64,000 nucleotides of DNA from [Archangium] primigenium. Lineage in GTDB: Bacteria > Myxococcota > Myxococcia > Myxococcales > Myxococcaceae. A program made the position numbers and the translations under genes. The notes under the pieces are model-generated. The model was not told where the DNA came from, did not search any database, and saw only the letters and a list, made by a program, of their open reading frames with translations. Below are positions 1 to 64,000 of this stretch, in pieces; positions within the stretch are counted from its first letter, which is position 1; the number at the start of each line of letters is the position of its first letter. Where the stretch lies: the NCBI RefSeq assembly GCF_016904885.1, contig NZ_JADWYI010000001.1, forward strand, positions 7,305,224-7,369,223, given 5' to 3'.

Positions 1-350
1 GGCCTCGAGGTTCGCGGGCTCCGCGCGCCGGTCCGTGTCCAGGCCCACGGAGGTATAGAAGTGGTGGCTCGTGGCCCACATGCCGAGAAAGCCCAGGCAG
101 GGCGCCCAGGCGAGCCCTCGCCACCACTCACGTGCTCGCCCTTGATGTCCGCGCGTCCGACCACCCACCATGCCCGGACTGTAGCGCGGGCCTTCCCGGG
201 GCGGACGCCTTCCCGCTCGTCCGCCCTCCAGCGGTCCCGGAACGAGCGGCGCTGGCCCGTCGTCTTCTCCCGCATTCCCCCGCCCACTCCGTTACTGTGG
301 CCCGCGTCGCGCCCGCTCCTCGTCATGACGGGCCGCGTCAGGAGTCCTTC

Positions 351-1220
351 GTGAAGTCGTTCGTGATGGTCGCGGCGGGAGCCGCGCTCTGGGGGTGCTG
401 GTCCCTGTTCCTGCGGCCCGCCGGGCTGTCGGGTCCCCAGAGTGCCTGGCTCTCCATGCTCTTCATGGCGCTGCCCGCGCCCTTCGTGCTGCGCCGCGAG
501 GCGTTCCGGGATCGGCGCGCCACGGTGGCGCTCGGGGTGCTCGCGGTGTGTGACGCCGCGAACGCCGCGCTCTTCTTCGCCGCCATCCAGCGCGGTCCCG
601 TGGCCGTGGCCGTGCTCACGCACTACCTGGCGCCGCTGTTCATCGCGCTCGCGGCGCCGGTGCTCATCGGGGAGCGGCGCTCGATGCGGGCCGTGGTGGG
701 CGCGCCGCTCACGCTCGCCGGGCTCGCGCTGCTGTTGGGGGCGGCCCCGGGTGGCTTCTCCGACCCGCGCACGGCCCTGCTCGGGGGCGCCAGCGCCCTG
801 TTCTTCATGGCCAACGTGCTGGCCATCAAGGAGGCGGGCCGCGCGTTCTCGCCCCTGGCCATCAGCGCCCTGCACGCGCCCCTGTCCGCCGGGGTGCTGC
901 TGTTGGCGTTCGGACACGACGTGCTGCCCCCGGCGCTCGACGCGCGCGTGCTGTGGGTAGGCGGGGGCGCCCTGCTGTGTGGACTCGTGGGCAATTCGGT
1001 GTTCACCGCCGGACTGCGCCAGGTGCCCGCCGCCTCGGCCGCGGCGCTCACCTACCTGGAGCCCCTGACGGCGGCGCTCGTGGGCTGGCTCGTCTTCGGG
1101 GAGCGCCTGGGGGCCCCGGGGCTGCTCGGAGGGGTGCTGGTGCTCGTGGCCGGGGTCTGGGTGGCCAGTGAGGCGCGCGGGTCCCCACGCCCCGCGCCCC
1201 TGGCGCCCGAAGCGGGCTGA
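351..1220 (+). CDS. DMT/EamA-family membrane transporter
   Basis: About 10 predicted TM segments with two EamA-like halves (LTHYLAPLFIALAAPVLIGER motif). GTG at 351 lies 7 nt after GGAG. The longer ORF upstream from 132 is Pro/Arg-rich and looks like junk. Confidence 0.6.
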   Translation: MKSFVMVAAGAALWGCWSLFLRPAGLSGPQSAWLSMLFMALPAPFVLRREAFRDRRATVALGVLAVCDAANAALFFAAIQRGPVAVAVLTHYLAPLFIALAAPVLIGERRSMRAVVGAPLTLAGLALLLGAAPGGFSDPRTALLGGASALFFMANVLAIKEAGRAFSPLAISALHAPLSAGVLLLAFGHDVLPPALDARVLWVGGGALLCGLVGNSVFTAGLRQVPAASAAALTYLEPLTAALVGWLVFGERLGAPGLLGGVLVLVAGVWVASEARGSPRPAPLAPEAG

Positions 1221-1330
1221 CCCACAAATGGACGCCCTCCCTCAAATCCCCGCTTGCGCTCGGGGCCAGGGGAGTGGTCCTCTTTTCCCTTCCACCCCAC
1301 GCGTTCGCGCCACGGAAACGCTGTACCCGT

Positions 1331-1876
1331 ATGGAACCCTCCGTCGACAGCCGTGAGTACCGCGTCGTCTTCTTCTGCCCGACCTCGAGCGCGCAGCTCG
1401 AGCACATCGAGGCACCCGTGCGCCGCGTGCTCACGCGCATCTCGGCTCCCCCGGCGGAGCTCGCGCCGCTCGAGGCGGCCGGGACGCTCGGCGAGGCGGG
1501 CTGGCGCGTCTACCTGGTGCGCTCCATGACCGAGCGCTCCGCCGCGCTCGCGCTCGCCGCGCACGTGACCGAGGCCGCGGCCGCCATCTCCACCGAGCTG
1601 GACACCGAGGTGCTCGGGCTCTACGTGGACGTGGCGAGCGACACCGCGCGGGTGTGCCGCTGCATGCCCGAGGAGAACCCCGAGACGTTCTCCGGCCAGC
1701 GCCGCAACGTGCTGGATCGCACCGCCGAGTGGCTGGACATCAACCCCGCGCACCTCTCCGCGCTCTTCCAGCTCGCCCTGGACACGGACGAGGAGATGGA
1801 CGCGGAGGATCGCTTCGTGGAGACGAAGCTGCGCGAGGCGCGCGAGTTCATGCAGCGCTATCGCCAGCGGCGATGA
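1331..1876 (+). CDS. hypothetical protein
   Basis: ORF with coding-like composition. Its stop overlaps the start of the downstream DTW gene (ATGA). No recognisable domain. Confidence 0.4.
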   Translation: MEPSVDSREYRVVFFCPTSSAQLEHIEAPVRRVLTRISAPPAELAPLEAAGTLGEAGWRVYLVRSMTERSAALALAAHVTEAAAAISTELDTEVLGLYVDVASDTARVCRCMPEENPETFSGQRRNVLDRTAEWLDINPAHLSALFQLALDTDEEMDAEDRFVETKLREAREFMQRYRQRR

Positions 1877-2487
1877 GATCCCGGACGCCCGCGGATTTCG
1901 CGGGCCGCTGCCGGGACTGCTACATGCCGCTCGCGTTGTGCCTGTGCGCCGAGGTGTCTCGCGTGCACACGCGCACCGAGGTGGTGATCGTCCGCCACAA
2001 CAAGGAGACCCACAAGTCCACCAACACGGCGCGGCTGGCGGAGCTCATGCTCGAGCGCTGCCGCATCGTGACGTACGGCGCGCCGGGCGGGGACTTCGTG
2101 CCGGAGTCACTCGCCACGCCCCGGACGTGGATCGTCTTTCCCGAGGCCCCGCTCCCCGCGCCGGACGCGCCCCCACCCGAGCGGCTGCTGCTGCTCGATG
2201 GCAGTTGGGCCCAGGCGCGGCGCATGTACCAGCGCATCCCCGGGCTCCTGCGCCTGCCAGGCATCCGGCTGCCCCCGCCCGCGCCCGACTCGCGGCGCCT
2301 GCGCCAGCCGCCCCACCCCTACGGCATGTCCACCGTGGAGGCCATCGCGGGGGCGCTCGGCCTGCTGGAGGGCGAGGCCGTGGCGCGCCCGCTGCGCGCC
2401 CTGCACGAGGTGATGATCGACCGGGTGCTGGCCAGCCGGGGCGTGGGCACCGTGCCCGAGGTCGAGGACGACGGAGACACGCCGTGA
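1873..2487 (+). CDS. DTW-domain protein (tRNA-uridine aminocarboxypropyltransferase-like)
   Basis: N-terminal CxxC...CLC cysteine cluster and a DGSW (DTW-like) motif (LLLLDGSWAQARRMY). ATGA overlap with the upstream ORF. Confidence 0.6.
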   Translation: MRSRTPADFAGRCRDCYMPLALCLCAEVSRVHTRTEVVIVRHNKETHKSTNTARLAELMLERCRIVTYGAPGGDFVPESLATPRTWIVFPEAPLPAPDAPPPERLLLLDGSWAQARRMYQRIPGLLRLPGIRLPPPAPDSRRLRQPPHPYGMSTVEAIAGALGLLEGEAVARPLRALHEVMIDRVLASRGVGTVPEVEDDGDTP

Positions 2488-3038
2488 GCGACGCGCCCCG
2501 CGAGTGGATCGTCTTCGACTACACCATGGAGTCGCTGCTGCGGGTGCTGGGCCAGCCCCTGCTGCCCGAGCACGTGGCGGGGCTGATGGCGCTCGGGGTC
2601 AACCCGCGCCGGCTCGAGCCCGCCTTCCCGGTGGCGGTGTACATCCGGGTGCTCGACTTCATCGGCCAGCAGCTGTGGCCCGGGCTCTCCCGGGAGGAGG
2701 CCGCCTTCGCGGTGGGCCGGGCCTTCATGGTCGCCTACCGGCAGACGCTGATGGGCAAGGCGGTGTTCTCCATCACGCGGGTCATCGGGCCCCACCGGGC
2801 GCTCGACCGCATGAGTCGCAACTTCCGCAGCGCGAACAACTACACCGAGACCCGCCTGACCCCGCTGGGCCCCAACCGCTACGCGCTGTGGTTCAACCAC
2901 GCGACGAACACGGGCTTCTTCCGGGGACTGCTCACCGAGGCCCTGGAGGGCATTGGCGTGCGGGGGCTGAGCGTGACGCTGATGGACAGCGGCGGGCAGG
3001 AGCCGGGCGCCACCTTCCTGGTGTCCTGGTCGGAGTAG
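2484..3038 (+). CDS. TIGR02265/DUF2378-family protein (myxobacterial paralog family)
   Basis: GTGA overlap with the DTW gene. The sequence (VLDFIGQQLWPG...AFMVAYRQTLMGKAVFSITRVIG...) is clearly homologous to a second in-window paralog at 41974..42594. Confidence 0.55.
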   Translation: MSDAPREWIVFDYTMESLLRVLGQPLLPEHVAGLMALGVNPRRLEPAFPVAVYIRVLDFIGQQLWPGLSREEAAFAVGRAFMVAYRQTLMGKAVFSITRVIGPHRALDRMSRNFRSANNYTETRLTPLGPNRYALWFNHATNTGFFRGLLTEALEGIGVRGLSVTLMDSGGQEPGATFLVSWSE

Positions 3039-3065
3039 CGCCCCGGCGAGGACCGGGGCCCGCAA

Positions 3066-3112
3066 AGAGCGAGGCCCGCCTCCCGGTGCCTCGCGGCGAC
3101 GGGAAGCGGGCC
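3066..3112 (+). terminator. stem-loop terminator after the DUF2378 gene
   Basis: GAGGCCCGC...GCGGGCCTC, a perfect 9-bp inverted repeat, 28 bp past the stop codon. Confidence 0.4.
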
Positions 3113-3394
3113 TCGTAGAATCCCGCCTGCCCCCCGGCACACGGGAACCCGGAGGCGGAGGGGCCACGCACGTGGTCCACCACACCCGGGAGCGGGTCGC
3201 CACCGCACGAGCCCCCTCGTCCGGAACGGCCTTCCTTTGTTCTGGAACGCACCCTCTCACGGCCCCCCGCCGCCGCGCTGTGAAGCCCTTCACTCGATTC
3301 CTGTGAGGTGCGTCACCCCCGCTGTCACCCTCCGTGCGGCCCCGCCTCCACTCCGCCCTTCGGGGACCGGGGCGGCTGCGCTAGCGTGCCCGCC

Positions 3395-5626
3395 ATGCCG
3401 CGCACCCTGTCCTTCCGTGGTTTCCTAACCCTGGGCCTCGTGGCCTGGACGGCCTCGGCGGCGCCCGCCGCTCCCGCCCCGGCCCTGCCCTCCGCCGAGG
3501 AGCGCCTGGCCCACCTGGCCCGGCTCTGGGGTCAGGTGAAGTACCGCCACCCGGCCCTGGCCTCCCGGGACATCGACTGGGACGCGGCGCTCGTGGCCGC
3601 CCTGCCCCAGGTGGAGGCCGCCGGGGACGCCGACGCCTACGCCCGCGCGGTGCAGGAGCTGTTGGAGACGCTCAAGGATCCCGCCACGCGCGTGCTCCGT
3701 CCGGAGGAGGCCGCTCCGGCCGAGGACACGGGAGCCTCTGGCGCGGGCCGCGAGCAGGCCGCGCGCTGGGCCGCCAAGGACGTGCTCCTGCTGGACCTGG
3801 GCGCGCCGTGGACCGAGACGCCCCGGAGCGAGCTGGCGCGCGCCAAGGCCGTGCTCGTGGACCTGCGGGCCCGGGGCCTGGACGCCCGCGCCCCCGAGCG
3901 CATGGCCCAGGCGCTCGGCGGCGTGCTGCCGCTGCTCCTGACCCAGCCCCTGCAGGTGCCCGGCTCGCGCTCGGTGTTCCACTCGGGCCACCGCGCGCAC
4001 ACCCTGCCCGCCGACGGCCGCTACACGAGCGCGCTGCTCACCACCTCGGGCGAGGTGGTGCCGCCCCAGGGACAGGGCAAGCCCCGGCCCATCCTCTTCG
4101 TGCTGGACGACCGCTCGCCCGTGGACGCGCGCGTGCTGACGATGAAGGCGCAGGGCCTGGCGCAGGTGCTCACCGAGGGCCGGCTGGATGACGGCGCGAG
4201 CGCCGAGACGACGCGGGTGGAGCTGGGCGCGGGGCTGGTGGCCAGCGTGCGCCTGAGCGAGCTGGGCGTGCCGCTGCGCGCCGACGCCGTGCTGCCCCGG
4301 CGCGCCCGGAGCGAGGGCAAGGACGACACGCTGCAGAAGGCGCTGGAGCTGGCGCGCAAGCCCGTGCGCAAGGTGAAGGTGCGCGAGGTGGAGCTGCCCC
4401 CGGGCCGCTGGCGCACGGACAACGCCTACCCGGACATGACGTACCCCACGCGCGAGTACCGCCTGCTCGCGCTCTTCCGGCTGTGGAACGCCATCGAGCT
4501 GTTCTACCCCTACAAGCACCTGATGGACGGCGACTGGGACGATGCCCTGCGCGCCGCCGTGCCGCGCTTCGCGGGCGCCCAGGACGCCGCGCAGTACGCG
4601 CTCGCCGTGGCCGAGCTGAGCACGCGCCTGCAGGACGGCCAGGTCACCCTCGCGGGACACCCGGAGCTGGAGCGGCGCGGCATCTCCGGCAGCCCCGCGC
4701 CCTTCGAGGTGCTGGAGCTGGAGGGCAAGCCGGTGGTGGTGCGCGTGGGCGACGCCGAGGCCGCCTCGGGCCTCAAGCGGGGCCAGATCGTCGAGACGCT
4801 CGACGGCCAGCCCCTCGCCCAGCGCCTGGAGGCCCTCAAGCCCTACGTCACGGCCTCGCAGGGCACGGCGCTGCGCCAGCGGCTGTGGACCCAGGCGCTG
4901 TCGGGCCCGGACGGCTCCCAGGCCACGGTGGGCGTGCGCGACGCGGACGGCCAGCTCAAGCAGGTGCGCTTCACCCGGGGCCCGCGCCGGGAGTCCCCCT
5001 CGGGCGAGGCGTGGCGGATGGGCCCGGACAACATGGGCTACGTGGACTTGACGCGGCTGCGGCCCACCGAGGTGGCCGCCCTGTTCGAGAAGATGAAGAA
5101 CACCCGGGCGCTGGTGCTCGACCTGCGCGGCGCCTCCCCGGGCACGCGCTGGGCCCTGACGCCCTTCCTCACCACGCGCAAGGCGCGCCACGGCGCGGTG
5201 CTCGAGCGCAACCTCGTGTCCGCGGACCACACGGGCCGCTACAAGTTCTCCGAGGAGCTGCCCCCTGCCGGCGCGGCGCCCTACCGCGGCCGCACCGTGC
5301 TGCTCATCGACGAGCGCACCCTCGGCGCGGCGGAGGACACGGGCCTGTTCCTGGAGGTCGCCAACGGCACCACGTTCGTCGGCGCGCCCAGCGCGGGCGC
5401 CACCGGCGGCGTGACGGACCTGGTGCTGCCCGGCGGCATCTCCCTGCGCTTCTCCGGCGAGGACGTGCGGCACGCGGACGGCCGGCAGTTGCAGCGCGTG
5501 GGCCTCAAGCCCCAGCTCTACGCGCGGCCCACGCTGGCGGGCCTGCGCGCGGGCAAGGACGAGGTCCTGGAGCAGGCCTACGGCTGGCTCAAGGGCAAGG
5601 GCGGCCCGGTGGGCGCGCCCCGCTAG
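3395..5626 (+). CDS. secreted S41-family (tail-specific/C-terminal processing) peptidase with PDZ-like region
   Basis: Signal peptide MPRTLSFRGFLTLGLVAWTASAAPAAPA. The C-terminal region (VLLIDERTLGAAEDTGLFLEVANGTTFVGAPSAGATGG) is typical of the S41 catalytic domain. A PDZ-like segment (GQIVETLDGQPL) is present. Confidence 0.6.
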   Translation: MPRTLSFRGFLTLGLVAWTASAAPAAPAPALPSAEERLAHLARLWGQVKYRHPALASRDIDWDAALVAALPQVEAAGDADAYARAVQELLETLKDPATRVLRPEEAAPAEDTGASGAGREQAARWAAKDVLLLDLGAPWTETPRSELARAKAVLVDLRARGLDARAPERMAQALGGVLPLLLTQPLQVPGSRSVFHSGHRAHTLPADGRYTSALLTTSGEVVPPQGQGKPRPILFVLDDRSPVDARVLTMKAQGLAQVLTEGRLDDGASAETTRVELGAGLVASVRLSELGVPLRADAVLPRRARSEGKDDTLQKALELARKPVRKVKVREVELPPGRWRTDNAYPDMTYPTREYRLLALFRLWNAIELFYPYKHLMDGDWDDALRAAVPRFAGAQDAAQYALAVAELSTRLQDGQVTLAGHPELERRGISGSPAPFEVLELEGKPVVVRVGDAEAASGLKRGQIVETLDGQPLAQRLEALKPYVTASQGTALRQRLWTQALSGPDGSQATVGVRDADGQLKQVRFTRGPRRESPSGEAWRMGPDNMGYVDLTRLRPTEVAALFEKMKNTRALVLDLRGASPGTRWALTPFLTTRKARHGAVLERNLVSADHTGRYKFSEELPPAGAAPYRGRTVLLIDERTLGAAEDTGLFLEVANGTTFVGAPSAGATGGVTDLVLPGGISLRFSGEDVRHADGRQLQRVGLKPQLYARPTLAGLRAGKDEVLEQAYGWLKGKGGPVGAPR

Positions 5627-7042
5627 CTAGTCGACCTTCTTCATCTCCTCCACGAAGGGACGGGCCTTGAGAAAGCCCGTCACCCGCGGCGCGCGCAGGC
5701 TCTCGCCCTTGGACGAGACGAACGCCACCGTGGGCAGGCCCTCCACCTCGAAGCGCTCCATCAGCGCGTCCAGGGCGTCGCTCGCCCGCGTGGCGTCCAC
5801 CTTCACGTTGAGGAAGCGCTCGGACTCGGAGATGACCTCCCCGGCCGGGTACGTCTCCCGGTCCAGCTCCTTGCAGGCCGCGCACCAGTCCGCGAAGAAG
5901 TCGATCATCACCGGCTTGCCCTCGCTCCGGGCGCGCACGAGCAACTGCTCGAAGGCCTCGGGGGAGAACTCCTGGCCGTGCGCGGGCAGCACCGCGCTCC
6001 AGGCGAACGTGGGCGCCCGGGCCGGCTCGGCCCACCCGAGCTTCACCCAGAGCTCGCCCGCGCCCTTCTCGTCCAGGGCCCCACCGCGCAGGACGAGCGC
6101 CAGCACCACCAGCGACACCCCGAAGGTCTTGAAGGTGAAGTCCCGGGGCCCCTCCTTGAAGGACAGGTGGATGGCGCCCAGCACCACGCCCAGGCCCGCG
6201 AGCCCCGCGGCCAGGACGGTGCCCGGCGTCTGGCCCACCTGCGCGAGCACGCCCTTGAGCGCCCCGCCCACCGCCGGGAACGCGTCCTTGAGGTAATTGA
6301 AGGCGAGCGCCACCAGGACGATGCCCAGCACGCTCTTCACCCACTCCATCCACACCCCGCTGCGCGGCAGGCGCACGGTGAAGACGCCAATGAGGAAGAA
6401 GGGCACGCCGATGCCCAGCGCGTAGACGAAGAGCAGCGCCGCGCCGAGCCCGGTGCTCTGCGACTTGGCCACGAAGGCGAGCAGCCCCGTGAGCACGGGC
6501 CCGGTGCACGGCGCCGCGAGGAAGCCGGACACGCTGCCCATGAGGAAGGCGCCCGTCACGCCCGAGCCACCCACCGTGGTGAGCCGCTCCTGCACGGCGC
6601 TCGGCAGCGCCAGCTCGAAGGCGCCGAACATGGAGCACGCCAGCGCCAGGAGGAACACCGCGAGCCCCGTCACCACCACGGGACTGCCCAAGAGCGAGCC
6701 GAAGGCCTGGCCCGTCTTGGCCGCCAGCACGCCCAGGGCGCTGAACACCACGCCCATGCCGACGATGTAGGCGCTCGTCAGCAGCAGCGCCTTGCCCCGG
6801 CCCTCCGCCTGCCGCGCGCCGAAGACGGACACGGTGATGGGGATGAGCGGATAGACGCACGGCGTCATCGCGGTGAGCAGGCCGCCGGCGAACACCACCG
6901 CCGCGCCCAGCGCCAGACTGCCCGACTCCAGGAAGCGCGCCGCGTCCAGCCCCGCGCTCGGCCCGGTGGGCACCAGCCAGGGAATGACCGCCACGCCCAG
7001 GGCCATCACCGCCGCGAGGCCCACCTTCTTCTTCGTGTCCAT
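5627..7042 (-). CDS. thiol:disulfide interchange protein, CcdA-like membrane domain fused to C-terminal thioredoxin (DsbD beta+gamma-like)
   Basis: Multiple TM segments with paired Cys (MTPCVYPLIPI, LAAPCTGPVL) and a C-terminal thioredoxin fold with a WCAAC motif (FFADWCAACKELD). Start taken at MDTKKK. Confidence 0.7.
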   Translation of the reverse strand: MDTKKKVGLAAVMALGVAVIPWLVPTGPSAGLDAARFLESGSLALGAAVVFAGGLLTAMTPCVYPLIPITVSVFGARQAEGRGKALLLTSAYIVGMGVVFSALGVLAAKTGQAFGSLLGSPVVVTGLAVFLLALACSMFGAFELALPSAVQERLTTVGGSGVTGAFLMGSVSGFLAAPCTGPVLTGLLAFVAKSQSTGLGAALLFVYALGIGVPFFLIGVFTVRLPRSGVWMEWVKSVLGIVLVALAFNYLKDAFPAVGGALKGVLAQVGQTPGTVLAAGLAGLGVVLGAIHLSFKEGPRDFTFKTFGVSLVVLALVLRGGALDEKGAGELWVKLGWAEPARAPTFAWSAVLPAHGQEFSPEAFEQLLVRARSEGKPVMIDFFADWCAACKELDRETYPAGEVISESERFLNVKVDATRASDALDALMERFEVEGLPTVAFVSSKGESLRAPRVTGFLKARPFVEEMKKVD

Positions 7043-7141
7043 GAGGCTCCTTCGACCGCCAGGAGCCCCTTTATACCCAGGCCCGGGCCGGGAGGAACGC
7101 GCCACGCGGCACGCTCCCCCGGCTGGTGGCCCTCCCGCGCC

Positions 7142-7444
7142 TCAGCGCGCGCCGAACGTCTTCACCATCTTCGTGTACACGCCCATGATGAGCAGCGGCG
7201 CCACCCACATGCCGGTGAACCGGGCGGCGCGCTCGCGGCCGGTGAGCTCCGCGCCCAGCGAGAAGGCCATGCAGCAGAAGCTCGCGAAGAGGAACACGTC
7301 GGAGGGCACCTTGGCCGCCTGCTGCTCGAGCAGCAGCGTCAGCGAGCTCTCCGTGTGCTCCGCGCGCATCACCGTGGCGGCCCGGTAGTCCTGCTTCGAC
7401 TTCTGGCTCGCCGGATTGACGTCCTGCCTCACGTTCACGGTCAT
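7142..7444 (-). CDS. small membrane protein, hypothetical
   Basis: 100-aa ORF with two hydrophobic segments. Start at MTVNVRQ. Weak support. Confidence 0.35.
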   Translation of the reverse strand: MTVNVRQDVNPASQKSKQDYRAATVMRAEHTESSLTLLLEQQAAKVPSDVFLFASFCCMAFSLGAELTGRERAARFTGMWVAPLLIMGVYTKMVKTFGAR

Positions 7445-7545
7445 TCCCACCCTCCCCACCCGTCTGGCGGAGCCGCCTGGGCTCCGTGCGCCCCCGGGCG
7501 CCGGTGAGCAATATGTGCTCCGTCAACGTGGACGGGGAGGTGGGG

Positions 7546-8163
7546 ATGGAGGGCGTGCAGGCGAACGAGCGGCTCCAAGACGGATTGCAGTGCGCGACGG
7601 ACGGGGCCGGCCCCCTGCTGCAGCGGGACTACTGGGCCCTCATCGAGCGCAGCCGGTACACCCCCGAGGAGGTGATGGAGTTCGTGTCCGCGCGCTTCCC
7701 CGAGTTCCCCCCCGAGGCGCTGGTCGTCTTCGAGCGGCTGGGCGGGGGAGACGGGCCGCTGGAGGTCGGCGAGGAGCTGAAGGTGGACATCCGGGGCGCG
7801 GGCGAGTGTCGGGTGCGCATCATCCACCGGGACGCCCAGAGCTTCACCATCGCCACCCTGCCGGGACACCCCGAGGCGGGCCGCATCACCTTTGGCGCCT
7901 ACCGGAATGACGAGGGCGACGTCATCTTCCACATCCGAAGCCGGGCGCGCTCCGGCTCGGGGATCATCTACCTGGGGTTCTACAGCGGCGGCGAGGCCAT
8001 GCAGACGAACACCTGGACCGACTTCGTCAACAACGTGGCGCTCACGTGTGGCGAGGGCGTCATCGGCTTCATCCACGCGGAGACCACCGTGATGGAGAAG
8101 GCGCACGAGGACGCGGACGACATCCAGGGACCCACCTATCTCGCGCGTGGAGACGAGGCATGA
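7546..8163 (+). CDS. DUF1990-family protein
   Basis: Recognisable DUF1990-like sequence (GHPEAGRITFGAYRNDEGDVIFHIRSRARSGSGIIYLGF). Stop overlaps the next gene's start (ATGA). Confidence 0.5.
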   Translation: MEGVQANERLQDGLQCATDGAGPLLQRDYWALIERSRYTPEEVMEFVSARFPEFPPEALVVFERLGGGDGPLEVGEELKVDIRGAGECRVRIIHRDAQSFTIATLPGHPEAGRITFGAYRNDEGDVIFHIRSRARSGSGIIYLGFYSGGEAMQTNTWTDFVNNVALTCGEGVIGFIHAETTVMEKAHEDADDIQGPTYLARGDEA

Positions 8164-9395
8164 CGAACGTCGAGTGGCGTTGGAAGTCGGGCTGGTCGGA
8201 CCCGGAGCTGCTGTCCCGACTGGGCCGGGCCACCACCCTCCCCCTCAACTTCGAGGGCGAGGAGAAGGGCATGACGGCCGAGAACGGCTGGAGCGTGGTG
8301 GAGTCCCAGGCCGTCATCGGCGTGGACAAGCCGGGCCCGCCCAAGGGGGAGGACGGCTTCGCGCTGCTCAAGCACGCGGTGACGGAGCTGGGCTTCTCCG
8401 ATCCGCGCATCGTGCGTGGCCACTTCGACAGCGCCATGCCCCTGCTCGGCCGCCCCATGCTGTTGGAGCTGCGCCCGCTGCGCTTCCTGCGCTACCTGTG
8501 TCCGGTGCGCGTGCGGGCCGTGCGCTCCGAGCAGGACGAGACCCACACGGCCTACGGCTTCAGCATCGACACGCTCGCCGGGCACGTGGAGTCGGGCCGG
8601 GAGTGGTTCCTGTTGAGCAAGGACCACCGCACGGGTGAGCTGCGCTTCCACATCCGGGCCACGTGGCGCGAGGGCGAGTTCCCCAACTGGTGGAGCGCGG
8701 TGGGCTTCGAGGTGATGGGCCGCCGCTACCAGCGCGCCTGGCACCACCTGGCGCACCTGCGCCTGCGCGAGCTGCTCGCCAAGGGCCACCTGGCGGCGCA
8801 CCCCTCGGGCGAGACGATGCAGGACACGCCGCTGGAGGTGAGCCGGCTGCCGGTGCAGTTCCACTCGCAGCGCGGCATGAGCCGGGCGCTGGCGAAGGTG
8901 GAGCACGAGGCGGAGAGCGAGCGGGGCCAGGACTGGCTGACGACGGTGGGCTTCGGGGTGCTCGCGGGCATGCGGAGCATGAGCGCGCCGGCGGTGCTCG
9001 CCTACCAGTACTCGGTGGAGCCCAAGGCGGTGCCCGGAGGCTGGGGCGAGCGGGTGCCGTGGAAGAAGACGGCGGCGGTGCTGGGCGTGCTGGCCGCGGG
9101 CGAGCTCGTGGCGGACAAGACGCCGTGGATTCCCGCGCGCATCGCGCCGCCGGCGCTGCTGGGCCGGGTGCTGTCGGGCGCGCTGACGGGCGCGGCGGTG
9201 GCGGCGCCGGGCCGCAAGCTGTCGCCGACCCGCGCGGTGGTGGGCGCCACGGCGGCGGTGGTCGCGACGCTGGGCTTCTACACCCTGCGCCGCTTCGCCA
9301 CGCGCCGCCTGGGCGTGCCCAACGTGGTGGCGGGCCTCATCGAGGACGCCGCGGCCGCCGCGATGGGCGGTAAGCTCTTCGCCTCGCTGCGCTGA
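8160..9395 (+). CDS. fusion protein: DUF1990-like N-terminal domain + DUF4126-like C-terminal membrane domain
   Basis: The N-terminal half resembles the upstream DUF1990 protein (GHFDSAMPLLGRPMLLELRP..., ELRFHIRATWREGEFPNWW). The C-terminal 150 aa are hydrophobic and Gly/Ala-rich (TAAVLGVLAAGELVADKTPWIP...), DUF4126-like. Confidence 0.5.
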   Translation: MTNVEWRWKSGWSDPELLSRLGRATTLPLNFEGEEKGMTAENGWSVVESQAVIGVDKPGPPKGEDGFALLKHAVTELGFSDPRIVRGHFDSAMPLLGRPMLLELRPLRFLRYLCPVRVRAVRSEQDETHTAYGFSIDTLAGHVESGREWFLLSKDHRTGELRFHIRATWREGEFPNWWSAVGFEVMGRRYQRAWHHLAHLRLRELLAKGHLAAHPSGETMQDTPLEVSRLPVQFHSQRGMSRALAKVEHEAESERGQDWLTTVGFGVLAGMRSMSAPAVLAYQYSVEPKAVPGGWGERVPWKKTAAVLGVLAAGELVADKTPWIPARIAPPALLGRVLSGALTGAAVAAPGRKLSPTRAVVGATAAVVATLGFYTLRRFATRRLGVPNVVAGLIEDAAAAAMGGKLFASLR

Positions 9396-9401
9396 ACCCG
9401 C

Positions 9402-9434
9402 GAGGCCCCGCCGTCCATCCAGCGACGGGGCCTC
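9402..9434 (+). terminator. hairpin terminator after the DUF1990-DUF4126 gene
   Basis: GAGGCCCC(GCCGTC)...(GACGG)GGGCCTC inverted repeat 7 nt after the stop codon. Confidence 0.4.
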
Positions 9435-9443
9435 GGGAGGACG

Positions 9444-9719
9444 TCAGTTGCCAAATTCAGCATCGAACGCGGCGATTGCCTCCTCGATGGAAGCAGACGG
9501 TCCAGAGCGCTGCTCTGGAGCCTCCTCACAAAAGAACTCCCAGAGCTGTCGCTCATGCTGGCGCATCGCGTCCGAGTCCACGGGCAGCCGGATCCAGTCG
9601 GCGCTTTGAACGACAAAACCACCTTCCGGAATCAGTTCGAAGCAGCGATAGACAATCGCTTTCTCGGCACTGATGCGACGGAAGACATTGATCAGCTTGT
9701 ATAACCTTGAATCATTCAT
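9444..9719 (-). CDS. small hypothetical protein in a low-GC patch (likely horizontally acquired)
   Basis: 91-aa ORF in a roughly 55% GC segment, against about 70% flanking. No recognisable domain. Confidence 0.35.
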   Translation of the reverse strand: MNDSRLYKLINVFRRISAEKAIVYRCFELIPEGGFVVQSADWIRLPVDSDAMRQHERQLWEFFCEEAPEQRSGPSASIEEAIAAFDAEFGN

Positions 9720-9734
9720 CCTGGGGCACCCACT

Positions 9735-9797
9735 TTCCGCATGGAGGCCGCCGCGGATGCCGCGCTCGGCGGCGGGCTGTTCGCCTCGCTGCGCTGA
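9735..9797 (+). pseudogene. orphan 3'-end fragment (copy B) of the DUF4126-gene terminus
   Basis: In-frame MEAAADAALGGGLFASLR-stop closely matches the real gene end ...EDAAAAAMGGKLFASLR-stop at 9340..9395, including the nucleotide string ttcgcctcgctgcgctga. Confidence 0.5.
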
Positions 9798-9821
9798 GCG
9801 CGGCGCGGTCCGCCCCGGGCC

Positions 9822-10547
9822 CTACGGACAACCCAGTCCGTTGCACGCGCCCGTGGGCGGGCAGTAGTTGTAGGCGGCGGTGCAGGTCGCGAGGCCCCCG
9901 CCGCAGGAGGAGTTGTAGAAGGAGAACCGCGTCACGTCGCTCGTCAGCCCGCCCACGACGACGTAGTTCTCCCAGCCGCCCAGGTTCGGCGTGTCGCAGG
10001 CCATGGGGGCGCTCGTCGGGTAGGAGAAGGTCAGGGTGCCACTGGCCGGAATCACGGACCCGCTGATGCCCGTGTCCTTCCACCAGATGGCCGCCGGACC
10101 ACACGAGGCGTGACGGTTGTACTTCACCACGCTGGCCCCCGGCTTGCCGGAGATCATCACGCGGAGGAACGCACCCGGGCTCGGGTGGGCCACGCTGCCA
10201 TTGGAGCCACACGCCGGAAAGCCTCTGTCATTGATGAGGATGATCTGCGGCTTCGTGCAGTTCCCAACGGCACCACTCCCCTCTTGCGCCGAGCAGTACG
10301 TGCCGGGAACATCCTTGCAATGACAATCCGCGGTACAGGCATTGGGGGCGGGAGGACCTGGGACGAGAACCCCAACACAGCGCCCCGCGCTGCATATGTT
10401 CCCGGGCTGGCACTGGCAGTTGGACGAGCAGAGCCCCTGCGTGGCTTCTCCGACGACCTCCGCCGGTTCGGCCGTGGGCGCCTCTCCGCCCGCACAACCC
10501 GTCATCAGAACGCCAGACAAAAACACGAGCACCATCTTGAGCTTCAT
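9822..10547 (-). CDS. Cys-rich secreted lipoprotein with EGF-like cysteine knots
   Basis: Start MKLKMVLVFLSGVLMTGC (signal peptide with lipobox-like LMTGC). GGGAGG lies 10 nt upstream. Mature part has about 22 Cys in C-x3-C-x-C-x5-C-x4-C patterns. Confidence 0.5.
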   Translation of the reverse strand: MKLKMVLVFLSGVLMTGCAGGEAPTAEPAEVVGEATQGLCSSNCQCQPGNICSAGRCVGVLVPGPPAPNACTADCHCKDVPGTYCSAQEGSGAVGNCTKPQIILINDRGFPACGSNGSVAHPSPGAFLRVMISGKPGASVVKYNRHASCGPAAIWWKDTGISGSVIPASGTLTFSYPTSAPMACDTPNLGGWENYVVVGGLTSDVTRFSFYNSSCGGGLATCTAAYNYCPPTGACNGLGCP

Positions 10548-10764
10548 GCGGGGTACGCCTCCCGTGGGGTGAACACGCTCCAGTGGACACGCCATCCGAC
10601 TGGCAGCCAACACATCACCCTAGGCCCAATGGCCTCGGAGGTGGTGCGGACGGACCTGCTCCTCCCAATAGTTGACACTCCAAGTGAATCCTGTCAGCCC
10701 CAGACGCGCTGTTCCAGCCGACATGGGAGTGCGCCAGCACCCGTCGGACCGCGGCGCGGTCCGC

Positions 10765-11493
10765 TCAAGGACAGGAACGACCCCTGATGGCTGGAAAGCG
10801 CACATAGGCGAGACGGAGCGCGTCCAGATGCCGGGGGTTGTCCAGGTCCAGGGGCTCTTCCGTGAGGGGCACCACCCAGCCGCCCGAGGCCGTGCGCCGC
10901 GAGCGCGCGAGCAGTAGCCCGTCTCGCGAGAGGTCGGGAAACCCCAGGAGTTGGGCGGTGGCGGCCGACCAGTAGTTCACCCATCCCAGGCGGTACGGAA
11001 TCAAGGGGGAGTCGAATTCGTCCGGGGGCTTGAGCAGGGGAAGTCCAAGCGGCGGCGTATGGGGCGCGGAGAACGGATGCCAGACTTGCTCCGCGACCAT
11101 GAGCACCACGGCACTGGGGCTCATGTCTCCCCACCAGCCGCGAGCGGCTTCACCCACCCCCTCCAACGTGCCCACCGCCGCCCGAATGGCTTGTGATTCC
11201 AATGGCAATTTCCCATGGATGCTCAGCGCGGACTGACCCGCCGGAGAAACAGCGTCTCTTGGGATTCCGTAAACCATCACCGGGTAAGACTCGTCACCAT
11301 TGCAGACGAGCGGAAAATCGCCACGCGCGACCGCCTCGGAAAACCATTGCTCGCGCCGTGGCAATTTCAGGAGTTGTCCGTCCTCGGTAACATCCCAGAC
11401 CAGGTGAAGCCCAGGGAAGGAGTGCTCCATGGCCTGGACCACGGCCAGAGGGCGACCATCACCTCTTTCAAGGGGGGTCGTGAAAACAGTCAT
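10765..11493 (-). CDS. hypothetical protein (GC about 62%)
   Basis: Start at MTVFTTPLERGDG. No domain recognised. Lower GC than the core genome. Confidence 0.4.
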   Translation of the reverse strand: MTVFTTPLERGDGRPLAVVQAMEHSFPGLHLVWDVTEDGQLLKLPRREQWFSEAVARGDFPLVCNGDESYPVMVYGIPRDAVSPAGQSALSIHGKLPLESQAIRAAVGTLEGVGEAARGWWGDMSPSAVVLMVAEQVWHPFSAPHTPPLGLPLLKPPDEFDSPLIPYRLGWVNYWSAATAQLLGFPDLSRDGLLLARSRRTASGGWVVPLTEEPLDLDNPRHLDALRLAYVRFPAIRGRSCP

Positions 11494-11559
11494 GACCAAC
11501 TGGTCGCTCGCGCTTGGCATTTCAGCACCCTGTCACAACGACCTTCAAGGTGGCATCTT

Positions 11560-11800
11560 CTTTGAGCAATGCTTCTCGGTGCGAGGCATGACGGATCCCC
11601 ACCACGAGTTGGTAACCACAGGCACCAAGCCCATGGCCCATCCACCTCTATCACGTGCACCTCGCCCATCTTGTGCTGGAAGGCCGCCGCCACCGGCGGC
11701 AGTTGTCGCGCCAGCACCAGTCGGATGAACTCGGGCGACGCCGCGATGCCAGCGTCTGCCGCTCGAGCAGCGGCGTCTCCGCCCGCGGGACCATCGTCCA
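11560..11800 (-). pseudogene. diverged 3'-proximal fragment of a flotillin-family gene
   Basis: Minus-strand translation PEFIRLVLARQLPPVAAAFQHKMGEVHVIEVDG aligns with the C-terminal region of the intact flotillin gene (PESIQLVLAQQLPQVAAAFQQKMGEVHVTAVDG). Nucleotides 11650-11760 align with 14280-14390. Confidence 0.5.
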
Positions 11801-11955
11801 CCGCGCGTGAGCCACCCGCGCGACCTCCACCTTCTGCCGCAGCCACATCCGCGCCAGCGTGCCCTTGGCTGCGCCGCCGCCACGGCCCGCCCAACGTGAG
11901 GGCGAACTTTATGGTGACACCTCCGCGGCCGCGATCGGCGGCAAGCTGTTCGCCT
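11800..11955 (+). pseudogene. orphan 3'-end fragment (copy C) of the DUF4126-gene terminus
   Basis: ...cccaacgtg...gcggccgcgatcggcggcaagctgttcgcctcgcggtgctga aligns with 9290..9395 (...GVPNVVAGLIEDAAAAAMGGKLFASLR-stop). Confidence 0.5.
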
Positions 11956-12841
11956 CGCGGTGCTGAACGTGGCACGGTCCGCCCCCAAGGCCCGGGGCGG
12001 ACCGAGGTCCCGGCTAAGGATCGACCGATGTCGGCGGCCTGGGGGATTCTCGCACGGGGACGTAGCAGCGCCCCTGGTGTTCGTAGAACTGGCCACACGG
12101 AGGACGCCGCTCCATGCGGCTCCAGCACCCTCCGTTGATCTCCTCGTCACCTGTCGACGCCGGAAGACAGGGAGATGCCTGCTGTTTCTCTAGGCGCTTG
12201 GGCGGCATGGGCACCGCGATGGTGCCGCCGTCACGCGACAGCCAGTCGGTGGCGATGGACTCGAACTCGGGCCGCTCCGGTGCAGCATCCATGCGGATGG
12301 GCTTGGGATGCGGCGCGAGCAGGCCCCACAGAGCGATGCCCACGGCCAGAACCCCCAGCGCACGTGGGGGCCACGTGGCGGGGACGTCCCACGTCGACCA
12401 AGCCTTCCGCTCTCGACGGGGATTGAGTCGCGACACCACACGCAAAGCCACGAGGAGGGGAATCGTACTGCCCGTACTCCGTGCGCACGCGATGGAAAAA
12501 AGGAGGATTTTCAGCCTGCGGAATCCGTGATGCCTGGCACCAATGAAGATCCGGGCCCATTGCCGCCGTTTCTTGAGGGTCATTCAGGGGAAACTACTTA
12601 CTGCGTCGTGCACGATTGCGTCCACAGTCCAGGGCCGCGGACGCAGCCGCTCGACGTCAAATAAGTAGCCAGGCGTGCTTGCCTTGAAATCTACGCCCGA
12701 CTGACCTTGTCGATTGAAGCCCTCGTTCCGATTCACCCCAGGAACGGATGGAGCGGAAGCCACTGCGGACTCGCCGTTCCAACCGTCATTGGAGTGCGCC
12801 AGCACGGTAAGGCGCGTCATGGCCACCGCCTGCCTGGGTGG

Positions 12842-14026
12842 TCAGTAGTCGTAAAAGTAGAACGCCGCGATGTCCGCCTTGCCGTCACCCGTGAAATCCC
12901 CTGCCACCGGCCGACCTCTGTTCCAGTCCCATTGGCCCAGCCCACTCAACCACGGTCGGGAGAGTGAAAACGCACCTGTCCCCGTCGCGGTGAACAACCA
13001 GAGGCCCGTGTTCGCGTTGCCGTAGTTGTAGAACGCCGCGATGTCCGCCTTGCCATCGCCCGTGAAGTCACCGGCGACGGGAGAGGCGTTTTTCCATATC
13101 CAATTACCCGGGCCACTCAACCACGGCCGGGAGAGGGAAAACGCACCCGTCCCCGTCGCGGTGAACAACCAGAGGCCCGTGTTCGCGTTGCCATAGTCGT
13201 AGAACGCCGCGATGTCGGCCCTGCCATCGCCCGTGAAGTCACCGGCGACGGGAGAGGCGTTTTTCCATATCCAATTACCCGGGCCACTCAACCACGGCCG
13301 GGAGAGGGAAAACGTGCCCGTCTCCGTCTGAGTGAACAACCAGAGGCCCGTGTTCGCGTTGCCGTAGTCGTAGAATGCCGCGATGTCGGTCCTCCCATCG
13401 CCCGTGAAGTCGCCGGCGACCAGTTGGCACTGACTCCAGATCCAGTTCCCAGGGCCACTCGTCCAGACCAGGGACGCAGAGAAGGACCCTTTACCCGTCG
13501 CCCGGAAGATCCAGAGGCCCGTGTTCGCGTTGCCATAATCGTAGAACGCCGCGATGTCTTCCTTCCCATCACCCGTGAAATCACCAGAGACCAGCTTGGT
13601 TCTGTCCCACGCCCAACCGCCAGCACCGCTCTTCCAAAGCAGCGAAGGAGAGAAAGCGCCTGATTCTGTCGCGGTGAGCAGCCAGAGGCCTGTGTTCGCG
13701 TTGCCATAATCATAGAACGCCGCGATGTCGGCCTGACGATCGTTCGAGAAGAGGCCCGCCACCTCCTTGCTCGCGGCCCAGGCCCAATTTCCCGCACCAC
13801 TCCACCAAGCGGAGTAAGGAGAGGAGAAACCTGATCCCGTCGAAGGGAACATCCAGACTCGGGTATTGGCCGTCGCAGCGGAAACGTGTTCATGAGGAAC
13901 CGTCTCGACCGCGGCTGCTCCAGCAGGGCTTGGTAGGAAAAAAAGGCCTCCCAGAACAAACACCGAGAATGCCCTGCGCCCATGACTCCAGAGGAACAGC
14001 GGACTCGAATCACTCGTCCTGGCCAT
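12842..14026 (-). CDS. secreted FG-GAP/VCBS-like repeat beta-propeller protein
   Basis: Signal peptide (RRAFSVFVLGGLFFLPSPAGAAA) followed by at least six tandem 57-aa repeats, each with GDFTGDGKADIAAFYDYGNANTGLW. Start choice (MARTSDSS) is tentative. Confidence 0.6.
   Translation of the reverse strand: MARTSDSSPLFLWSHGRRAFSVFVLGGLFFLPSPAGAAAVETVPHEHVSAATANTRVWMFPSTGSGFSSPYSAWWSGAGNWAWAASKEVAGLFSNDRQADIAAFYDYGNANTGLWLLTATESGAFSPSLLWKSGAGGWAWDRTKLVSGDFTGDGKEDIAAFYDYGNANTGLWIFRATGKGSFSASLVWTSGPGNWIWSQCQLVAGDFTGDGRTDIAAFYDYGNANTGLWLFTQTETGTFSLSRPWLSGPGNWIWKNASPVAGDFTGDGRADIAAFYDYGNANTGLWLFTATGTGAFSLSRPWLSGPGNWIWKNASPVAGDFTGDGKADIAAFYNYGNANTGLWLFTATGTGAFSLSRPWLSGLGQWDWNRGRPVAGDFTGDGKADIAAFYFYDY
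12850..13900 (-). repeat. 171-bp tandem coding repeats inside the FG-GAP gene
   Basis: Adjacent units are near-identical at the DNA level. Units at about 13010-13180 and 13181-13350 share blocks of about 95 identical nt. Confidence 0.7.
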
Positions 14027-14179
14027 CACGAACCCTCCACGACAACAGTGCTCTCCTGTCCGTACCAACAGGAGGGAGCGCGCTGGACTTGCCTGCACAA
14101 CACCAAAACCCACACACTCCGTGTGGCCTGGCTATCTGGCAGGCAGGCAAGTTTCTGTCGTGTCACACCAGACGGTCGC

Positions 14180-15832
14180 TCACCCCTTCTTCTCCGGCAC
14201 CTGGAGGCCCGCCGAGCGCGCCAGACCCATGACGCCCTCCACCGCCGCGGCGATGTAGCCAAAGGGATTGGCCCCATCCACCGCCGTCACGTGCACCTCG
14301 CCCATCTTCTGCTGGAAGGCCGCCGCCACCTGCGGCAACTGCTGCGCCAGCACCAGCTGGATGGACTCGGGCGACAGCGTGTTGTCGATCTCCTTGAGCG
14401 CCTTGGCCCGCGCCAGCTCCGGCTCCTGCGCCATGCGCGCCTTGCGCGCGTCCATCTCCGCCAGCGACAGCTCCGCCTCGGCGATGGCGCACCGGGCCTC
14501 CGCCGCCCGCGCCTGCGAGCGCGCCCGCTCCTCCTCCTGGTGCAGCTCCGCCATGCGCGACTCGTGCCGCGACGCCAGCGCCTGCCGCTCGAGCAACAGC
14601 GCCTCCGCCTCCGCCTGCGCCTGGAGCGCCTTCATCCGCCGCTCGTGCTCCACCCGCGTGGCCTCCGCCTCCTGCTCCAGCTGCATCCGCTCCAGCGCGC
14701 CCTTGGCCTGCGCCGCCGCCAGGGCCCGCTCGTTCTCCTGCTGCGCCTCCGCCATGCGCCGCTCGGACTCCAGCCGCGTCAGCGTCTGCGCCTCCTCCGA
14801 GCGCGCCTTCTGCTCGCGCACCTCGCGCTCGGCGTTGAGCTTCGCCAGGGCCACCTCGCGCTCCAGGGACACCTGCGCCTGCCGCGTGCCCCGCTCCTTG
14901 GCCACCCGCGCCTCCTCCACGCGCGACTCCACCGCCAGGGACTCGAGCTTCGCCTGCTCCTCGGCCTCCTGCCGCTTCTGGCGGACCTCCTCCTCCGTCG
15001 CCAGGCGCGTGAGGGAGATCTGCCGCTCCACCTCCGCCTCCTCGCGGCGGATGAAGCGCTCCTTGGCCAATTCCGCCTCGCGCGCCACCCGCTCCTGCTC
15101 CTGGCGGTAGCGCGCCTGCATGTTCGCGAACACCACCTCCGACAGCACCCGCACGTCCTGAATCTCAATCGTGTCCAGGACCACGCCCCAGCCCGTGTCC
15201 GCGCGGTCCTCCAGCCGCCCCCGCCCCGACACCACCGGGGCGATCTCCCGCATCAGCTCCTCGGCCAGGCCCTCCTTGCGCCGCGTGAGGCACTCCTCCA
15301 CGGTGAGGTTGGCCACCAGGCGCCGCACCGCGCCCACGAACATCTCCCCGAGCAGCTCGGCCAGCTTCTGCTGCGCCCGCTCGGGAAAGGAGAAGTTGAG
15401 CATCCGGAAGGCCACCAACGGGTCGACGATCCGGTAGACCGCCAGCCCCGTCACCTGCACGCCGACCTTCTCGCTCGTCACCTGATCCGCCGTGAAGCGC
15501 AGCCGCTGCACGCTCGTGGGCACGATGGCCACCGCGTCCCCGGGCAGCTTGAAGCAGGAGGCGCCCTGCCCGCTCACCTCGCGCACCCGGCCCCGGCGCA
15601 TGTGGATGAGGAACTCGCTCGGGCGGGCGGTGATGAGGCCCCACTTCTTCATCTTCTCCGGATCCTCCTCCGGCTTGCCGGCCCGCCAACCGTTCGGGTA
15701 GCGCCCCTCGGGCTCCACCCGGGCCAGGTCCTGGCGCACCTCGTTGCGCGGCAGGGGCGGCGGCTCTCCCACCGACACCGCCAGGGAACCCGCCGCGTTC
15801 ACCTTCACCATCCGCTTGTCGTTCGTGCTCAT
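14180..15832 (-). CDS. flotillin/SPFH (band 7) family protein with long coiled-coil
   Basis: SPFH domain (GLAVYRIVDPLVAFRMLNFSFPERAQQKLAELLGEMFVGAVRRLVANLTVEECLTRRKE). About 250 aa of Ala/Glu/Arg-rich coiled coil and a conserved flotillin C-terminus. Start at MSTNDKRMVKV. Confidence 0.7.
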   Translation of the reverse strand: MSTNDKRMVKVNAAGSLAVSVGEPPPLPRNEVRQDLARVEPEGRYPNGWRAGKPEEDPEKMKKWGLITARPSEFLIHMRRGRVREVSGQGASCFKLPGDAVAIVPTSVQRLRFTADQVTSEKVGVQVTGLAVYRIVDPLVAFRMLNFSFPERAQQKLAELLGEMFVGAVRRLVANLTVEECLTRRKEGLAEELMREIAPVVSGRGRLEDRADTGWGVVLDTIEIQDVRVLSEVVFANMQARYRQEQERVAREAELAKERFIRREEAEVERQISLTRLATEEEVRQKRQEAEEQAKLESLAVESRVEEARVAKERGTRQAQVSLEREVALAKLNAEREVREQKARSEEAQTLTRLESERRMAEAQQENERALAAAQAKGALERMQLEQEAEATRVEHERRMKALQAQAEAEALLLERQALASRHESRMAELHQEEERARSQARAAEARCAIAEAELSLAEMDARKARMAQEPELARAKALKEIDNTLSPESIQLVLAQQLPQVAAAFQQKMGEVHVTAVDGANPFGYIAAAVEGVMGLARSAGLQVPEKKG

Positions 15833-16047
15833 CCGTGTGCCTCCAGAACTCGTGGAGATCCCGGATTGCAGACCCCTGGCCAACCGACGACTGCCCTGAA
15901 ATCGGGCACTTGGCGCCGGGGGGTGGGCCGGGGTGGCGCGACTGCCCCATTCTGGAGCGGGCCAGAGCAGGGCGGTGTCTGAAAGAGGACTGAATCGGTC
16001 CGATTCGGGGTTGATACCGGGCGGTCACCCCCGGCCCGCATGTCGCC

Positions 16048-16075
16048 TTGACCGAGGGGGGGTCGATTTTATAAT
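16048..16075 (+). promoter_or_regulatory. sigma70-like promoter of the isc operon (TTGACC-N16-TATAAT)
   Basis: TTGACC at 16048-16053 and TATAAT at 16070-16075, about 110 bp upstream of the iscS start. Confidence 0.45.
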
Positions 16076-16095
16076 TGACCAGTCCAGTCCACTTT
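16071..16095 (+). promoter_or_regulatory. candidate IscR/Rrf2-type operator overlapping the isc promoter
   Basis: ATAATTGACCAGTCCAGTCCACTTT matches 19 of 25 positions of the type-1 IscR consensus ATASYYGACTRwwwYAGTCRRSTAT, as recalled from memory. Confidence 0.25.
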
Positions 16096-16184
16096 AGGTG
16101 TGCCAATGTAGGCACCCCAGGGACGTCGCGGGGTTATCCACCCGAGGCGTCCCAGACCGACGGCTGTCTGGAAGGCTCTACGCG

Positions 16185-17549
16185 ATGCTGAAGCTGCCCA
16201 TCTACATGGACAACCACGCCACCACGCCGATGGACCCGCGCGTGCTGGAGGCCATGCTGCCCTACCTGCGCGAGGACTTCGGCAATGCCGCGTCGCGCAA
16301 TCACGCGTTTGGCTGGAAGGCCGAGGCGGCGGTGGAGCTGGCGCGCAAGCACGTGGGCGCGCTGATCGGCGCGTCGGACAAGGAGATCGTCTTCACCTCG
16401 GGCGCCACCGAGTCGGACAACCTCGCCATCAAGGGCGTGGTGGAGTTCTACAAGGACAAGGGCGACCACATCATCACGCTCAAGACCGAGCACAAGGCGG
16501 TGCTCGACACCTGCAAGCGCCTGGAGCGCGTGCGGCAGGAGCGGCTGGACGAGCTCAAGATGCTGCGGCTCATGCAGCTCACGGGCGGCCCGGTGTCGCG
16601 CGAGGATCTGGCCACGCTCGCCATCAAGCACGACCTGGACAACGACGCGGCCTACCAGCAGTGGGCGGCGCTGCCCACGGGCGGCGCGCGCGTGACGTAC
16701 CTGGAGGTGGAGAAGGACGGCCGGGTGGACCTGCGCAAGCTCGAGGCGGCCATGACGGACAAGACCATCCTGGTTTCCATCATGCTGGCCAACAACGAGA
16801 TCGGCACCGTGCAGCCCATCGCGGAGATTGGCCGGATGTGCCGCCAGCGCGGCATCCTCTTCCACTGCGACGCGGTGCAGGGCGTGGGCAAGGTGCCCTT
16901 CGACGTGGAGGCGATGCAGGTGGACCTGGTGTCGCTCTCCGCGCACAAGATGTATGGCCCCAAGGGCGTGGGCGCGCTGTACGTGCGCCGCAAGCCGCGG
17001 GTGCGCATCGCGCCGCTCATCGACGGCGGTGGGCATGAGCGCGGCATGCGCTCGGGCACGCTCAACGTGGCGTCCATCGTGGGCTTCGGCGAGGCGGCGC
17101 GCCTCGCCCGCGAGGAGATGGCCGAGGAGGCGGTGCGCCTCAACCGGCTGCGCGAGCGGCTGCGCAAGGGCATCGCGGAGAAGTTGGATCTGCTCACGGT
17201 GAACGGCTCGCAGGAGCACCGGCTGCCGGGCAACCTGAACATCTCCTTCGCCTACGTGGAGGGCGAGGCGCTGATGATGGCCATCAAGGACGTGGCGGTG
17301 TCGTCGGGCTCGGCGTGCACGTCGGCCTCGCTCGAGCCGTCCTACGTGCTGCGCGCCTGCGGCGTGGAGGAGGAGATGGCGCACAGCTCCATCCGCTTCG
17401 GCCTGGGCCGCTTCAACACCGAGGAAGAAGTCGACTTCGTCATCCAGCTCATGGTGGACAAGGTGAACCGTCTGCGCGAGATGAGCCCGCTGTACGAGAT
17501 GGCCAAGGAAGGCATCGACCTCAAGAGCATCGAGTGGACGGCGCACTGA
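16185..17549 (+). CDS. iscS: cysteine desulfurase IscS (with a 50-aa insertion)
   Basis: Conserved class-V aminotransferase/IscS sequence ([45 protein letters not shown]). GGAAGG lies 9 nt before the ATG. 454 aa, about 50 more than the E. coli enzyme. Confidence 0.85.
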
Positions 17550-17594
17550 GTCCCTCCCCCACCCCTTCTGTTCCCCCCCTTTTCGGAGCCCCCC

Positions 17595-17990
17595 ATGGCC
17601 TATAGCGACAAAGTCATCGACCACTACGAGAACCCCCGCAACGTCGGCTCGCTCGACAAGGCGGACCCCAACGTCGGCACGGGCCTGGTCGGCGCGCCGG
17701 CGTGCGGCGACGTGATGCGCCTGCAGCTGAAGATCAGCGACGAGGGCATCATCGAGGACGCGCGCTTCAAGACGTTCGGCTGCGGCTCGGCCATCGCGTC
17801 CAGCTCGCTGGTGAGCGAGTGGGTGAAGGGCAAGACGGTGGACGAGGCGCTGACCATCTCCAACAAGGACGTGGCCCGGGAGCTGGCGCTGCCGCCGGTG
17901 AAGATCCACTGTTCGGTGTTGGCCGAGGACGCCATCAAGGCGGCCATCGACGACTTCAAGAAGAAGCGCCAGGCGCGCAACAAGGCCTGA
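17595..17990 (+). CDS. iscU: Fe-S cluster scaffold IscU
   Basis: MAYSDKVIDHYENPRNVGSLDKADPNVGTGLVGAPACGDVMRLQLK is a canonical IscU sequence. Confidence 0.9.
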   Translation: MAYSDKVIDHYENPRNVGSLDKADPNVGTGLVGAPACGDVMRLQLKISDEGIIEDARFKTFGCGSAIASSSLVSEWVKGKTVDEALTISNKDVARELALPPVKIHCSVLAEDAIKAAIDDFKKKRQARNKA

Positions 17991-18018
17991 GTCCAGACGG
18001 CACGCGAGGAGACGCGGG

Positions 18019-18414
18019 ATGAACGAGCAGGCGACAGGACAGACGGGCCAGACGACGGCGCCTGCCACCCCGGCCCCCAAGCCGGCGCGGGGCATCACGC
18101 TGCATGACAGCGCGGTGGTGCAGTTGCGCCGGCTGCTGGAGGAGCGGCGCACGCCCGAGGCGGGGCTGCGCATCGCGGTGCGGGGCGGTGGGTGCTCGGG
18201 GCTCGCGTACGTGATGGAGTGGTCGGAGAAGGCGCGCGAGAAGGACAAGATCTTCGAGCGCGAGGGCGTGCGCGTCTTCGTGGACCCGAAGAGCTACCTG
18301 TACCTGCTCGGCACGGAGATCGTGTACGAGTCCACGCTGATGGCCAGCGGCTTCAAGCTCAACAACCCCAATGTGAAGGGCGCGTGCGGCTGCGGCGAGA
18401 GCTTCTCCATCTGA
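18019..18414 (+). CDS. iscA: Fe-S cluster insertion protein IscA (A-type carrier)
   Basis: Carries GCSGLAYVMEW and C-terminal CGCGESFSI motifs. Confidence 0.85.
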   Translation: MNEQATGQTGQTTAPATPAPKPARGITLHDSAVVQLRRLLEERRTPEAGLRIAVRGGGCSGLAYVMEWSEKAREKDKIFEREGVRVFVDPKSYLYLLGTEIVYESTLMASGFKLNNPNVKGACGCGESFSI

Positions 18415-18505
18415 GCGCTGTCGCCTGAACGCAGTCCCATCGGGGGGCCCGGCCGCGACAGGTCGGGCCCTCGTCGTTTTTCGTCCGTCGGGAAGGACGC
18501 CACCT

Positions 18506-19135
18506 GTGAAGTGCTGGAACTGTGACAAGGAGTCGGAGGGCCGCCCGTTCTGCAACGCCTGCGGGAAGATCGCGGGCCGGATCGCGGGCACCTCCCACTT
18601 CGCCATCTTCGGGCTGCCGCCGAGCCATGACGTGGCCGTGGAGTCGCTGGAGCGGCAGTACCGGGAGCTGTCGTTGAAGCTGCACCCGGACCGCTTCGCC
18701 CAGGCCGAGGCGCGCGAGCGCCGCCTGTCGCTGGAGCAGACCACCGCGCTCAACGACGCCTACAAGACGCTCAAGGACACCACGCGCCGCGCCTTCTACC
18801 TGCTCTCCCTGCACGGGGTGGACCTGGACCGCGAGGACACGGACGCCCAGAAGCGCATGCCCCTCGAATTCCTCGAGGAGGTGATGGACCTGCGCGAGGC
18901 GCTCGACGCGGCCATCGCGGCCCGGGACGCCGGGCGCGTGCAGCGCATGGCCCAGGACGTGGGCACGCGGCGCTCCGGGGCGCTCCAGGAGGCGGTGGAG
19001 GCCCTGCGGGGGCTGGAGAAGTCGCCCGGGGAGCCCGAGACGGTGAAAAAGGCGTCGCACGCCCTGGGTCGGGTGCGCTACTTCACGCGCTTCCTCGAGC
19101 AGGTGGACGCGTTCGAGGAGGAGATGCTGGCGTGA
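18506..19135 (+). CDS. hscB: co-chaperone HscB with N-terminal CxxC-x10-CxxC zinc-finger
   Basis: J-domain (LKLHPDRF...) plus HscB C-terminal domain. N-terminal [21 protein letters not shown] start 9 nt after GGAAGG. Confidence 0.75.
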
Positions 19136-20976
19136 GCAAGAACGGCTACCTGCAGATTCATGACCCGCTCAAGCCCAAGGGGCACGCGGTGGGGATCGAC
19201 CTGGGCACCACCAACTCGCTCGTGGCGAGTGTGCTCCAGGGCAAGCCCCGCTGCTTCGTGGCGGACGAGGGGGACAGCCTGCTGCTGCCCTCGGTGGTGC
19301 ACTACGGCAAGGACGGCGGCGTGGTGGTGGGCGCGCGCGCCCGGGGGCTCGTGGCCGAGCACCCCACGGACACCATCGTCTCCGTGAAGCGCTTCATGGG
19401 CCGCGGCCCGGACGACCCCGAGACGCGCAAGCTCGGCGCCTACCAGTTCGTGCCCGGCGGCAAGGTGGTGCGCTTCCAGGTGGCCGGAGGCCAGCCGGTG
19501 ACGCCCATCGAGGTGTCCGGCGAAATCCTCCGCGCCCTCAAGCGCCGCGCGGAGACGCACTTCTCCGGTCGCGTGGAGCAGGCCGTCATCACCGTGCCCG
19601 CCTACTTCGATGACGCCCAGCGTCAGGCCACCAAGGACGCGGGGCGGCTGGCGGGCCTGGACGTGCTGCGCCTGCTCAACGAGCCCACCGCGGCGGCGCT
19701 CGCCTACGGCCTGGACAAGGGCAGCCAGGGCACCTTCGCGGTGTACGACCTGGGCGGCGGCACCTTCGACATCTCCATCCTCAAGCTGGTGGACGGCGTC
19801 TTCGAGGTGAAGAGCACCGGCGGCGACTCGGCGCTCGGCGGCGACGACTTCGACCGGGCCATCGCCCAGCGCGTGTTGGAGGCGCTCGGGGAGACGGCGC
19901 CCGGCGCGGGCCTCGTGGCCGAGGTGCTCGCCACCTCCCGCCGGGCCAAGGAGGCCCTCACCCTCCAGGCCGAGGTGGAGGTGGCCGTGGGCGCCCACCG
20001 CCAGACGGTGCGGCGCGAGGACCTGGAGACGTGGATCCGCCCCCTGCTGCAGAAGACGGGCGCGGTGTGCCGCCGGGCCCTCAAGGACGCGGGCGTGCAG
20101 GCCTCGGAGCTCGACGGCGTCATCCTCGTGGGCGGCTCCACCCGGGTGCCCGCCGTGCGCGCCTACGTGGCGGAAATCTTCGGCCGCGAGCCCCTGGGCG
20201 ACATCGACCCGGACCAGGTGGTGGCGCTCGGCGCCGCCGTCCAGGCGGACCTTCTCACCAACGAGGACCGCCAGGACGAGGTGCTGCTCCTCGACGTGAA
20301 CCCCCTGTCCCTGGGCCTGGAGACCATGGGCGGAATCGTGGAGCGGCTGATTGCCCGCAACTCCACCATCCCCGCCGCCGCCGCCCAGGTCTTCACGACC
20401 TTCAAGGACGGCCAGACGGGCCTGGACATCCACGTGCTCCAGGGCGAGCGCGACCTCGTGGAGGACTGCCGGAGCCTCGCCCGCTTCACGCTGAGTGGCA
20501 TTCCGCCCATGACGGCGGGTATGGCCCGGGTGGAGGTGCGCTTCCAGGTGGACGCGGACGGCATCCTGTCCGTGAGCGCCAAGGAGCAGAGCACCGGCGC
20601 CACCCAGACCATCACCGTCAAGCCGAGCCATGGCCTGTCCGACGAGGAGATCGAGACCATGCTGCTCGACTCCATCGACCACGCCGAGGACGACATCCAG
20701 GCGCGCCAGGTGCGCGAGCAGCGGGTGGAGGCCGAGCGCGTGCTCACCGAGGCCCAGCGGCAGCTCGGGCAGCACGCCACCCTGCTCGAGGAGGGGGAGC
20801 GCGCCCGCATCGAGGCCGACATGGCCCGGGTGCGCGAGCGGGCCCAGGGCAACGACTCCCAGGCCATCAAGGACGCCATCCACGCCCTGGACGAGGGGTG
20901 CAAGCCCTTCGTCGAGCGCATCATGAACCATGCCGTGACGCAGGTCGTCGCGGGCCACTCGGTCGAGGAGTTCTGA
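19132..20976 (+). CDS. hscA: Fe-S chaperone HscA (Hsp70-family)
   Basis: [12 protein letters not shown] and [10 protein letters not shown] Hsp70 signatures. GTGA overlap with hscB. Confidence 0.9.
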
Positions 20977-20977
20977 C

Positions 20978-21355
20978 GTGCCCAAGGTCCACTTCAAGAG
21001 CCCCCTGGATGACGTCACCGTGGACGTCGCCCCCCACACCACCCTCTTGGACGCCGCCGAGAAGGCCGGCGCCCACGTGGGCCACTCCTGTGGCGGCGTC
21101 TGCGCCTGCTCCACCTGCCACATCTGGATCCGCAAGGGCATGGAGTCCCTGTCCGAGCAGCGCGACGACGAGGCGGACCGGCTGGACATGGGCTTCGACG
21201 TGCGCCCCTACTCCCGCCTGTCCTGCCAGACGGAGGTGGGCGCGGAGGACGTCCAGGTGGAGATCACCGAGGAGTCCATCACCGCCTACCTGGACGAGAA
21301 CCCGGTCCTGCGCCGGCAGCTCACGTCCGAGGGAAAATGGCCCCTGAAGAAGTAG
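20978..21355 (+). CDS. fdx: [2Fe-2S] ferredoxin of the ISC system
   Basis: CGGVCACSTCH...C cysteine pattern of adrenodoxin-type Fdx. GTG start 2 nt after the hscA stop. Confidence 0.8.
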   Translation: MPKVHFKSPLDDVTVDVAPHTTLLDAAEKAGAHVGHSCGGVCACSTCHIWIRKGMESLSEQRDDEADRLDMGFDVRPYSRLSCQTEVGAEDVQVEITEESITAYLDENPVLRRQLTSEGKWPLKK

Positions 21356-21370
21356 GTTGAAACAAGGTGC

Positions 21371-21399
21371 TTGACGGGGGCCGAAGAGGCATCTATACA
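21371..21399 (+). promoter_or_regulatory. sigma70-like promoter for tRNA-Leu (TTGACG-N17-TATACA)
   Basis: TTGACG at 21371-21376 and TATACA at 21394-21399, about 70 bp upstream of the tRNA. Confidence 0.4.
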
Positions 21400-21469
21400 C
21401 CGCCCCCGTCGACGCAATGCACCGCCGAGACGCCGCAGCGACGCAGCAACAGCCGTAGCCGTACCACCC

Positions 21470-21554
21470 GCCCAGGTGGTGGAATTGGTAGACACACTAG
21501 ATTCAGGGTCTAGCGCCTGCAAGGGCATGGAGGTTCGAGTCCTCTCCTGGGCAC
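21470..21554 (+). tRNA. tRNA-Leu (anticodon CAG), CCA not encoded
   Basis: Cloverleaf: acceptor GCCCAGG/CCTGGGC; D arm with GGAATTGGTAGAC; anticodon stem ACTAG/CTAGC... with loop TTCAGGG; long variable arm; T-arm GGAGGTTCGAGTCCTC. Confidence 0.85.
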
Positions 21555-21558
21555 AAAG

Positions 21559-21590
21559 AAGGCCCCCGCTGAAAAGCGGGGGCCTTTTTC
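21559..21590 (+). terminator. rho-independent terminator after tRNA-Leu
   Basis: AAGGCCCCCGCTGAAAAGCGGGGGCCTTTTTCTTTTTCC: a 10-bp GC stem followed by a T-tract. Confidence 0.8.
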
Positions 21591-21612
21591 TTTTTCCGCC
21601 TCCCCCCGGGCC

Positions 21613-22695
21613 TCACGCCGGGCTGTGGTGCGGACTCACCGATTCGTGGGCCACGTGGTTGGCCGCGTCCCGGGCCAGGCTGCCGCCCTTGCGCAGGTCG
21701 CGGATCCGGATGCCGCGCAGGCGCACGGACAGGGCCCCGAGCGACACCTGGGAGAAGGCCGTGCCCAGGTGGGTGAGGGCCGCGAACGCCGCCGCGTCCT
21801 CGTCCGAGGCCCCCAGGGAGCGCGCCGCCCAGCTGGTGACGAAGTAGTAGATGCCCATGCCCGCGGGCACGCCGGGGATGGCCTGGCCGAGCGCGATGGC
21901 CCCCAGGACCACGGCGCCCGCGAACAGCCCCCCCTTCACCCCCAGGCCGTGCAACGCCAGCCCATAGGCCAGGGCGGGCGCCAGGACGGGCCCCACGGAG
22001 AAGACGAGCGCCCGGGCCATGCCCCGGAAGCTGCGCGCGGTGCCCAGGCCCTCGGACACGTGGGCCAACAGGTTGCTCGCCCGGGGCAGCCGGCGCTTGC
22101 GGTCCAGCCAGCGGGCCATCGGCAGCGCGTAGTGGGCCAGGACCACCACCAGGGCCATGAGGCCCACGCACACCCCCAGGGCGATGCGCAGCGGCCCCGC
22201 GAAGCTCGCCATGGTGTCGCCGAAGGGTCCCAGGAAGGACACGAACACGAGCACCATGAGGGCCACGAACTCCAGCAGCTTGCACACCGCCACCGAGCCC
22301 AGCGCCTGCACGAAGGGAATGCGCTGGGTGCGCGACAGCAGGAAGCAGCGGATGAAGTCCCCCAGCTTGCCGGGCAGCGCGTTGTGGGTGAAGGCGCCGA
22401 TGGCCACCAGGTGGTAGCGCTCCAGCAGGGGCACCCGCTTGCTCAGCGTCGTCTGCCACTGGATGGCCCGCAGCGGGAGCATGGCCGCGGACAGGATGAG
22501 GAACGGGATGAACCACGCCAGGTGCGAGGGCAGCTCCCGCAGGAAGCGCCCCCAGGAAAAGCGCGGCACGAGCAAGGGCCCCGGGCCCCCCGGGTTCCAG
22601 GTGAAGAACGCGCTGGCCACGAGGATGACCGACAGCACCACCCCCACCACGACCAGCAGCGCCTTGAGCACGGCACGTCCGCCGGGTTGTTTCAT
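21613..22695 (-). CDS. UPF0104/lysylphosphatidylglycerol-synthase-TM-region family membrane protein (flippase-like)
   Basis: Eight predicted TM helices. Start at MKQPGGRAVLKALLVVVGVVL, with ATGA overlap to the upstream gene. Confidence 0.55.
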   Translation of the reverse strand: MKQPGGRAVLKALLVVVGVVLSVILVASAFFTWNPGGPGPLLVPRFSWGRFLRELPSHLAWFIPFLILSAAMLPLRAIQWQTTLSKRVPLLERYHLVAIGAFTHNALPGKLGDFIRCFLLSRTQRIPFVQALGSVAVCKLLEFVALMVLVFVSFLGPFGDTMASFAGPLRIALGVCVGLMALVVVLAHYALPMARWLDRKRRLPRASNLLAHVSEGLGTARSFRGMARALVFSVGPVLAPALAYGLALHGLGVKGGLFAGAVVLGAIALGQAIPGVPAGMGIYYFVTSWAARSLGASDEDAAAFAALTHLGTAFSQVSLGALSVRLRGIRIRDLRKGGSLARDAANHVAHESVSPHHSPA

Positions 22696-24299
22696 GGATG
22701 GGCCTCCTCCCATTCCAGGAGCCCCGCCTCCCGCCGGGGACGGGGCCCGTCGCGATAGACGCTCGACAACCGCTCATGCAGCTCGGCGCAGTGGCCCAGG
22801 GACGACAGGTCCACCGGCAACGAGCGTGGCCAGCAGATGAGGCTGCCCGTTTCCGTGCGGGTGAGCCCGCCGTGCGAGCCGAACTCCCAGGCGAAGCCCA
22901 CCGTGCCGCCCTGGGGCACCGCCTGCCCGAAGAGCACCAGGTCGCCCGCCGTGGGCATGTGGGGCAGCTCCCGCAGGTAGTCCGCCACCGCCCGGGGCGA
23001 GAACTCCGCGGGCAGGGGCGCGTAGACGACGTCCTCCGCCCCGTAGACTTGGCCGCCAATGAGGGCCACCGCCTCGTCGCGCCGGCGCACCACCACGATG
23101 CCGATGTCCGGATGGCGCGTGGCCCGGCCCAGCACGTCCGGGAAGTGCGCGAGCAGCTCGGCGGCCTCCAGCGGCTGCCGCTCCCGCGTCAGGTAGACGT
23201 GCGAGAAGTTGCCGGACTCCACCACCACGGGCTCCGAGGGCGCGCGCGGGGCCAGGGAGGCCTCGGGGCTCCGCCCATCGAGCAGCCCTCGCCGCACGTC
23301 CTCGGCCACGGGCAGGGGCGCGCCCTCCAAGAGGAGCTTCTCCAGGCGCTGGCCGGTACGCTTCTCGATGGCCTCGCTGTCCACGTGGCCGTGGTCCGAG
23401 AGAATGACCACGTCGTAGCCGGGCTCGACCGCGTGGGCCACGGCGTGCAATTCGCCGAGGTATGCATCCACGCGCCGCAGCTCCTCGAGCGCCTGCTCGG
23501 AGCGGGGCCCGCGGCGGTGGGCGACCTCGTCATAGTTGCCATAGACGAGGTAGACGATGGGCACCCCCCGCACCATGTCCACCATCGCCTTGGTGTGCGC
23601 GAAGCTCCAGCCGAGCCGCTGCAGGAAGACGCGGCTCAGGAGATAGCCGTGCTCGTGGCGCCAGTCGCCCTGGGCGCGCGCCCACCGGCGCACCTCGTGG
23701 AAGGCGTTCCACGCGTCCCGGCCCAGCGAGCGCAGATAGTCGAGCGGCCCCCGGGTGCGGCCCGCGAGCACGCCGTCCATCTCGTAGCGCAGGCTGCGCT
23801 TCATGACCTTGAAGTCCGCCAGGGTGCTCATGCACAGGCGGTTGGTGGCCTGGGCCTGGAAGAGCGAGAAGTAGGTGTGGCCGCCCTCGGACAGCAGGCT
23901 CGTGCCCGGGCGAGCCCCCAGCCGCGCCTCGATGGCGAGCGCGTCCGCTGGGGTGTTCATCTGCACCCGGCGGCCCAACTCCCGATCGAACCAGCTGTAG
24001 GCGGGCAGGTTGGGATGGCGGTGGCCGTAGAGGAACCCGCCCTGGAAGGCCGGCGTGGATGCGGGCGAGCCCCAGAAGGCCTCGTCCAGCGCGTAGGCCC
24101 CCGAGTTCACCAGGCCCGCGAGGAAGGGCATCTGCCGCGAGCGCAAGGCCTCTTCCAGGGCCGTCTTGGGCACGCCGTCGAGGTGGACGACGAGCAGCTT
24201 GCGCCGTCGGGAAGCCGACACCGGACGGACCCGCGAGGCCACTTGACGCACGTAGCGCCGTGCCCAGGACTGAAGTTGCGCCTCCATCACCTCGTTCAC
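22692..24299 (-). CDS. alkaline-phosphatase-superfamily (type I phosphodiesterase/nucleotide pyrophosphatase-like) protein
   Basis: AP-superfamily motifs (VVHLDGVPKTALEE, YGNYDEVAHRRG, VVILSDHGHV). GTG start 8 nt after GGGGAGG. Confidence 0.55.
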   Translation of the reverse strand: MNEVMEAQLQSWARRYVRQVASRVRPVSASRRRKLLVVHLDGVPKTALEEALRSRQMPFLAGLVNSGAYALDEAFWGSPASTPAFQGGFLYGHRHPNLPAYSWFDRELGRRVQMNTPADALAIEARLGARPGTSLLSEGGHTYFSLFQAQATNRLCMSTLADFKVMKRSLRYEMDGVLAGRTRGPLDYLRSLGRDAWNAFHEVRRWARAQGDWRHEHGYLLSRVFLQRLGWSFAHTKAMVDMVRGVPIVYLVYGNYDEVAHRRGPRSEQALEELRRVDAYLGELHAVAHAVEPGYDVVILSDHGHVDSEAIEKRTGQRLEKLLLEGAPLPVAEDVRRGLLDGRSPEASLAPRAPSEPVVVESGNFSHVYLTRERQPLEAAELLAHFPDVLGRATRHPDIGIVVVRRRDEAVALIGGQVYGAEDVVYAPLPAEFSPRAVADYLRELPHMPTAGDLVLFGQAVPQGGTVGFAWEFGSHGGLTRTETGSLICWPRSLPVDLSSLGHCAELHERLSSVYRDGPRPRREAGLLEWEEAHP

Positions 24300-24459
24300 C
24301 GTGTGTCCTCCCCGTGGCCCCGGGAGAAGATGCACACGCGGTGAGCCGCCAGCCGGGCGGTCGGGGATCCAACGAGGGCTCCTCTGGAGAGCAACCAGGG
24401 GAACAGCACCCGGCCGGGGACGATAGTGCGGTGAGCGCGGGGCATGGCACCTTGGCGGG

Positions 24460-25644
24460 ATGCTCTCGACCGCGCTGCTGCTGACAACGCTGGCCACGGC
24501 CCCCTCCCCTTCCCTGGAGCTGCCCGCCCCGGCCACCGCGCCGGCGCCGGTCGCGCCCCGGAAGGAGAACGGCGCGGATGCCATCGTGCTGCCGCTCGTG
24601 GCCTACAACTCGGACCTGGGCTTCACCTATGGCGGCGTGGCCGGCGCGTACCTGTATGGCTCGGGCTACGCGCCCTACCGGCACGCCATCGCCATCCAGG
24701 CGCTGTTCACCAGCCGGGGTCAGCAGAACCACTACCTGCGCTATGACGGGCCGCGCCTCATTGGCCCCTTGCGGCTGGAGATGCGCCTGGAGTACCGGCG
24801 CGAGCTGCGCAGCCCCTTCTATGGCGCGGGCAACGTGTCCGCGCAGGACTTCTCCGGCAACGAGAACCAGGAGCGCTTCAACTACAGCAAGGGCTCGCCG
24901 GGCGCGTGGCTGCGGCTGCGCGGCAAGCCCTGGGGCGAGACGCACCCCTTCCAGTCCTACGTGGGCTACGGCTGGCGCTACACCCAGGTGTCCCCCTTCG
25001 ACGCCTCCATCCTCCAGGACACCAAGCCCGTGGGCTACGAGGGCGGCGCCACCGGACAGCTCACCGTGGGCGCGCTCTGGGACACGCGCGACAACGAGTC
25101 GGATCCCGTGCGCGGCGGCGTGGAGGAGGTGAGCCTGCGCGTGTCGGGCAGCGCCACCGGCAGCCGCTACCAGTATGGCGGCCTCACCCTGAGCGAGCGG
25201 CGCTTCTGGCAGGTGGGCTCGCGCGTGGTGCTCGCCCAGCGGCTGACCTTGGACGCGCTGTTCGGCGAGGTGCCCTTCTTCGAGTGGGTGAACACCGGCG
25301 GCGTCACCTTCACCGAGGGCATTGGCGGCATGAGCAGCGTGCGCGGCATCGAGCGCAACCGCTTCGCGGGCAACGTCAAGGCCTTCTCCAACACGGAGGT
25401 GCGTGTGCGGGCGTTCGATTTCAACCTGTTCGGCGCGCCGGTGTACACGGGCGGCGTGGCGTTCGTGGACGTGGGCCGCGTGTGGCACCCGGGCACGGTG
25501 GATGGTCCGTGGTGGAAGTGGCACCCCGGCGTGGGCGCGGGCGTGCGGGTCGCCCGGCGCGCGGCCGTGGTGCGCTTTGACTGGGCCATGTCCCCCGAGA
25601 CGCTGCGCCACCGCATCTACCTCAACTTCGGCCACATGTTCTAA
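24460..25644 (+). CDS. Omp85/surface-antigen-family outer-membrane beta-barrel protein
   Basis: Signal peptide, alternating amphipathic strands, and a C-terminal aromatic signature ...IYLNFGHMF. Confidence 0.55.
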   Translation: MLSTALLLTTLATAPSPSLELPAPATAPAPVAPRKENGADAIVLPLVAYNSDLGFTYGGVAGAYLYGSGYAPYRHAIAIQALFTSRGQQNHYLRYDGPRLIGPLRLEMRLEYRRELRSPFYGAGNVSAQDFSGNENQERFNYSKGSPGAWLRLRGKPWGETHPFQSYVGYGWRYTQVSPFDASILQDTKPVGYEGGATGQLTVGALWDTRDNESDPVRGGVEEVSLRVSGSATGSRYQYGGLTLSERRFWQVGSRVVLAQRLTLDALFGEVPFFEWVNTGGVTFTEGIGGMSSVRGIERNRFAGNVKAFSNTEVRVRAFDFNLFGAPVYTGGVAFVDVGRVWHPGTVDGPWWKWHPGVGAGVRVARRAAVVRFDWAMSPETLRHRIYLNFGHMF

Positions 25645-26273
25645 TAGACGAACAGGTAGGGCGGCTTGCGCTCCGCGCCGAAGAAGTCGGGATAGAGCGC
25701 CACGAAGCCCGTGCCGTCCTCGAAGCGGTAGTCTCCGCTCGGCGTCACGGACACCAGGTTGCCGCCCCGCGTGCCCGTGAGCTCCACGTGCGAGGGATAG
25801 AGCAGCAGACGGCTCACCTCCGCGAACCCGGGCACCGCCGCCGCGCCCGGAGTCGACGTCCACCCCGCCGAGACCCATTCCCAGCGCAAGCTCGCCAGGG
25901 AATGGGGATCCAGACGCTGCAGGCACGTCACAGCGTAGGTGCCCACGCCCCGGACGGAGTGCTTCTCGGTATAGGCCACCACGAGCCCCCGCGCGTCGAC
26001 CGCGATCGCGATGCGCGGCTCGAGTGGGGACGTGGCCAGCTCGATGCTCCGGGCCGCCAGCACGCAGCTGCCCCCCGGAACCGCCGTGCTGCGCACGGAG
26101 ATCCGATAGAACGGCCGCGGAGAGGGAATGGGATTGAGATCCTGCTCCACCCGGAGGGCGTAATCACAGCCTTCCCAGACGGCGTGGACCTCCTGGACGA
26201 CGGACGGCTGCGCCCAGACCGATGAACCCCACAACGCCACGATGGTCACGACACTCATTGCGAGAACGCGCAT
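25641..26273 (-). CDS. secreted hypothetical protein, paralog 1 (ends PPYLFVY)
   Basis: Signal peptide MRVLAMSVVTIVALWGSSVWA. About 40% identical to the next ORF. Confidence 0.5.
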   Translation of the reverse strand: MRVLAMSVVTIVALWGSSVWAQPSVVQEVHAVWEGCDYALRVEQDLNPIPSPRPFYRISVRSTAVPGGSCVLAARSIELATSPLEPRIAIAVDARGLVVAYTEKHSVRGVGTYAVTCLQRLDPHSLASLRWEWVSAGWTSTPGAAAVPGFAEVSRLLLYPSHVELTGTRGGNLVSVTPSGDYRFEDGTGFVALYPDFFGAERKPPYLFVY

Positions 26274-26471
26274 GGACGAAGTCCCCCCTGACAGGTGGGC
26301 CCTCCGCGGGAAGGGAGGGCCCCTGCGAACCTAAGGAGGCCCCCGCGGGAAGGAGGTGCCCGGGCAACGCGCACCTCCGTCTCCAGGGAGGAGTGGACAT
26401 CTGCTCCCAGGGGAATGACGGGCCACAAGCCCCCGCCCCTCCCTCCAGGACGGGACGGGGTTCAATCCCTA

Positions 26472-27122
26472 TCAGTAGGCGTACAGATAGGGCGGCTTCT
26501 GGTTCACTCCGAAAAAGTCGGGGAAGAGGACCGCGAAGCCCGTGCCCGTCTCCTCGAAGCGGTAGTCGCGGTCCGGGTTCGTGTAGTCGCTGTCCACGTA
26601 CAGGAAGTTGCCTCCGCGCGTGCCCCGAACCTCGACATGCTTGGGGAAGATCGTGAGACGCGTCACCCGCGCGCTCCCCGGCCCCCCCGCCGCGCCCGGG
26701 TACGGGACGTTGCCCACCCGGATCCACTCCGTGCGCCGGATCGCCAGGGTGGTCGGATCCCACCGGAGCAGCTTGGTCCACATGTCGGGGCCCAGCGTCC
26801 GGACATAGGTGCCGTAGGAGTGGGCCGTCACGAGCCCCTGTTCTCCGGCCGCGATCGCGATGCCCGGCTCGAGCTTGGACGTGCCCAGCTCGATGCGCTG
26901 GGGCGGCAGCGTGCACGTGTCCGCCGACACCACCGTGCTGCGCAGCACGATGCGGTAGAGCGGCTGGGGATAGGGAATCGGGTCGACGTCCTGCTCCACC
27001 TGGATGAAGTAGCCGCAGCCCCCCCAGGTCGTCTGGGCTTGCTGGACGATGGGCAGATCGGCGGACGCCTCCGAGCCCAGCAAAGACATCAGACCAACGA
27101 CGAACGCTCCGGACATGCGCAT
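26472..27122 (-). CDS. secreted hypothetical protein, paralog 2 (ends PPYLYAY)
   Basis: Signal peptide MRMSGAFVVGLMSLLGSEASA. Shares W-GC-Y, RISVRST/RIVLRST, GTRGGN and LYPDFFG / LFPDFFG blocks with paralog 1. Confidence 0.5.
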   Translation of the reverse strand: MRMSGAFVVGLMSLLGSEASADLPIVQQAQTTWGGCGYFIQVEQDVDPIPYPQPLYRIVLRSTVVSADTCTLPPQRIELGTSKLEPGIAIAAGEQGLVTAHSYGTYVRTLGPDMWTKLLRWDPTTLAIRRTEWIRVGNVPYPGAAGGPGSARVTRLTIFPKHVEVRGTRGGNFLYVDSDYTNPDRDYRFEETGTGFAVLFPDFFGVNQKPPYLYAY

Positions 27123-27189
27123 GGTGAAAGCCTCTCGCGGGGGGGTGGTGCCGCGAGGGAGACGTTACACGGCGCGCGCGGGCGCGTAT

Positions 27190-28062
27190 TCACCAGCGGC
27201 GCAACGCGGTCCAGGGAAAGGGCTTCCAGAACGGCGTGGCCACCGTGTCCCCATCGAGGGAGAACCACGGCGCCGAGTCCCCGCCCGGCGAGAGCACGTG
27301 GAAGTCCTGCGCGGGAATGAAGCCCTGGCCGAGCAGCGCCACGCGTCGACCGCGCGCGTCACGTGCCACGTCCAGCACCAGCACCGCGTGGCCCGGGCTG
27401 CCCCCCAGGACGAAGAAGTCCCCGGGCCGCACGTCCTCGCGCGAGGGCCGCTGTTTCACGGTCTCTAGCGACAGCGTCCCCGCGTAGGTGAAGACCAGGT
27501 CCAGGTAGCGCTGGAAGGCGGCGCGTGACGCGTCCACCGGGCCGTTCTTCACCCACGTCACCTTGCTGCCGGACACCCGCGCGCGCTCGCCCGCCGCGTA
27601 CTTCGACCAGGCCGCCACGTCCCCACTGGTGAAGCGGTAGGCGATCTTCTCCGGCTCGCGCCGGGACCACAGCCACTCGGCATGCAGGCGGATGATGGAG
27701 TCCGCGCACTGCTGGAGGTTGACCGGCGCCACGTCCAGCTCGGCCACCGCGCCCAGCGCCGGGTGCCCGGCCGGGAGGATCTCCTCCCCGCGGAAGTCGC
27801 GCACCGGCGTCCCCGGGGGGCGCACGGGCAGGCCCCGCAGCCACGCCCCGAAGGACCCCGGCTCCACGGGCAGGCGCGTGGAGCCCTCGGGGGCGGGCAA
27901 GGCCTCGGCCAGTGGGAGGACGGCGCGTGTCGGCGTCAGCCAGGCGTACCGGGCCCGCTCCTCGCGCGTGGGCACCCGCGGCTCGGAGGAGGCCGCCACG
28001 CCCGGCACGCAGCCCAGCAGCACCAGGGCGAGCCCCAGGAGGCGACCCGGGCGCGGCGTCAT
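27190..28062 (-). CDS. secreted DUF4846-family protein, last gene of the mevalonate operon
   Basis: Start MTPRPGRLLGLALVLLGCVPGVAASS (signal peptide) overlaps the PMK stop (ATGA). The longer 660-aa ORF is a shadow frame over the PMK gene. Confidence 0.5.
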   Translation of the reverse strand: MTPRPGRLLGLALVLLGCVPGVAASSEPRVPTREERARYAWLTPTRAVLPLAEALPAPEGSTRLPVEPGSFGAWLRGLPVRPPGTPVRDFRGEEILPAGHPALGAVAELDVAPVNLQQCADSIIRLHAEWLWSRREPEKIAYRFTSGDVAAWSKYAAGERARVSGSKVTWVKNGPVDASRAAFQRYLDLVFTYAGTLSLETVKQRPSREDVRPGDFFVLGGSPGHAVLVLDVARDARGRRVALLGQGFIPAQDFHVLSPGGDSAPWFSLDGDTVATPFWKPFPWTALRRW

Positions 28063-29138
28063 CGGACGGCGTCGAGCCAGGAGCGCAGGGCCGGCTCCAC
28101 GTGGGACTCTCCCCGCACCCCGGGCTCCAAGTCGAGCTCCAGGGTGTGGAAGCCCCGCGCGCGGATGCCCTCCAGCAGCGCGGCCCGCTTCTGCGCGTCG
28201 GGGGCGAACAGGATGCACCCGTCCCCTCCCCCGGCGCCGGACTGCTTGCCCGCGCAGTCGTAGGACGCGGCGAGGCTCAGCACCCGCCGCATGGACTCGG
28301 TCTCCAGGGGGCCCAGTTCCAGCAAGAGCGCCTGCTGCTCGCGCACCGCCTCGGCGAAGGCGCGGAAGTCCCCGCCGCCCAGGCCGCGCTCGATCTCCTG
28401 GCCCACCGCGTCCGAGCGCCGCACGAAGTCCTGGCGGCCCGTCTCGCCCCACTTCGCCTCCACCTGGGAGATGAGCACGCGCGTCGAGGCGCTCTCCCCC
28501 GTGAAGGCATAACCCAGGGACACCTGGGGCGGAGGCAGCCGCCACACGTCCACCGACGGGGCGGCGTCCACCGCCGCGCGATAGCCCCCGGCGCTCGAGG
28601 CCTCGATGAGGCCGGACACGGGGTAGCGCCGGTAGCGCACCATGCCGCCCGCGTGACTCGTCGCCACGTCGCCGCCGCTGCCCTTGCCGTTCTGCTGCGC
28701 GGTGTGCGCCACGAGCGCCAGCTTGAGCGCGTCGAAGCGCTCCTCCAACACGAAGCGCACCGCGTCCGCCGCGAGCACCGTGGCGCACGCGCTGCCGCCC
28801 ATACCCAGCTTGAGGCCGTTGGGCCCCACCGCCGAGGGCGCCAGCGCCAGATCGAAGCCCACGCTCTCGCGCCCGTGCAGCCGCAGGGCCTCGTCGAGCG
28901 TGCGCGCCACGAAGGAGAAGCCCGGAGGCACCTCGCGCTCCCACTTCACGCCCAGGGGCGTGGTGCGGCCCGCGAGCGTGCCCTCCTCCAGGCACACGTG
29001 CACGCGGCTGTCCGGGCGACGGCGCACGAGCGCTCCCGTCCGGGGACCGATGGCCGCCACGCGCGACACGCCGCCCCACAGCACGGCGTACTCGCCCGAC
29101 ACGAACAGCTTTCCCGGGGCCGAGAGCGCGCGCTCCAT
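28059..29138 (-). CDS. mvaK2: phosphomevalonate kinase (GHMP kinase family)
   Basis: SAPGKLFVSGEYAVL N-terminal motif and a GHMP ATP-binding region (LKLGMGGSACATV). Confidence 0.7.
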   Translation of the reverse strand: MERALSAPGKLFVSGEYAVLWGGVSRVAAIGPRTGALVRRRPDSRVHVCLEEGTLAGRTTPLGVKWEREVPPGFSFVARTLDEALRLHGRESVGFDLALAPSAVGPNGLKLGMGGSACATVLAADAVRFVLEERFDALKLALVAHTAQQNGKGSGGDVATSHAGGMVRYRRYPVSGLIEASSAGGYRAAVDAAPSVDVWRLPPPQVSLGYAFTGESASTRVLISQVEAKWGETGRQDFVRRSDAVGQEIERGLGGGDFRAFAEAVREQQALLLELGPLETESMRRVLSLAASYDCAGKQSGAGGGDGCILFAPDAQKRAALLEGIRARGFHTLELDLEPGVRGESHVEPALRSWLDAVR

Positions 29139-30130
29139 CAGAACAGGTGCTCCTCGAGCAGCCGCGCGTCACCGCCCGGCACGCACCGCACCACCTCGGT
29201 GGCGCCGCAGGCGCGGGCCACGGCCTCGGCCGCCACCTCGTGGGCCGCGTCCGTGAGGATGCAGGGGTTGGGACCGGCGTCCAGGGTGAACCACACCGGC
29301 ACGCCCTTCTTGCGCTGCTCGCGCAGCGAGTGGATGAGCGCGAGCGTGGCCGGCATGAGGTAGCAGAGGGGCGGATCCGCCGCGAGCGACGTGGCGTGCA
29401 TCCGCCACGCGTTGCGCTCGCACATCTCGCCGAGCGCCTGCAAGTCCTTGCGCGCGATGTAGTCGCGGGCGTGCAGCACCTCGGCCTCGGCGTCCTTCGT
29501 CCACGCCGCGTAGTAGGGGCTCGTCTCCACGGCGTTCTTCATGCCGTCGCGCGACTTCACTTCCTTCTCGTCGCGGCTGACGATGGCCACCACCATGCGC
29601 AGCTCCGGCCAGTGCTTCTCGTCGAAGCGCTGCACCGCGTAGCTGTCCGTGCCATCCGGACGCTCGCCGCGCATCCACTCGCACAGGCCGCCCTGCACGC
29701 TGCGGCACGCCGAGCCGCTGCCCAGGCGCGCCAGGAGGCTCGCCGCGCGGGGGTCCGCCGGAAGGCCCGCCGCCGCGCGCGCCGCCACCGCGAGGGCCGC
29801 GAAGCCCGCCGCGCTGCTCGCCAGCCCCGCGGACGCCGGGAAGTCGCCGCGCGACACCATGCGCGCCGCCCCCAGCTTCTTGTCCTTGGCCTCGGCGCGC
29901 ACGTGGTCCAGCACGCGCAGCACGCGGTCCCGCTCGCTGCCCCGGGCCACGTAGCCGTTGAGCTCCACGGCGTCGGACTCGCCCACGCCGAAGGCCACGG
30001 ACGTGCGCACCGCCAGGGGCGAGAGCGTCAGCGACAGGCTCGACTGGTGGGGCAGGATGAGCGCGTCGTCGCGCTTGCCCCAGTACTTCACCAGCGCGAG
30101 GTTGGGATGCGCCAGGGCGGTGGCCTTCAT
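29138..30130 (-). CDS. mvaD: diphosphomevalonate decarboxylase
   Basis: AHPNLALVKYWGKRDDALILPHQSSLSLTL is the canonical MVD N-terminus. Confidence 0.8.
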   Translation of the reverse strand: MKATALAHPNLALVKYWGKRDDALILPHQSSLSLTLSPLAVRTSVAFGVGESDAVELNGYVARGSERDRVLRVLDHVRAEAKDKKLGAARMVSRGDFPASAGLASSAAGFAALAVAARAAAGLPADPRAASLLARLGSGSACRSVQGGLCEWMRGERPDGTDSYAVQRFDEKHWPELRMVVAIVSRDEKEVKSRDGMKNAVETSPYYAAWTKDAEAEVLHARDYIARKDLQALGEMCERNAWRMHATSLAADPPLCYLMPATLALIHSLREQRKKGVPVWFTLDAGPNPCILTDAAHEVAAEAVARACGATEVVRCVPGGDARLLEEHLF

Positions 30131-31080
30131 GCCGCGCCCCGCGCGCCCTCGGAGCGAGGCCCCGCGAGCTGGCTGTCGAAGCAGCGGTAGCCCTGACGGG
30201 TCAGCTCGTGCACCACCGGCTCCGTCTCGGGGAACAGGCCGATCACCGCGCCGCCATCACCGCCGGCGCCCGTGAGCTTGGCGCCCAGCGCGCCCATGCC
30301 GCGCAGCCGGTGCACCATGTCGTCCAGGCCCGGCGAGGACAGGCCCAGCGCCGCGAGCAGGCCGTGGTTGACGTTCATCACGTCCCCCAGCCCCTCCAGG
30401 TCGCCCTCCTCCACCGCCTCGGCGCCCTCGGAGGCCAACAGGCCGATCTCCCGGAAGACGCGCTGGTAGCGATCCGACCAGCGCTTCTGGCGCTCGCGCA
30501 GCGCGCCCACGGTCGTCTTCGTGGGGCTGCGCGCGCCGGCCATCACCACCACCAGCCGCACCGGCTTGGGGCTCTCCACCACCTTGGCCCGGCCCGTCTC
30601 GGCGCCCGGCTTGCGGCGGTAGAGGATGAGCTGCTCCATGGTGCTCGTCGTGTGATCCACCCCGGACGGCGTGCCGTGGAACTCCTGCTCCATCTCCCAG
30701 GCCACGCTGGCGACCTCGGCCGGCGAGCCCTTGCGCCCGGCGGCCTGCAGGAGCACCCGCGCGCACGCCACCGACAGGGCGCCGGAGCTGCCCAGGCCCA
30801 TGGACAGGGGCAGGTCCGTGTTGAACGTCACCTTGACGCCCGGCTCGTCACACACCGCCATGGCGCGGCCGAACGCGGCCTTGAGCACCTTGCGCTGCTC
30901 GGGCATCAGCGCGTCCGGAATGACGAGCTGGCACTTGTTGGACGCCTCGCCCCGCGCCGTCACGCCGCGCGAGAGCGGGCCGGCCAGCGCCGGGTAGCCG
31001 TACACCACGCTGTGCTCGCCCAGCAGGATGACCTTGCCGGCACCAAAACCCACGAAACCGCTGTTCTTGTCCATCGTCAT
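30127..31080 (-). CDS. mvaK1: mevalonate kinase
   Basis: GKVILLGEHSVVYGYPALA motif and GHMP motif LSMGLGSSGALSVA. ATGA overlap with HMGR. Confidence 0.75.
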   Translation of the reverse strand: MTMDKNSGFVGFGAGKVILLGEHSVVYGYPALAGPLSRGVTARGEASNKCQLVIPDALMPEQRKVLKAAFGRAMAVCDEPGVKVTFNTDLPLSMGLGSSGALSVACARVLLQAAGRKGSPAEVASVAWEMEQEFHGTPSGVDHTTSTMEQLILYRRKPGAETGRAKVVESPKPVRLVVVMAGARSPTKTTVGALRERQKRWSDRYQRVFREIGLLASEGAEAVEEGDLEGLGDVMNVNHGLLAALGLSSPGLDDMVHRLRGMGALGAKLTGAGGDGGAVIGLFPETEPVVHELTRQGYRCFDSQLAGPRSEGARGAA

Positions 31081-32408
31081 CAACCCTCGGTCCCCGTGGC
31101 CGCGCGGAAGTCCTCTTCCGACAGCGAGGCGATGAGTTCCCGGGCCTTCTCCACCTTCACGTGTCCCGCGGTCACCAGCAGCTCGGCGATCTTCTCCACC
31201 CAGTCACCGCGCGCGCCCGCCGTCACCGCCACGCACCGGGCATGCAGCGCCATGTGGCCCTTCTGGATGCCGATGGAGCCCAGGGCGCGCACCGCCGCGA
31301 AGTTCTGCGCCAGGCCCACCGCGGCGAAGATCATGGACAGCTCGCGCGCCGAGGTGATGTTGAGGATCTTCATGTTCACCTGGACGCCGGGGTGCACCTT
31401 GATGGGGCCGCCCACCGTGCCCAGCGCCATGGGCAGCTCGATGCGGCCCACGAGGAAGCCCTCGTCCACGTGCCACGTGGACAGCGGCCGGTACTGCCCG
31501 TCGCGGCACGCGAAGGCGTGGGCGCCCGCCTCGATGGCGCGCCAGTCCTGACCCGCGGCGATGGCCGCCGAGTCGATGCCGTTCATGATGCCCTTGTTGT
31601 GCGTGGCCGCCCGGTAGGGGTCCGCCAGCGCGAAGCGGCTCGCCTGATAGATGCCCTCGGCGATGACCGAGCCCGGCATGTCGAAGTCGGCGAGCGCCTC
31701 CAGCGGGATGCGGCACGTGGCGCGCGCGAGCCGACGGTCGGCCAGGTTGGACAGGATGCGCAGGAAGACCTTGCCGCCGGTGAGCTGCTCGATGAGCGGC
31801 GCCACGCCCTCGGCCATGGTGTTGATGAGGTTGGCCCCCATGGCGTCCTGGGTGTCGATGATGAGGTGCACCACGAGCAGGGGCTCGCCGCGCGGACCCT
31901 CGGGCGCCGGCAGCACGCGCACCTGGATGTCCCGGCAGCCTCCGCCGCGCTTCACCATGGACGGGTGGAAGCTGTTGGCCAGCGCCAGCAGCGCCTCGCG
32001 CGCGGCGTAGATCTTCCGGGTCGCCTCGGTGGGGTCGCCGTAGCCGGTGAGCTGCACCTGGCCCACCATGATGGGCTCATCGGTCTCGGCGCTGAAGCCG
32101 CCCGACTCGCGGACGATCTTCGAGGCGAAGGACACCGCGGCCACCACCGACGGCTCCTCCACCGCCATGGGCACGAGGTAGTCCTTGCCGTTGACCTGGA
32201 GGTTGAGCCCCAGGCCCAGCGGCAGCGAGAACGTGCCCACGGCGTTCTCGATCATCTGGTTGGCCAGGCCGGGCTGCAGCGCGCCAATGCCCTGCAGTTG
32301 TGCCAGGTCCGCGTCGTCCAGGCCCAGCATCTGCGCCAGCTTCTCGTGCCGGGCCACCATGGACAGCTTGTGGAACCCCGCCAACCGGGACGTCAACGTT
32401 TCGGACAT
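31080..32408 (-). CDS. mvaA: HMG-CoA reductase (class I-like catalytic domain)
   Basis: ENAVGTFSLPLGLGLNLQVNGKDYLVPMAVEEPSVVAAVS and DAMGANLINTMAEG. Start MSETLTSRL with GGAG 10 nt upstream. The longer upstream frame is junk. Confidence 0.8.
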   Translation of the reverse strand: MSETLTSRLAGFHKLSMVARHEKLAQMLGLDDADLAQLQGIGALQPGLANQMIENAVGTFSLPLGLGLNLQVNGKDYLVPMAVEEPSVVAAVSFASKIVRESGGFSAETDEPIMVGQVQLTGYGDPTEATRKIYAAREALLALANSFHPSMVKRGGGCRDIQVRVLPAPEGPRGEPLLVVHLIIDTQDAMGANLINTMAEGVAPLIEQLTGGKVFLRILSNLADRRLARATCRIPLEALADFDMPGSVIAEGIYQASRFALADPYRAATHNKGIMNGIDSAAIAAGQDWRAIEAGAHAFACRDGQYRPLSTWHVDEGFLVGRIELPMALGTVGGPIKVHPGVQVNMKILNITSARELSMIFAAVGLAQNFAAVRALGSIGIQKGHMALHARCVAVTAGARGDWVEKIAELLVTAGHVKVEKARELIASLSEEDFRAATGTEG

Positions 32409-32458
32409 GATCTGTTCTTCTCCACGGAGGTGCGTCGCGCGCACCGCTCGGACAATTC

Positions 32459-33514
32459 CTACAGTGTCGCGAGCCAATCCTTCAACTGGCCCACGATGAT
32501 TCGAGGCCGGCGCTGCAATTCCACGCAGGACGCACTGCCCGTCAGAACGAGGGCCTGTCGCAATCCTGACAGGATCACGCCGAGCGCGCGCTCGGCCCCC
32601 TCCAGCCCTCCTGCCTGCTGGGCACGGAAGAGCGGCAGCGCCATGCCGGCCACGTTGGCGCCCAGGGCGATCACCTTGGCCGCGTCCAGGCCCGTGCGCA
32701 GGCCGCCGGAGGCCACCAGCCGGGGCTCGGGACCCACGGCGCGCCGCACCGAGGCGATGGCCGCGGCGGTGGGGATGCCCCAACTGGAGAACTCGGCGCC
32801 CACTTCGGCCTGGATGCCCGAGGCGCGCAGCTGCTCCACGCGCACCCAGGACGTGCCGCCGAGCCCCGAGACGTCCACGTTGTGCACGCCCAGCTCCACC
32901 AGCCGACGCGCCACCTCGGGACCGATGCCGCAGCCCGTCTCCTTCACGAGCAGGCGCGCGCCGAAGGCCTTCACCAGCGCCTCCACGATCGTGTAGCCGC
33001 CCCGGAAGTCGCGGTCGCCCTCGGGCTGGGTCAATTCCTGGCCGGCGTTGAGGTGCAGCGCCATGCCGTCGGCGCCGATGGCGTCCGCCAGCCGCCGCAC
33101 GCCGTCCACGCCGATCTGCACCGCCTGGTACAGGCCGATGTTGCCCAGCAGCGGCACCGTGGGCGCCACCTGCCGCACCTGGAAGGTGCTCCCCAGATCG
33201 GGCTTCTCCGCCATGGCGCGCTGGCTGCCCACGCCGAAGGCCAGGCCGTGCCGCTCGGCCAGCAGCGCCAGGTCCCGGTTCACCACCCCGGCGCGCTCGG
33301 TCCCACCCGTCATGCCGGTGATGAGCAGCGGATGGCGCAGCCGCTTGCCGAGGAACTCCGTGGACAGGTCCACGTCCTCCACGGCCATCTCCGGCATCGC
33401 GCAGTGCACGAGCCGCACATCCTCCAGCAGCGTGCTGTTGCCCGCCGGCTCGACGTCGCCCGTCGCGCAGAGGTCAAGGTGGGCGTCCTTCCGCTTCGCC
33501 GTCGCCTCTTCCAT
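32459..33514 (-). CDS. fni: type 2 isopentenyl-diphosphate isomerase (FMN-dependent)
   Basis: RKDAHLDL N-terminal motif and TIM-barrel FMN-binding segments (ASGGLRTGLDAAKVIALGANVAGMA). Start chosen at MEEATAKRKDAHL. Confidence 0.8.
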   Translation of the reverse strand: MEEATAKRKDAHLDLCATGDVEPAGNSTLLEDVRLVHCAMPEMAVEDVDLSTEFLGKRLRHPLLITGMTGGTERAGVVNRDLALLAERHGLAFGVGSQRAMAEKPDLGSTFQVRQVAPTVPLLGNIGLYQAVQIGVDGVRRLADAIGADGMALHLNAGQELTQPEGDRDFRGGYTIVEALVKAFGARLLVKETGCGIGPEVARRLVELGVHNVDVSGLGGTSWVRVEQLRASGIQAEVGAEFSSWGIPTAAAIASVRRAVGPEPRLVASGGLRTGLDAAKVIALGANVAGMALPLFRAQQAGGLEGAERALGVILSGLRQALVLTGSASCVELQRRPRIIVGQLKDWLATL

Positions 33515-33691
33515 CTCGTCCCGCCTGCCCTCTGTCCGAGCCATCTGTCTGGAAAAATGCAAGAACGCCAAGATTATCCGACCACACGTGTGCCTAGCAA
33601 GGAGGCACTACCGGCGCAAGCCACGACTCCTTGTCGCATGAAGGCGCCCCGCCGGTGGACGCGTCCGTGACACGACGGTAAGGAGGGCGCC

Positions 33692-34102
33692 GTGAACGCT
33701 CCCGCATCCAAGGTGGCCGTCTTCCTCCACAGCGGCGACTACGACCGCGTGCACCAGGGACTGGCCATCGCCGCGGCGGCCGTGGCGTCGGGGCGGCGCG
33801 CGGAGGTGTACCTCTTCTGGTGGGCCCTGGAGCGCTTCCTCCAGGGGCGGCTGGACGCGCCCGACTTCCACCCCCCGCGCGAGGACGTGGCGGATCGCTT
33901 CGAGACGCGCCGCATCCCCACGTTGCGCGAGTTGCTGGAGCACCTGGCGGACTCGGGGCTGTGCACCATCCAGGGGTGCACGGGCTCGCTGGGGGCACTG
34001 GGCGCCGAGCGCTCGACCGAGGGCGCGCCCATCGACGGCTGGGTGGGCTGGAGCGCCATCCTGCAGCGCACCGCGGGCGTGGTGGACCGCTTCTACCTGT
34101 GA
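33692..34102 (+). CDS. DsrE/DsrF-like sulfur-relay family protein
   Basis: KVAVFLHSGDYDRVHQGLAIAAAAVASGRRAEVYLFWWAL is a DsrE-like fold signature. AAGGAGG RBS. Confidence 0.5.
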   Translation: MNAPASKVAVFLHSGDYDRVHQGLAIAAAAVASGRRAEVYLFWWALERFLQGRLDAPDFHPPREDVADRFETRRIPTLRELLEHLADSGLCTIQGCTGSLGALGAERSTEGAPIDGWVGWSAILQRTAGVVDRFYL

Positions 34103-34190
34103 GGGCCGCCGCCGCCATTTGACGTGTCCTTTCGCCTGCTTAGGTTGGTTCCAGAACCAAGCAACGGGAAAGGAAAGTCGAGGCGTGTCC

Positions 34191-35123
34191 ATGAGCGCGG
34201 GTGACAAGCGCATCTCCGAGAATTGGGGCCACCGGCTGAGCAACGCGTTGAAGACGACCGTGCTGCTGGCGGGTCTCACGGCGCTGCTGTTGTGGGTGGG
34301 TGCCCGGCTGGGCGGGCCGCAGGGCCTCGTCATCGCGGGCGTCTTCGTCGTGGTGATGAACTTCGGCTCGTACTGGTTCAGCGACCGCATCGCCCTGGCC
34401 ATGCACGGGGCGCGGCCGGTGGCGTACGCGGATGCGCCCTGGCTGCACCAGATGGTGGAGCGGCTGGCCGCGCGCGCGGGCATTCCCAAGCCCCAGGTGT
34501 ACGTGCTGCCCACCCGGACGCCCAACGCGTTCGCCACGGGCCGCAGCCCCGCGCACGCCGCGGTGGCCGTGACCGAGGGCATCGTGGAGATCCTCGACCG
34601 GCGGGAGCTCGAGGGGGTGCTCGCGCACGAGATTGGCCACGTGAAGAACCGCGACACGCTCATCGGCACCGTGGCGGCCACGATCGCGGGCGTCATCAGC
34701 TACGCGGCGCAGTCGCTCTTCTGGTTCGGCGGCTCGCTGCTCAGCCGCGACGACGAGGAGGACGGCCTGGGCCACGCGCTCGGCAACCTGGGCGTGCTGC
34801 TGGTGGCCCCCCTCGCGGCCACGCTCCTGCAGCTCGCGGTGAGCCGCTCGCGGGAGTATGGGGCGGACGCCACGGGCGCCGAGCTGTGCGGGGATCCGGA
34901 CGCGCTCGCCGACGCGCTGATGAAGCTGGAGCGGGGCGCGGAGCTGATGCCCTACGACCGGGCGCCGGCCACCTCGCACCTGTTCATCGTCAACCCGCTG
35001 TCCGGCGGCGCCATCATGGGGCTGTTCTCCACGCACCCGCCCATGGACGAGCGGGTGCGGCGCCTGCGCGCGATGAGCGCCCCGCGCGGTGGAGGCCGCG
35101 CCTGGCGCAGCGCCTGGGCGTGA
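34191..35123 (+). CDS. htpX: zinc metalloprotease HtpX (M48)
   Basis: HEIGHV zinc motif (HExxH), two N-terminal TM segments, and EYGADATGAELCGDP. Confidence 0.8.
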   Translation: MSAGDKRISENWGHRLSNALKTTVLLAGLTALLLWVGARLGGPQGLVIAGVFVVVMNFGSYWFSDRIALAMHGARPVAYADAPWLHQMVERLAARAGIPKPQVYVLPTRTPNAFATGRSPAHAAVAVTEGIVEILDRRELEGVLAHEIGHVKNRDTLIGTVAATIAGVISYAAQSLFWFGGSLLSRDDEEDGLGHALGNLGVLLVAPLAATLLQLAVSRSREYGADATGAELCGDPDALADALMKLERGAELMPYDRAPATSHLFIVNPLSGGAIMGLFSTHPPMDERVRRLRAMSAPRGGGRAWRSAWA

Positions 35124-35144
35124 GGCTCCGCCCCTAGACCGCCC

Positions 35145-36023
35145 CTACCCCGCCACCGCGAGCGGGGTGGGGGCATCCTTCTGGGCGGGCACCTCGTCGA
35201 GCGGATCGAAGTGCGCGAAGGGGTCCTCCAGGAGCTCGCGCAGCGTCTTGGACAGGATGGCGGCGTGCAGGCCGTCGATGAAGCGGTGATCGAACGTGGC
35301 GTTGATGTTCATCACCTTGCCGGGCACCACCTGGCCGTTCTCCACCACGGGCGCGTCCTTCACCGCGCCCGGCGCGATGAGGATGGGCACGCGCGAGTAG
35401 GGCACGAGCGGCACGTAGGCCGTGTCCAGGCCCAGCGAGCCGATGTTGGTGAGGATGGCCGAGCCGAACGCGTCATGGGGCATGCCCGCCCAGCGCATGT
35501 CCCAGTTGAGCGTGTACATGAAGAAGGACATGAGCCAGGTGAAGAGGTTGAGCAGCGGGTAGGGCACCTTCTGCACCGTGCCCTTGCCCTTCTCCATCAT
35601 GGAGTCCTTGCGCTCGCGCACCCGCTGGAACGCCAGCTCCATCTCCGTGGCGATGTCCCGCAGGCTCTTCTGCTCCGCGTCGTCGACCTTCGCCGAGCTC
35701 AGGTCCACCTTGCCGCCGTCCGTCTGCACCACCAGCATGGAGATGGTGATGCGCTTGCGCAGGTAGATCTTGTTGAAGCGCAGGATGGCGTTGGCCTCGG
35801 GGCAGCGGCGCAGCGCCTCCGCCATGGCCTTGGCCACCAGGTGGGTCACCGTCAGGCGGATGCCCGTCTTCTGGCGGAAGGCCTCGATGTAGGCCAGGGC
35901 CTTCTCCATGCGCAGCGTCATCGTCCCGTACACCGTCGGGTCGTACGCCGTCTTCCAGCTGCCAATGGCGAGCTTGCGGAAGCTGGAAATGTTGTCCTTC
36001 GGGGTGAGCTCCAGGTGCGCCAT
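35145..36023 (-). CDS. 2-oxoacid dehydrogenase E2-type acyltransferase catalytic-domain protein (no lipoyl domain)
   Basis: C-terminal DHRFIDGLHAAILSKTL (catalytic His motif of the E2/CAT fold). Confidence 0.5.
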   Translation of the reverse strand: MAHLELTPKDNISSFRKLAIGSWKTAYDPTVYGTMTLRMEKALAYIEAFRQKTGIRLTVTHLVAKAMAEALRRCPEANAILRFNKIYLRKRITISMLVVQTDGGKVDLSSAKVDDAEQKSLRDIATEMELAFQRVRERKDSMMEKGKGTVQKVPYPLLNLFTWLMSFFMYTLNWDMRWAGMPHDAFGSAILTNIGSLGLDTAYVPLVPYSRVPILIAPGAVKDAPVVENGQVVPGKVMNINATFDHRFIDGLHAAILSKTLRELLEDPFAHFDPLDEVPAQKDAPTPLAVAG

Positions 36024-36242
36024 GAGGCGGGGGTTCCTCCGAGACGAGAGCGGAGCCCGGAGCATCGCGTGTTCCGCCGCCCGGAGATAGCCCCCCACCC
36101 AAGCCGCGCCGCGTCATCCCAGGGCGACCCCCCGGCGAGCGTCCGGCCCGTCCCCAGGAGGGCGAGCGACGACTCCTATTGACGTCCCCCCGGCCGACGT
36201 TAGGCTGCGCCGCTTTTTGCATTGTCCCTGGAGATCCCCCTC

Positions 36243-37310
36243 GTGCTGGAAATACTCCTCGTCGCCGTCTCGATCGGCTTTCTGACCACGCTTGGCCTCT
36301 TGATTTTCCGCAAGGCCCCGGACGCGCCCGCCCTGCCCGCCTCCTCCTCGTCCTCCTCCCGGAGCGACGCGGCCGAGTCCGAGGCGAAGGCGCGTGCGCG
36401 ACTGGAGTCGGAGGTCGAGCGCAAGAACAAGGAGCTGAGCGAGCAGCGCACTCAGTTGCAGGAGGTCAAGGAGCAGCTCAAGCAGGCCAAGCGCAAGAAC
36501 TACGATCAGAAGGAGTCCGAGAAGGGCGAGCGGGAGCTGGCGCGCGCGCGCGCCGACGTGGAGCGCGGCGCGTCCCTGCAGCTCGAGGCCGTCCGGGGCG
36601 AGCTGTCCCAGGCCGAGTCGGAGCTGTCCCGCCTGCGCTCGGAGCTGGAGCTGGCCCGGGGCAACCGCCGCGCCGCCCCCGCCCCGGCCCCCGCCCCCGT
36701 GGCCCCCACCCCCGCGCCCGTGGTGCCGACCCAGCAGTTGTCCGCGCCCGCCCAGCCCGGCGAGACCGTGGTGGCCGCCGCCACGACCGTGACGCCCAAC
36801 GCCTCGGCCGAGGCCCCCGCCGCCGACAAGGGCCCCCGCCGCTACCGGGAGCTCAACGACGCGGACCGCGAGAAGATGGAGCGGCTGGAGACCACGGCCA
36901 ACAAGGAGCGCACCCGCGCCTCCGAGCTGGAGCGCGAGCTCAAGCGCATCAAGGGCCGCGCCGACTCGCAGCAGCGCATCTTCTCCGCCGGCTCGCGTGA
37001 GCTGGACCTGGTGAAGGACAAGTACAAGGCGCTGGAGAAGCGACTCAACCGCACCCTGCTGGAGCGCGACCTGCTGCGCCGCGCCATCAAGGACCTGGAG
37101 AAGAAGACGGGCATGCTCGCCGAGCGCACGGAGCTGACGCCGGACGAGATGGCCGCCAGCGACCGCAAGGTGGAGGAGGCCACCCAGGCCCGCGCCGCCG
37201 CCGAGGCCGCGCAGCAGCAGGCCGCCGCCGCCGCCGAGCCCCAGGCCGCCGCCACCGAGCCGGCCCCGTCCTCCGAGGCCCCCGCCGAGGAGAAGCCCGC
37301 GACGACGTAG
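36243..37310 (+). CDS. membrane-anchored coiled-coil protein, Pro/Ala-rich linker
   Basis: GTG start 10 nt after GGAG gives an N-terminal TM helix (VLEILLVAVSIGFLTTLGLLIF), followed by about 300 aa of charged coiled coil. Confidence 0.5.
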   Translation: MLEILLVAVSIGFLTTLGLLIFRKAPDAPALPASSSSSSRSDAAESEAKARARLESEVERKNKELSEQRTQLQEVKEQLKQAKRKNYDQKESEKGERELARARADVERGASLQLEAVRGELSQAESELSRLRSELELARGNRRAAPAPAPAPVAPTPAPVVPTQQLSAPAQPGETVVAAATTVTPNASAEAPAADKGPRRYRELNDADREKMERLETTANKERTRASELERELKRIKGRADSQQRIFSAGSRELDLVKDKYKALEKRLNRTLLERDLLRRAIKDLEKKTGMLAERTELTPDEMAASDRKVEEATQARAAAEAAQQQAAAAAEPQAAATEPAPSSEAPAEEKPATT

Positions 37311-37316
37311 TTCCCC

Positions 37317-37347
37317 GCTGGCTCGCTCCTTCCGCGGAAGGAGCGAG
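37317..37347. terminator. bidirectional hairpin between convergent genes
   Basis: GGCTCGCTCCTTCC-GCG-GAAGGAGCGAGCC, a perfect 14-bp inverted repeat. Confidence 0.6.
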
Positions 37348-37353
37348 CCGCGC

Positions 37354-38886
37354 TCAGTCCAGCGGGGGAGGCGTGTAGACGAACAGGTCGCCGAGCGTCG
37401 CGCGCTCGCCCCCGTCGTCCGTCACCCCGCCCGCGACGAGCACCGCGCCGTCCCGCAGCACCGTGCACGTGTGCTGGTAGCGCGACAGCGTCAGGTTCGG
37501 CATCCCGAGCAGCCCCGAGGCCTCCCCCGCCCCGCCCGGAACCAGCAGCTCCGCGTGCGCGTCGCTCACCAGGCCCCCGGGCCCGAAGCCCCGCCCGCCC
37601 AGCACCACCACGCGCCCATCCAGCAGGGTCACCGCGCACGGCTCGCTCCGGGCGAACACCTGGGGCGTCGCGCCCGCCGTCGGCTCCTCGGAGGCGAACA
37701 CGAACTCCGAGGAGGCCAGCACCGAGTCCGTCTGGGTCTCGCCGGGCGCGGAGCTGCCGCCCACGTACACGAGGCGCCCCGAGGGACCGAAGGCCGCGAG
37801 CGCCCCGTCCCGGCGGGGCTCGCGCAGCACGCCCCCGCCCGCCACCGGCGCGAAGCCGTCCTCCTGGTACGCGAGGACCAGCACTTCCGGCTGGAGCTCC
37901 AGCCCATCCGAGCCCCCCACCACCGCGATGCGCTGCCCATCGCCCAGCAGGTACGCCGCCATGCCCACGCGCGGCACCGGCGTCGCCACGGGGAACAGCC
38001 GCCCGGAGGCGCTGTCGTAGCCTTCCGCCTCGGCCACCACGGCCCCGTCCGCCCCCACGCCCCCCAGCACGAGCACCCGCCCCCCCGAGTCCACCACCGC
38101 CACGTGACGGCTGCGCTCCCGGGCCCACTCCACACGCGAGGAGGCCTGGCCCGTCTCGTCCAGCACCTCGGCCACGCGCAGCGGGAGCGGACCGTCCTCC
38201 GTCTGGGTCTCGCCCCCCACCAGCATCACCTGGCCCCCGGACAGCCGCGTCGCCGTGTGGAAGGCGCGCGCCGGGTTCAGCGCCGGCAGGGCCCTCAGGG
38301 TCCCCCCCGCGGGATCGAGGACCTGGACCACGCCCAGGGGGGTGGACCGACCGTCCTTGTCCAGCGCGAAGCCGCCGGCGAGCAGCACCCGCCCATCCTC
38401 CAGCAGGGTCGCCGTGTGGGCCGCGCGGGCGGTCCCGAGCGACAGGCACTTGCCCTGCGCGTCGACCGGCGGCGCGTACTCGCCCACCCGGCGCAGCACG
38501 ATCCGCACCGCGGCCCCGTCCCCCGACGTCCGGGCGACGGTGTCCGCGCGGCCCAGGGCCACGACCCGTCCGCCCGCGCGCGGCAGCTCCGTGTACCCCC
38601 GGACTTCCAGGGTCCGACCGCCCCCCGCCAGGGAGGGCGCGCCCGCCGCCCCCTCCTCCACGGGCGTGAAGACCACCTGGGGCTCCAGATCCGGGCCCGT
38701 CACCCGCCAGCGCAGGTAGCGCACCCCCTGCAACACGGGCGTCCCGGCGCACGCCCGGGTCTCCAGGAGGACGGTGGGCCCGTCCTCGCCCGTCGACGCG
38801 CAGCCTGGCACCCAACACCCCAGCGAGAGGGCAAGCGCCTTCCAGCCCAGCCGTCGTCCTCGTCCCCGGGCCATCCCACGCCTCAT
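37354..38886 (-). CDS. Kelch-repeat beta-propeller lipoprotein
   Basis: Lipobox ALSLGCW. Repeated GG..LVLGG / RVLLAGG Kelch-like blades. Confidence 0.55.
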   Translation of the reverse strand: MRRGMARGRGRRLGWKALALSLGCWVPGCASTGEDGPTVLLETRACAGTPVLQGVRYLRWRVTGPDLEPQVVFTPVEEGAAGAPSLAGGGRTLEVRGYTELPRAGGRVVALGRADTVARTSGDGAAVRIVLRRVGEYAPPVDAQGKCLSLGTARAAHTATLLEDGRVLLAGGFALDKDGRSTPLGVVQVLDPAGGTLRALPALNPARAFHTATRLSGGQVMLVGGETQTEDGPLPLRVAEVLDETGQASSRVEWARERSRHVAVVDSGGRVLVLGGVGADGAVVAEAEGYDSASGRLFPVATPVPRVGMAAYLLGDGQRIAVVGGSDGLELQPEVLVLAYQEDGFAPVAGGGVLREPRRDGALAAFGPSGRLVYVGGSSAPGETQTDSVLASSEFVFASEEPTAGATPQVFARSEPCAVTLLDGRVVVLGGRGFGPGGLVSDAHAELLVPGGAGEASGLLGMPNLTLSRYQHTCTVLRDGAVLVAGGVTDDGGERATLGDLFVYTPPPLD

Positions 38887-39012
38887 GTCATTCCCTTTCG
38901 CGCCCAACCAGTCCCGGCCCGGACGAAAGAGGGCTTGCGCTCGGACCGGCGCGAGCGTAGCGATGGCTTCTGGCCCCGGTCAACGCGACCGTCCGCCCCT
39001 CGTGACGCTCCC

Positions 39013-40554
39013 GTGAAGCTCTCGCTCGCCACCCGCATCTTCCTGGGCTACGCGGTGGTGCTCGTCACCTTCGGTGCCGTGTCGCTCTTCAGCGTGGCGG
39101 AGCTGCACCGCAACCAGTTGGAGATCCGGCTCGTCAGCCAGGGCTACCTCCAGCTGTCCCAGGACGCCGCCGCGCTCGAGTCCTTCCACACCAACCAGGA
39201 GAAGGACACCGAGCGCATCCTCGAGGAGCCCCTCGCGGAGACCCGGCGGGGCTTCATCCGCCTGGCGCGGCTCTACGTGCCCTCGCTCATGCTGGAGCGC
39301 CTGCGCGAGGCCCAGGCCCGTGCCCAGGAGGTCCGCGCGCTCGCGCCCGCGGGTGAGGTGCGCTTCGTGGCGGATCTGGAGTCGCGCCTGCGCGAGCTCA
39401 CCCAGCGCGCCCAGGGCTACGGGCGGGCCGCCGAGGCGGTCTTCACGGTGCTCGCCCGGGAGGCGCCCGCGCCAGACGAGGTGGCGCGCGTGGGCGCCGA
39501 GCTGCGCCAGCAGGAGACGGCCATCGGCCGCGACATCCGCTTCCTGCGCGCCGCGCTCAACAACCGCATCCGCGAGCGCGTGGACGGCGCCGAGGAGCGC
39601 GAGCGCAGGACGGGCCTGGCCATCATCACCCTGTCCGTGCTGGCCATCATCGTGGGGCTCATGGCCACCGCCTGGTCGGCGCGCACGCTGCGGCCGGTGC
39701 GCACCCTCATCGAGGCCGTGTCGCGCATCGGCCGGGGGGACTACAGCGCCCAGCTCGGCGTGGCGGGCCAGGACGAGGTGGCGGTGCTCGCCCGCGAGTT
39801 CGACGCCATGGCGCGCTCGCTCCAGGCGCGCGAGGCCCAGCTCAAGGCCCAGGCCGAGGCGCTCATGCGCGCCGAGCAGCTCGCCGCCGTGGGCCGCATC
39901 TCCGCCCAGGTGGCCCACGAGGTGCGCAACCCCCTGTCCTCCATCGGCCTCAACGCCGAGCTGCTCCAGGACGCCTTCGAGCACGCCACCTTCGACACGC
40001 CCGCCGAGGCGCGCGAGGCCCGGGAGATCCTCGGCGCCGTCACGCGCGAGGTGGACCGGCTCGCCGAGGTGACCGAGCAGTACCTGCGCATGGCCCGGCC
40101 GCCCCGCCCCAGCCTGGAGCCCACCGACGTCACCGAGGTGCTCGCCAGCGTGCTGGACTTCTCACGCGAGGAGCTGGAGCGCGCCGGCGTGGAGGTGGTG
40201 CGCGAGCTGTCCCCGACCAACCCCCGCGCCCTCGCCGACGAGGGCCAGCTGCGCCAGGTCTTCCTCAACCTGCTGAGAAACGCGCGCGAGGCCATGCGCG
40301 AGGGCGGCCGGCTCACCATCACCACCCTGGCCCACGCGCGCGAGGTGGAGGTGGCCCTGCGCGACACGGGCCACGGCATGAGCGAGGCCGTGCGCTCGCG
40401 GCTCTTCGAGCCCTTCTTCACCACCAAGGAGGACGGCACGGGCCTGGGCCTGGCCGTCTGTCAGCAGATCCTCAAGGCCCATGGCGGCGAGCTCTCGTGT
40501 CAGAGCGCGCCCGGCCAGGGCACCACCTTCTTCGTCAGGCTTCCCCGCGCATGA
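39013..40554 (+). CDS. sensor histidine kinase (TM-HAMP-HisKA-HATPase)
   Basis: N-terminal TM helix, HAMP (RPVRTLIEAVSRIGRGDYSAQL), H-box (AQVAHEVRNPLSSI), and N/G boxes (LLRNAREA, DTGHGM, GTGLGLAV). GTG start is uncertain. Confidence 0.7.
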   Translation: MKLSLATRIFLGYAVVLVTFGAVSLFSVAELHRNQLEIRLVSQGYLQLSQDAAALESFHTNQEKDTERILEEPLAETRRGFIRLARLYVPSLMLERLREAQARAQEVRALAPAGEVRFVADLESRLRELTQRAQGYGRAAEAVFTVLAREAPAPDEVARVGAELRQQETAIGRDIRFLRAALNNRIRERVDGAEERERRTGLAIITLSVLAIIVGLMATAWSARTLRPVRTLIEAVSRIGRGDYSAQLGVAGQDEVAVLAREFDAMARSLQAREAQLKAQAEALMRAEQLAAVGRISAQVAHEVRNPLSSIGLNAELLQDAFEHATFDTPAEAREAREILGAVTREVDRLAEVTEQYLRMARPPRPSLEPTDVTEVLASVLDFSREELERAGVEVVRELSPTNPRALADEGQLRQVFLNLLRNAREAMREGGRLTITTLAHAREVEVALRDTGHGMSEAVRSRLFEPFFTTKEDGTGLGLAVCQQILKAHGGELSCQSAPGQGTTFFVRLPRA

Positions 40555-41846
40555 GCTTCACCTACCACCGCGACGCGCTGTCCAACGGCCTGCGGGTCGT
40601 CACCGTCGAGACCCCCCACCTGCACACCGCCCTGCTCGCCGTGTACGTGCGCGCCGGCAGCCGCCACGAGACGCCGGCCAACAACGGCGTGAGCCACTTC
40701 CTCGAGCACCTCTTCTTCCGCGGCTCGGAGGGCTGGCCGGACACCGTGCGGATGAACTCCGCGGTTGAGGAGGTGGGCGGCAACCTCAACGGCGTCACCA
40801 CGCGCGACCACGGCTACTACTACACCCCCCTGCACCCGGCGCACCTGGACGTGGGCATGGCCATCCTCGGCGACATGCTCACCCGCCCCCGGCTCACCGA
40901 CATGGAGGTGGAGCGCAGCATCATCCTCGAGGAGATGCTCGACGAGGTGGACGAGAAAGGCCGGGACATCGACATCGACAACCTGTCCAAGCGCGCGCTC
41001 TTCCCGGAGCACTCCCTGGCCTTCAAGATCGCCGGCACGCGCGAGTCCGTCTCCCGGCTCACCCACGCCCAGGTGCTCGAGCACTTCGCGCGCCACTACG
41101 TCACCGGCAACCTGGTGGTGACGGCCGCGGGCCGGGTGCAGCGCGAGCAGGTGCTGGAGCTCGTCCACCGGCACTTCTCCGGGCTGCCCCAGGGCCCCGC
41201 GAGCCAGGACGTCCCCCCGCCCCCGACGCCCCGGGGGCCCCGGCTGCACGTGGTCACCCACGACGAGGCCCAGACGGAGTTCCGCCTGAGCTTTCGCACC
41301 GTGCCCGAGCACCACCCGGACTGGCCCGCCCTGCAACTGCTGCGCCGCTTCCTGGACGACGGCCTGTCCTCCCGCCTGCCCTTCGAGATCGTCGAGAAGC
41401 GGGGGCTGGCCTATTCCGTCCACGCCTCGCTGGAGGCCTTCCACGACGCGGGCATCTTCGAGATCGAGGCGGCGAGCGCCCCGGAGCGCGCCTCGCTCGT
41501 GGTGGCCGAGACCTTCCGGGTCCTCGGCGAGCTGTCCACCCAGTGTGTCACCGAGGAGGAGCTCACCCGGGCCAAGCGGCGCCACCGGATGCTGCTGGAG
41601 TTCTCCCAGGACTCGCCCGGCGAGCTGTCCGGGTGGTTTGGCGGCACGGAGCTCTTCCGCGCTCCGGAATCCTTCGGCCAGCGGGCCGACTGGGTGGACG
41701 CCGCCAGCGCCGAGCAGGTGCGCGCGGTGGCCCGGCGCTACTTCGCTCGGGACAACCTGACGGTGGTGGCGGTGGGCCAGCGCAAGGGAATCAAGGCCTT
41801 GGAGAAGGTCGTGGACGCCGCCGAGGCCCTGCCATCCGCCAGATGA
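40551..41846 (+). CDS. M16-family (pitrilysin-like) zinc peptidase
   Basis: HFLEH inverted zinc motif (HxxEH) and M16 fold. ATGA overlap with the HK gene. Confidence 0.7.
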   Translation: MSFTYHRDALSNGLRVVTVETPHLHTALLAVYVRAGSRHETPANNGVSHFLEHLFFRGSEGWPDTVRMNSAVEEVGGNLNGVTTRDHGYYYTPLHPAHLDVGMAILGDMLTRPRLTDMEVERSIILEEMLDEVDEKGRDIDIDNLSKRALFPEHSLAFKIAGTRESVSRLTHAQVLEHFARHYVTGNLVVTAAGRVQREQVLELVHRHFSGLPQGPASQDVPPPPTPRGPRLHVVTHDEAQTEFRLSFRTVPEHHPDWPALQLLRRFLDDGLSSRLPFEIVEKRGLAYSVHASLEAFHDAGIFEIEAASAPERASLVVAETFRVLGELSTQCVTEEELTRAKRRHRMLLEFSQDSPGELSGWFGGTELFRAPESFGQRADWVDAASAEQVRAVARRYFARDNLTVVAVGQRKGIKALEKVVDAAEALPSAR

Positions 41847-41973
41847 CGATGTGGGCGTCTTTCTCTCGTGGGCGGTGGTCGGAGCCCCCCCCAGGGGGGT
41901 ACCCTGCCCGCGCAGCGTAGCGCGGCGGGGGCCAGACGTTCCGGGGGCCGCCGTGCGGGGGATTCAGCGAGTC

Positions 41974-42594
41974 ATGACCGGACCGAGAGAGCCCGTGGTC
42001 TTCAGCACGATGGTGGAAGCGCTCATCAAGCTCGTGGGCGGGCGGGAGCGCTTCGACTCCGAGAAACGCAAATGGCTCAAGGCCATCGGGATTGATCTGG
42101 ATCAACCCTTGCTCGTCGCCTATTCGCTGCCCACCTGGTTCGGCTTCGTCCGGGTGTGCGCGGAGTTGCTCCATCCCGGCCTGGACCCTGCGCGGGCCCA
42201 CTACCGCGTCGGCTTCGCGTTCGTGGCGGCCTATGGCCGGACCACCATGGGCCGGGCGGTCTTCATGATGATGCGCATGTTGGGCTTCGAGCACTCGCTC
42301 TCGCGCATCAACAAGGGATTGAACTCCGGCATCAACTTCCTCTCGGCCCGGACGCGCTTCCTGGAGGATGGCTCGCTCGAGATGACCTTCGAGGTGCTGC
42401 CCGAGTTCCATGCCGCGCTCGGTCCCACCTCGGGCATCGATCCCCACTTCATGAACGGCAACATGGACGCGATGATGGCCCTGGTGGACGCCCCCTTCCA
42501 GCCCGGCAAGCTCCAGCACTGGGAGCCCCACTCCCAGCGCGCCGTCTTCGTGATGGAACGCAAGGTGCCTCTTCCTCGAGCCTCGAACTCCTGA
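41974..42594 (+). CDS. TIGR02265/DUF2378-family protein (second paralog)
   Basis: Aligns along its length with the 2484..3038 product (FVAAYGRTTMGRAVFMMMRMLG vs FMVAYRQTLMGKAVFSITRVIG). Confidence 0.55.
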   Translation: MTGPREPVVFSTMVEALIKLVGGRERFDSEKRKWLKAIGIDLDQPLLVAYSLPTWFGFVRVCAELLHPGLDPARAHYRVGFAFVAAYGRTTMGRAVFMMMRMLGFEHSLSRINKGLNSGINFLSARTRFLEDGSLEMTFEVLPEFHAALGPTSGIDPHFMNGNMDAMMALVDAPFQPGKLQHWEPHSQRAVFVMERKVPLPRASNS

Positions 42595-42604
42595 GCGCGC
42601 GGTC

Positions 42605-43567
42605 ATGACCCCCCCGAGCGTGGACTGGCGCGCGCGTCTGGAAGCCCTGGGCATCTCGGAGGGCGCGGACGTGCCCGCGAGCCTGGGCGCCCAGCTGCTG
42701 CGCTCGTGGGGCGAGCCCCTGGCCGCCGAGGCCGCGCTGCGCGAGCACCTGGAGCTTCAACCCGAGGACAAGGACGCCCTCAAGACGCTCGTGGCCGTGC
42801 TGCGCGAGTTGGGCCGCGCCGACGAGGAGTCCGCCGTGCGCCGCCACCTCCTCGAGCGGCGCTGCGAGCAACTGGGCGTACCCGAGCAAGAGCGGGACGC
42901 GGTGGCCGCCTACCTGGAGGCGGCCGAGACGGGCCTGGGCGCCCCGGCGCGCTCGGTCGCGGCCTACGTGACCGCCCTGTTCAACGTCTACGCGCCCTCC
43001 TTCGACGACAGCCTCCGCGGCCTGCTGGCGTACCGCGCCCCGGAGTGCCTGATGGAAGCCGTCCAGGAGGTGCTGGGCCCCCGCCGCCACCTCGACGTGC
43101 TGGACCTGGGCTGTGGCACCGGATTGGCGGGCCCCCTGCTGAGGCCCCTCGCCCGCCTCCTGGAGGGGCTCGACCTGTCCCCGCTGATGATCGACAAGGC
43201 CCGCGAGCGGCGGGTGTACGACACGCTGCGGGTGGCGGAGATCTCCGCGGACCTGGAGGCCGGCACCTCCCGGTACGATCTGATCACCGCCGTGGACGTG
43301 CTCGTCTACTTCGGCGCACTGGAAGCGGTGATGGCCGGGGTGGCCCGGCGACTCGCACCCGGAGGCGTGTTCGCCTTCACCGTGGAGAAGGGTGAAGCGC
43401 CCGGCTACCGGCTCCAGCCGAGCGCGCGGTATGCGCACCACCTGGACTACGTGCGGCGGTGCGCCCATGACGCGGGCCTGCGTCCCGTGGTGGAGTGGGA
43501 GCGCGGTCTGCGGCGGCAGGCGGGGCAGCCCGTCCAAGGCCATGTGGTGGTGCTCGCCGGCCGTTGA
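42605..43567 (+). CDS. class I SAM-dependent methyltransferase with N-terminal TPR-like region
   Basis: Motif I VLDLGCGTG and post-I acidic residue. FAFTVEKGE. Confidence 0.6.
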   Translation: MTPPSVDWRARLEALGISEGADVPASLGAQLLRSWGEPLAAEAALREHLELQPEDKDALKTLVAVLRELGRADEESAVRRHLLERRCEQLGVPEQERDAVAAYLEAAETGLGAPARSVAAYVTALFNVYAPSFDDSLRGLLAYRAPECLMEAVQEVLGPRRHLDVLDLGCGTGLAGPLLRPLARLLEGLDLSPLMIDKARERRVYDTLRVAEISADLEAGTSRYDLITAVDVLVYFGALEAVMAGVARRLAPGGVFAFTVEKGEAPGYRLQPSARYAHHLDYVRRCAHDAGLRPVVEWERGLRRQAGQPVQGHVVVLAGR

Positions 43568-43590
43568 CGTGCCCGACAAGGAAGAACCGC

Positions 43591-44079
43591 ATGCGCCTGC
43601 GCGACGAGATTCCCCCCGACACCGCCGCCGTCCGCCACGTCCACACCCAGGCCTTCGGCCGCGCGGACGAGGCCCGGCTGGTGGACACCCTGCGCGAGCG
43701 GGGCGAGGCGGTGGTGTCGCTCGTGGCGCAGGAGGGCGGCGCCGTCATCGGTCACGTGCTCCTGTCGCCCCTGGACGCGCCCTTCCGGGCCCTGGGCCTG
43801 GCGCCCGTGGCGGTGCTGCCCGAGGCCCAGCGCCGGGGCGTGGGCGCGGCGTTGATCCGCGAGGGGCTCGCCCGGGCGCGGCAGGCGGGCTGGGAGGCGG
43901 TGTTCGTCCTCGGCGAGCCGCGCTACTACGAGCGCTTCGGCTTCAGCGCGGCGACGGCCTCGGGCTTCAGCTCCCCCTACGCGGGCCCCCACTTCCTGGC
44001 GCTGTCCCTGCGGGGCGCCCGGCTGATTCCCGGCGAGGGCAGCGTGGCCTACGCGCCGCCCTTCCAGGAACTCGGCTGA
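43591..44079 (+). CDS. GNAT-family N-acetyltransferase
   Basis: Acetyl-CoA binding motif AQRRGVGAALIREGLARARQAG. AAGGAAG RBS. Confidence 0.6.
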   Translation: MRLRDEIPPDTAAVRHVHTQAFGRADEARLVDTLRERGEAVVSLVAQEGGAVIGHVLLSPLDAPFRALGLAPVAVLPEAQRRGVGAALIREGLARARQAGWEAVFVLGEPRYYERFGFSAATASGFSSPYAGPHFLALSLRGARLIPGEGSVAYAPPFQELG

Positions 44080-44088
44080 GCGGCGCGC

Positions 44089-45411
44089 TCAGCGCCGGCC
44101 GCCGCGGATGATGAGCGGCCCCGAGGACTTCTTGGCGGGCTGGGACTTCTTCAGCTCCCGCTCGATGGCCTGGTAGCGCGTGTTCTTCGGCTCCTGCTTG
44201 AGCGCCTCGGCGATGAGCTTGAGGCCCAGGTCCGTGCGCGTGCGCGCCTGGGCGTACATCTCCGCGAGCGTCACCTTGTCCTCCAGCGAGCCCGCGCCCA
44301 GGTTCACCAGCCGCTCCAGGGACTCGCGCGCCAGGATGACGTCCCCCGCCTGCCGGTGGATGCGCCAGAGCTTGTTGAGCGCGGGGATGAAGCGGCCGTT
44401 CTCGTCGAGCGCCATGCCGAAGTCGCGCTTGGCGCGTGGCAGATCCCCCGCCGTCTCCGCGATGAGGCCCCGGACGTAGAGGGCACGCGCGCTGCCGGGC
44501 TGGGCCCGGAGCGCCTGCTCCACCCGGGCCAGGGCCTCGGGCGGGTTGCCCAGCTCGAGTTGAATCTGGCCGAGCCGCGCCAGCAGGTCCGCGTTCTGCG
44601 GGTACTGGGCCACCGCCTGACCCAGCAGCGTTTCCGCCTCCGGCCGACGGTCCAGCGCCGAGAGCACCTCCACGCGCAGGGTGACGATCTCCGGCCGCAG
44701 GGAGACCTCGGGCGCGAGCTGCTCCAGGTCCTGCTGGGCGTACTCGGCGTAGCCGCTGCGCAGGAAGTAGCGGGCCCGCAGCACGCGCGCCGCCGTCAGA
44801 CCGGGTTGCTCCTGCAGCAGCCGGTCCATCAGCTTGGCGGCCAGCACCTCCTCGCCCTTGGCCAGGAGGATCTCCGCCTCCACCACCTTGGCGTCCAGGT
44901 CGTCCGGACGGTTCTTCTGGATGCGCTCGAGCGTCTTGAAGGCGGCGTCGTGCTGGCCATCCTGGGTCTGCAGGTGCGCGAGCCGCAGGAGATCCAGGTC
45001 CCCGAGTTGCTCCGCCTCGCGCATCTCCATCAGCACGGCGATGGCCTGGCGGGGCAGGCCGTCGCGCTCGTAGCGCTCGGCGAGCTTGCGCTTGATGTCG
45101 GGCGCCTCGGCGGGGTTGACGGACATGGCCTGCTTGAGCGCGAGGATGGCCGCGCCCGAGTTGCCCGCGCGGTGGTGCGCCTCGGACATGCGCAACAGGG
45201 GCTCGGTGCGGTCCGGCGCCATGCCCGAGGCCTGCATGAAGGACTTGGCGGCCAGGGCGGGCTGCTCACTGGCCATGAGCGCGCGGCCCTCGTCCATCTT
45301 CGCCTGGTACTTCTTCTCCTGGGAGTCGGAGGAACGGGTGTCGGCGTCCTTACAGGCAAGCGACAGCAACAAGGGTAGGGCCCAGAGCGGGCGAAGGAGT
45401 CTCAAATGCAT
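44089..45411 (-). CDS. TPR-repeat lipoprotein
   Basis: Lipobox LSLAC after MHLRLLRPLWALPLLL. Multiple 34-aa TPR units. Confidence 0.6.
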   Translation of the reverse strand: MHLRLLRPLWALPLLLSLACKDADTRSSDSQEKKYQAKMDEGRALMASEQPALAAKSFMQASGMAPDRTEPLLRMSEAHHRAGNSGAAILALKQAMSVNPAEAPDIKRKLAERYERDGLPRQAIAVLMEMREAEQLGDLDLLRLAHLQTQDGQHDAAFKTLERIQKNRPDDLDAKVVEAEILLAKGEEVLAAKLMDRLLQEQPGLTAARVLRARYFLRSGYAEYAQQDLEQLAPEVSLRPEIVTLRVEVLSALDRRPEAETLLGQAVAQYPQNADLLARLGQIQLELGNPPEALARVEQALRAQPGSARALYVRGLIAETAGDLPRAKRDFGMALDENGRFIPALNKLWRIHRQAGDVILARESLERLVNLGAGSLEDKVTLAEMYAQARTRTDLGLKLIAEALKQEPKNTRYQAIERELKKSQPAKKSSGPLIIRGGRR

Positions 45412-45451
45412 CGCTGAGATGCAGGGTAGCGGATGTTATCCTGCCGCGTCG

Positions 45452-45787
45452 ATGGACCCATTCGTGCGGCGCCTCGTGGAGAGGCTCCATGACCCAGCGC
45501 GTCCCCTGTCGCGCAACCGCCACTTCCACACGTTCGACACGCCCGAGGGCCGCCTGGCCCTCAAGGTGTCGAAGCGGCTCAAGAGCCTGCATCAGGACAT
45601 CCTCGCGTGTGTGCGCGAGGGGCGCCGGGCGCGGCTCTTCCGTCACCTCGAGCCCGGAGGCGAGCACCGGCTCGAGCTGCACTTCGAGCGCATCGCCGGC
45701 CGCCGCGTGTCCCACCTCAAGAAGGCCGAGCTGGAGCTGCTCGCCCAGCTGCCAGGCGTGAGCGAGGCCCTCGCGGGCGACCTCTGA
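45452..45787 (+). CDS. hypothetical protein
   Basis: 111-aa ORF with coding-like composition. No domain recognised. Confidence 0.4.
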   Translation: MDPFVRRLVERLHDPARPLSRNRHFHTFDTPEGRLALKVSKRLKSLHQDILACVREGRRARLFRHLEPGGEHRLELHFERIAGRRVSHLKKAELELLAQLPGVSEALAGDL

Positions 45788-45814
45788 AACCCGGCCGAGG
45801 CCCGGGCGCCGCGG

Positions 45815-46072
45815 CTACGGCGCCGAGGGCGTGGCGATGCGCGCGGGCTGGGGAATGCCGGGCATCAAGGGCGTGGGGTTGAGCGCGAGCACGAGCAGGC
45901 TGCGCAGCGCGTCCTTCAAGTCCTCGCCCACGCTGACCGAGCCCGCGGGCGCGTCCTGGAGCTCGGGCGGCACCTCGTGGCCCAGCACCACCACCGGCAG
46001 GCGGATGTCCCAAGCGAGGAAGTGCGCGAGCTTCACCGCCGCCTCGGTGGTGTCGAACAGGAGCGCCCCCAC
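45815..46072 (-). pseudogene. displaced 3' fragment (last 85 codons) of the response-regulator gene
   Basis: 85-aa ORF identical, bar a few residues, to the C-terminus of the 48767..50269 product. It lacks the receiver and DUF4388 domains. Confidence 0.7.
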
Positions 46073-46104
46073 GGCCCCGGAGCTGAAGGGCCGCCACAGG
46101 GGCC
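45815..46104. repeat. left 290-bp direct repeat (duplicate of the response-regulator gene 3' end)
   Basis: About 98.5% identical to 48767..49056. Both copies begin CTACGGCGCCGAGGGCGTGGCG and end GCCGCCACAGGGGCC. Confidence 0.85.
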
Positions 46105-46217
46105 ATAGCCGAAGAGTCTAGCGTCGGGGAAACAACGCCCTCTGACGCATGCCTCCAAATTCCAGCACTAAACTACACCCCAAACAAGCCCACATCCACT
46201 ACTCACCCAAGCAGTAA

Positions 46218-46778
46218 TCACCGCGCACGAGAAAGCACGCGAGCATCAACTGAGTAGAACTCCCATCCCTCGGCTGGACTTGGCCGTAATTTGGAGGGAA
46301 GCACATGCTCCGCCCTCGACAAATGAGAAGGCCCGTCCAGCAACATTAGAACAGGCCCTGGGCCAGCAGGGTTCAACTCCTGCGAAAGCAGCGCATTAAC
46401 CAAAACAACCAACTCCTCAGAGAAACCATCAAAGTCGCGGCCCGCGTCTCTACTCAAGCGACCCGCGATATCTCGATACTGCACACCAAGCTGAACGAAC
46501 AAGTCGAAGAACCACCTTCGATTTGTTCCCCCCAAATCCAACAGAGGGAGAGTTCGAAGGTCCATTACCCAGCGGGGCCGCAAATCACGCAACAGAGAAA
46601 CAAATGGCGCAGCTGGCATCGCAGCCATATCAATAAAACACAACAACTTAGGACTGGACATCAAAAACAACGGCAACTGCAACGGCTCTCGAAAAGAACG
46701 AGGCGAACTCGCCGATACGTCCAATCTCTCAGGAGAAACAATCAGCTTGAGGTGCGAAACGGCATTGCCCCTAGACAT
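46218..46778 (-). CDS. hypothetical protein encoded in the low-GC islet
   Basis: Overlaps or abuts the deaminase gene stop. No recognisable domain. Start is ambiguous (MSRGNAV or internal MSSPKLL). Confidence 0.4.
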   Translation of the reverse strand: MSRGNAVSHLKLIVSPERLDVSASSPRSFREPLQLPLFLMSSPKLLCFIDMAAMPAAPFVSLLRDLRPRWVMDLRTLPLLDLGGTNRRWFFDLFVQLGVQYRDIAGRLSRDAGRDFDGFSEELVVLVNALLSQELNPAGPGPVLMLLDGPSHLSRAEHVLPSKLRPSPAEGWEFYSVDARVLSRAR

Positions 46779-48417
46779 TCGAAGGCCCCGGTTCAAGCAG
46801 TTTTGCTTCCATTTCGGCGTGACTCAGTTTGCTAATATCCCAGGCGGATCCCCAATCAGGTTCTCCAATGCTCATCGCGCCATCGTCCTTGCTCTTAAAT
46901 TCCCGGTCTTTAAGGAAGGCACGCCAATAGAGCCGCGGCGCAACACCAGTGAAAGGAAGGAATGGGATTTTCTTCCCTTTTTCATGAGCCCGGTGACTAA
47001 TCGAATCACCATGAAGCTTTAGAGCGCGGCTTTTGGGGTAAGGCTCAATGTATTGAACCTCATCTACTCCAGCACTAACAATATGTCGGGCGCAGTAGTG
47101 ACAAGGATAAGTGGTTACAAACAGTCGACATCCCTGAGGAGAAGCACCCTGGCGCGCGGCACTCAGTAGGGCATCCATCTCGGCATGAACTGCACGACTA
47201 AACTCGATCAATTCTCCGACTGGGGAATTATCTCTAAGTTTGGCTTTAAGCGCGTCACGCTCTGCTGCGCTTAGCGGTTTTTCCTCGTGAATAACTTCGA
47301 GGACTTTCTCAATAATGTCGGCTTGCTCGCGAGTATTACTGCAGTACTTCTCGGGACGAAATGCGCAGCGATTATCGTTCGACGGTGCAATTTCGTCGGA
47401 ATCCTGAGCATACACGCCTCCCCCCGCCCTAGGGACTTCATTTGCTCCTGTCGAAACGATATTACCTGTCGCATCAATCAGGGCGGCCCCAACTTGACGA
47501 GACAAGCACGCGCTACGCATTTGGGCTCCATATGCCGCATGCATAGCCGTCTCGCTTGAAGTTGGTCGCTCAATACTCGATTGCGTAATTATACGCACCA
47601 ATCGAACCAGATGTTCATCTACTCGCCAGTTCGGATTATCTTTAAGCTGCCCCCCATCCTCTAGTTGACGCTCCTCACTATTATCAACAAAGAAGTCCGC
47701 TAGATGGAAGGCGTCCGAGACGCGCTGGCCGTGCTTCTTCTTTTTTGGGTCCTTCTCTTTAGCATCACGTTCCATGAACTTTTTGATGTGGACTTGACCC
47801 GCATCAGTAAATTTCGTCTTTTGCAAACGTTCCAGACGAATGTCTTCTTGACACACAACCCCAACAAGCGCGAATGCGTTCCGATACAAGCTTCGCAGCA
47901 GATGTGCTTCCGCCGGATGCCGTATAGCGTCGATGATGTAAGCGCGAGGTTTTCCATCTGGAAGAACAGCTCCAACGCCAGGGTTTTCTATACGTTGCAT
48001 TCGGGCCCTAGCCAGTCGGATTCTTTCGACCATCGAACGAGCGACAGCAGTAGCATCACTGCTGCGCATCTCATCTCCCCAATCCTGCAGATTGATAGCG
48101 TGCTTTAAATCTGTCTTTTTGGGCTCTTCTGTTAGTTTGCCGCTCCGGCGTGCCCAATCAACAATTACTTCTCGTGCCTTTAGCATCTCAACTTCGTAAC
48201 CCTTTCGGCTCGATAGTAGGTTTTGGAGTGCCTCGGCGATAAACGAGGTTCCTGAGCCGACATGGCCGACGACAGCGAAGACAAGTTCGTTGGACGCGTG
48301 CTCTTTGAACAGCTCTTGAGCGCCGGTACCCGGGCGCCTTCTACTTTGGAGGGACACAACGGTTTCGGCAGCGGACATGACGAAATCGTACCAGATTAAG
48401 ATGCTGGTTTCGGGCAC
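46771..48417 (-). CDS. kinase-like N-domain + CMP/dCMP-type zinc deaminase C-domain protein (dCTP-deaminase antiphage defense family candidate)
   Basis: N-terminal P-loop-like motif VFAVVGHVGSGTSFIAEAL. C-terminal zinc-deaminase motifs HAEMDAL...PCHYCARHIV. 548 aa. Low GC. Confidence 0.6.
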   Translation of the reverse strand: MPETSILIWYDFVMSAAETVVSLQSRRRPGTGAQELFKEHASNELVFAVVGHVGSGTSFIAEALQNLLSSRKGYEVEMLKAREVIVDWARRSGKLTEEPKKTDLKHAINLQDWGDEMRSSDATAVARSMVERIRLARARMQRIENPGVGAVLPDGKPRAYIIDAIRHPAEAHLLRSLYRNAFALVGVVCQEDIRLERLQKTKFTDAGQVHIKKFMERDAKEKDPKKKKHGQRVSDAFHLADFFVDNSEERQLEDGGQLKDNPNWRVDEHLVRLVRIITQSSIERPTSSETAMHAAYGAQMRSACLSRQVGAALIDATGNIVSTGANEVPRAGGGVYAQDSDEIAPSNDNRCAFRPEKYCSNTREQADIIEKVLEVIHEEKPLSAAERDALKAKLRDNSPVGELIEFSRAVHAEMDALLSAARQGASPQGCRLFVTTYPCHYCARHIVSAGVDEVQYIEPYPKSRALKLHGDSISHRAHEKGKKIPFLPFTGVAPRLYWRAFLKDREFKSKDDGAMSIGEPDWGSAWDISKLSHAEMEAKLLEPGPSNV

Positions 48418-48766
48418 ATCGGGGAAGTGCGCATTGAAGCAACGAACTCAACGCTGTCCCGTTCCGAACTCTCCATCAACCAGCGCGATGTAGGAAAAGG
48501 GGATTTGCGAACACACATAAGGCCACAGAACGAGCGAACGAAGTCCCCGAGCGAGACCTAATACTCGAAGAGGTTTCGGGGCTGCATTCTTGATGCCATG
48601 ACCACTCACGCTCTGATTTACGTAAGTCCCCGTAACTACTGTGGATGGAACGTACGCATTGAGCAATTTAGCGTTTTAAGGGGTTAAGCTTCGGGCGGCA
48701 GGCGGACGGATCAGGACAAAGAGCCGGACTCCTACAAATAGATTGAGTCCTATGTGTTCCCATAAA

Positions 48767-49056
48767 CTACGGCGCCGAGGGCGTGGCGATGCGCGCGGGC
48801 TGGGGAATGCCGGGCATCAGGGGCGTGGGGTTGAGCGCGAGCACGAGCAGGCTGCGCAGCGCGTCCTTCAAGTCCTCGCCCACGCTGACCGAGCCCGCGG
48901 GCGCGTCCTGGAGCTCGGGCGGCACCTCGTGGCCCAGCACCACCACCGGCAGGCGGATGTCCCAGGCGAGGAAGTGCGCGAGCTTCACCGCCGCCTCGGT
49001 GGTGTCGAACAGGAGCGCTCCCACCGCCCCGGAGCTGAAGGGCCGCCACAGGGGCC
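48767..49056. repeat. right 290-bp direct repeat (3' end of the intact response-regulator gene)
   Basis: See the left repeat. Confidence 0.85.
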
Positions 49057-50269
49057 GGGCCGCCTCGGCGGGCGGCAGCACGCAGAAGTCCAGGTGCAGC
49101 AGCTCGTTGAGCTCCATGCGGCCGAGCGTGCCGAAGCCGCTGCGCACCGCGGGCGGCTCGGCGGCCACGGCGGCGAGCTCCGCGAGCTGGGAGAGCACCC
49201 GCCGGGCCACGGCCGGGCCGCTGCCACACACGAAGAGCTTCGCGGTGGCCTCGCGCGACACGCCCCGGCCCCGGAGGATGCGGCCGCGCAGCGCGTGCAG
49301 CTCGGCGGGCGCGAGCAGGGGCGCGCTGGTGCCGGCGTCCGCGTCGCCCTCGGCCATGCGCGCCACGCCCTTCTGCAAGAGCGCGTGCAGCACGCCCACC
49401 ACTTCCAGATCCGTGGCGGGCGCCAGGTCCAACACCTCGTTCACGGCCCGGGGCTGGCGCAACAGCTCCACCACCTGCGCCGTCACCGGGTGCTGGTCGC
49501 CCGCCAGGTCCATGTCCGGCGCGAGCACCAGGCGCGTGTGGCGCGGCGGCAGGCCGGGCAGCAGCCGGTTCACCTCGTCCGCCTGGCGCATGGCCTCCAG
49601 CAGCGCGCTGTCCATGGCCCGCTGGATGCGCGGCTTGCCGGAGGTATTGCCGGGCGCGAAGGTGAAGGTGCCCTCGGTCCACACGAGCAGCCGGAACAGG
49701 GCCTTCTCCCCTTCCGCGCGGCCCACCCGGGCGTTGAAGGGGCGACCCTCCACCACGACGATCTCCCCGCGCTCGTTGCCCCGCTCCAGCGTCAGCTTGC
49801 CGCTGCGCTTGTTCATCCCGAGGATCTGCATCAGGTCCGGGATGCTCAGCTGGCTCAGCGAGCCCTCGATCTCCTGGGCCTCGCTCTTGAGATCCTTGGC
49901 CGCGTCGCTGCGGCGGAAGACGTGCTCGATGCGCGAGAGCACCTCGTCCAGGTTGAAGGGCTTGCGCAGGAAGCCATCGCGCAGGCCGCGCATCTTGTCG
50001 GCCTCGAGCTGGCTGGTGGACACCACCACGGGGATGTCGTCCGTGCGCGGGTTGGTGTGCAGGATGTTGATGAAGGTGCGCGCGTCCAGCATCCGGCACG
50101 CCTCGTCGAAGAGGATGAGGTCGGGGTGGCGCAGCACGGCGACCTCCAGCGCGCGCGAGCCGTCCGGCGCGTAGTGCACCTGGTAGCCGCGGGTGCGCAG
50201 GGCGCGCGACAGCGGACGGACGGACTCGAGGTCGGGGTCGGCGATGAGGATTTTTCGGACCTGGGCCAT
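48767..50269 (-). CDS. response regulator with receiver domain + DUF4388 (PatA-like) domain + C-terminal uncharacterised domain
   Basis: Receiver (KILIADPDLESV...DLILFDE...KPF). DUF4388-like segment (LSQLSIPDLMQILGMNKRSGKLTLERGNERGEIVVVEGRPFNARVG). Confidence 0.7.
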   Translation of the reverse strand: MAQVRKILIADPDLESVRPLSRALRTRGYQVHYAPDGSRALEVAVLRHPDLILFDEACRMLDARTFINILHTNPRTDDIPVVVSTSQLEADKMRGLRDGFLRKPFNLDEVLSRIEHVFRRSDAAKDLKSEAQEIEGSLSQLSIPDLMQILGMNKRSGKLTLERGNERGEIVVVEGRPFNARVGRAEGEKALFRLLVWTEGTFTFAPGNTSGKPRIQRAMDSALLEAMRQADEVNRLLPGLPPRHTRLVLAPDMDLAGDQHPVTAQVVELLRQPRAVNEVLDLAPATDLEVVGVLHALLQKGVARMAEGDADAGTSAPLLAPAELHALRGRILRGRGVSREATAKLFVCGSGPAVARRVLSQLAELAAVAAEPPAVRSGFGTLGRMELNELLHLDFCVLPPAEAARPLWRPFSSGAVGALLFDTTEAAVKLAHFLAWDIRLPVVVLGHEVPPELQDAPAGSVSVGEDLKDALRSLLVLALNPTPLMPGIPQPARIATPSAP

Positions 50270-50283
50270 GGGACGCTCGCGAG

Positions 50284-52134
50284 TCAGTACGGCTGCAGGT
50301 CGTACTCGGCCTGCAGGCGGGTGATGAGCCCATCCACCACGGCGGTGTCGGACGAGTGGAAGCCCCAGGTGGCGCCGAGCCCCCGGCGCTGGATGAGCGC
50401 GTAGGCGGCGTTCTCCGACAGCCAGAGGATGAACTCGTGGCGGCCCATGCGCTCGTCGCCCTCGAGGAACACCGGGGTGAGCGCGCGGTGCGACTCCAGG
50501 TCCACGCGCCGCCCGAGCAGGTAGATGCGCGAGGCCAGGTCGGGCGAGGCCGACTCCAGCCCCTGGGCGATGGGCAGGTCCGAGCGGATCTCCGGGCCGC
50601 CCACGTAGAGCAGGCCGCGCGAGCTCGGGTCGCGCATCAGCTCCCGGGCGATCTCCGTCTGCAGCTCGTCGAAGAGCACGTCGGACACCTTGCCCCGGCG
50701 GCTCGGCTCGGCGTGCTCCTCCACCGGCAGCTTGGGGCTGGAGGCGTTGCCCAGCAGCAGGTCCACCTCGTCCCAGAAGGGCAGCGTGTCGAGCATCAGC
50801 TTGCGCTGCAGGGAGGCGCGCCGCTCGTCCATGCGCCGGCGGCAGCGGTACATCAGCTCGTCGAAGTCCTCGCCGTCCTTGGGGAAGGTGCTCGCCCCGC
50901 CCACGAGCGCCAGCGGCAGCCGCGCCTCCACCTCCTGGGCCTCGGGCTCCTCGCGCACGGCCGCCAGGGCGCGGCGCACGAACATCATCGCGCCGAAGAA
51001 GTCCGTCTCCGGCAGCAGCAGGTAGAACTCCTGCTCGCTCGCCTTGGCGATGACGTCCGAGTCGCGCACGATGCGCGAGAGCGCCTTGATGATGCCGCGC
51101 ACCGCGAGCTTGGCGTCCGCGGGCCCCAGGCGCATGCGCACCAGGGGCAGGTTGTCCACGGAGAAGGTCAAGAGCGAGAACATGCGGCCGTAGCGGCGCG
51201 CCTTGTAGATTTCCTTGGAGGCGTAGTCGGTGAAGTAGCTGAGGTTGTACGCGGCGGTGTCCCGGTCGCGCAGGCCCAGCCGCTGCAGGGCCAGCATCTT
51301 GCGCCCGTTCTTCACGCCCACCGCCGCCGAGTCCCCGAGGATCTTCGCGTAGCGCAGGTGCTCGATGCGGAAGTCCCCGGCGAGCGGATCCGACAGCTGG
51401 GCGAGGCCCATCAGCTCCCCGTTGCTCACGAAGGGGACATAGAGGATGGGCGTCTTGCCCTCGCGCACCACCCAGGGCAGGGCCTCGCGCATGCGGTTGC
51501 CCAGCGGGCCTTCCGGGCTCAGCCGGTCCGCGAGGAAGTGGCGGTCGAGCAGGCCCCGGTAGGCGCGCAGCACCAGGGGGCCCCGATCATCGGAGATCCA
51601 CAGCGCGGCGCTCTGGGCGTCACACACGGAGGCCAGCTCCGCGGCCACGCGCTCCTGCAACCACTCCAGGTCCGGCTGGGAGAGGAACTCCAGGCAGCGC
51701 TGGTGCAGGTCCTGGTAGCGGGCGAACTCCAGGTTCTCGTTCTGCAACTGGGCGCGCTCGTGGCGCAGCTGGGCGCGCTCCAGGCTGCGCTCGGTGGCCA
51801 GCAGCAGGTCCGCCTCGTCCACGGGCTTGGTGAGCACCACGGACACGCCCGCGCTCAGGGCCATGGTGGAGCCCTTCACGTCCGTGCGCGTGCTCACGAG
51901 GATGACTTCCTGCGCGGGGTCGTGCTCGCGCAGCCGCTCGGTGAGCGCGAGTCCGTCCATGCCGGGCATCACCACGTCGGAGATGACCAGATCGAAGGCC
52001 TCGCGGCCCGCCACCTCCAGCGCCTCGGCGGCGCTCGCCGCGGAGACGACGCGGTAGCCCCGCTTGGTGAGCATGTCGGAGGCGACCTGCCGGAAGAAGT
52101 TGTCGTCGTCGACGACGAGGATGGGACCGGCCAC
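50284..52134 (-). CDS. response regulator receiver-GAF-GGDEF-like(degenerate)-C-terminal sensory domain protein
   Basis: Receiver (ILVVDDDNFFRQ...DLVISDVVMPGMDG). GAF-like middle region. GGDEF-like region lacking an obvious GG(D/E)EF motif (FSLLTFSVDN). Confidence 0.65.
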   Translation of the reverse strand: MAGPILVVDDDNFFRQVASDMLTKRGYRVVSAASAAEALEVAGREAFDLVISDVVMPGMDGLALTERLREHDPAQEVILVSTRTDVKGSTMALSAGVSVVLTKPVDEADLLLATERSLERAQLRHERAQLQNENLEFARYQDLHQRCLEFLSQPDLEWLQERVAAELASVCDAQSAALWISDDRGPLVLRAYRGLLDRHFLADRLSPEGPLGNRMREALPWVVREGKTPILYVPFVSNGELMGLAQLSDPLAGDFRIEHLRYAKILGDSAAVGVKNGRKMLALQRLGLRDRDTAAYNLSYFTDYASKEIYKARRYGRMFSLLTFSVDNLPLVRMRLGPADAKLAVRGIIKALSRIVRDSDVIAKASEQEFYLLLPETDFFGAMMFVRRALAAVREEPEAQEVEARLPLALVGGASTFPKDGEDFDELMYRCRRRMDERRASLQRKLMLDTLPFWDEVDLLLGNASSPKLPVEEHAEPSRRGKVSDVLFDELQTEIARELMRDPSSRGLLYVGGPEIRSDLPIAQGLESASPDLASRIYLLGRRVDLESHRALTPVFLEGDERMGRHEFILWLSENAAYALIQRRGLGATWGFHSSDTAVVDGLITRLQAEYDLQPY

Positions 52135-52173
52135 GGCGGGACACTCGGCGAGCAGGAGTGGAGACCCCGCAGG

Positions 52174-53025
<852 letters not shown>

Positions 53026-53040
53026 GGGCGATGACTCACT

Positions 53041-56000
53041 TCAGCCGGGCTCCTCGGATTTCGAGGAGGGGGAGGCGGGCGACGATGTTCCCCCCTTGGG
53101 GCGGCGAAGCAACTCATTCTTCACCGCGTTGAGTTCGGCGTTGGCCCGCGCGTAGATATCCTGGACGGAGTCCGGCGCCCGTGCCAGGGCGGTGGGCGGG
53201 GCCTCCAGGGACAAGAGGCGCTCCTCGGCCCGCTCCCGGGCCGCCTGCGCCTCGGCGAGCTCGGTCTTGAGCTGCTCGGACTCGGCGGAGAGCCGGGCCG
53301 TGTCCGCCTCCAGTCGCGCCAGCCGCTCCTCGGCGGCGACCCGCGCCGCGCGCGCCTCCTCCAGCGCCGTCTCGAGCGAGGTGGCCTTGCCCGCGATGCG
53401 CCGGGCCGTCTCCAGCTTCACGGCCAGCAGGTCCTGGTGCTCGCTCTCCGAGGAGAGCTTGGCCTTGGTCTCGACGAGCTGCGTCTGGAGGTCCTCCACC
53501 AGCAACTCGCGCTCGCGCAGGGTCATGTGGGCCTGCTGCAGGGCCATGGAGGCCTGATGGGCCTGGAAGCGGAAGGCCTCCAGCTGGGTGGCGGCCTCGC
53601 GCGCCTGGGTGAGCTCCTCGCGCAGCCCCTCCAGCTCCATGCGCGACTCCACGGCCTCGCGCTTGCGGGCCTCGCGCTCCAGGGTGGTGGCGGCCTCGCG
53701 CGCCTGGGCGGTGGCGAGCGTGTCCCGCTCCGAGGCGAGCCGGACCTCGAGCGACTCGACGAGCTGCCGGAGCACCCCGCGCGACGCCTCCAGCTCCGCC
53801 CGCTCCGACCGGGCGGCCTCCAGCTCGGCGCGCACCGCGGCCAGCACGGACTCGGCCTCCTCACGCTCGGCGGCGAACAGGCCTTCCGTCTCGGCGCGCT
53901 GGCGCCGCTCGGTGTCCAGCTCCGCCTGGAGCCGGGCCAGCGACTCGCGCTCCTCCGCCTGGGCCGTGCCCAGCGCCGCCTCGGCCCGCGCCCGCGTCTC
54001 GCGCTCCACGTCCCACGCGGCGCTCATGGACGCCAGGGAGGTCTCGAGCTCGGCGCGCTGCTTGCGTTCGGTGCCCAGCTCCGCCTGGAGCTTCGCGCGG
54101 GACACCTCGACCCGGGCCTTGCCCGCGCGCTCCGCGTCGAGCTCGGCGCTCCACTCCGCCTGGGCGCGCGCCTGGGCCTCGTCCTTCTCCTCGAGCGCCA
54201 CCTCGAGCGCGGCGCGCCGCCGCTGTTCGGCCGCGAGTTCCTCCTGGAAGATGGACAGGGAGCGGGTGCCGTCGGCGCGCTGCTCGCGCTCGCCCTCCAG
54301 CTCCACGCGCGCCTGGGTCAGCGCGTCCTCGGCGAACACGCGCTGCTCGCGCTCGCCCTCCAGCTCCTCGCGGGCCGCCGCGAGTTGGGACCGCTCGGCG
54401 GCGAGGGCCGCGTCCCGCCCGGCCAACGACGCCTCGGCCTCGGAGCGTCGCAGCCGCTCGGCCTCCAGCGCCTCGTCCTTGCCGGTGAGCGAGGCATCCG
54501 TCTCGGCGAGCCGCAGCCGCTCGGTGTCCCGCTCCGACCGGACGCGGGACAGGGACTGCTCGGCCCGCTCGCGCTGCTCGCGCTCGGCCTCCAGCTCGGA
54601 GCGGGTGCCCGTGAGCGACTCCTCCGCGAACGCGCGCCGCTCGCGCTCGGCCTCGAGCTCCCCCTCGGTGTTCGCCAGGGACACCTCGACGTCCGCGCGC
54701 TGGCGCTGCTCCGCCTCCAGTTCCTGCTGGGTGAGCCCCCACGAGGCCTCGGCGCGGGCCCGGTGCGCGCGCTCGGTGGCCAGCGAGGCCTCCCACGAGG
54801 TCGTGCTCTCGGTGCCGCGCCGCCGCTCGGCCTCCAGCGCCTCACGGGCCTGGGCGAGAGCCTCCTCCGAGCCGCTCCGGGCCCCCTGCTCCGCCTCCAG
54901 CGCGATCCGAAGCTCCGCCAGGGCCTCGTCCACCTGGGCGCGCTGGCGCCGCTCGGCCTCCAGCCCCCGCTGGGCCTCCGCGAGGGCCGCCTCCACCTGG
55001 GCACGCTGCTGCCGGCCCGTCTTCACGACGCCCCGCGTCTCCTCCAGGGCCTCGTCGACCTGGGCACGCTGCTGCCGCTCGGCGTCCAACGTCCCCTGGA
55101 TCTCCAGCAGGGCCGCCTCGACCTGGGCGCGCTGCCGCTGCTCGGCTTCCACCGTGGCCTGGAGCGCGAGCAGGCCCGTATCCCCTTGGGCACGCTGTTG
55201 ACGCTCGGCCTTCAATGCCTCCTGAAGCGCGCGCAGCTCCGCGTCCCGCTGGGCGCGCTGTTGACGCTCTGCCTCCAGCGCCGCCTGGAGTTCGCGCGAG
55301 CCCGCGTCCCCCTGGGTCCGCTGCCGCCGCTCGGCCTCCAGGGCCTCCTGGAGCTCGCGCGCGCCCGCCTCGAGGTGGGCGCGCTGCTGCCGCTCGGCCT
55401 CCAGGGCCTTCTGGAGCTTCGTGCCCTCCTCGAGCGCCAGGAGCCGCCGCTGGTGTTCGGCCTTGGCCTCGGCGCGCACGCGCGCGAGCTGCTCCTGGGC
55501 CTCGGCCATGTGCTGGCGCTCGGTGGTGAGGCCTGCCTGGAGCTGGGTGAACGACGCATCCAGGGCCGCGCGGGCCTCGACCTCCAGGGAGAGCTCCACG
55601 TGGGCCCGGTCCCGCTCCACCTCGGCCTGGAGCCGGGCGTCCCGCTCGGCGGAGATGCCGCCCTGGGTCGCCTGGAGTTCGCCGTCGAGTCGGGCGATGG
55701 ACTCCACGTCCGAGGCGCGCACCCGCTCCAGCTCCGCGAGCGAGGCCTCGACCTCGGCCAGGCGCCGCCGCAGCACGCCGCGCTCGTCCGCCCAGTCCTG
55801 CCGCTGCTCCTTCAAGGCGGCGACGGAGTGCGTGGCCTCCTCGCGCGCGGCCTCCTCCATCCGGAGCTGATGCTCGAGCGCGGCGGCGGCCTGCTCCAGG
55901 GCCTCGCGCGCGGAGCGCTCGCGGGACGCCTCGTCCCGGGCCTCCTGCGTGCGGGCCCGCTCCTCGGTGAGGGCCCGCGCCAGCCGCTGCTCGGCGTGCT

Positions 56001-57717
56001 GGCGCTCCTCCTCGATGGTGTCCTCCAGCTCGGCCGCGGCCCGGACCCGCTCCTCTTCCAGCGAGGCCGAGCGCGTCCGCGTCTCGTGCAGCTCCTGCTC
56101 GAGCCGCGCCGCCAGCTCGCGCGCCTGGGCCTGGAGGCGGGTGCTCTCCTGGACCTCGGCCGTCAGCCGCTCGCGCTCGGCGCGCGCCGCGGTGAGCTCC
56201 GTGACCTGCCCGCGCAGCTCGGCCTCGCGCGTGGTGAGGTGCATCTCCGCGTCCCGCCGGGCGGCCTCGGCCGTGGACAGCCGCCGGGCCAGGGCCTCGG
56301 TCTCGCGCGTGAGCCGGGACACGTCCGCGTCCTGCAGGCGCAGCGACTTCTCCGACGCCTCGCGTCCCTGCTCGACGCGGGCCACCTCGGCCTGGAGCGA
56401 CTCCACCGCGGCGAGCGCCGTCGAGTGCTGCTCGGCCAGCCTCACCTCGCGCTCGCGGGCGGCCTCCGCCTCGCGGCGCAGGGCCTCGGCCTGCTCGCGC
56501 GCGCGATCCGCCGCGAGCCGGTCCCTTTCCCGCTCCACGCGCAGACCGGCCTGCTCGTCGCGCAGGCCGCGCTGCTCGGCGTAGGCCTGGGTGAGCCGCT
56601 CCCGGGACTCCTCCAGCGAGGTGTGCAGCTCCTCGCGGCGCGCGCGCTCCAGGCGCACGGCCTCCTGGGCGGCCAGGGCCTGGACCTCGGACTCCTTGCG
56701 GGCGCGCTCGGCGGTCTCCACCTCCAGGCGCTGCTGGGCGAGGCGCCGGTCCGCGTCACCCAGTCGCTCCTGGGCCACCTGCAGCTCCAGGCCGGTGCGA
56801 CGCAGGCGCGAGGCCAGCTCATCCCGCTCGCGCAGGGAGTCGGGCGAGCCCCGCGCCAGCTCGAGCTGGGCGGACAGCCGCGCCACGTCCTCGCGCGAGG
56901 ACTCCAGCGCGGGTTTGATCGACACGAGCTCGGTCTCGCGCTCGGTGAGCTCGGCGCGCACGCGGGTGAGGGACTCCTTGAGCCGTCCGGCGCGCTCCTC
57001 CCAGCCCTTGCCCCGCTGGGCCACCTCGTCCAGCTTGCCGCGCGTGAAGGCCAGGGGCTCGGGGGGCAGTTGCACCCAGGTGGGGTCCACGACACGGGCG
57101 GGCTCCTGGCCGGCCACCACGAGGAAATAGGCCGCCTCGCCGCCGCGGATGAGCGAGCCGTCCACCTGCAGCCCGTCCCCCTTCTCGAAGGCGAGCTGGT
57201 AGCCCAGGACGGGGGACTGGGTGGCGACCTCCACGTGGGAGAAGTGCGGCGAGAGCGCGTCGAGCAGCTGGCCGTACGTGGGCGGCGCGCCCTCGTCCAC
57301 CTCCATCAACTGCCAGAGGGCCAGACCCGCCACGTTGCGCAGGCCGCCGATCAGGTGCCCCTGCCGGCCCACCAGGCGCGTCAGCTCGGCGAGCAGCATG
57401 GGGGCGCGCACATAGGGCGCCAGGTCCGCCACGAGCACGAGGTCGAAGCTGCCCGGCTCCAGGTCGTCGTAGACGTTGGCGCGAAAGCGCAGCGCGGGGC
57501 CGCCATGGGCCTTGTGCGCGGCCTCCACGGCCTGGAGGTCGGCATCACACGCCACGACGGAGCGGGCGCCGCGCTCCAGAAGGAAGCGCGCGCTCTCCCC
57601 ACCGGTGGTGGCGATCGCGTCCACTTCCAGGACGCGGCGGCGGGCGAAGAGGCTCTCCGCGAAGATGTACCGGGGCAACAGCTCACTGGTCCCCAGGCGG
57701 CGGAATGTAGGATGCAT
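53041..57717 (-). CDS. giant (about 1558 aa) coiled-coil protein with N-terminal Rossmann/methyltransferase-like domain
   Basis: N-terminal 230 aa has an MTase-like fold (RRVLEVDAIATTGGESARFLLERGARSVVACDADLQ...FDLVLVADL). Then about 1300 aa of Ala/Glu/Arg/Gln coiled coil, including about 20 tandem 21-aa LEAERQQRAQ-type repeats. Start set at MHPTFRR to leave a 100-bp divergent promoter region. Confidence 0.6.
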   Translation of the reverse strand: MHPTFRRLGTSELLPRYIFAESLFARRRVLEVDAIATTGGESARFLLERGARSVVACDADLQAVEAAHKAHGGPALRFRANVYDDLEPGSFDLVLVADLAPYVRAPMLLAELTRLVGRQGHLIGGLRNVAGLALWQLMEVDEGAPPTYGQLLDALSPHFSHVEVATQSPVLGYQLAFEKGDGLQVDGSLIRGGEAAYFLVVAGQEPARVVDPTWVQLPPEPLAFTRGKLDEVAQRGKGWEERAGRLKESLTRVRAELTERETELVSIKPALESSREDVARLSAQLELARGSPDSLRERDELASRLRRTGLELQVAQERLGDADRRLAQQRLEVETAERARKESEVQALAAQEAVRLERARREELHTSLEESRERLTQAYAEQRGLRDEQAGLRVERERDRLAADRAREQAEALRREAEAAREREVRLAEQHSTALAAVESLQAEVARVEQGREASEKSLRLQDADVSRLTRETEALARRLSTAEAARRDAEMHLTTREAELRGQVTELTAARAERERLTAEVQESTRLQAQARELAARLEQELHETRTRSASLEEERVRAAAELEDTIEEERQHAEQRLARALTEERARTQEARDEASRERSAREALEQAAAALEHQLRMEEAAREEATHSVAALKEQRQDWADERGVLRRRLAEVEASLAELERVRASDVESIARLDGELQATQGGISAERDARLQAEVERDRAHVELSLEVEARAALDASFTQLQAGLTTERQHMAEAQEQLARVRAEAKAEHQRRLLALEEGTKLQKALEAERQQRAHLEAGARELQEALEAERRQRTQGDAGSRELQAALEAERQQRAQRDAELRALQEALKAERQQRAQGDTGLLALQATVEAEQRQRAQVEAALLEIQGTLDAERQQRAQVDEALEETRGVVKTGRQQRAQVEAALAEAQRGLEAERRQRAQVDEALAELRIALEAEQGARSGSEEALAQAREALEAERRRGTESTTSWEASLATERAHRARAEASWGLTQQELEAEQRQRADVEVSLANTEGELEAERERRAFAEESLTGTRSELEAEREQRERAEQSLSRVRSERDTERLRLAETDASLTGKDEALEAERLRRSEAEASLAGRDAALAAERSQLAAAREELEGEREQRVFAEDALTQARVELEGEREQRADGTRSLSIFQEELAAEQRRRAALEVALEEKDEAQARAQAEWSAELDAERAGKARVEVSRAKLQAELGTERKQRAELETSLASMSAAWDVERETRARAEAALGTAQAEERESLARLQAELDTERRQRAETEGLFAAEREEAESVLAAVRAELEAARSERAELEASRGVLRQLVESLEVRLASERDTLATAQAREAATTLEREARKREAVESRMELEGLREELTQAREAATQLEAFRFQAHQASMALQQAHMTLRERELLVEDLQTQLVETKAKLSSESEHQDLLAVKLETARRIAGKATSLETALEEARAARVAAEERLARLEADTARLSAESEQLKTELAEAQAARERAEERLLSLEAPPTALARAPDSVQDIYARANAELNAVKNELLRRPKGGTSSPASPSSKSEEPG
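54250..55550 (-). repeat. 63-bp tandem coding repeats (21-aa LEAERQQRAQ units) inside the giant coiled-coil gene
   Basis: Repeated GAGGCCGAGCGGCAGCAGCGCGCCCAGGT-like units on the coding strand. Coordinates are approximate. Confidence 0.6.
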
Positions 57718-57819
57718 GCGGTAGAGCGGCCGAGTATAGCCCCGGGGAGGGATGTCCCTAAGGAATGCACCCGGGCTTGTGCCTGGCCGCATCGCCCGGA
57801 CGAGGGGAGAGCAAGCGAT

Positions 57820-58602
57820 ATGAACTCGACGATGAATCCGCGCCCGGGACTGGGCCATCGGGCCGCGACGGCCTTCACCCGGCTGCTCGTCACCCTGCTC
57901 GTGCTGGGCCTGGGGGGAGCGGTGGCCTTCCTGCTGTCCCAGCTCAATGCCCGCACCTTCTCCTTCGCCCAGGAGAACGGCCAGCTCGTGGTGATGAAGG
58001 GCCGGATGCTGCCCATGGGGGCCCTGCCCTACCAGCCCGGGGACGCGCGCCAGGCGGACGCCTATGCCCCCCTGACGGTGGAGGGCCAGGACGTGTCCGG
58101 GCTGGTCGAGCGCCGGTTCTCCGAGCGGGACGAGCTGGACCGGGCGCTCTTCTCGCTCCTGGAGTCGCTCGCCCGCTACAAGGTGCTCTCGGACAAGCCG
58201 GCCGAGCTGGAGCGGGGGCTGTACTACCTGCGGCGCGCCGAGCTGCTCTCGGGCCTCACGGACGAGCAGCGCCGCTCGCTGGCGTCGATGAAGGCGGACG
58301 TGGCCTTCTTCCAGGCCAAGCAGAAGCTGGAGGAGGCGCGCCGGGGCGTGAGCGAGGCCATGGTCCAGCTCAAGCTCGCGGCGGAGAGCCGCAACCGCAA
58401 CACGCCCCTGGCCAACCAGTTCCTCACCACGGTGGGGCCGGCCGCCCAGGCGCTGGAGCAGGCCCTGCGCGCCGCCGAGGCCAGCCTGGGCAACACCCCG
58501 GCCGAGCAGCCGCCCCGGGAGACGCCCCCCGCCGCGACGCCCACCGCGGCCCCCGAGACCCAGCCCACGCCCGACGCCTCCACCCCCCCCAACGCCCCAT
58601 GA
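57820..58602 (+). CDS. membrane-anchored hypothetical protein with Pro/Thr-rich C-terminus
   Basis: GGGGAGAG RBS 8 nt upstream. N-terminal TM helix (LLVTLLVLGLGGAVAFLL). Divergent from the giant coiled-coil gene. Confidence 0.5.
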   Translation: MNSTMNPRPGLGHRAATAFTRLLVTLLVLGLGGAVAFLLSQLNARTFSFAQENGQLVVMKGRMLPMGALPYQPGDARQADAYAPLTVEGQDVSGLVERRFSERDELDRALFSLLESLARYKVLSDKPAELERGLYYLRRAELLSGLTDEQRRSLASMKADVAFFQAKQKLEEARRGVSEAMVQLKLAAESRNRNTPLANQFLTTVGPAAQALEQALRAAEASLGNTPAEQPPRETPPAATPTAAPETQPTPDASTPPNAP

Positions 58603-59066
58603 CGACGACCCCGGTGCCCCCCGAGATGAAGCGGCTCGCGCCCTTCGAGAAGACCCTGCGCGAGGCGGCCCGTGCCTACCCCGAGACGACCGAGGACTTC
58701 CCCTGGGGCCACCCCACGGTGAAGGTCAAGGGCAAGGCGTTCGTGTTCTTCTCGCTCAGCGCGGAGGGCCTCTCCCTGTCCGTGAAGCTGCCCCACTCCC
58801 ACGAGGCGGCCTTGATGCTGCCGTTCGCCCAACCCACCGGCTATGGCCTGGGCAAGAGCGGCTGGGTGTCGGCGCGCTTTGGCGCCAAGGACACGCCCCC
58901 CCTGGAGCTGCTGCGCCAGTGGCTCGACGAGAGCTACCGCGCGGTGGCGCCCAAGAAGCTCGTGGCGGGCCTGGACGGCGGAGGCACGCCCTCGGCCCGA
59001 AAGCCCCCGGCCGCCAAGAAGCCGCTGGCCGCCAAGAAGGCCGCTCGCCGCTCCCCCCGGTCCTGA
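58599..59066 (+). CDS. MmcQ/YjbR-family predicted DNA-binding protein
   Basis: EDFPWGHPTVKVKGKAFVFF is the family signature. ATGA overlap with the upstream gene. Lys/Ala/Pro-rich basic tail. Confidence 0.6.
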   Translation: MTTTPVPPEMKRLAPFEKTLREAARAYPETTEDFPWGHPTVKVKGKAFVFFSLSAEGLSLSVKLPHSHEAALMLPFAQPTGYGLGKSGWVSARFGAKDTPPLELLRQWLDESYRAVAPKKLVAGLDGGGTPSARKPPAAKKPLAAKKAARRSPRS

Positions 59067-59091
59067 TCTTCCGAGCAAGGAGTCTCTCCGC

Positions 59092-60048
59092 ATGGCTTCC
59101 CCTTCGCAGGTCCGCCCCGTGGTCCTCCTGGGCGCGCGTGACGATGCCCACGTCTCCCGCCTGGCCCAGCGGCTGGGGCAGGAGGGGGTGGTGGCGCTCG
59201 TCGTGGACACCCTCGCCTTCCCCGAGGACACGCGCCTGGCGCTCACGGACGCGCTCGACGGCATCCACGTGAACGGGGGCGCGCTGCCGACCCCGGGCGC
59301 CGTCTACCTGCGCGGCTACCATGGCCACCCCCTGGCCTTCGGCGTGGACGCGCGCGAGGCCATGGACGACGACTGGCGCACGACGCTGGTGGCCTTCCGC
59401 GAGAAGTCCACCCTGCTGCGGGGGCTGGTGGGCCGCTGGGAGGCGATGGGCATTCCCGTCTACAACCCCGAGTCCACGAGCTGGCGCATGCCCAAGCCGG
59501 TCCAGCTCGCGCTGCTGGCCCAGGCGGGGCTGCCGGTGCCCGAGACCCTCTGGACCAACGACTCCGTGGCGGTGCGCCGCTTCGCCGAGGGCCGGCGCGT
59601 GGCCTACAAGCCCGTGGACGGGGGCGCGGCCACGCTGGAGCTCGGCCCGGGAGACCTGAGCGACGAGCGGCTCGCCGCCCTGGAGGCCGCGCCGGTGACG
59701 TTCCAGGAGCTGCTCACGGGCGAGGACCTCCGCGTCTACGTGCTCGACGGGGAGATCATCGCCAGCGTGCGCATCCACTCGCGCGCGATCGACTTCCGCG
59801 GCCACGAGGAGCGGCTCGAGTCCATCACGCTGCCCGACGAGGTGGCCCGGCAGTGCCTGCTGGCCACGCGGGTGCTGGGCCTGCGCTGGACGGGGATGGA
59901 CCTCAAGCGCGATGCCCAGGGCACCTGGCGCTTCCTGGAGCTCAACGAGTCGCCCATGTTCCTCGGCTTCGATGCCCGGGCCGGCACGGACATCCTGGGG
60001 CACCTGGCCCGGGGACTCGCCCGCGCGGCTCGCCTGCCTGCTCCTTGA
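59092..60048 (+). CDS. RimK-like ATP-grasp ligase (candidate graspetide macrocyclase)
   Basis: AAGGAG RBS 9 nt upstream. ATP-grasp motifs (KPVQLALLAQAGLPVPET, VAYKPVDGGAA, ELLTGEDLRVYVLDGEIIAS, MDLKRDAQGTWRFLELNESPMF). 318 aa. Confidence 0.65.
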   Translation: MASPSQVRPVVLLGARDDAHVSRLAQRLGQEGVVALVVDTLAFPEDTRLALTDALDGIHVNGGALPTPGAVYLRGYHGHPLAFGVDAREAMDDDWRTTLVAFREKSTLLRGLVGRWEAMGIPVYNPESTSWRMPKPVQLALLAQAGLPVPETLWTNDSVAVRRFAEGRRVAYKPVDGGAATLELGPGDLSDERLAALEAAPVTFQELLTGEDLRVYVLDGEIIASVRIHSRAIDFRGHEERLESITLPDEVARQCLLATRVLGLRWTGMDLKRDAQGTWRFLELNESPMFLGFDARAGTDILGHLARGLARAARLPAP

Positions 60049-60233
60049 ACGAGGAAGGGAGCAAGGGGCCGACATGCCGTGGGCCTGCCGATCACGCCTG
60101 CCCGCCCATGCGCCCCGCTTGGTCTCCCCACCCCGAAGGCACAGCTTGTGTTCGAGGGCGCACAACGGACACGCGTGACGCCCTCGTCACCATGGGATGG
60201 ACCCGTGGGATTCAGTGGCTTCAGGAGGCGGTC

Positions 60234-60386
60234 ATGAAGCACGAGAAACAGGAGCAGAAGGTCAAGAAGATCAAGGAGCTGTTCGTGAAGGAGCTCGCCC
60301 GCGCCGAGGGCGACGTGCAACCGACTCACGCGGCGGCGATGGATCAGTACACCACGCTCGCCTTGGGTGAGGAATCGGGCAGATAG
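60234..60386 (+). CDS. candidate graspetide (group-2, TTxxxxEE) precursor peptide, 50 aa
   Basis: AGGAGG 5 nt before the ATG. MKHEKQEQKVKKIKELFVKELARAEGDVQPTHAAAMDQYTTLALGEESGR: Lys-rich leader and C-terminal TTLALGEE. Lower GC than the surroundings. Confidence 0.5.
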   Translation: MKHEKQEQKVKKIKELFVKELARAEGDVQPTHAAAMDQYTTLALGEESGR

Positions 60387-60477
60387 TTTCAGTCAAGCCG
60401 CGCCCAGGTCATGGGCACGGGACAGGCACGGCGGGGCTCCCCCGCCGGTCTGCCTGGGGCGCCTCGAGCCGCTCGCC

Positions 60478-61011
60478 CTATTTGCCCTTCATCAGGCCGA
60501 TGAACGGCAGGTTGCGGTAGCGCTCGGCGTAGTCCAGGCCATAGCCCACCACGAACACGTCATCGATGACGAAGCCCTTGTAGTCGATGGGGATCTTCGT
60601 CCGGGCGCGCGCGGGCTTCTCCAGCAGGGAGCACACCTTGAGCGACGCCGGGTGGCGGGCGCGCAGGTTCTCCAGCAGGAAGCTCATGGTGAGCCCCGTG
60701 TCGATGATGTCCTCGATGACGAGCAGGTGCTTGCCCGCCATGGGCTTGCTCACGTCGGTGGTGATGCGCACCTCGCCGGTCGTCTCGGTGCCTCCGTGGT
60801 AGGAGGACACCCCGAGGAACTCGACCGTCAGGGGCAGGTCCACGTAGCGCGCCAGGTCCATGGCGAAGAAGGCCGAGCCCTTGAGCACGCAGATGAGCGT
60901 GAGGTCCTTGCCCTGGTAGTCACGGGTGATCTGCTCGCCCAGCTCGCGCACGCGCGCCTGGAGCTTCTGCTCGTCGATGTGGATGCCGACGTCCTGCTCG
61001 TAGAAAGCCAC
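60478..61011 (-). CDS. hpt: hypoxanthine phosphoribosyltransferase
   Basis: PRTase motif LLVIEDIIDTGLTM. Overall HPRT sequence. Confidence 0.8.
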   Translation of the reverse strand: MAFYEQDVGIHIDEQKLQARVRELGEQITRDYQGKDLTLICVLKGSAFFAMDLARYVDLPLTVEFLGVSSYHGGTETTGEVRITTDVSKPMAGKHLLVIEDIIDTGLTMSFLLENLRARHPASLKVCSLLEKPARARTKIPIDYKGFVIDDVFVVGYGLDYAERYRNLPFIGLMKGK

Positions 61012-61050
61012 GGGATGACCCCTTCCACGCGTCCGCGTGGGTGATGAAGT

Positions 61051-61653
61051 TCAGTTGCCGAACAGCTCGAGCGTCTGAGGCGGCGTGGCCTCGGTGGGCT
61101 CGGCCCGGTGGCACTTGCGGCAGCGCGCCTCGTAGGCGCCGGCCGCGCCCACCACCACGCGCTCGCCGCGATCCACCAGCCGCTGCGAGCGATTGGCGGG
61201 ATTCCCACACACGACGCAGATGGCCAGTTGCTTCGTCACGTACTCGGCGATCGCCAGCAGCTGCGGCATCGGCTCGAAGGGACGGCCCTGATAGTCCTGA
61301 TCCAGCCCGGCCAGGATGACGCGCAGGCCCCTGTGCGCCAGTGCCTCACACACCGCCACCACCTCGCTGCCGAAGAACTGCACCTCGTCGATGCCCACCA
61401 CCTGCGTGTGGGGAGAGAGATGACGGAAAATTTCTTCAGCCCGTTCGATGGGAATGGAGGTCAATTTCAACTGGGAATGGCTGACCACCTGGGTCTCGTC
61501 GTAGCGGTTGTCGATCCTCGGCTTGAAGACCTGGACCGCTTGCTTGCCATAGACGGCGCGCTTGACGCGACGGATGAGTTCTTCCGTTTTTCCGGAGAAC
61601 ATCGACCCGCAGATGACCTCTATCCACCCGATGTCTTTGGGGAATTGGTGCAC
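61051..61653 (-). CDS. tdk: thymidine kinase
   Basis: P-loop GSMFSGKTEELIRR and C-terminal zinc ribbon CVVCG...CRKCH. The start is uncertain. The long upstream frame is unlikely to be translated. Confidence 0.7.
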   Translation of the reverse strand: MHQFPKDIGWIEVICGSMFSGKTEELIRRVKRAVYGKQAVQVFKPRIDNRYDETQVVSHSQLKLTSIPIERAEEIFRHLSPHTQVVGIDEVQFFGSEVVAVCEALAHRGLRVILAGLDQDYQGRPFEPMPQLLAIAEYVTKQLAICVVCGNPANRSQRLVDRGERVVVGAAGAYEARCRKCHRAEPTEATPPQTLELFGN

Positions 61654-61828
61654 GCGAGGAACTCGATCGGGGTGGGGGTTGGAGCGCGGGTCAGCTCTGA
61701 CACGCCCCTCCTGGCACGTCAACTTCCCGCCCCCCGCGACCCGAGGCCCCACACGCGCCGTCCGCCCCCGGCCCCGTGGCAAGCATCTTGAATGACGTTG
61801 CTTCGGGTTCAAACCGGGGAGGTCTTGG

Positions 61829-62197
61829 GTGGCGACGACGACGACGCAGACGCAGGTGGCGGGTTGGGGGATCGAGGGTGCATCTTTTCACATCACCCCC
61901 GCGGCGGCGCTCCTGCTCGTGCTCAACCTCTTCGATGGCCTGTTCACCCTCACCTTCCTGCAGATGAACGTGGCCGAGGAGCTCAACCCGCTCATGCGCG
62001 TGGCCTATGCGCACTCGCCCCTCTCGTTCATGGCCGCCAAGCTCACTATCGTGAGCCTGGGCCTGATGCTCCTGTGCCTGCACCGCTCCATGAACATGAG
62101 CCAGCGGGCGATCCAGGCAGGGGCCGCGCTTTACACCGTCATCGACATCTACCACCTGGCCTTCCTGACCCACCTGGTCCGGGAGACCGTCGTCTGA
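61829..62197 (+). CDS. small integral membrane protein, hypothetical
   Basis: Three predicted hydrophobic helices. The start codon is uncertain. Confidence 0.4.
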   Translation: MATTTTQTQVAGWGIEGASFHITPAAALLLVLNLFDGLFTLTFLQMNVAEELNPLMRVAYAHSPLSFMAAKLTIVSLGLMLLCLHRSMNMSQRAIQAGAALYTVIDIYHLAFLTHLVRETVV

Positions 62198-62288
62198 CAC
62201 ACAACCAAGCCCCGACAGACTTGCTTTTCCGGGCCGGTCTGACTCAGGCTCCCCCCAGCACTGGACCTGCGAGGTCCTTGGGGGGACC

Positions 62289-62591
62289 ATGAACATCACC
62301 GACGTGAAGGTGTATCCGGTTGAAGAAGACAAGCTGAAGGCCTACGTGACCATCACCCTGGACCACTGCTTCGTCATCCGTGACTTGAAGGTGATCCACG
62401 GGGCTTCGGGCCTGTTCATCGCGATGCCAGCCAAGCGGCGCAAGGATGGCACCTACAAGGACATCGCGCATCCGCTCAACGCCGACACGCGCACGCAGAT
62501 GGAGCGCGCCATCCTGCTGGAGTACGAGCGCCAGCAGCAGACGGGCCTGGGCGCCCTCGGCGCGTTCATGAGCGCGGCCGAGGCGGACTGA
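62289..62591 (+). CDS. spoVG: septation protein SpoVG
   Basis: MNITDVKVYPVEEDKLKAYVTITLDHCFVIRDLKVIHGASGLFIAMP is canonical SpoVG. Confidence 0.85.
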   Translation: MNITDVKVYPVEEDKLKAYVTITLDHCFVIRDLKVIHGASGLFIAMPAKRRKDGTYKDIAHPLNADTRTQMERAILLEYERQQQTGLGALGAFMSAAEAD

Positions 62592-62636
62592 GAGAACTCT
62601 TCCCTTCCGCCACGGGGCGCGCTAGGAGCGCGCCTC

Positions 62637-63587
62637 ATGGACGCGCGCGACTTCAAGGTGTTCGCCGGAAGCTCCAACCCGGTCTTGGCCCAGCGGATTT
62701 GCGATTACCTCAAGCGCCCGTTGGGCAAGGCCCACGTGGGCCGGTTCTCGGATGGGGAAATCCATATCGAGATCGGCGAGAACGTCCGGGGACAGGACAT
62801 CTTCATCGTCCAGTCCACGTGCCCGCCGGCCAATGATCACCTGATGGAGCTGCTCATCATGTGCGACGCGCTCAAGCGCGCGAGCGCCGCCTCCATCAAC
62901 GCGGTCATCCCCTACTACGGCTACGCCCGGCAGGACCGGAAGGTGGCGCCGCGCACGCCCATCACCGCCAAGCTCATCGCCGACCTGCTCGAGGTCGCGG
63001 GCGCCACGCGGGTGGTGTCCATGGACATGCACGCCGGGCAGATCCAGGGCTTCTTCGACATCCCCACGGATCACCTCTACGCCTCGCCGGTGTTCCTGGA
63101 GGACGTGCGCGAGCGCTTCCCGGACACGCACGAGCTCGTCATCGTGTCGCCGGACGCGGGCGGCGTGGAGCGGGCGCGCGCCTACTCCAAGCGGCTCAAC
63201 TGCGGCCTGGCCATCATCGACAAGCGCCGGCCCCGGCCCAACTCCTCCGAGGTGATGAACCTCATCGGGGACGTGTCGGGCAAGGACGCGCTGCTCATCG
63301 ACGACATGGTGGACACCGCGGGCACGCTCACCCAGGCGGCCATCGCGCTCAAGGAGCGGGGCGCGCGCCGGGTGCTCGCCTACGCGGTGCACCCGGTGCT
63401 CTCCGGGCCCGCCATCCAGCGCATCCAGGACTCGCCCCTGGAGGAGATCGTCTTCACCGACACCGTGCCCCTGTCCCCGGCGGCCCAGGCCTGCGGCAAG
63501 ATGCGTGTCATCAACACCGACCGGCTCTTCGGCGAGGCCATCGCGCGCATCCACCGCGCCGACTCGCTCAGCTCGCTCTTCGTGTAG
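62637..63587 (+). CDS. prs: ribose-phosphate pyrophosphokinase
   Basis: VFAGSSNPVLAQRICDYL, the PRPP-binding loop DDMVDTAGT, and GEIHIEIGENVRGQDIFIVQS. Confidence 0.9.
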   Translation: MDARDFKVFAGSSNPVLAQRICDYLKRPLGKAHVGRFSDGEIHIEIGENVRGQDIFIVQSTCPPANDHLMELLIMCDALKRASAASINAVIPYYGYARQDRKVAPRTPITAKLIADLLEVAGATRVVSMDMHAGQIQGFFDIPTDHLYASPVFLEDVRERFPDTHELVIVSPDAGGVERARAYSKRLNCGLAIIDKRRPRPNSSEVMNLIGDVSGKDALLIDDMVDTAGTLTQAAIALKERGARRVLAYAVHPVLSGPAIQRIQDSPLEEIVFTDTVPLSPAAQACGKMRVINTDRLFGEAIARIHRADSLSSLFV

Positions 63588-63767
63588 CCGGACGAGCGCG
63601 GTCTTGACTCCGGGCGCCCGGGCTGGCATGTGGCGTCCTCAACCCCCCACGCTCCTGTTCACGAGGAACGCGGGCGCTGCTCTTGGGGCCCGCCACGGGG
63701 GCGGGATGCCAGAGGCGCCGGGACGTGGCGAGGGCTCCACCGCAGTCCACACACCTGAGGAACTTCC

Positions 63768-64000
63768 ATGTCCACTGACAATCGCACGCTCGAGGTGAAG
63801 TCGCGTGAGGGCCACGGCAAGGGCGCCGCGCGCCGTCTGCGCGGCCAGGGCCTGGTGCCCGCCGTCGTCTACGGCAAGCACCTGGAGAAGCCCCTGTCCA
63901 TCGCCGTCGACCCCAAGGCGGTCCGCGCGGCCATCAACACCCCGCACAAGTTCAACACCCTGCTGACGCTCAAGGGCGTCGCGGGCGACCAGCAGGTGCT
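63768..64000 (+). CDS. rplY: 50S ribosomal protein L25 / general stress protein Ctc (5' partial, runs off the window)
   Basis: REGHGKGAARRLRGQGLVPAVVYGK is the L25 N-terminal signature. GAGG RBS. Confidence 0.8.
   Translation, partial: MSTDNRTLEVKSREGHGKGAARRLRGQGLVPAVVYGKHLEKPLSIAVDPKAVRAAINTPHKFNTLLTLKGVAGDQQV

What the first reader, a model, noticed from the sequence alone, without database searches (positions are those of the whole stretch)
53041..57717. 1558-aa coiled-coil protein: methyltransferase-like N-domain plus about 20 tandem 21-aa LEAERQQRAQ repeats, heading an operon with dapF and two response regulators
The domain combination (Rossmann/MTase-like head, about 1300-aa continuous coiled coil with a highly regular 21-residue repeat array encoded by 63-bp DNA repeats) is unusual. 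It is followed on the same strand, with short gaps, by dapF, an RR-GAF-GGDEF-like protein and an RR-DUF4388 protein. That suggests a cytoskeletal or polar-scaffold role coupled to signalling, as seen for myxobacterial motility and polarity scaffolds.
Basis: partly seen in the sequence, partly recalled or inferred. Interest (0 to 1): 0.55.

Follow-up and report, generated by a model that had tools for sequence, protein, structure and literature searches.

The report
Giant myxobacterial rod protein, methyltransferase-like head
This is a real, conserved but unstudied myxobacterial gene for a very long (about 180 nm) rod-shaped protein with a probably inactive methyltransferase-like head and a repeat-built middle whose length changes between relatives; it most likely works as a structural tether or scaffold, but nothing has been tested by experiment.

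Summary
The gene lies on the minus strand (53041-57717, 1558 aa) in [Archangium] primigenium. By position it is the orthologue of M. xanthus MXAN_5055.

- **Head:** aa 1-225 has a class I SAM-methyltransferase fold. Its glycine loop is remodelled, with three extra residues and GxGxG lost, whereas distant relatives keep GCGDG. It is probably not a normal enzyme.
- **Rod:** a 1214-residue proline-free heptad coiled coil, about 180 nm long.
- **Repeats:** about 22 units of 21 aa (three heptads), each with a conserved Glu(d)/Arg(a) core pair. Close relatives differ by whole units (21 or 42 aa). Orthologues range from 1120 to 2293 aa.
- **Conservation:** the head and neck are strongly conserved and fixed in length. 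The middle of the rod is not.
- **Synteny:** dapF, a receiver-GAF protein with a degenerate GGDEF but an intact I-site (MXAN_5053 equivalent), and a receiver-PATAN protein follow in most Myxococcaceae loci with enough downstream sequence. More distant clades lack this trio. A divergent gene for a single-pass membrane protein is the steadier neighbour.

No paper on MXAN_5055 was found. Deleting MXAN_5053 gave no motility or development defect. The scaffold or tether function is inferred, not shown.

The parts
53041..57717 (-). Gene for the 1558-aa head-plus-rod protein (positional orthologue of M. xanthus MXAN_5055)
   Evidence: ORF. The start is supported by homologue N-termini. 168 genomic relatives were confirmed and 80 fetched.
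57043..57717 (-). Head, aa 1-225. Class I SAM-methyltransferase fold with a remodelled glycine loop (VLEV-DAIATTGG) and a conserved acidic residue, D58, at the end of beta2.
   Evidence: AF2 model, Foldseek/PDB, Pfam below cutoff, alignment with relatives that keep the canonical loop. The head is 81-90 % identical across genera.
57046..57090 (-). Head-rod junction VDPTWVQLPPEPLAF (aa 210-224), nearly invariant
   Evidence: W214, V215, Q216, L217, P218 and P221 are invariant in alignment A2.
56398..57042 (-). Conserved proximal rod or 'neck', aa 226-440. No length variation: the ERARREE anchor sits at residue 357/358 in 36 of 36 orthologues.
   Evidence: Conservation profile 0.58-0.78; anchor positions.
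53458..56397 (-). Variable rod, aa 441-1420. Heptad coiled coil, fast-evolving in sequence and length.
   Evidence: Conservation 0.03-0.6. The distance between the two anchors is 727-1500 aa among orthologues. Heptad power.
53848..55542 (-). Array of about 22 tandem 21-aa units (63 bp; three heptads), consensus LqeaLEAERqQRAqvEaaLaE. Core positions: L1(d) L5(a) E8(d) R12(a) V/A15(d) L19(a).
   Evidence: The HMM hits span aa 650-1278, which is 53884-55770.
53338..53457 (-). Distal conserved island, aa 1421-1460 (..LLAVKLETARRIAGKATSLE..)
   Evidence: Conservation 0.56-0.57 within a poorly conserved rod. The motif LE[TS]ARRxAGKA is found in 40 orthologues plus the window protein.
53101..53214 (-). 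C-terminal motifs: LSLEAPP (aa 1502-1508; compare PALDLPP in Myxococcus) and the helix DSVQDIYARANAELNAVKNELLRR (aa 1516-1539), which is specific to the Archangium clade and to short family members
   Evidence: C-termini of orthologues. The short homologues P0024, P0026 and P0030 carry the same helix.
53044..53100 (-). Pro/Ser-rich tail ending in ..KSEEPG. Orthologues end in KPDEQG, KPDERE or KVGERE.
57718..57819 (.). 102-bp divergent intergenic region between the rod gene and the membrane-protein gene. A TATACT box lies about 16 nt upstream of the ATG.
   Evidence: Sequence read directly. The sigma-70 consensus scan found no match.
57820..58602 (+). Divergently transcribed gene for a 260-aa bitopic membrane protein: TM helix aa 11-43, beta-hairpin, helical domain, Pro/Thr-rich tail. 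It is the most constant neighbour of the rod gene. NCBI names it 'IF-2 protein'.
   Evidence: Present upstream in almost all of the 80 loci, distant clades included. AF2 pLDDT 87. No Pfam or NCBIfam family. No specific fold match. Names.
52174..53025 (-). dapF (diaminopimelate epimerase), 15 bp after the rod gene
   Evidence: PF01678 E = 4e-53 and TIGR00652 E = 2e-70, above cutoff. MXAN_5054 = DapF (PMC11980068).
50284..52134 (-). Receiver-GAF-GGDEF protein with a degenerate active site (SEQEF) and an intact RxxD I-site (RDSD). Candidate c-di-GMP receptor; equivalent to MXAN_5053.
   Evidence: Pfam. RDSD in 54/54, S[DE]QEF in essentially all of 54, and the receiver Asp in 53/54 orthologues. 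Exact match to WP_204492776.1 of [Archangium] primigenium.
48767..50269 (-). Receiver-PATAN (DUF4388) protein with a 260-aa C-terminal region that matches no family; MXAN_5052 by position
   Evidence: Pfam PF14332 E = 1.5e-21 and PF00072. The receiver Asp is present in 49/49. Exact match to WP_204492773.1.

Best explanation
The gene encodes a member of an uncharacterised protein family that is conserved in Myxococcaceae/Archangiaceae and has more distant relatives in metagenomes. The protein is a long rod with two differentiated ends. SHOWN: a methyltransferase-fold head; a neck of invariant length; a heptad-periodic, proline-free rod of about 1214 aa; a middle part made of 21-residue units that are gained and lost as whole units between close relatives; a conserved distal island and C-terminal motifs; a conserved divergent partner gene for a bitopic membrane protein; and, in Myxococcaceae proper, tight same-strand linkage to dapF, a receiver protein with I-site-only GGDEF, and a receiver-PATAN protein. 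INFERRED: the chains pair into a coiled coil about 180 nm long (165-305 nm across orthologues). The recurrent Glu(d)/Arg(a) pair in each unit helps keep the repetitive strands in register. The head, whose SAM-binding loop is remodelled, acts as a binding or dimerisation module rather than a standard enzyme. The repeat array is a spacer that sets the distance between the conserved head/neck end and the distal/C-terminal end. The protein would then serve as a structural tether or scaffold at or near the cell envelope. It may be anchored through the neighbouring membrane protein, and in Myxococcaceae it may be co-expressed with, and regulated by, c-di-GMP and phosphorylation through the two receiver proteins.
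For: Fold of the head: (top 50 hits all class I MTases), model quality. Degenerate loop. Distant relatives P0165, P0191 and P0178 keep VLEVGCGDG. The Myxococcaceae clade has a 3-aa insertion, and the second Gly is replaced by Thr. Pfam score is below cutoff. Rod: heptad power with 0-1 of 1000 shuffles reaching it, and 1214 Pro-free residues. Repeats and the E8/R12 core pair: (E8 85-100 % (95-100 % in three of the four clades), R12 82-100 % in 193 units from four clades). Whole-unit indels of 21 and 42 aa between orthologues 90-95 % identical. Length range 1120-2293 aa. Differential constraint: head 81-90 % against rod 41-63 % identity; head plus neck conserved to aa 440 and an island at 1421-1460; first anchor fixed at residue 357/358 while the anchor-to-anchor distance is 727-1500 aa. 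Partner genes: membrane-protein gene kept in distant clades; I-site invariant. Family size, with the head always N-terminal.
Against: There are no experimental data on any member. No paper mentions MXAN_5055 or MXAN_5052. Oligomeric state, strand orientation and localisation are unknown. Loss of catalysis is inferred from motif I only, and E31 and D58 (the ribose-binding acid) remain nearly invariant, so SAM binding is not excluded. By the positive-inside rule, the conserved membrane-protein neighbour has most of its mass on the periplasmic side and only about 10 cytoplasmic residues (aa 1-10) before the TM helix, so direct anchoring is speculative. Strong hydrophobic residues (LIVMFWY, Ala not counted) fill only 0.3-0.6 of the core positions. 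The MXAN_5053 deletion shows no phenotype. The repeat HMM was trained on this protein, so the E8/R12 frequencies are partly circular.
Confidence: 0.5

Rival explanations
1. The protein is an active SAM-dependent methyltransferase held on a long coiled-coil stalk. The rod positions or dimerises a working enzyme that modifies a protein or small molecule at a defined place.
For: The head has a class I MTase fold. E31 and D58, the acid at the end of beta2, are nearly invariant. The head is the most conserved part of the protein. Distant family members keep a canonical GCGDG loop. Many homologues carry precomputed Pfam MTase hits.
Against: GxGxG is lost and the loop is lengthened by 3 residues throughout the Myxococcaceae clade. 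Pfam scores 20.8 bits against a cutoff of 27. Across the wider family the beta2 acid is itself replaced by K, T or S in several members that keep GxGxG. This mosaic decay is typical of pseudo-enzymes. No substrate-related gene is linked.
Confidence: 0.2
2. The protein is a self-assembling, intermediate-filament-like cytoskeletal protein of the CCRP type (crescentin, FilP, Scy, Bdellovibrio Ccrp). It would form filaments under the membrane and influence cell stiffness, shape or peptidoglycan synthesis. The dapF linkage would reflect a cell-wall connection.
For: The rod is a long heptad coiled coil. Some homologues give weak Pfam Rod_CreS (crescentin rod) hits. dapF lies immediately downstream in most Myxococcaceae. 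The conserved neighbour is an envelope protein.
Against: The window protein has no Rod_CreS hit even at E <= 10. The weak hits elsewhere are of the kind that coiled-coil composition produces. Short family members of 350-410 aa, with only about 110-180 aa of coil, exist, which fits a filament former poorly. dapF is absent from the neighbourhood in distant clades.
Confidence: 0.2
3. The gene order is a lineage-specific accident. The rod protein has a function unrelated to the two receiver proteins and to dapF, and dapF-RR-RR is a separate unit that happens to lie downstream.
For: dapF-RR-RR stays together while its link to the rod gene is broken by 2.5-4.6 kb inserts (L011, L059, L060, L062) or an opposite-strand gene (L081). 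It is absent downstream in L061-L080 and L084. The rod gene sits in a conserved TK-UPRT-HPRT neighbourhood.
Against: The gaps of 15, 39 and 14 bp contain no terminator-like site. The same order is kept in most loci across at least eight genera.
Confidence: 0.3

Closest known systems
AglZ and FrzS of Myxococcus xanthus (receiver domain plus long coiled coil; motility and polarity scaffolds)
   Same: The architecture is an N-terminal globular domain followed by a very long coiled coil. The organism group is the same. Receiver-domain signalling is associated with both (here on separate neighbouring genes).
   Different: The head here has a methyltransferase fold, not a (pseudo-)receiver. No sequence homology was detected. 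The rod is longer and built from repeats. No motility phenotype is known, and the adjacent MXAN_5053 deletion is silent.
Bacterial coiled-coil-rich / IF-like proteins (crescentin, FilP, Scy, Bdellovibrio Ccrp)
   Same: A long heptad-based rod is the dominant feature. A few homologues give weak Rod_CreS Pfam hits.
   Different: Those proteins have no enzyme-fold head. The window protein gives no Rod_CreS hit. Filament formation was not tested. The repeat unit is a regular 21-mer (three heptads) carrying an E(d)/R(a) pair.
Class I SAM-dependent methyltransferases of the Methyltransf_11/25 type (e.g. ToxA 5je6, TehB-like 3cgg, Trm112-activated Hvo_0019 6f5z)
   Same: The Rossmann-like fold matches: Foldseek E down to 2e-9, TM about 0.5, 12-21 % identity. 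The acidic residue after beta2 is kept.
   Different: Motif I GxGxG is lost and the loop is 3 residues longer. The protein scores below Pfam's threshold. It is fused to about 1300 aa of coiled coil. It has a family-specific N-terminal helix (LPRYxFxE) and C-terminal subdomain.
Degenerate-GGDEF c-di-GMP receptors (e.g. SgmT of M. xanthus, PopA of Caulobacter), for the neighbouring receiver protein
   Same: The A-site is lost and the RxxD I-site is kept five residues upstream. SgmT binds c-di-GMP in this way (PMC3509222, abstract seen).
   Different: The architecture is REC-GAF-GGDEF*. Binding was not tested here. The deletion mutant of the M. xanthus orthologue has no reported phenotype.
PatA-type PATAN response regulators (PatA, PixG and PilG-like proteins of cyanobacteria), for the last gene
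   Same: Both combine a PATAN (DUF4388) domain with a receiver domain. PATAN genes are often linked to MglA/MglB and to type IV pilus polarity systems (PMC4316618). PATAN proteins co-occur with SgmX (PMC11580455).
   Different: The domain order is reversed: the receiver is N-terminal and PATAN follows. There is an extra 260-aa C-terminal region with no family match.

Membership tests
Class I SAM-dependent methyltransferase | Rossmann-like seven-strand alpha/beta fold | tested here: met
   The AF2 model has core pLDDT >90. The top 50 Foldseek/PDB hits are all class I MTases, with 808 hits at E <= 1e-3.
Class I SAM-dependent methyltransferase | Motif I glycine-rich loop (E/D-x-G-x-G-x-G) after beta1 | tested here: not met
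   The sequence is VLEV-D-AIAT-T-G-G. There is a 3-residue insertion and the second Gly is replaced by Thr, whereas the distant relatives P0165, P0191 and P0178 have VLEVGCGDG.
Class I SAM-dependent methyltransferase | Acidic residue at the end of beta2 that binds the SAM ribose | tested here: met
   D58 in VVACD is invariant in A1 and A2 and nearly invariant in A3. It is replaced in some distant relatives.
Class I SAM-dependent methyltransferase | Curated sequence-model threshold (Pfam gathering score) | tested here: not met
   Methyltransf_25 scores 20.8 bits against a cutoff of 27. Methyltransf_12 scores 12.6 against 30.
Class I SAM-dependent methyltransferase | SAM binding and methyl transfer | not testable with these tools
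   This needs biochemistry.
Bacterial coiled-coil-rich / IF-like cytoskeletal proteins (crescentin, FilP, Scy) | Extended heptad coiled-coil rod | tested here: met
   The 3.5-residue hydrophobic periodicity is reached by 0-1 of 1000 shuffles in all five rod segments. There are 1214 Pro-free residues.
Bacterial coiled-coil-rich / IF-like cytoskeletal proteins (crescentin, FilP, Scy) | Sequence relation to a known rod family (Pfam Rod_CreS) | tested here: not met
   There is no hit even at E <= 10. Some homologues carry only weak hits.
Bacterial coiled-coil-rich / IF-like cytoskeletal proteins (crescentin, FilP, Scy) | Nucleotide-independent self-assembly into filaments | not testable with these tools
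   This needs purified protein or in vivo imaging.
AglZ/FrzS-type myxobacterial scaffolds | N-terminal (pseudo-)receiver domain fused to the coiled coil | tested here: not met
   The head has an MTase fold and gives no Response_reg hit. Receiver domains are found on the two downstream genes instead.
AglZ/FrzS-type myxobacterial scaffolds | Polar or focal-adhesion localisation and a motility phenotype | not testable with these tools
   No data are available for MXAN_5055. The neighbour MXAN_5053 shows no motility phenotype.
SMC / chromosome segregation ATPase (the name JGI gives to relatives) | ABC-type ATPase head and hinge; equivalog score | tested here: not met
   TIGR02168 matches the coil only (aa 226-504), at 48 bits against a cutoff of 567. 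The head has an MTase fold.
Diguanylate cyclase (for 50284-52134) | GG(D/E)EF active-site motif | tested here: not met
   The motif is SEQEF here and S[DE]QEF in 54 orthologues.
Degenerate-GGDEF c-di-GMP receptor (for 50284-52134) | RxxD I-site five residues upstream of the GGDEF position | tested here: met
   RDSD is invariant in 54/54. Binding itself was not tested.

The most novel reading that the evidence does not exclude
The family is a bacterial 'molecular ruler or tether', comparable in logic to eukaryotic golgins. A pseudo-methyltransferase head has been co-opted as a partner-binding end. A conserved distal end binds something else. The 21-residue units, kept in register by a buried Glu/Arg pair, are added or removed to tune a spacing of about 165-305 nm between an envelope anchor and c-di-GMP/PATAN signalling proteins in gliding, fruiting myxobacteria.
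Probability: 0.15. Interest if true: 0.75.

Novelty: new variant of a known kind. Interest (0 to 1): 0.45.

Why it matters
Myxobacteria are a main model for bacterial cell polarity, gliding and multicellular development. Several of their key organisers are long coiled-coil proteins. This gene is present in every Myxococcaceae/Archangiaceae genome sampled here. It is among the largest genes in those loci and has a strongly constrained head and neck. It lies next to a candidate c-di-GMP receptor and a PATAN regulator. Even so, no paper in the searched library mentions it.

The family also offers a clean natural experiment. The rod length varies about two-fold, by whole-unit changes, while both ends are kept. 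This makes the question 'does rod length matter?' directly testable. It also documents an enzyme fold that seems to be turning into a structural module, with canonical and degenerate loops both present in one family. If the protein turns out to be only a generic coiled-coil protein with no phenotype, the finding is of minor interest.

Tried and rejected
- **SMC identity:** rejected. Only the coil matches, far below cutoff.
- **Crescentin-rod membership:** rejected. No Pfam hit at E <= 10.
- **PDB sequence searches of the head:** these gave only marginal MTase hits (E = 0.14; 0.003 with a profile that also pulled in tropomyosins because coil columns were included). Fold search was needed.
- **Heptad phase between the two conserved anchors:** I tested whether it is preserved. 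It is not; the distance mod 7 takes all values, so there is no global register constraint.
- **AFDB50 fold search**, intended to give the taxonomic range: the library was not available.
- **The search for related loci with the wide alignment:** it failed because no block was conserved enough. It was repeated with closer sequences.
- **Exact-sequence look-ups:** those for the rod protein and for P0065 found nothing.
- **Literature:** searches for MXAN_5055/5052/5051, for coiled coil plus methyltransferase in Myxococcus, and for Bdellovibrio Ccrp found nothing on this gene. PATAN proteins MXAN_3211 and MXAN_4965 were considered as orthologues of the last gene and dropped once dapF = MXAN_5054 fixed the locus.
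- **Single-alpha-helix (ER/K) alternative for the repeats:** judged less likely. The hydrophobic 3.5 periodicity is strongest exactly there, and (i, i+4) E-R pair density is modest. It is not excluded.
Full report
**Where and what.** The ORF lies on the minus strand. The longest reading is 53041..57858 (1605 aa). Homologues all begin at MH(P/H)TFRRLG, so the start at 57717 and a length of 1558 aa are right. The two downstream response-regulator proteins are identical to WP_204492776.1 and WP_204492773.1 of [Archangium] primigenium, which identifies the source organism.

On the same strand follow three genes:
- dapF (52174-53025; TIGR00652 E = 2e-70);
- a REC-GAF-GGDEF protein (50284-52134);
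- a REC-DUF4388/PATAN protein (48767-50269).

The gaps between genes are 15, 39 and 14 bp, and no terminator-like site lies between them. Upstream, 102 bp away and divergent, is a 260-aa membrane-protein gene (57820-58602).

**Is the observation more than chance?** Yes.
- Identity at lag 21 over aa 726-1290 is 0.397, against 0.128 +/- 0.014 in shuffles (z = 19.5).
- An HMM built from 16 units finds 22 units between aa 650 and 1278. The HMM was trained on this protein.
- TRF finds 63-bp arrays at 54391-54524 and 54888-55463.
- The units are 60-83 % identical at the nucleotide level, against 38 +/- 7 % background. The array is therefore old rather than freshly amplified.
- Hydrophobic residues recur every 3.5 positions in all five rod segments (0-1 of 1000 shuffles reach the observed power).
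- No proline occurs between residues 293 and 1506. If this stretch is a continuous coiled coil, 1214 residues make about 180 nm. That length is an inference.

**The head.** By sequence it is only marginally a methyltransferase: Methyltransf_25 scores 20.8 bits against a cutoff of 27, and the best PDB sequence hit has E = 0.14. An AlphaFold model built on 51 homologues has a confident core (pLDDT >90 for residues 20-130). All 50 best Foldseek matches in the PDB are class I SAM-methyltransferases, including ToxA, TehB-like and Trm112-dependent enzymes. The best E is 2e-9, TM is about 0.5, and 808 hits have E <= 1e-3. The fold is therefore settled.

The cofactor site is not settled.
- The loop after beta1 reads VLEV-DAIATTGG; the family consensus is VLEVGAVASTxG.
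- More distant family members have the canonical VLEVGCGDG.
- The Myxococcaceae clade carries a 3-residue insertion, and the second glycine has become Thr.
- The acidic residue after beta2 (D58) and E31 remain nearly invariant.
- In the wider family, several members that keep GxGxG have lost that acid.

This mosaic decay suggests a fold that is drifting away from catalysis. I rate a non-catalytic or atypical head as more likely than a normal enzyme, but this is inference from motifs only.

**The repeat unit.** Stacked in register, the unit is LqeaLEAERqQRAqvEaaLaE. With the heptad register found by scanning, the core positions are L1(d), L5(a), E8(d), R12(a), V/A15(d) and L19(a). Among 193 units collected from four clades, E8 is 85-100 % (95-100 % in three of the four clades) and R12 is 82-100 %. 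These figures are partly circular, because the HMM came from this protein. The M. xanthus array (..AFAAEQQARAETEAVLAQSRE..) independently shows the same E8/R12 spacing. A charged Glu/Arg pair at core positions once every three heptads could fix the register of otherwise near-identical repeats. That is a hypothesis.

**Family and constraint.** A scan of one genome per species confirmed 168 relatives, and 80 loci were fetched. All of those with an organism name are Myxococcaceae/Archangiaceae or unclassified Myxococcota.
- Full-length orthologues range from 1120 to 2293 aa.
- Head identity to the window protein is 81-90 % across genera. Rod identity is only 41-63 % over aligned positions.
- A conservation profile shows head plus neck conserved to about aa 440, then a poorly conserved middle, and an island at aa 1421-1460.
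- The motif ERARREE sits at residue 357 or 358 in all 36 orthologues that carry both anchors.
- The distance from ERARREE to the distal motif LETARRxAGKA varies from 727 to 1500 aa and takes all values mod 7.
- Orthologues 90-95 % identical differ by indels of 21 or 42 aa inside the array, plus 7 and 14 aa elsewhere, in Archangium and Myxococcus. Two genomes labelled Corallococcus exercitus differ by 177 aa.

So the ends are fixed and the spacer is plastic, changing by whole units. An exhaustive HMMER search of 1.84 billion representatives found 487 clusters at E <= 1e-3. In these the head is almost always at the N-terminus, and the proteins are 270-2066 aa long. The tails sampled are all coiled-coil-like. 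Complete short forms of 350-410 aa exist.

**Neighbourhood.** The order rod-dapF-RR-RR is kept in most loci that have enough downstream sequence. These include Archangium, Cystobacter, Vitiosangium, Hyalangium, Myxococcus, Pyxidicoccus, Corallococcus and Citreicoccus.
- In L011, L059, L060 and L062, 2.5-4.6 kb separate the rod gene from dapF.
- In L081 an opposite-strand penicillin-amidase gene intervenes.
- In L061-L080 and L084 the trio is absent from the downstream 5-10 kb.

The divergent membrane-protein gene, by contrast, is present nearly everywhere. The thymidine kinase/UPRT/HPRT genes further upstream recur next to a relative with only 37 % head identity. In the window, TK is at 61051-61812 and HPRT at 60478-61011. 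The steadiest partner of the rod gene is therefore the membrane protein. Linkage to dapF and the two receiver proteins is a feature of the Myxococcaceae.

The membrane protein has a confident model: pLDDT 87, TM helix 11-43, a beta-hairpin and a helical domain. It has no Pfam or NCBIfam family and no specific fold match. By the positive-inside rule its bulk would be periplasmic. This is my own reading of the sequence.

**Link to M. xanthus and the literature.** PMC11980068 gives MXAN_5054 as DapF. MXAN_5053 is a 617-aa response regulator in the Sogaard-Andersen laboratory's set of 24 GGDEF/EAL/HD-GYP genes. The M. xanthus orthologue of the window's receiver-GGDEF protein is 616 aa and adjoins dapF. 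By position, then, the rod gene is MXAN_5055 and the PATAN gene is MXAN_5052. This assignment is positional and was not checked against the DK1622 sequence.

Only three of the 24 mutants had motility defects and four had developmental defects, and MXAN_5053 is not named among them. In the window protein and 53 orthologues the GGDEF motif is S[DE]QEF, while the RxxD I-site (RDSD) is invariant. The receiver Asp is present in 53 of 54. It is therefore a candidate c-di-GMP receptor like SgmT (PMC3509222). PATAN proteins are linked to MglA/MglB and co-occur with the pilus regulator SgmX. No paper in the library mentions MXAN_5055 or MXAN_5052.

**Interpretation.** The anatomy is two conserved ends, a neck of invariant length, and a rod whose length drifts by unit gain and loss. 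This fits a structural tether or scaffold best (confidence about 0.5).

The rivals are:
- a working methyltransferase on a stalk (0.2);
- an IF-like filament former tied to the cell wall (0.2);
- the possibility that the operon linkage says nothing about function (0.3). This last one is not exclusive of the others.

Its functional reading is reasonable but unproven, and the silent MXAN_5053 mutant and the lineage-restricted synteny temper it.

**Verdict.** This is a real, conserved, uncharacterised family. It is a new variant of the known class of bacterial coiled-coil scaffold proteins, distinguished by a methyltransferase-fold head with a decaying cofactor loop and by a regular 21-residue spacer array. 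Interest is moderate (0.45).

Noticed in passing
window 46771-48417 (-), with 46218-46796 (-): A 548-aa protein with a P-loop/kinase domain and a dCMP-deaminase domain matches the PADLOC 'dCTPase' (dCTP deaminase anti-phage defence) model at E = 1.2e-152 (Pfam). It sits in a low-GC stretch (0.58 against about 0.72) directly after the PATAN gene, so it is probably a small acquired defence island. The adjacent 192-aa ORF has no hits.
   Followed up: partly
window 57820-58602 (+): NCBI names the divergent membrane protein 'IF-2 protein' across many myxobacteria. It has no IF-2 domain. The name probably comes from its Pro/Thr/Ala-rich tail. It has a confident novel-looking model (pLDDT 87) with no specific structural match.
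   Followed up: yes
loci L022, L024, L027, L031, L043, L049-L051: Many Illumina draft assemblies of Myxococcus, Pyxidicoccus and Corallococcus end 770-910 bp upstream of the rod gene. That position is at the 3' Pro/Thr-rich end of the membrane-protein gene, which suggests a recurrent assembly break at low-complexity, GC-rich sequence.
   Followed up: no
proteins P0142 and P0125: Distant family members end in ..LKSKGLGKFFSR or ..LKAKGLGKLFR. From memory, this amphipathic basic tail resembles the MinD membrane-targeting sequence. It hints that in some lineages the rod's C-terminus binds the membrane directly. The window protein lacks it.
   Followed up: no
window 60478-61011 (-), 61051-61812 (-); L084 6603-8566; the P0142 locus: Hypoxanthine phosphoribosyltransferase and thymidine kinase genes lie close to the rod gene in the window. 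TK-UPRT-HPRT lies in the same relative position next to relatives with only 37-67 % head identity. This supports positional orthology over a wide range.
   Followed up: partly
window 58603-59066 (+) and 58843-60048 (+): The C-terminal part of the 57765-59066 ORF reads like a small YjbR/MmcQ-type protein (my reading of the translation, not tested). The overlapping 401-aa ORF has a RimK-like ATP-grasp hit (E = 2e-8). The true gene boundaries here were not resolved.
   Followed up: no
L023 (Archangium gephyra PVMSAZ), L031, L081, L084: In several long-read or draft assemblies the rod gene is interrupted (488 aa, 711 aa, 405+628 aa, 326+1243 aa), although the C-terminal part follows in the same locus. 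These are probably frameshift errors in GC-rich repeats rather than real pseudogenes. This also explains why the protein database returned only hits shorter than 470 aa.
   Followed up: partly

Follow-up and report, generated by a model that had tools for sequence, protein, structure and literature searches.

A putative two-gene plesiocin-type graspetide cassette in [Archangium] primigenium

Is the 50-codon open reading frame (ORF) behind an ATP-grasp ligase gene of [Archangium] primigenium the substrate of that ligase, so that the two genes make up a graspetide cassette? Both genes lie in the window, as the whole stretch of 64,000 nucleotides analysed in this study is called, and RefSeq annotates their products as 'ATP-grasp domain-containing protein' (WP_204492786.1), nothing more specific, and 'hypothetical protein' (WP_204492789.1). 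A preliminary description, made from the sequence alone, had proposed a ligase of 318 aa from position 59092 onward, followed 185 bp downstream by a small ORF with an AGGAGG ribosome-binding site (RBS), a leader and a single C-terminal TTxxxxEE; all of these were found in place, the spacer being exactly 185 bp (Table 1). Its plesiocin-type reading was likewise supported, by the top PDB match, the precursor motifs and the co-occurrence of the two genes, and the locus is likely to be a working graspetide cassette of Group 2 (plesiocin type) with two genes.

Table 1. Features of the putative cassette and its flanks (positions in the window)
Feature	Position	Strand	Basis or remark
YjbR-family gene, upstream neighbour	58599-59066	+	adjacent-gene survey
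AAGGAG, Shine-Dalgarno-like, 9 nt 5′ of ligase ATG	59077..59082	+	sequence reading
Predicted PsnB-type ATP-grasp graspetide macrocyclase, 318 aa	59092..60048	+	ATG start; WP_204492786.1
Ligase-precursor spacer, 185 bp	60049..60233	+	alignments
Hairpin 1, perfect 8-bp stem CGAGGGCG/CGCCCTCG	60153..60186	+	MFE fold, alignments by eye
Hairpin 2, stem CCAUGGG/CCCGUGG, loop AUGGA	60190..60208	+	RNAalifold consensus, 13 sequences
AGGAGG, precursor RBS, 5 nt 5′ of ATG at 60234	60223..60228	+	sequence reading
Predicted graspetide precursor, 50 codons + TAG	60234..60386	+	WP_204492789.1; product MKHEKQEQKVKKIKELFVKELARAEGDVQPTHAAAMDQYTTLALGEESGR
Leader recognition motif, codons L16-F17-V18-K19-E20-L21	60279..60296	+	LFIEDL equivalent in PsnA2
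Core motif (TTxxxxEE), codons T40-T41-L-A-L-G-E46-E47	60351..60374	+	single copy
GC-rich hairpin 3′ of precursor stop	60423..60456		fold
hpt, downstream neighbour	60478-61011	-	adjacent-gene survey

Affinity of the ligase

The best PDB match of the ligase was 7DRM (E 2.5e-88, 299 bits, residues 9-309 covered), which is PsnB (bioRxiv 10.1101/2021.03.09.434688), at 50.5% identity across 301 residues. The second-best match, an MvdD-like enzyme, reached 1.4e-11, and the RimK and LysX structures only 1e-5 to 1e-7. The top three NCBIfam models were all ATP-grasp ribosomal peptide maturases (graspetide), but the ligase scored under the curated, subfamily-specific cut-offs of every NCBIfam graspetide model, a point against the preferred reading. 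A microviridin-type ligase was considered and rejected on the MvdC and MvdD models, at 49.8 bits for TIGR04185 (cut-off 425) and 48.1 for TIGR04184 (cut-off 475).

The residues with which PsnB contacts its substrate were largely retained, as nine of ten had a match in the ligase: R74, R103, R214, Y172, R193, L194, L197, V202 and F204, which cover both core and leader. R74, R103 and R214 align with the glutamate-binding R72, R101 and R213 of PsnB and were invariant in 17 homologues, as were the catalytic residues K173, D270, E283 and N285. In PsnB, R72 and R213 bind the ring-forming glutamates in all groups, and R101 is specific to Group 2a (bioRxiv 10.1101/2021.03.09.434688). Six of the seven residues of the leader-Phe pocket, counted with the partner of the leader Asp, were also kept, PsnB Y171, I193, L196, V201, F203 and R192 corresponding to Y172, L194, L197, V202, F204 and R193. 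The exception counts against the preferred reading: Leu182 stands where PsnB has Arg181, the partner of leader Asp18.

Could the enzyme instead be a RimK/GshB-type ligase that adds an amino acid such as glutamate to a protein or metabolite, the small ORF standing beside it by coincidence? Pfam gave only a generic RimK-like ATP-grasp domain, in the C-terminal half, and database names of homologues ('RimK family alpha-L-glutamate ligase', 'glutathione synthase/RimK-type ligase') point the same way. However, the equivalog model PRK10446 scored 27 bits vs. a cut-off of 331 and rimK_fam TIGR00768 43.4 vs. 143.4, the RimK and LysX structures fell far behind PsnB in the PDB search, and the PsnB residues that grip the leader Phe and the core Glu were conserved. 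The only TTxxxxEE of the 64 kb adjoins this ligase, moreover, and the pairing recurs across phyla (see below). On these sequence comparisons the RimK/GshB reading, which we give hardly any chance, is effectively refuted; the ligase groups with graspetide macrocyclases in both the PDB and NCBIfam searches, and is closely related to PsnB.

The small ORF and its recurrence beside related ligases

The predicted precursor consists of a leader (residues 1 to about 38), one core and a C-terminal tail SGR. TTxxxxEE occurred once in the six frames of the window, in this same ORF and 3′ of an LF[IV]xx[L] motif; PsnB binding needs the corresponding LFIEDL, with Phe15 as the key contact (bioRxiv 10.1101/2021.03.09.434688). 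Neither a PFFARFL leader nor a TxKxPSDx(D/E)(D/E) core was found in the 50-aa peptide.

The preliminary description had suggested a search for co-occurrence, and 59 genomic loci with ligase relatives, spread across phyla, bore the pairing out: in most of them the ligase gene adjoins a small ORF whose leader contains LFxxxL and whose core is TTxxxxEE, and among close relatives only L060/L061 had no precursor beside the ligase. The small ORF itself was identical in a relative with a 99%-identical ligase, matched the [Archangium] primigenium RefSeq protein exactly, and was also found in Melittangium boletus. In Stigmatella and several metagenomic lineages, its frame, length, RBS, leader motif and core were recognisably kept, and the distance from the ligase stop to the precursor was conserved in the four relatives examined. 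Of the refuting outcomes named in the preliminary description, neither a RimK or glutathione-synthetase affinity of the ligase nor a lack of conservation of the small ORF was observed.

At least nine distinct precursors of this minimal type (50-51 aa), from Melittangium, Stigmatella and metagenomes, had no Cys, one core and an EESGx end. Their invariant residues were M1, K2, E4, Q6, E7, L16, F17, L21, R23, E25 and G26 in the N-terminal half, and T40, T41, A43, L44, E46, E47, S48 and G49 in core and tail, and the N-terminus MK[RH]E[NK]QE was conserved. The precursor dN/dS was 0.36-0.97, with the changes clustered in the linker; the value of 0.97, from one pairwise comparison, counts against the preferred reading. 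The locus is a real yet ordinary member of the known graspetide family.

Judged by homology to PsnB/PsnA2, the ligase very probably cross-links the adjoining small peptide into a double-ring hairpin. Ligase and downstream precursor would be expressed from one strand, and LFVKEL of the leader would be bound by the ligase; Y172, L194, L197, V202 and F204 would line the pocket for Phe17, with R193 above it. R214 and R103 are predicted to hold the core glutamates; the ligase would then phosphorylate Glu46 and subsequently Glu47 in an ATP-dependent manner, and the acyl phosphates would be attacked by Thr41 and Thr40. This should give nested macrolactones, an inner Thr41-Glu46 and an outer Thr40-Glu47 ring, and the product would be one hairpin-like bicyclic unit 36 Da below the precursor mass. 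The comparisons show the homology, the conserved motifs, the co-localisation, the correlated traits of related loci and the RNA hairpin, and from them we infer ester formation, ring order, the loss of 36 Da, bioactivity and leader fate. Protease inhibition is described for plesiocin and other characterised graspetides (PMC13097080, PMC8939145), and by analogy with plesiocin the constrained Leu-Ala-Leu-Gly loop would most probably act as a serine-protease inhibitor.

Flanking signals and origin of the compact architecture

As the preliminary description had remarked, no GNAT or ABC gene adjoins the ligase/precursor pair, whose neighbours are the YjbR-family gene and hpt. The YjbR-family gene was considered as a cluster member and rejected, as it lies 3.3 kb 5′ of the ligase in A. 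gephyra with other genes between and is missing from the Stigmatella cassettes. The window held no homologue of the 179-aa upstream gene of Stigmatella. The minimal cassette occurs in two genomic contexts, by hpt in the window and by DUF1501 or PKD-domain genes in Stigmatella. The GC content was about 0.61 in the small ORF, 0.71-0.78 in the ligase, 0.65-0.70 in the spacer and 0.63-0.67 in hpt. The reported drop in GC relative to the flanks thus held only in part. Since the dip is confined to the small ORF and hpt is similarly low, most of it can be put down to leader codons rich in Lys and Glu, and a foreign origin based on low GC was dismissed.

The 3′ half of the spacer was conserved in alignments with Stigmatella and metagenomic relatives. 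At the site of hairpin 1, Stigmatella has AAGGG/CCCTT and Archangium another hairpin, GCAGG/CCTGC. Hairpin 2, about 14 nt 5′ of the precursor RBS, had a 6-bp stem that was paired in 100% of cells across 13 sequences, with compensatory double changes in three pairs. For the whole RNAalifold structure, 98% of cells were paired vs. 88% in shuffles (0/500 reached the observed value) and 19-62% with slid partners. Several G.U pairs of hairpin 2 are valid on the + strand only, indicating an RNA-level structure, and GGAG of the RBS was invariant in all 13 aligned relatives. The spacer hairpins matched no known RNA family, as Rfam returned only sub-threshold chance matches to mir-3150 and PrrB/RsmZ in 58500-61200 (18-23 bits vs. 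gathering thresholds of 44-100).

Two further candidates in the spacer were tried and discarded: a sigma-54 promoter, GGCACAGCTTGTG, picked out by eye, has a GG-to-TTG spacing 2 nt short and is not conserved, and a CsrA-type site built on the GGA in the hairpin 2 loop is contradicted by Stigmatella and the relative with 99% identity, where the loop reads AUGGG. A consensus scan, uninformative at about 70% genome GC, gave no sigma-70-like promoter or intrinsic terminator. The hairpin 3′ of the precursor stop probably serves the cassette as a terminator or marks its transcript end, although no T-run comes after it; its sequence block is kept both in L060 and in the Stigmatella locus L064, despite a different downstream gene in the latter.

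How unusual is this compact arrangement? The architecture is real, as the preliminary description held, but its single core and downstream precursor are common among ligase relatives: the precursor lies 3′ of the ligase throughout the Archangiaceae clade (about 14 loci), although it was upstream in most relatives examined, and single cores without Cys and without GG were also seen in Myxococcus and Pyxidicoccus loci. In a neighbour-joining tree, the minimal clade was sister to the Archangium clade, whose PCAT and VKOR-fusion proteins had no tblastn match anywhere in the 64 kb window. The precursor also has no GG (or GA/GS) cleavage site where its leader ends, the sequence there being ARAEGD vs. 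ARIEGG in the sister clade. Across loci, the VKOR fusion and a Cys-rich core occurred together in 27, both were missing from 20, and the fusion without Cys was seen in none; the strict coming and going of precursor cysteines with the VKOR-thioredoxin fusion gene in one ligase lineage is of some evolutionary interest. A search of the literature on graspetides with VKOR or disulfides yielded nothing relevant. With no fusion, exporter, cysteines or GG motif, the window lineage apparently carries a reduced two-gene cassette, and because the GG site, PCAT, VKOR fusion and four core Cys are missing, the usual GG cleavage/export route is probably not used. The compact architecture most plausibly arose by reduction of a larger Archangiaceae cluster.

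Reduction raises the question of whether the locus is a decaying, non-working remnant of an Archangium-type cluster (VKOR fusion, ligase, Cys-rich precursor and PCAT) whose decay is recent, which we hold improbable. All four sister-clade traits named above are missing from the window; in its nearest metagenomic sister, L060/L061 (ligase identity 86%), the precursor has lost its RBS, leader and TT residues to a deletion of some 200 bp and PCAT is a stub; and A. minus (L052) has lost both PCAT and VKOR beside an IS element. In contrast, the Cys-free 50-51 aa design is kept in at least nine distinct sequences from several genera and both genomic contexts, with frame, RBS and the positions of start and stop all preserved and with invariant leader and core residues. 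The ligase dN/dS vs. relatives was 0.20-0.38, its catalytic residues and all substrate-contact residues but one are retained, the structured element 5′ of the precursor shows compensatory changes, and the Cys-free, GG-free single cores of Myxococcus and Pyxidicoccus also argue against decay. A functional cassette remains the preferred reading.

Within this functional reading, we consider one sub-case doubtful: the modified 50-aa peptide would itself be the end product, uncleaved and without dedicated export, and would serve as an endogenous protease regulator, either intracellularly or once cells lyse in development, with its synthesis controlled post-transcriptionally through the conserved 5′ hairpin. 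In its favour, the window peptide has no GG, which P0128 alone keeps among the listed minimal members, and neither PCAT nor any other transporter was found in the window or beside the Stigmatella cassettes. The conserved N-terminus would be unexpected at the discarded end of a leader, and a hairpin lies directly 5′ of the RBS. However, this is an argument from absence, and transporters and leader peptidases can work in trans. ATP-grasp loci typically do not encode a C39 peptidase (Makarova et al., PMC8939145).

It is unlikely that the Cys-free, single-core, transporter-less 50-51 aa precursors form a distinct plesiocin-type subclass, namely an uncleaved, unexported, hairpin-tuned protease regulator that is intracellular or released by lysis.

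The proposed members (Melittangium, Stigmatella and relatives) mostly have no GG site, and in this reading the regulator would act in fruiting myxobacteria.

Comparison with known systems

Like the RimK, LysX and MptN alpha-L-glutamate ligases, the window ligase has an ATP-grasp fold and, in its C-terminal half, a Pfam RimK domain, but its N-terminal 'pre-ATP-grasp' region and its substrate-contact residues resemble PsnB, unlike those enzymes. Microviridin (Group 1; MdnB/MdnC, MvdC/MvdD) offers an analogy in that a leader helix directs its ATP-grasp macrocyclase to form side-chain omega-esters, and a protease inhibitor may be expected from each system; unlike microviridin, the window has no second ligase for a lactam and no GNAT.

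The Archangium-type Group 2 clusters, which the ligase tree places as sister clade, have ligases 75-79% identical to that of the window. A. gephyra AKJ02155.1 is precursor cluster5018 of Makarova et al. (2022, PMC8939145), and the supplements of that catalogue already hold a single-core TTMALGEE precursor along with the downstream A. gephyra precursor. The Archangium precursor likewise lies about 180 bp 3′ of its ligase, in the same chromosomal slot between yjbR and hpt and with the same hairpin before the RBS, and the leaders are nearly identical (KKVKKIKELFVQDLARIEGG in Archangium, KVKKIKELFVKELARAEGD in the window). In contrast, the Archangium core has four Cys (CPEITTxACGEEPxGCxxC) and a GG cleavage site, neither of which is present in the window peptide; a C39-like/VKOR/thioredoxin fusion gene overlaps the ligase start in Archangium and is missing from the window; and the 754-aa PCAT (peptidase-ABC exporter) of Archangium, of which L060 retains a stub, is likewise missing.

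Graspetide specialists would be surprised by none of these findings. The locus is nevertheless a clean minimal example of the plesiocin group, a 318-aa enzyme with a 50-aa one-core substrate, both only generically annotated in RefSeq, and the window lineage illustrates a RiPP cluster pared to two essential genes. Since its natural precursor resembles the engineered 'minimal precursor' of the PsnB work, the pair lends itself to the engineering of hairpin peptides with two rings.

The closest characterised counterpart is plesiocin (PsnA2/PsnB of Plesiocystis pacifica; Group 2/2a; 7DRM-7DRP), to whose ligase the 50.5% identity extends over the full length. The plesiocin precursor has four core repeats and the window precursor one, and the window peptide, unlike plesiocin, ends three residues past EE; the 3′ position of the window precursor differs from that in most relatives examined, where the precursor is upstream. 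The leader motif is LFIEDL in PsnA2 and LFVKEL in the window, and both cores are TTxxxxEE, with a loop that is hydrophobic and includes Gly (plesiocin xAIGEE, window LALGEE). The window ligase is PsnB-like in its core-Glu-binding arginines (R72, R101 and R213 of PsnB being R74, R103 and R214) as well as in its leader Phe pocket, and, as in plesiocin, one ligase would be expected to form both esters.

Ligase, small ORF and their pairing

A candidate minimal graspetide cluster, consisting of an ATP-grasp ligase followed by a TTxxxxEE precursor, had been proposed from the sequence in the preliminary description, and the ORFs, spacer, ribosome-binding site (RBS) and peptide that it described were all present in the window.

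Features of the graspetide locus and its surroundings (window coordinates)
Feature	Position	Strand	Remarks
1605-aa ORF	53041-57858	-	nearly all highly repetitive, charged (E/R/A/L/Q-rich), coiled-coil-like; N-terminal region apparently non-repetitive; long spurious ORFs arise in other frames
YjbR-family gene	58599-59066		stop 25 bp before ligase ORF start
AAGGAG	9 nt upstream of ligase ORF		read from the sequence
Ligase ORF	59092-60048	+	ATG start, 318 aa; RefSeq WP_204492786.1
Ligase-precursor spacer	60049-60233		exactly 185 bp
Hairpin 1	60153-60186		perfect 8-bp stem; seen in the MFE fold
Hairpin 2	60190-60208	+	CCAUGGG-AUGGA-CCCGUGG, ~14 nt before the RBS; RNAalifold
AGGAGG	60223-60228		5 nt 5' of the ATG at 60234
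Precursor ORF	60234-60386		50 codons, TAG end; product MKHEKQEQKVKKIKELFVKELARAEGDVQPTHAAAMDQYTTLALGEESGR; RefSeq WP_204492789.1 'hypothetical protein'
Downstream hairpin	60423-60456		GC-rich, after precursor stop
hpt	60478-61011	opposite	end 91 bases past the small ORF; TIGR01203, 208 bits

Pfam recognized only a generic RimK-like ATP-grasp domain in the ligase (residues 209-307). The top three NCBIfam models were all ATP-grasp ribosomal-peptide maturases, namely TIGR04187 (80 bits), TIGR04185 (MvdC, 50) and TIGR04184 (MvdD, 48), with rimK_fam (43 bits, cut-off 143) and the S6-glutamate-ligase equivalog (27, cut-off 331) at lower ranks, every score being under its curated cut-off and the cut-offs being subfamily-specific. 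A search of solved structures was decisive, as the ligase matched 7DRM_A over residues 9-309 with an E value of 2.5e-88, vs. 1.4e-11 for the next match and 1e-5 to 1e-7 for RimK and LysX chains; a RimK identity was therefore rejected. According to the depositing paper (bioRxiv 10.1101/2021.03.09.434688), 7DRM-7DRP are structures of PsnB, which macrocyclizes plesiocin, a 'Group 2 graspetide'; the ligase shares 50.5% identity with PsnB over 301 aligned residues.

In PsnB, the glutamates that form the rings are bound by R72, R101, and R213, of which R101 is kept only in Group 2a enzymes (bioRxiv 10.1101/2021.03.09.434688); the alignment placed R74, R103, and R214 of the ligase at these positions. 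Similarly, the PsnB pocket for the leader Phe (Y171, I193, L196, V201, and F203) and R192 corresponded to Y172, L194, L197, V202, F204, and R193, while the sole change recorded among the mapped residues was L182 in place of PsnB R181, the partner of leader Asp18. The mapped contact residues and ATP-grasp residues such as K173, D270, E283, and N285 were invariant in 17 homologues, down to 57% identity. The ligase is thus predicted from sequence to be a PsnB-type graspetide macrocyclase.

Binding of PsnA2, the plesiocin precursor, depends on LFIEDL in its leader, and its cores have the motif TTxxxxEE (bioRxiv 10.1101/2021.03.09.434688). In the window peptide, residues 16-21 read LFVKEL and residues 40-47 read TTLALGEE, the latter being the single TT-x4-EE occurrence in the 64 kb window when all six reading frames are counted. 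The GC content of the small ORF is ~0.61, compared with 0.71-0.78 for the ligase, 0.63-0.67 for hpt and 0.65-0.70 for the spacer; this dip reflects the Lys/Glu-rich leader and is uninformative on origin.

Further, 59 genomic loci encoding ligase relatives of 36-79% identity, from Myxococcota, Actinomycetota, Acidobacteriota, and various proteobacterial MAGs, were scanned in six frames, and most of them had one or more small ORFs adjoining the ligase on the same strand, with an LF[IV]xx[L]-type leader and then 1-8 TTxxxxEE cores. L062, a locus whose ligase is 99% identical, contains an identical 50-aa ORF that is called there as a gene, and the pair is also present in Melittangium boletus; NCBI assigns [Archangium] primigenium to the genus Melittangium. 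At equal distance from the ligase and in the same RBS context, 51-codon ORFs were found at L068 (ligase 80% identical) and at the Stigmatella loci L064 and L066 (76-78%). A profile search with these four precursor sequences retrieved at least nine distinct members of the minimal type, that is, Cys-free, single-core peptides, including those of Stigmatella hybrida and S. aurantiaca DW4/3-1 (STAUR_7329). Residues M1, K2, E4, Q6, E7, L16, F17, L21, R23, E25, G26, T40, T41, A43, L44, E46, E47, S48, and G49 were invariant in the four-sequence alignment. Pairwise dN/dS values were 0.20-0.38 for the ligase and 0.36-0.97 for the precursor, the latter being noisy over 50 codons, with substitutions in the linker. 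The small ORF is the predicted cognate precursor of the ligase, and the recurrence of a PsnB-type ligase with a TTxxxxEE precursor across relatives supports the proposed graspetide cluster.

Very long precursors with at least eight tandem T[TS]xAxGEE cores were observed at L045, L048, and L058 (beta-proteobacterial and Burkholderiaceae MAGs), where an LFxxxL-like motif lies at the C-terminal end of the translated ORF (e.g., ...LLDLFVRDLGR). The recognition sequence of these precursors may be a follower, not a leader; alternatively, the ORF boundaries may be wrong.

Predicted RNA hairpins around the precursor

Conservation in the 3' half of the spacer goes far beyond the expectation from its flanks. 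In the RNAalifold analysis of 13 sequences from the minimal and Archangium clades, a 6-bp stem of hairpin 2 was paired in 100% of cells, with compensatory double changes at three pairs; pairing over the whole structure was 98% of cells, vs. 88% in shuffles (0/500 reached the observed value) and 19-62% with slid partners. Several pairs of hairpin 2 are G.U when read on the + strand but A.C on the complementary one, evidence that favours an RNA structure within the ligase-precursor transcript over a DNA operator. In the alignments, hairpin 1 shows a G-to-A change paired with a C-to-T change in Stigmatella and is replaced by another hairpin in Archangium. The downstream hairpin is conserved in Stigmatella despite a different downstream gene. 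No Rfam family matched any of the three hairpins. Possible roles are transcript processing or stabilization, control of precursor translation, and termination.

Genomic slot and probable cluster reduction

The cassette is set in a conserved housekeeping neighbourhood (57820-58599 on the + strand and 60478-63587). The window genes tested were those of a membrane-anchored Pro-rich protein, yjbR and hpt, and tblastn confirmed that yjbR, hpt and the upstream gene are syntenic. For the genes that lie further downstream (tdk, DUF5658, spoVG and prs, followed by L25 and pth), names were taken from Pfam annotation at the syntenic loci L060 and L062. In Archangiaceae, the graspetide genes seem to have been inserted between yjbR and hpt.

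In a neighbor-joining tree of the ligases, the window, L062, L060, L068, and Stigmatella formed one clade, sister to Archangium. In A. gephyra and its relatives, the locus likewise sits downstream of yjbR and upstream of hpt, but it is bigger, with five genes. The first is a 317-aa ORF lacking any Pfam match, and the second encodes a 590-650-aa protein that combines C39-like, VKOR, and thioredoxin domains and has a stop codon overlapping the start of the ligase. The ligase is followed ~180 bp downstream by a 53-aa precursor (MEPKKEKKVKKIKELFVQDLARIEGG...CPEITTxACGEEPPGCxxC) that contains four Cys and a GG site, and then by a 754-aa peptidase-C39 ABC transporter (PCAT) on the opposite strand. 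In contrast, the window clade has neither the VKOR fusion nor the precursor cysteines. Its GG site is missing or mutated (EGD in the window, EGK and EGS in the Stigmatella and L068 peptides), P0128 being one listed minimal-type member that retains GG, and no PCAT or VKOR homologue was found anywhere in the 64 kb window. In both Stigmatella genomes, a conserved 179-aa protein with a GGGGGW end and no Pfam match is encoded directly upstream of the ligase (L064:2932-3471 and L066:4401-4940); it has no counterpart in the window, and may be a lineage-specific accessory gene or a mere neighbour.

In an 86%-identical metagenomic sister, recovered in two independent assemblies (L060:5958-6800 and L061:3852-4700), all that is left of the PCAT is a C39 stub of 87 aa plus a C-terminal ATPase fragment, and a ~200 bp deletion took the precursor RBS, leader and TT residues, leaving only ...GEESGR*. 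Its ligase ORF is intact (dN/dS 0.20 vs. the window) and is either an orphan amid cluster decay or one serving a precursor encoded elsewhere. That the window cassette is likewise heading toward decay is improbable, as the minimal precursor is conserved across multiple genera. In Archangium minus, an IS element (DDE_3 transposase, HTH domains; L052:2667-3785) lies just ahead of the ligase, in the position taken by the VKOR fusion in other Archangium; the PCAT is missing too, and the precursor keeps four Cys and GG, which looks like a recent, independent reduction. The most economical reading of these sequences would be that an Archangium-like five-gene cluster was pared to ligase and precursor, with the Cys and GG lost along with the genes acting on them, and that some lineages then lost the precursor also.

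Of all the loci where a precursor was identified, 27 had both the VKOR fusion and a Cys-rich core, and 20 had neither; five had a Cys-rich core without the fusion, including A. minus with the IS element in its place, and none had the fusion alone. The fusion gene (A. gephyra L005:2052-4004) is immediately upstream of the PsnB-type ligase, often overlapping it, at 27 loci of Myxococcota, Actinomycetota, and Acidobacteriota, and the same gene was seen directly upstream at L001-L004, L007-L009, L014, L016, L023-L036, L040, L042, L046, L047, L051, L054, and L067. The TTxxxxEE cores accompanying it always had 4-8 Cys, and Cys-free ones never occurred alongside it. Such a strict association suggests a VKOR-associated subfamily of plesiocin-type graspetides that would combine omega-esters with enzymatically installed disulfides; our literature search found no paper tying graspetides to VKOR.

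Predicted product and relation to known graspetides

Plesiocin and other characterized graspetides are serine-protease inhibitors (PMC13097080; PMC8939145). Homology, conservation of contact residues and motifs, and co-localization were established here, and the mechanism is proposed by analogy with PsnB (bioRxiv 10.1101/2021.03.09.434688). The leader would be bound via F17 and L21 in the hydrophobic pocket of the ligase, and E46 would be positioned by R214 near the ATP gamma-phosphate, phosphorylated, and then attacked by T41 to form the inner ring. E47, held by R103 of the partner subunit, would then form the outer ring with T40, and the product would be a single hairpin-like bicyclic unit, 36 Da below the precursor mass. 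By comparison with plesiocin, the Leu-Ala-Leu-Gly loop suggests that the putative target of the window product would be a chymotrypsin- or elastase-type enzyme.

The term 'unusually compact variant', also proposed initially, holds as a description, but the downstream precursor is common to the whole Archangiaceae clade and the majority of relatives have a single core. In the supplementary files searched, the catalogue of Makarova et al. already includes the downstream precursor of A. gephyra (cluster5018) along with TTMALGEE precursors that have one core, and contained no EESGx-type peptides (PMC8939145). The locus is of modest interest for its enzyme/substrate pair, minimal by nature, for a clear reductive history in which loss of Cys and GG is paired with the absent VKOR fusion and PCAT, and for the conserved RNA hairpin ahead of the precursor. 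Catalogues already list approximately 4000 graspetide BGCs, divided into 24 or more groups (PMC9576775; PMC11626197); judged from its genes, the locus is a putative uncharacterized addition to the well-described Group 2 (plesiocin-type) graspetides, and no novel kind of system.
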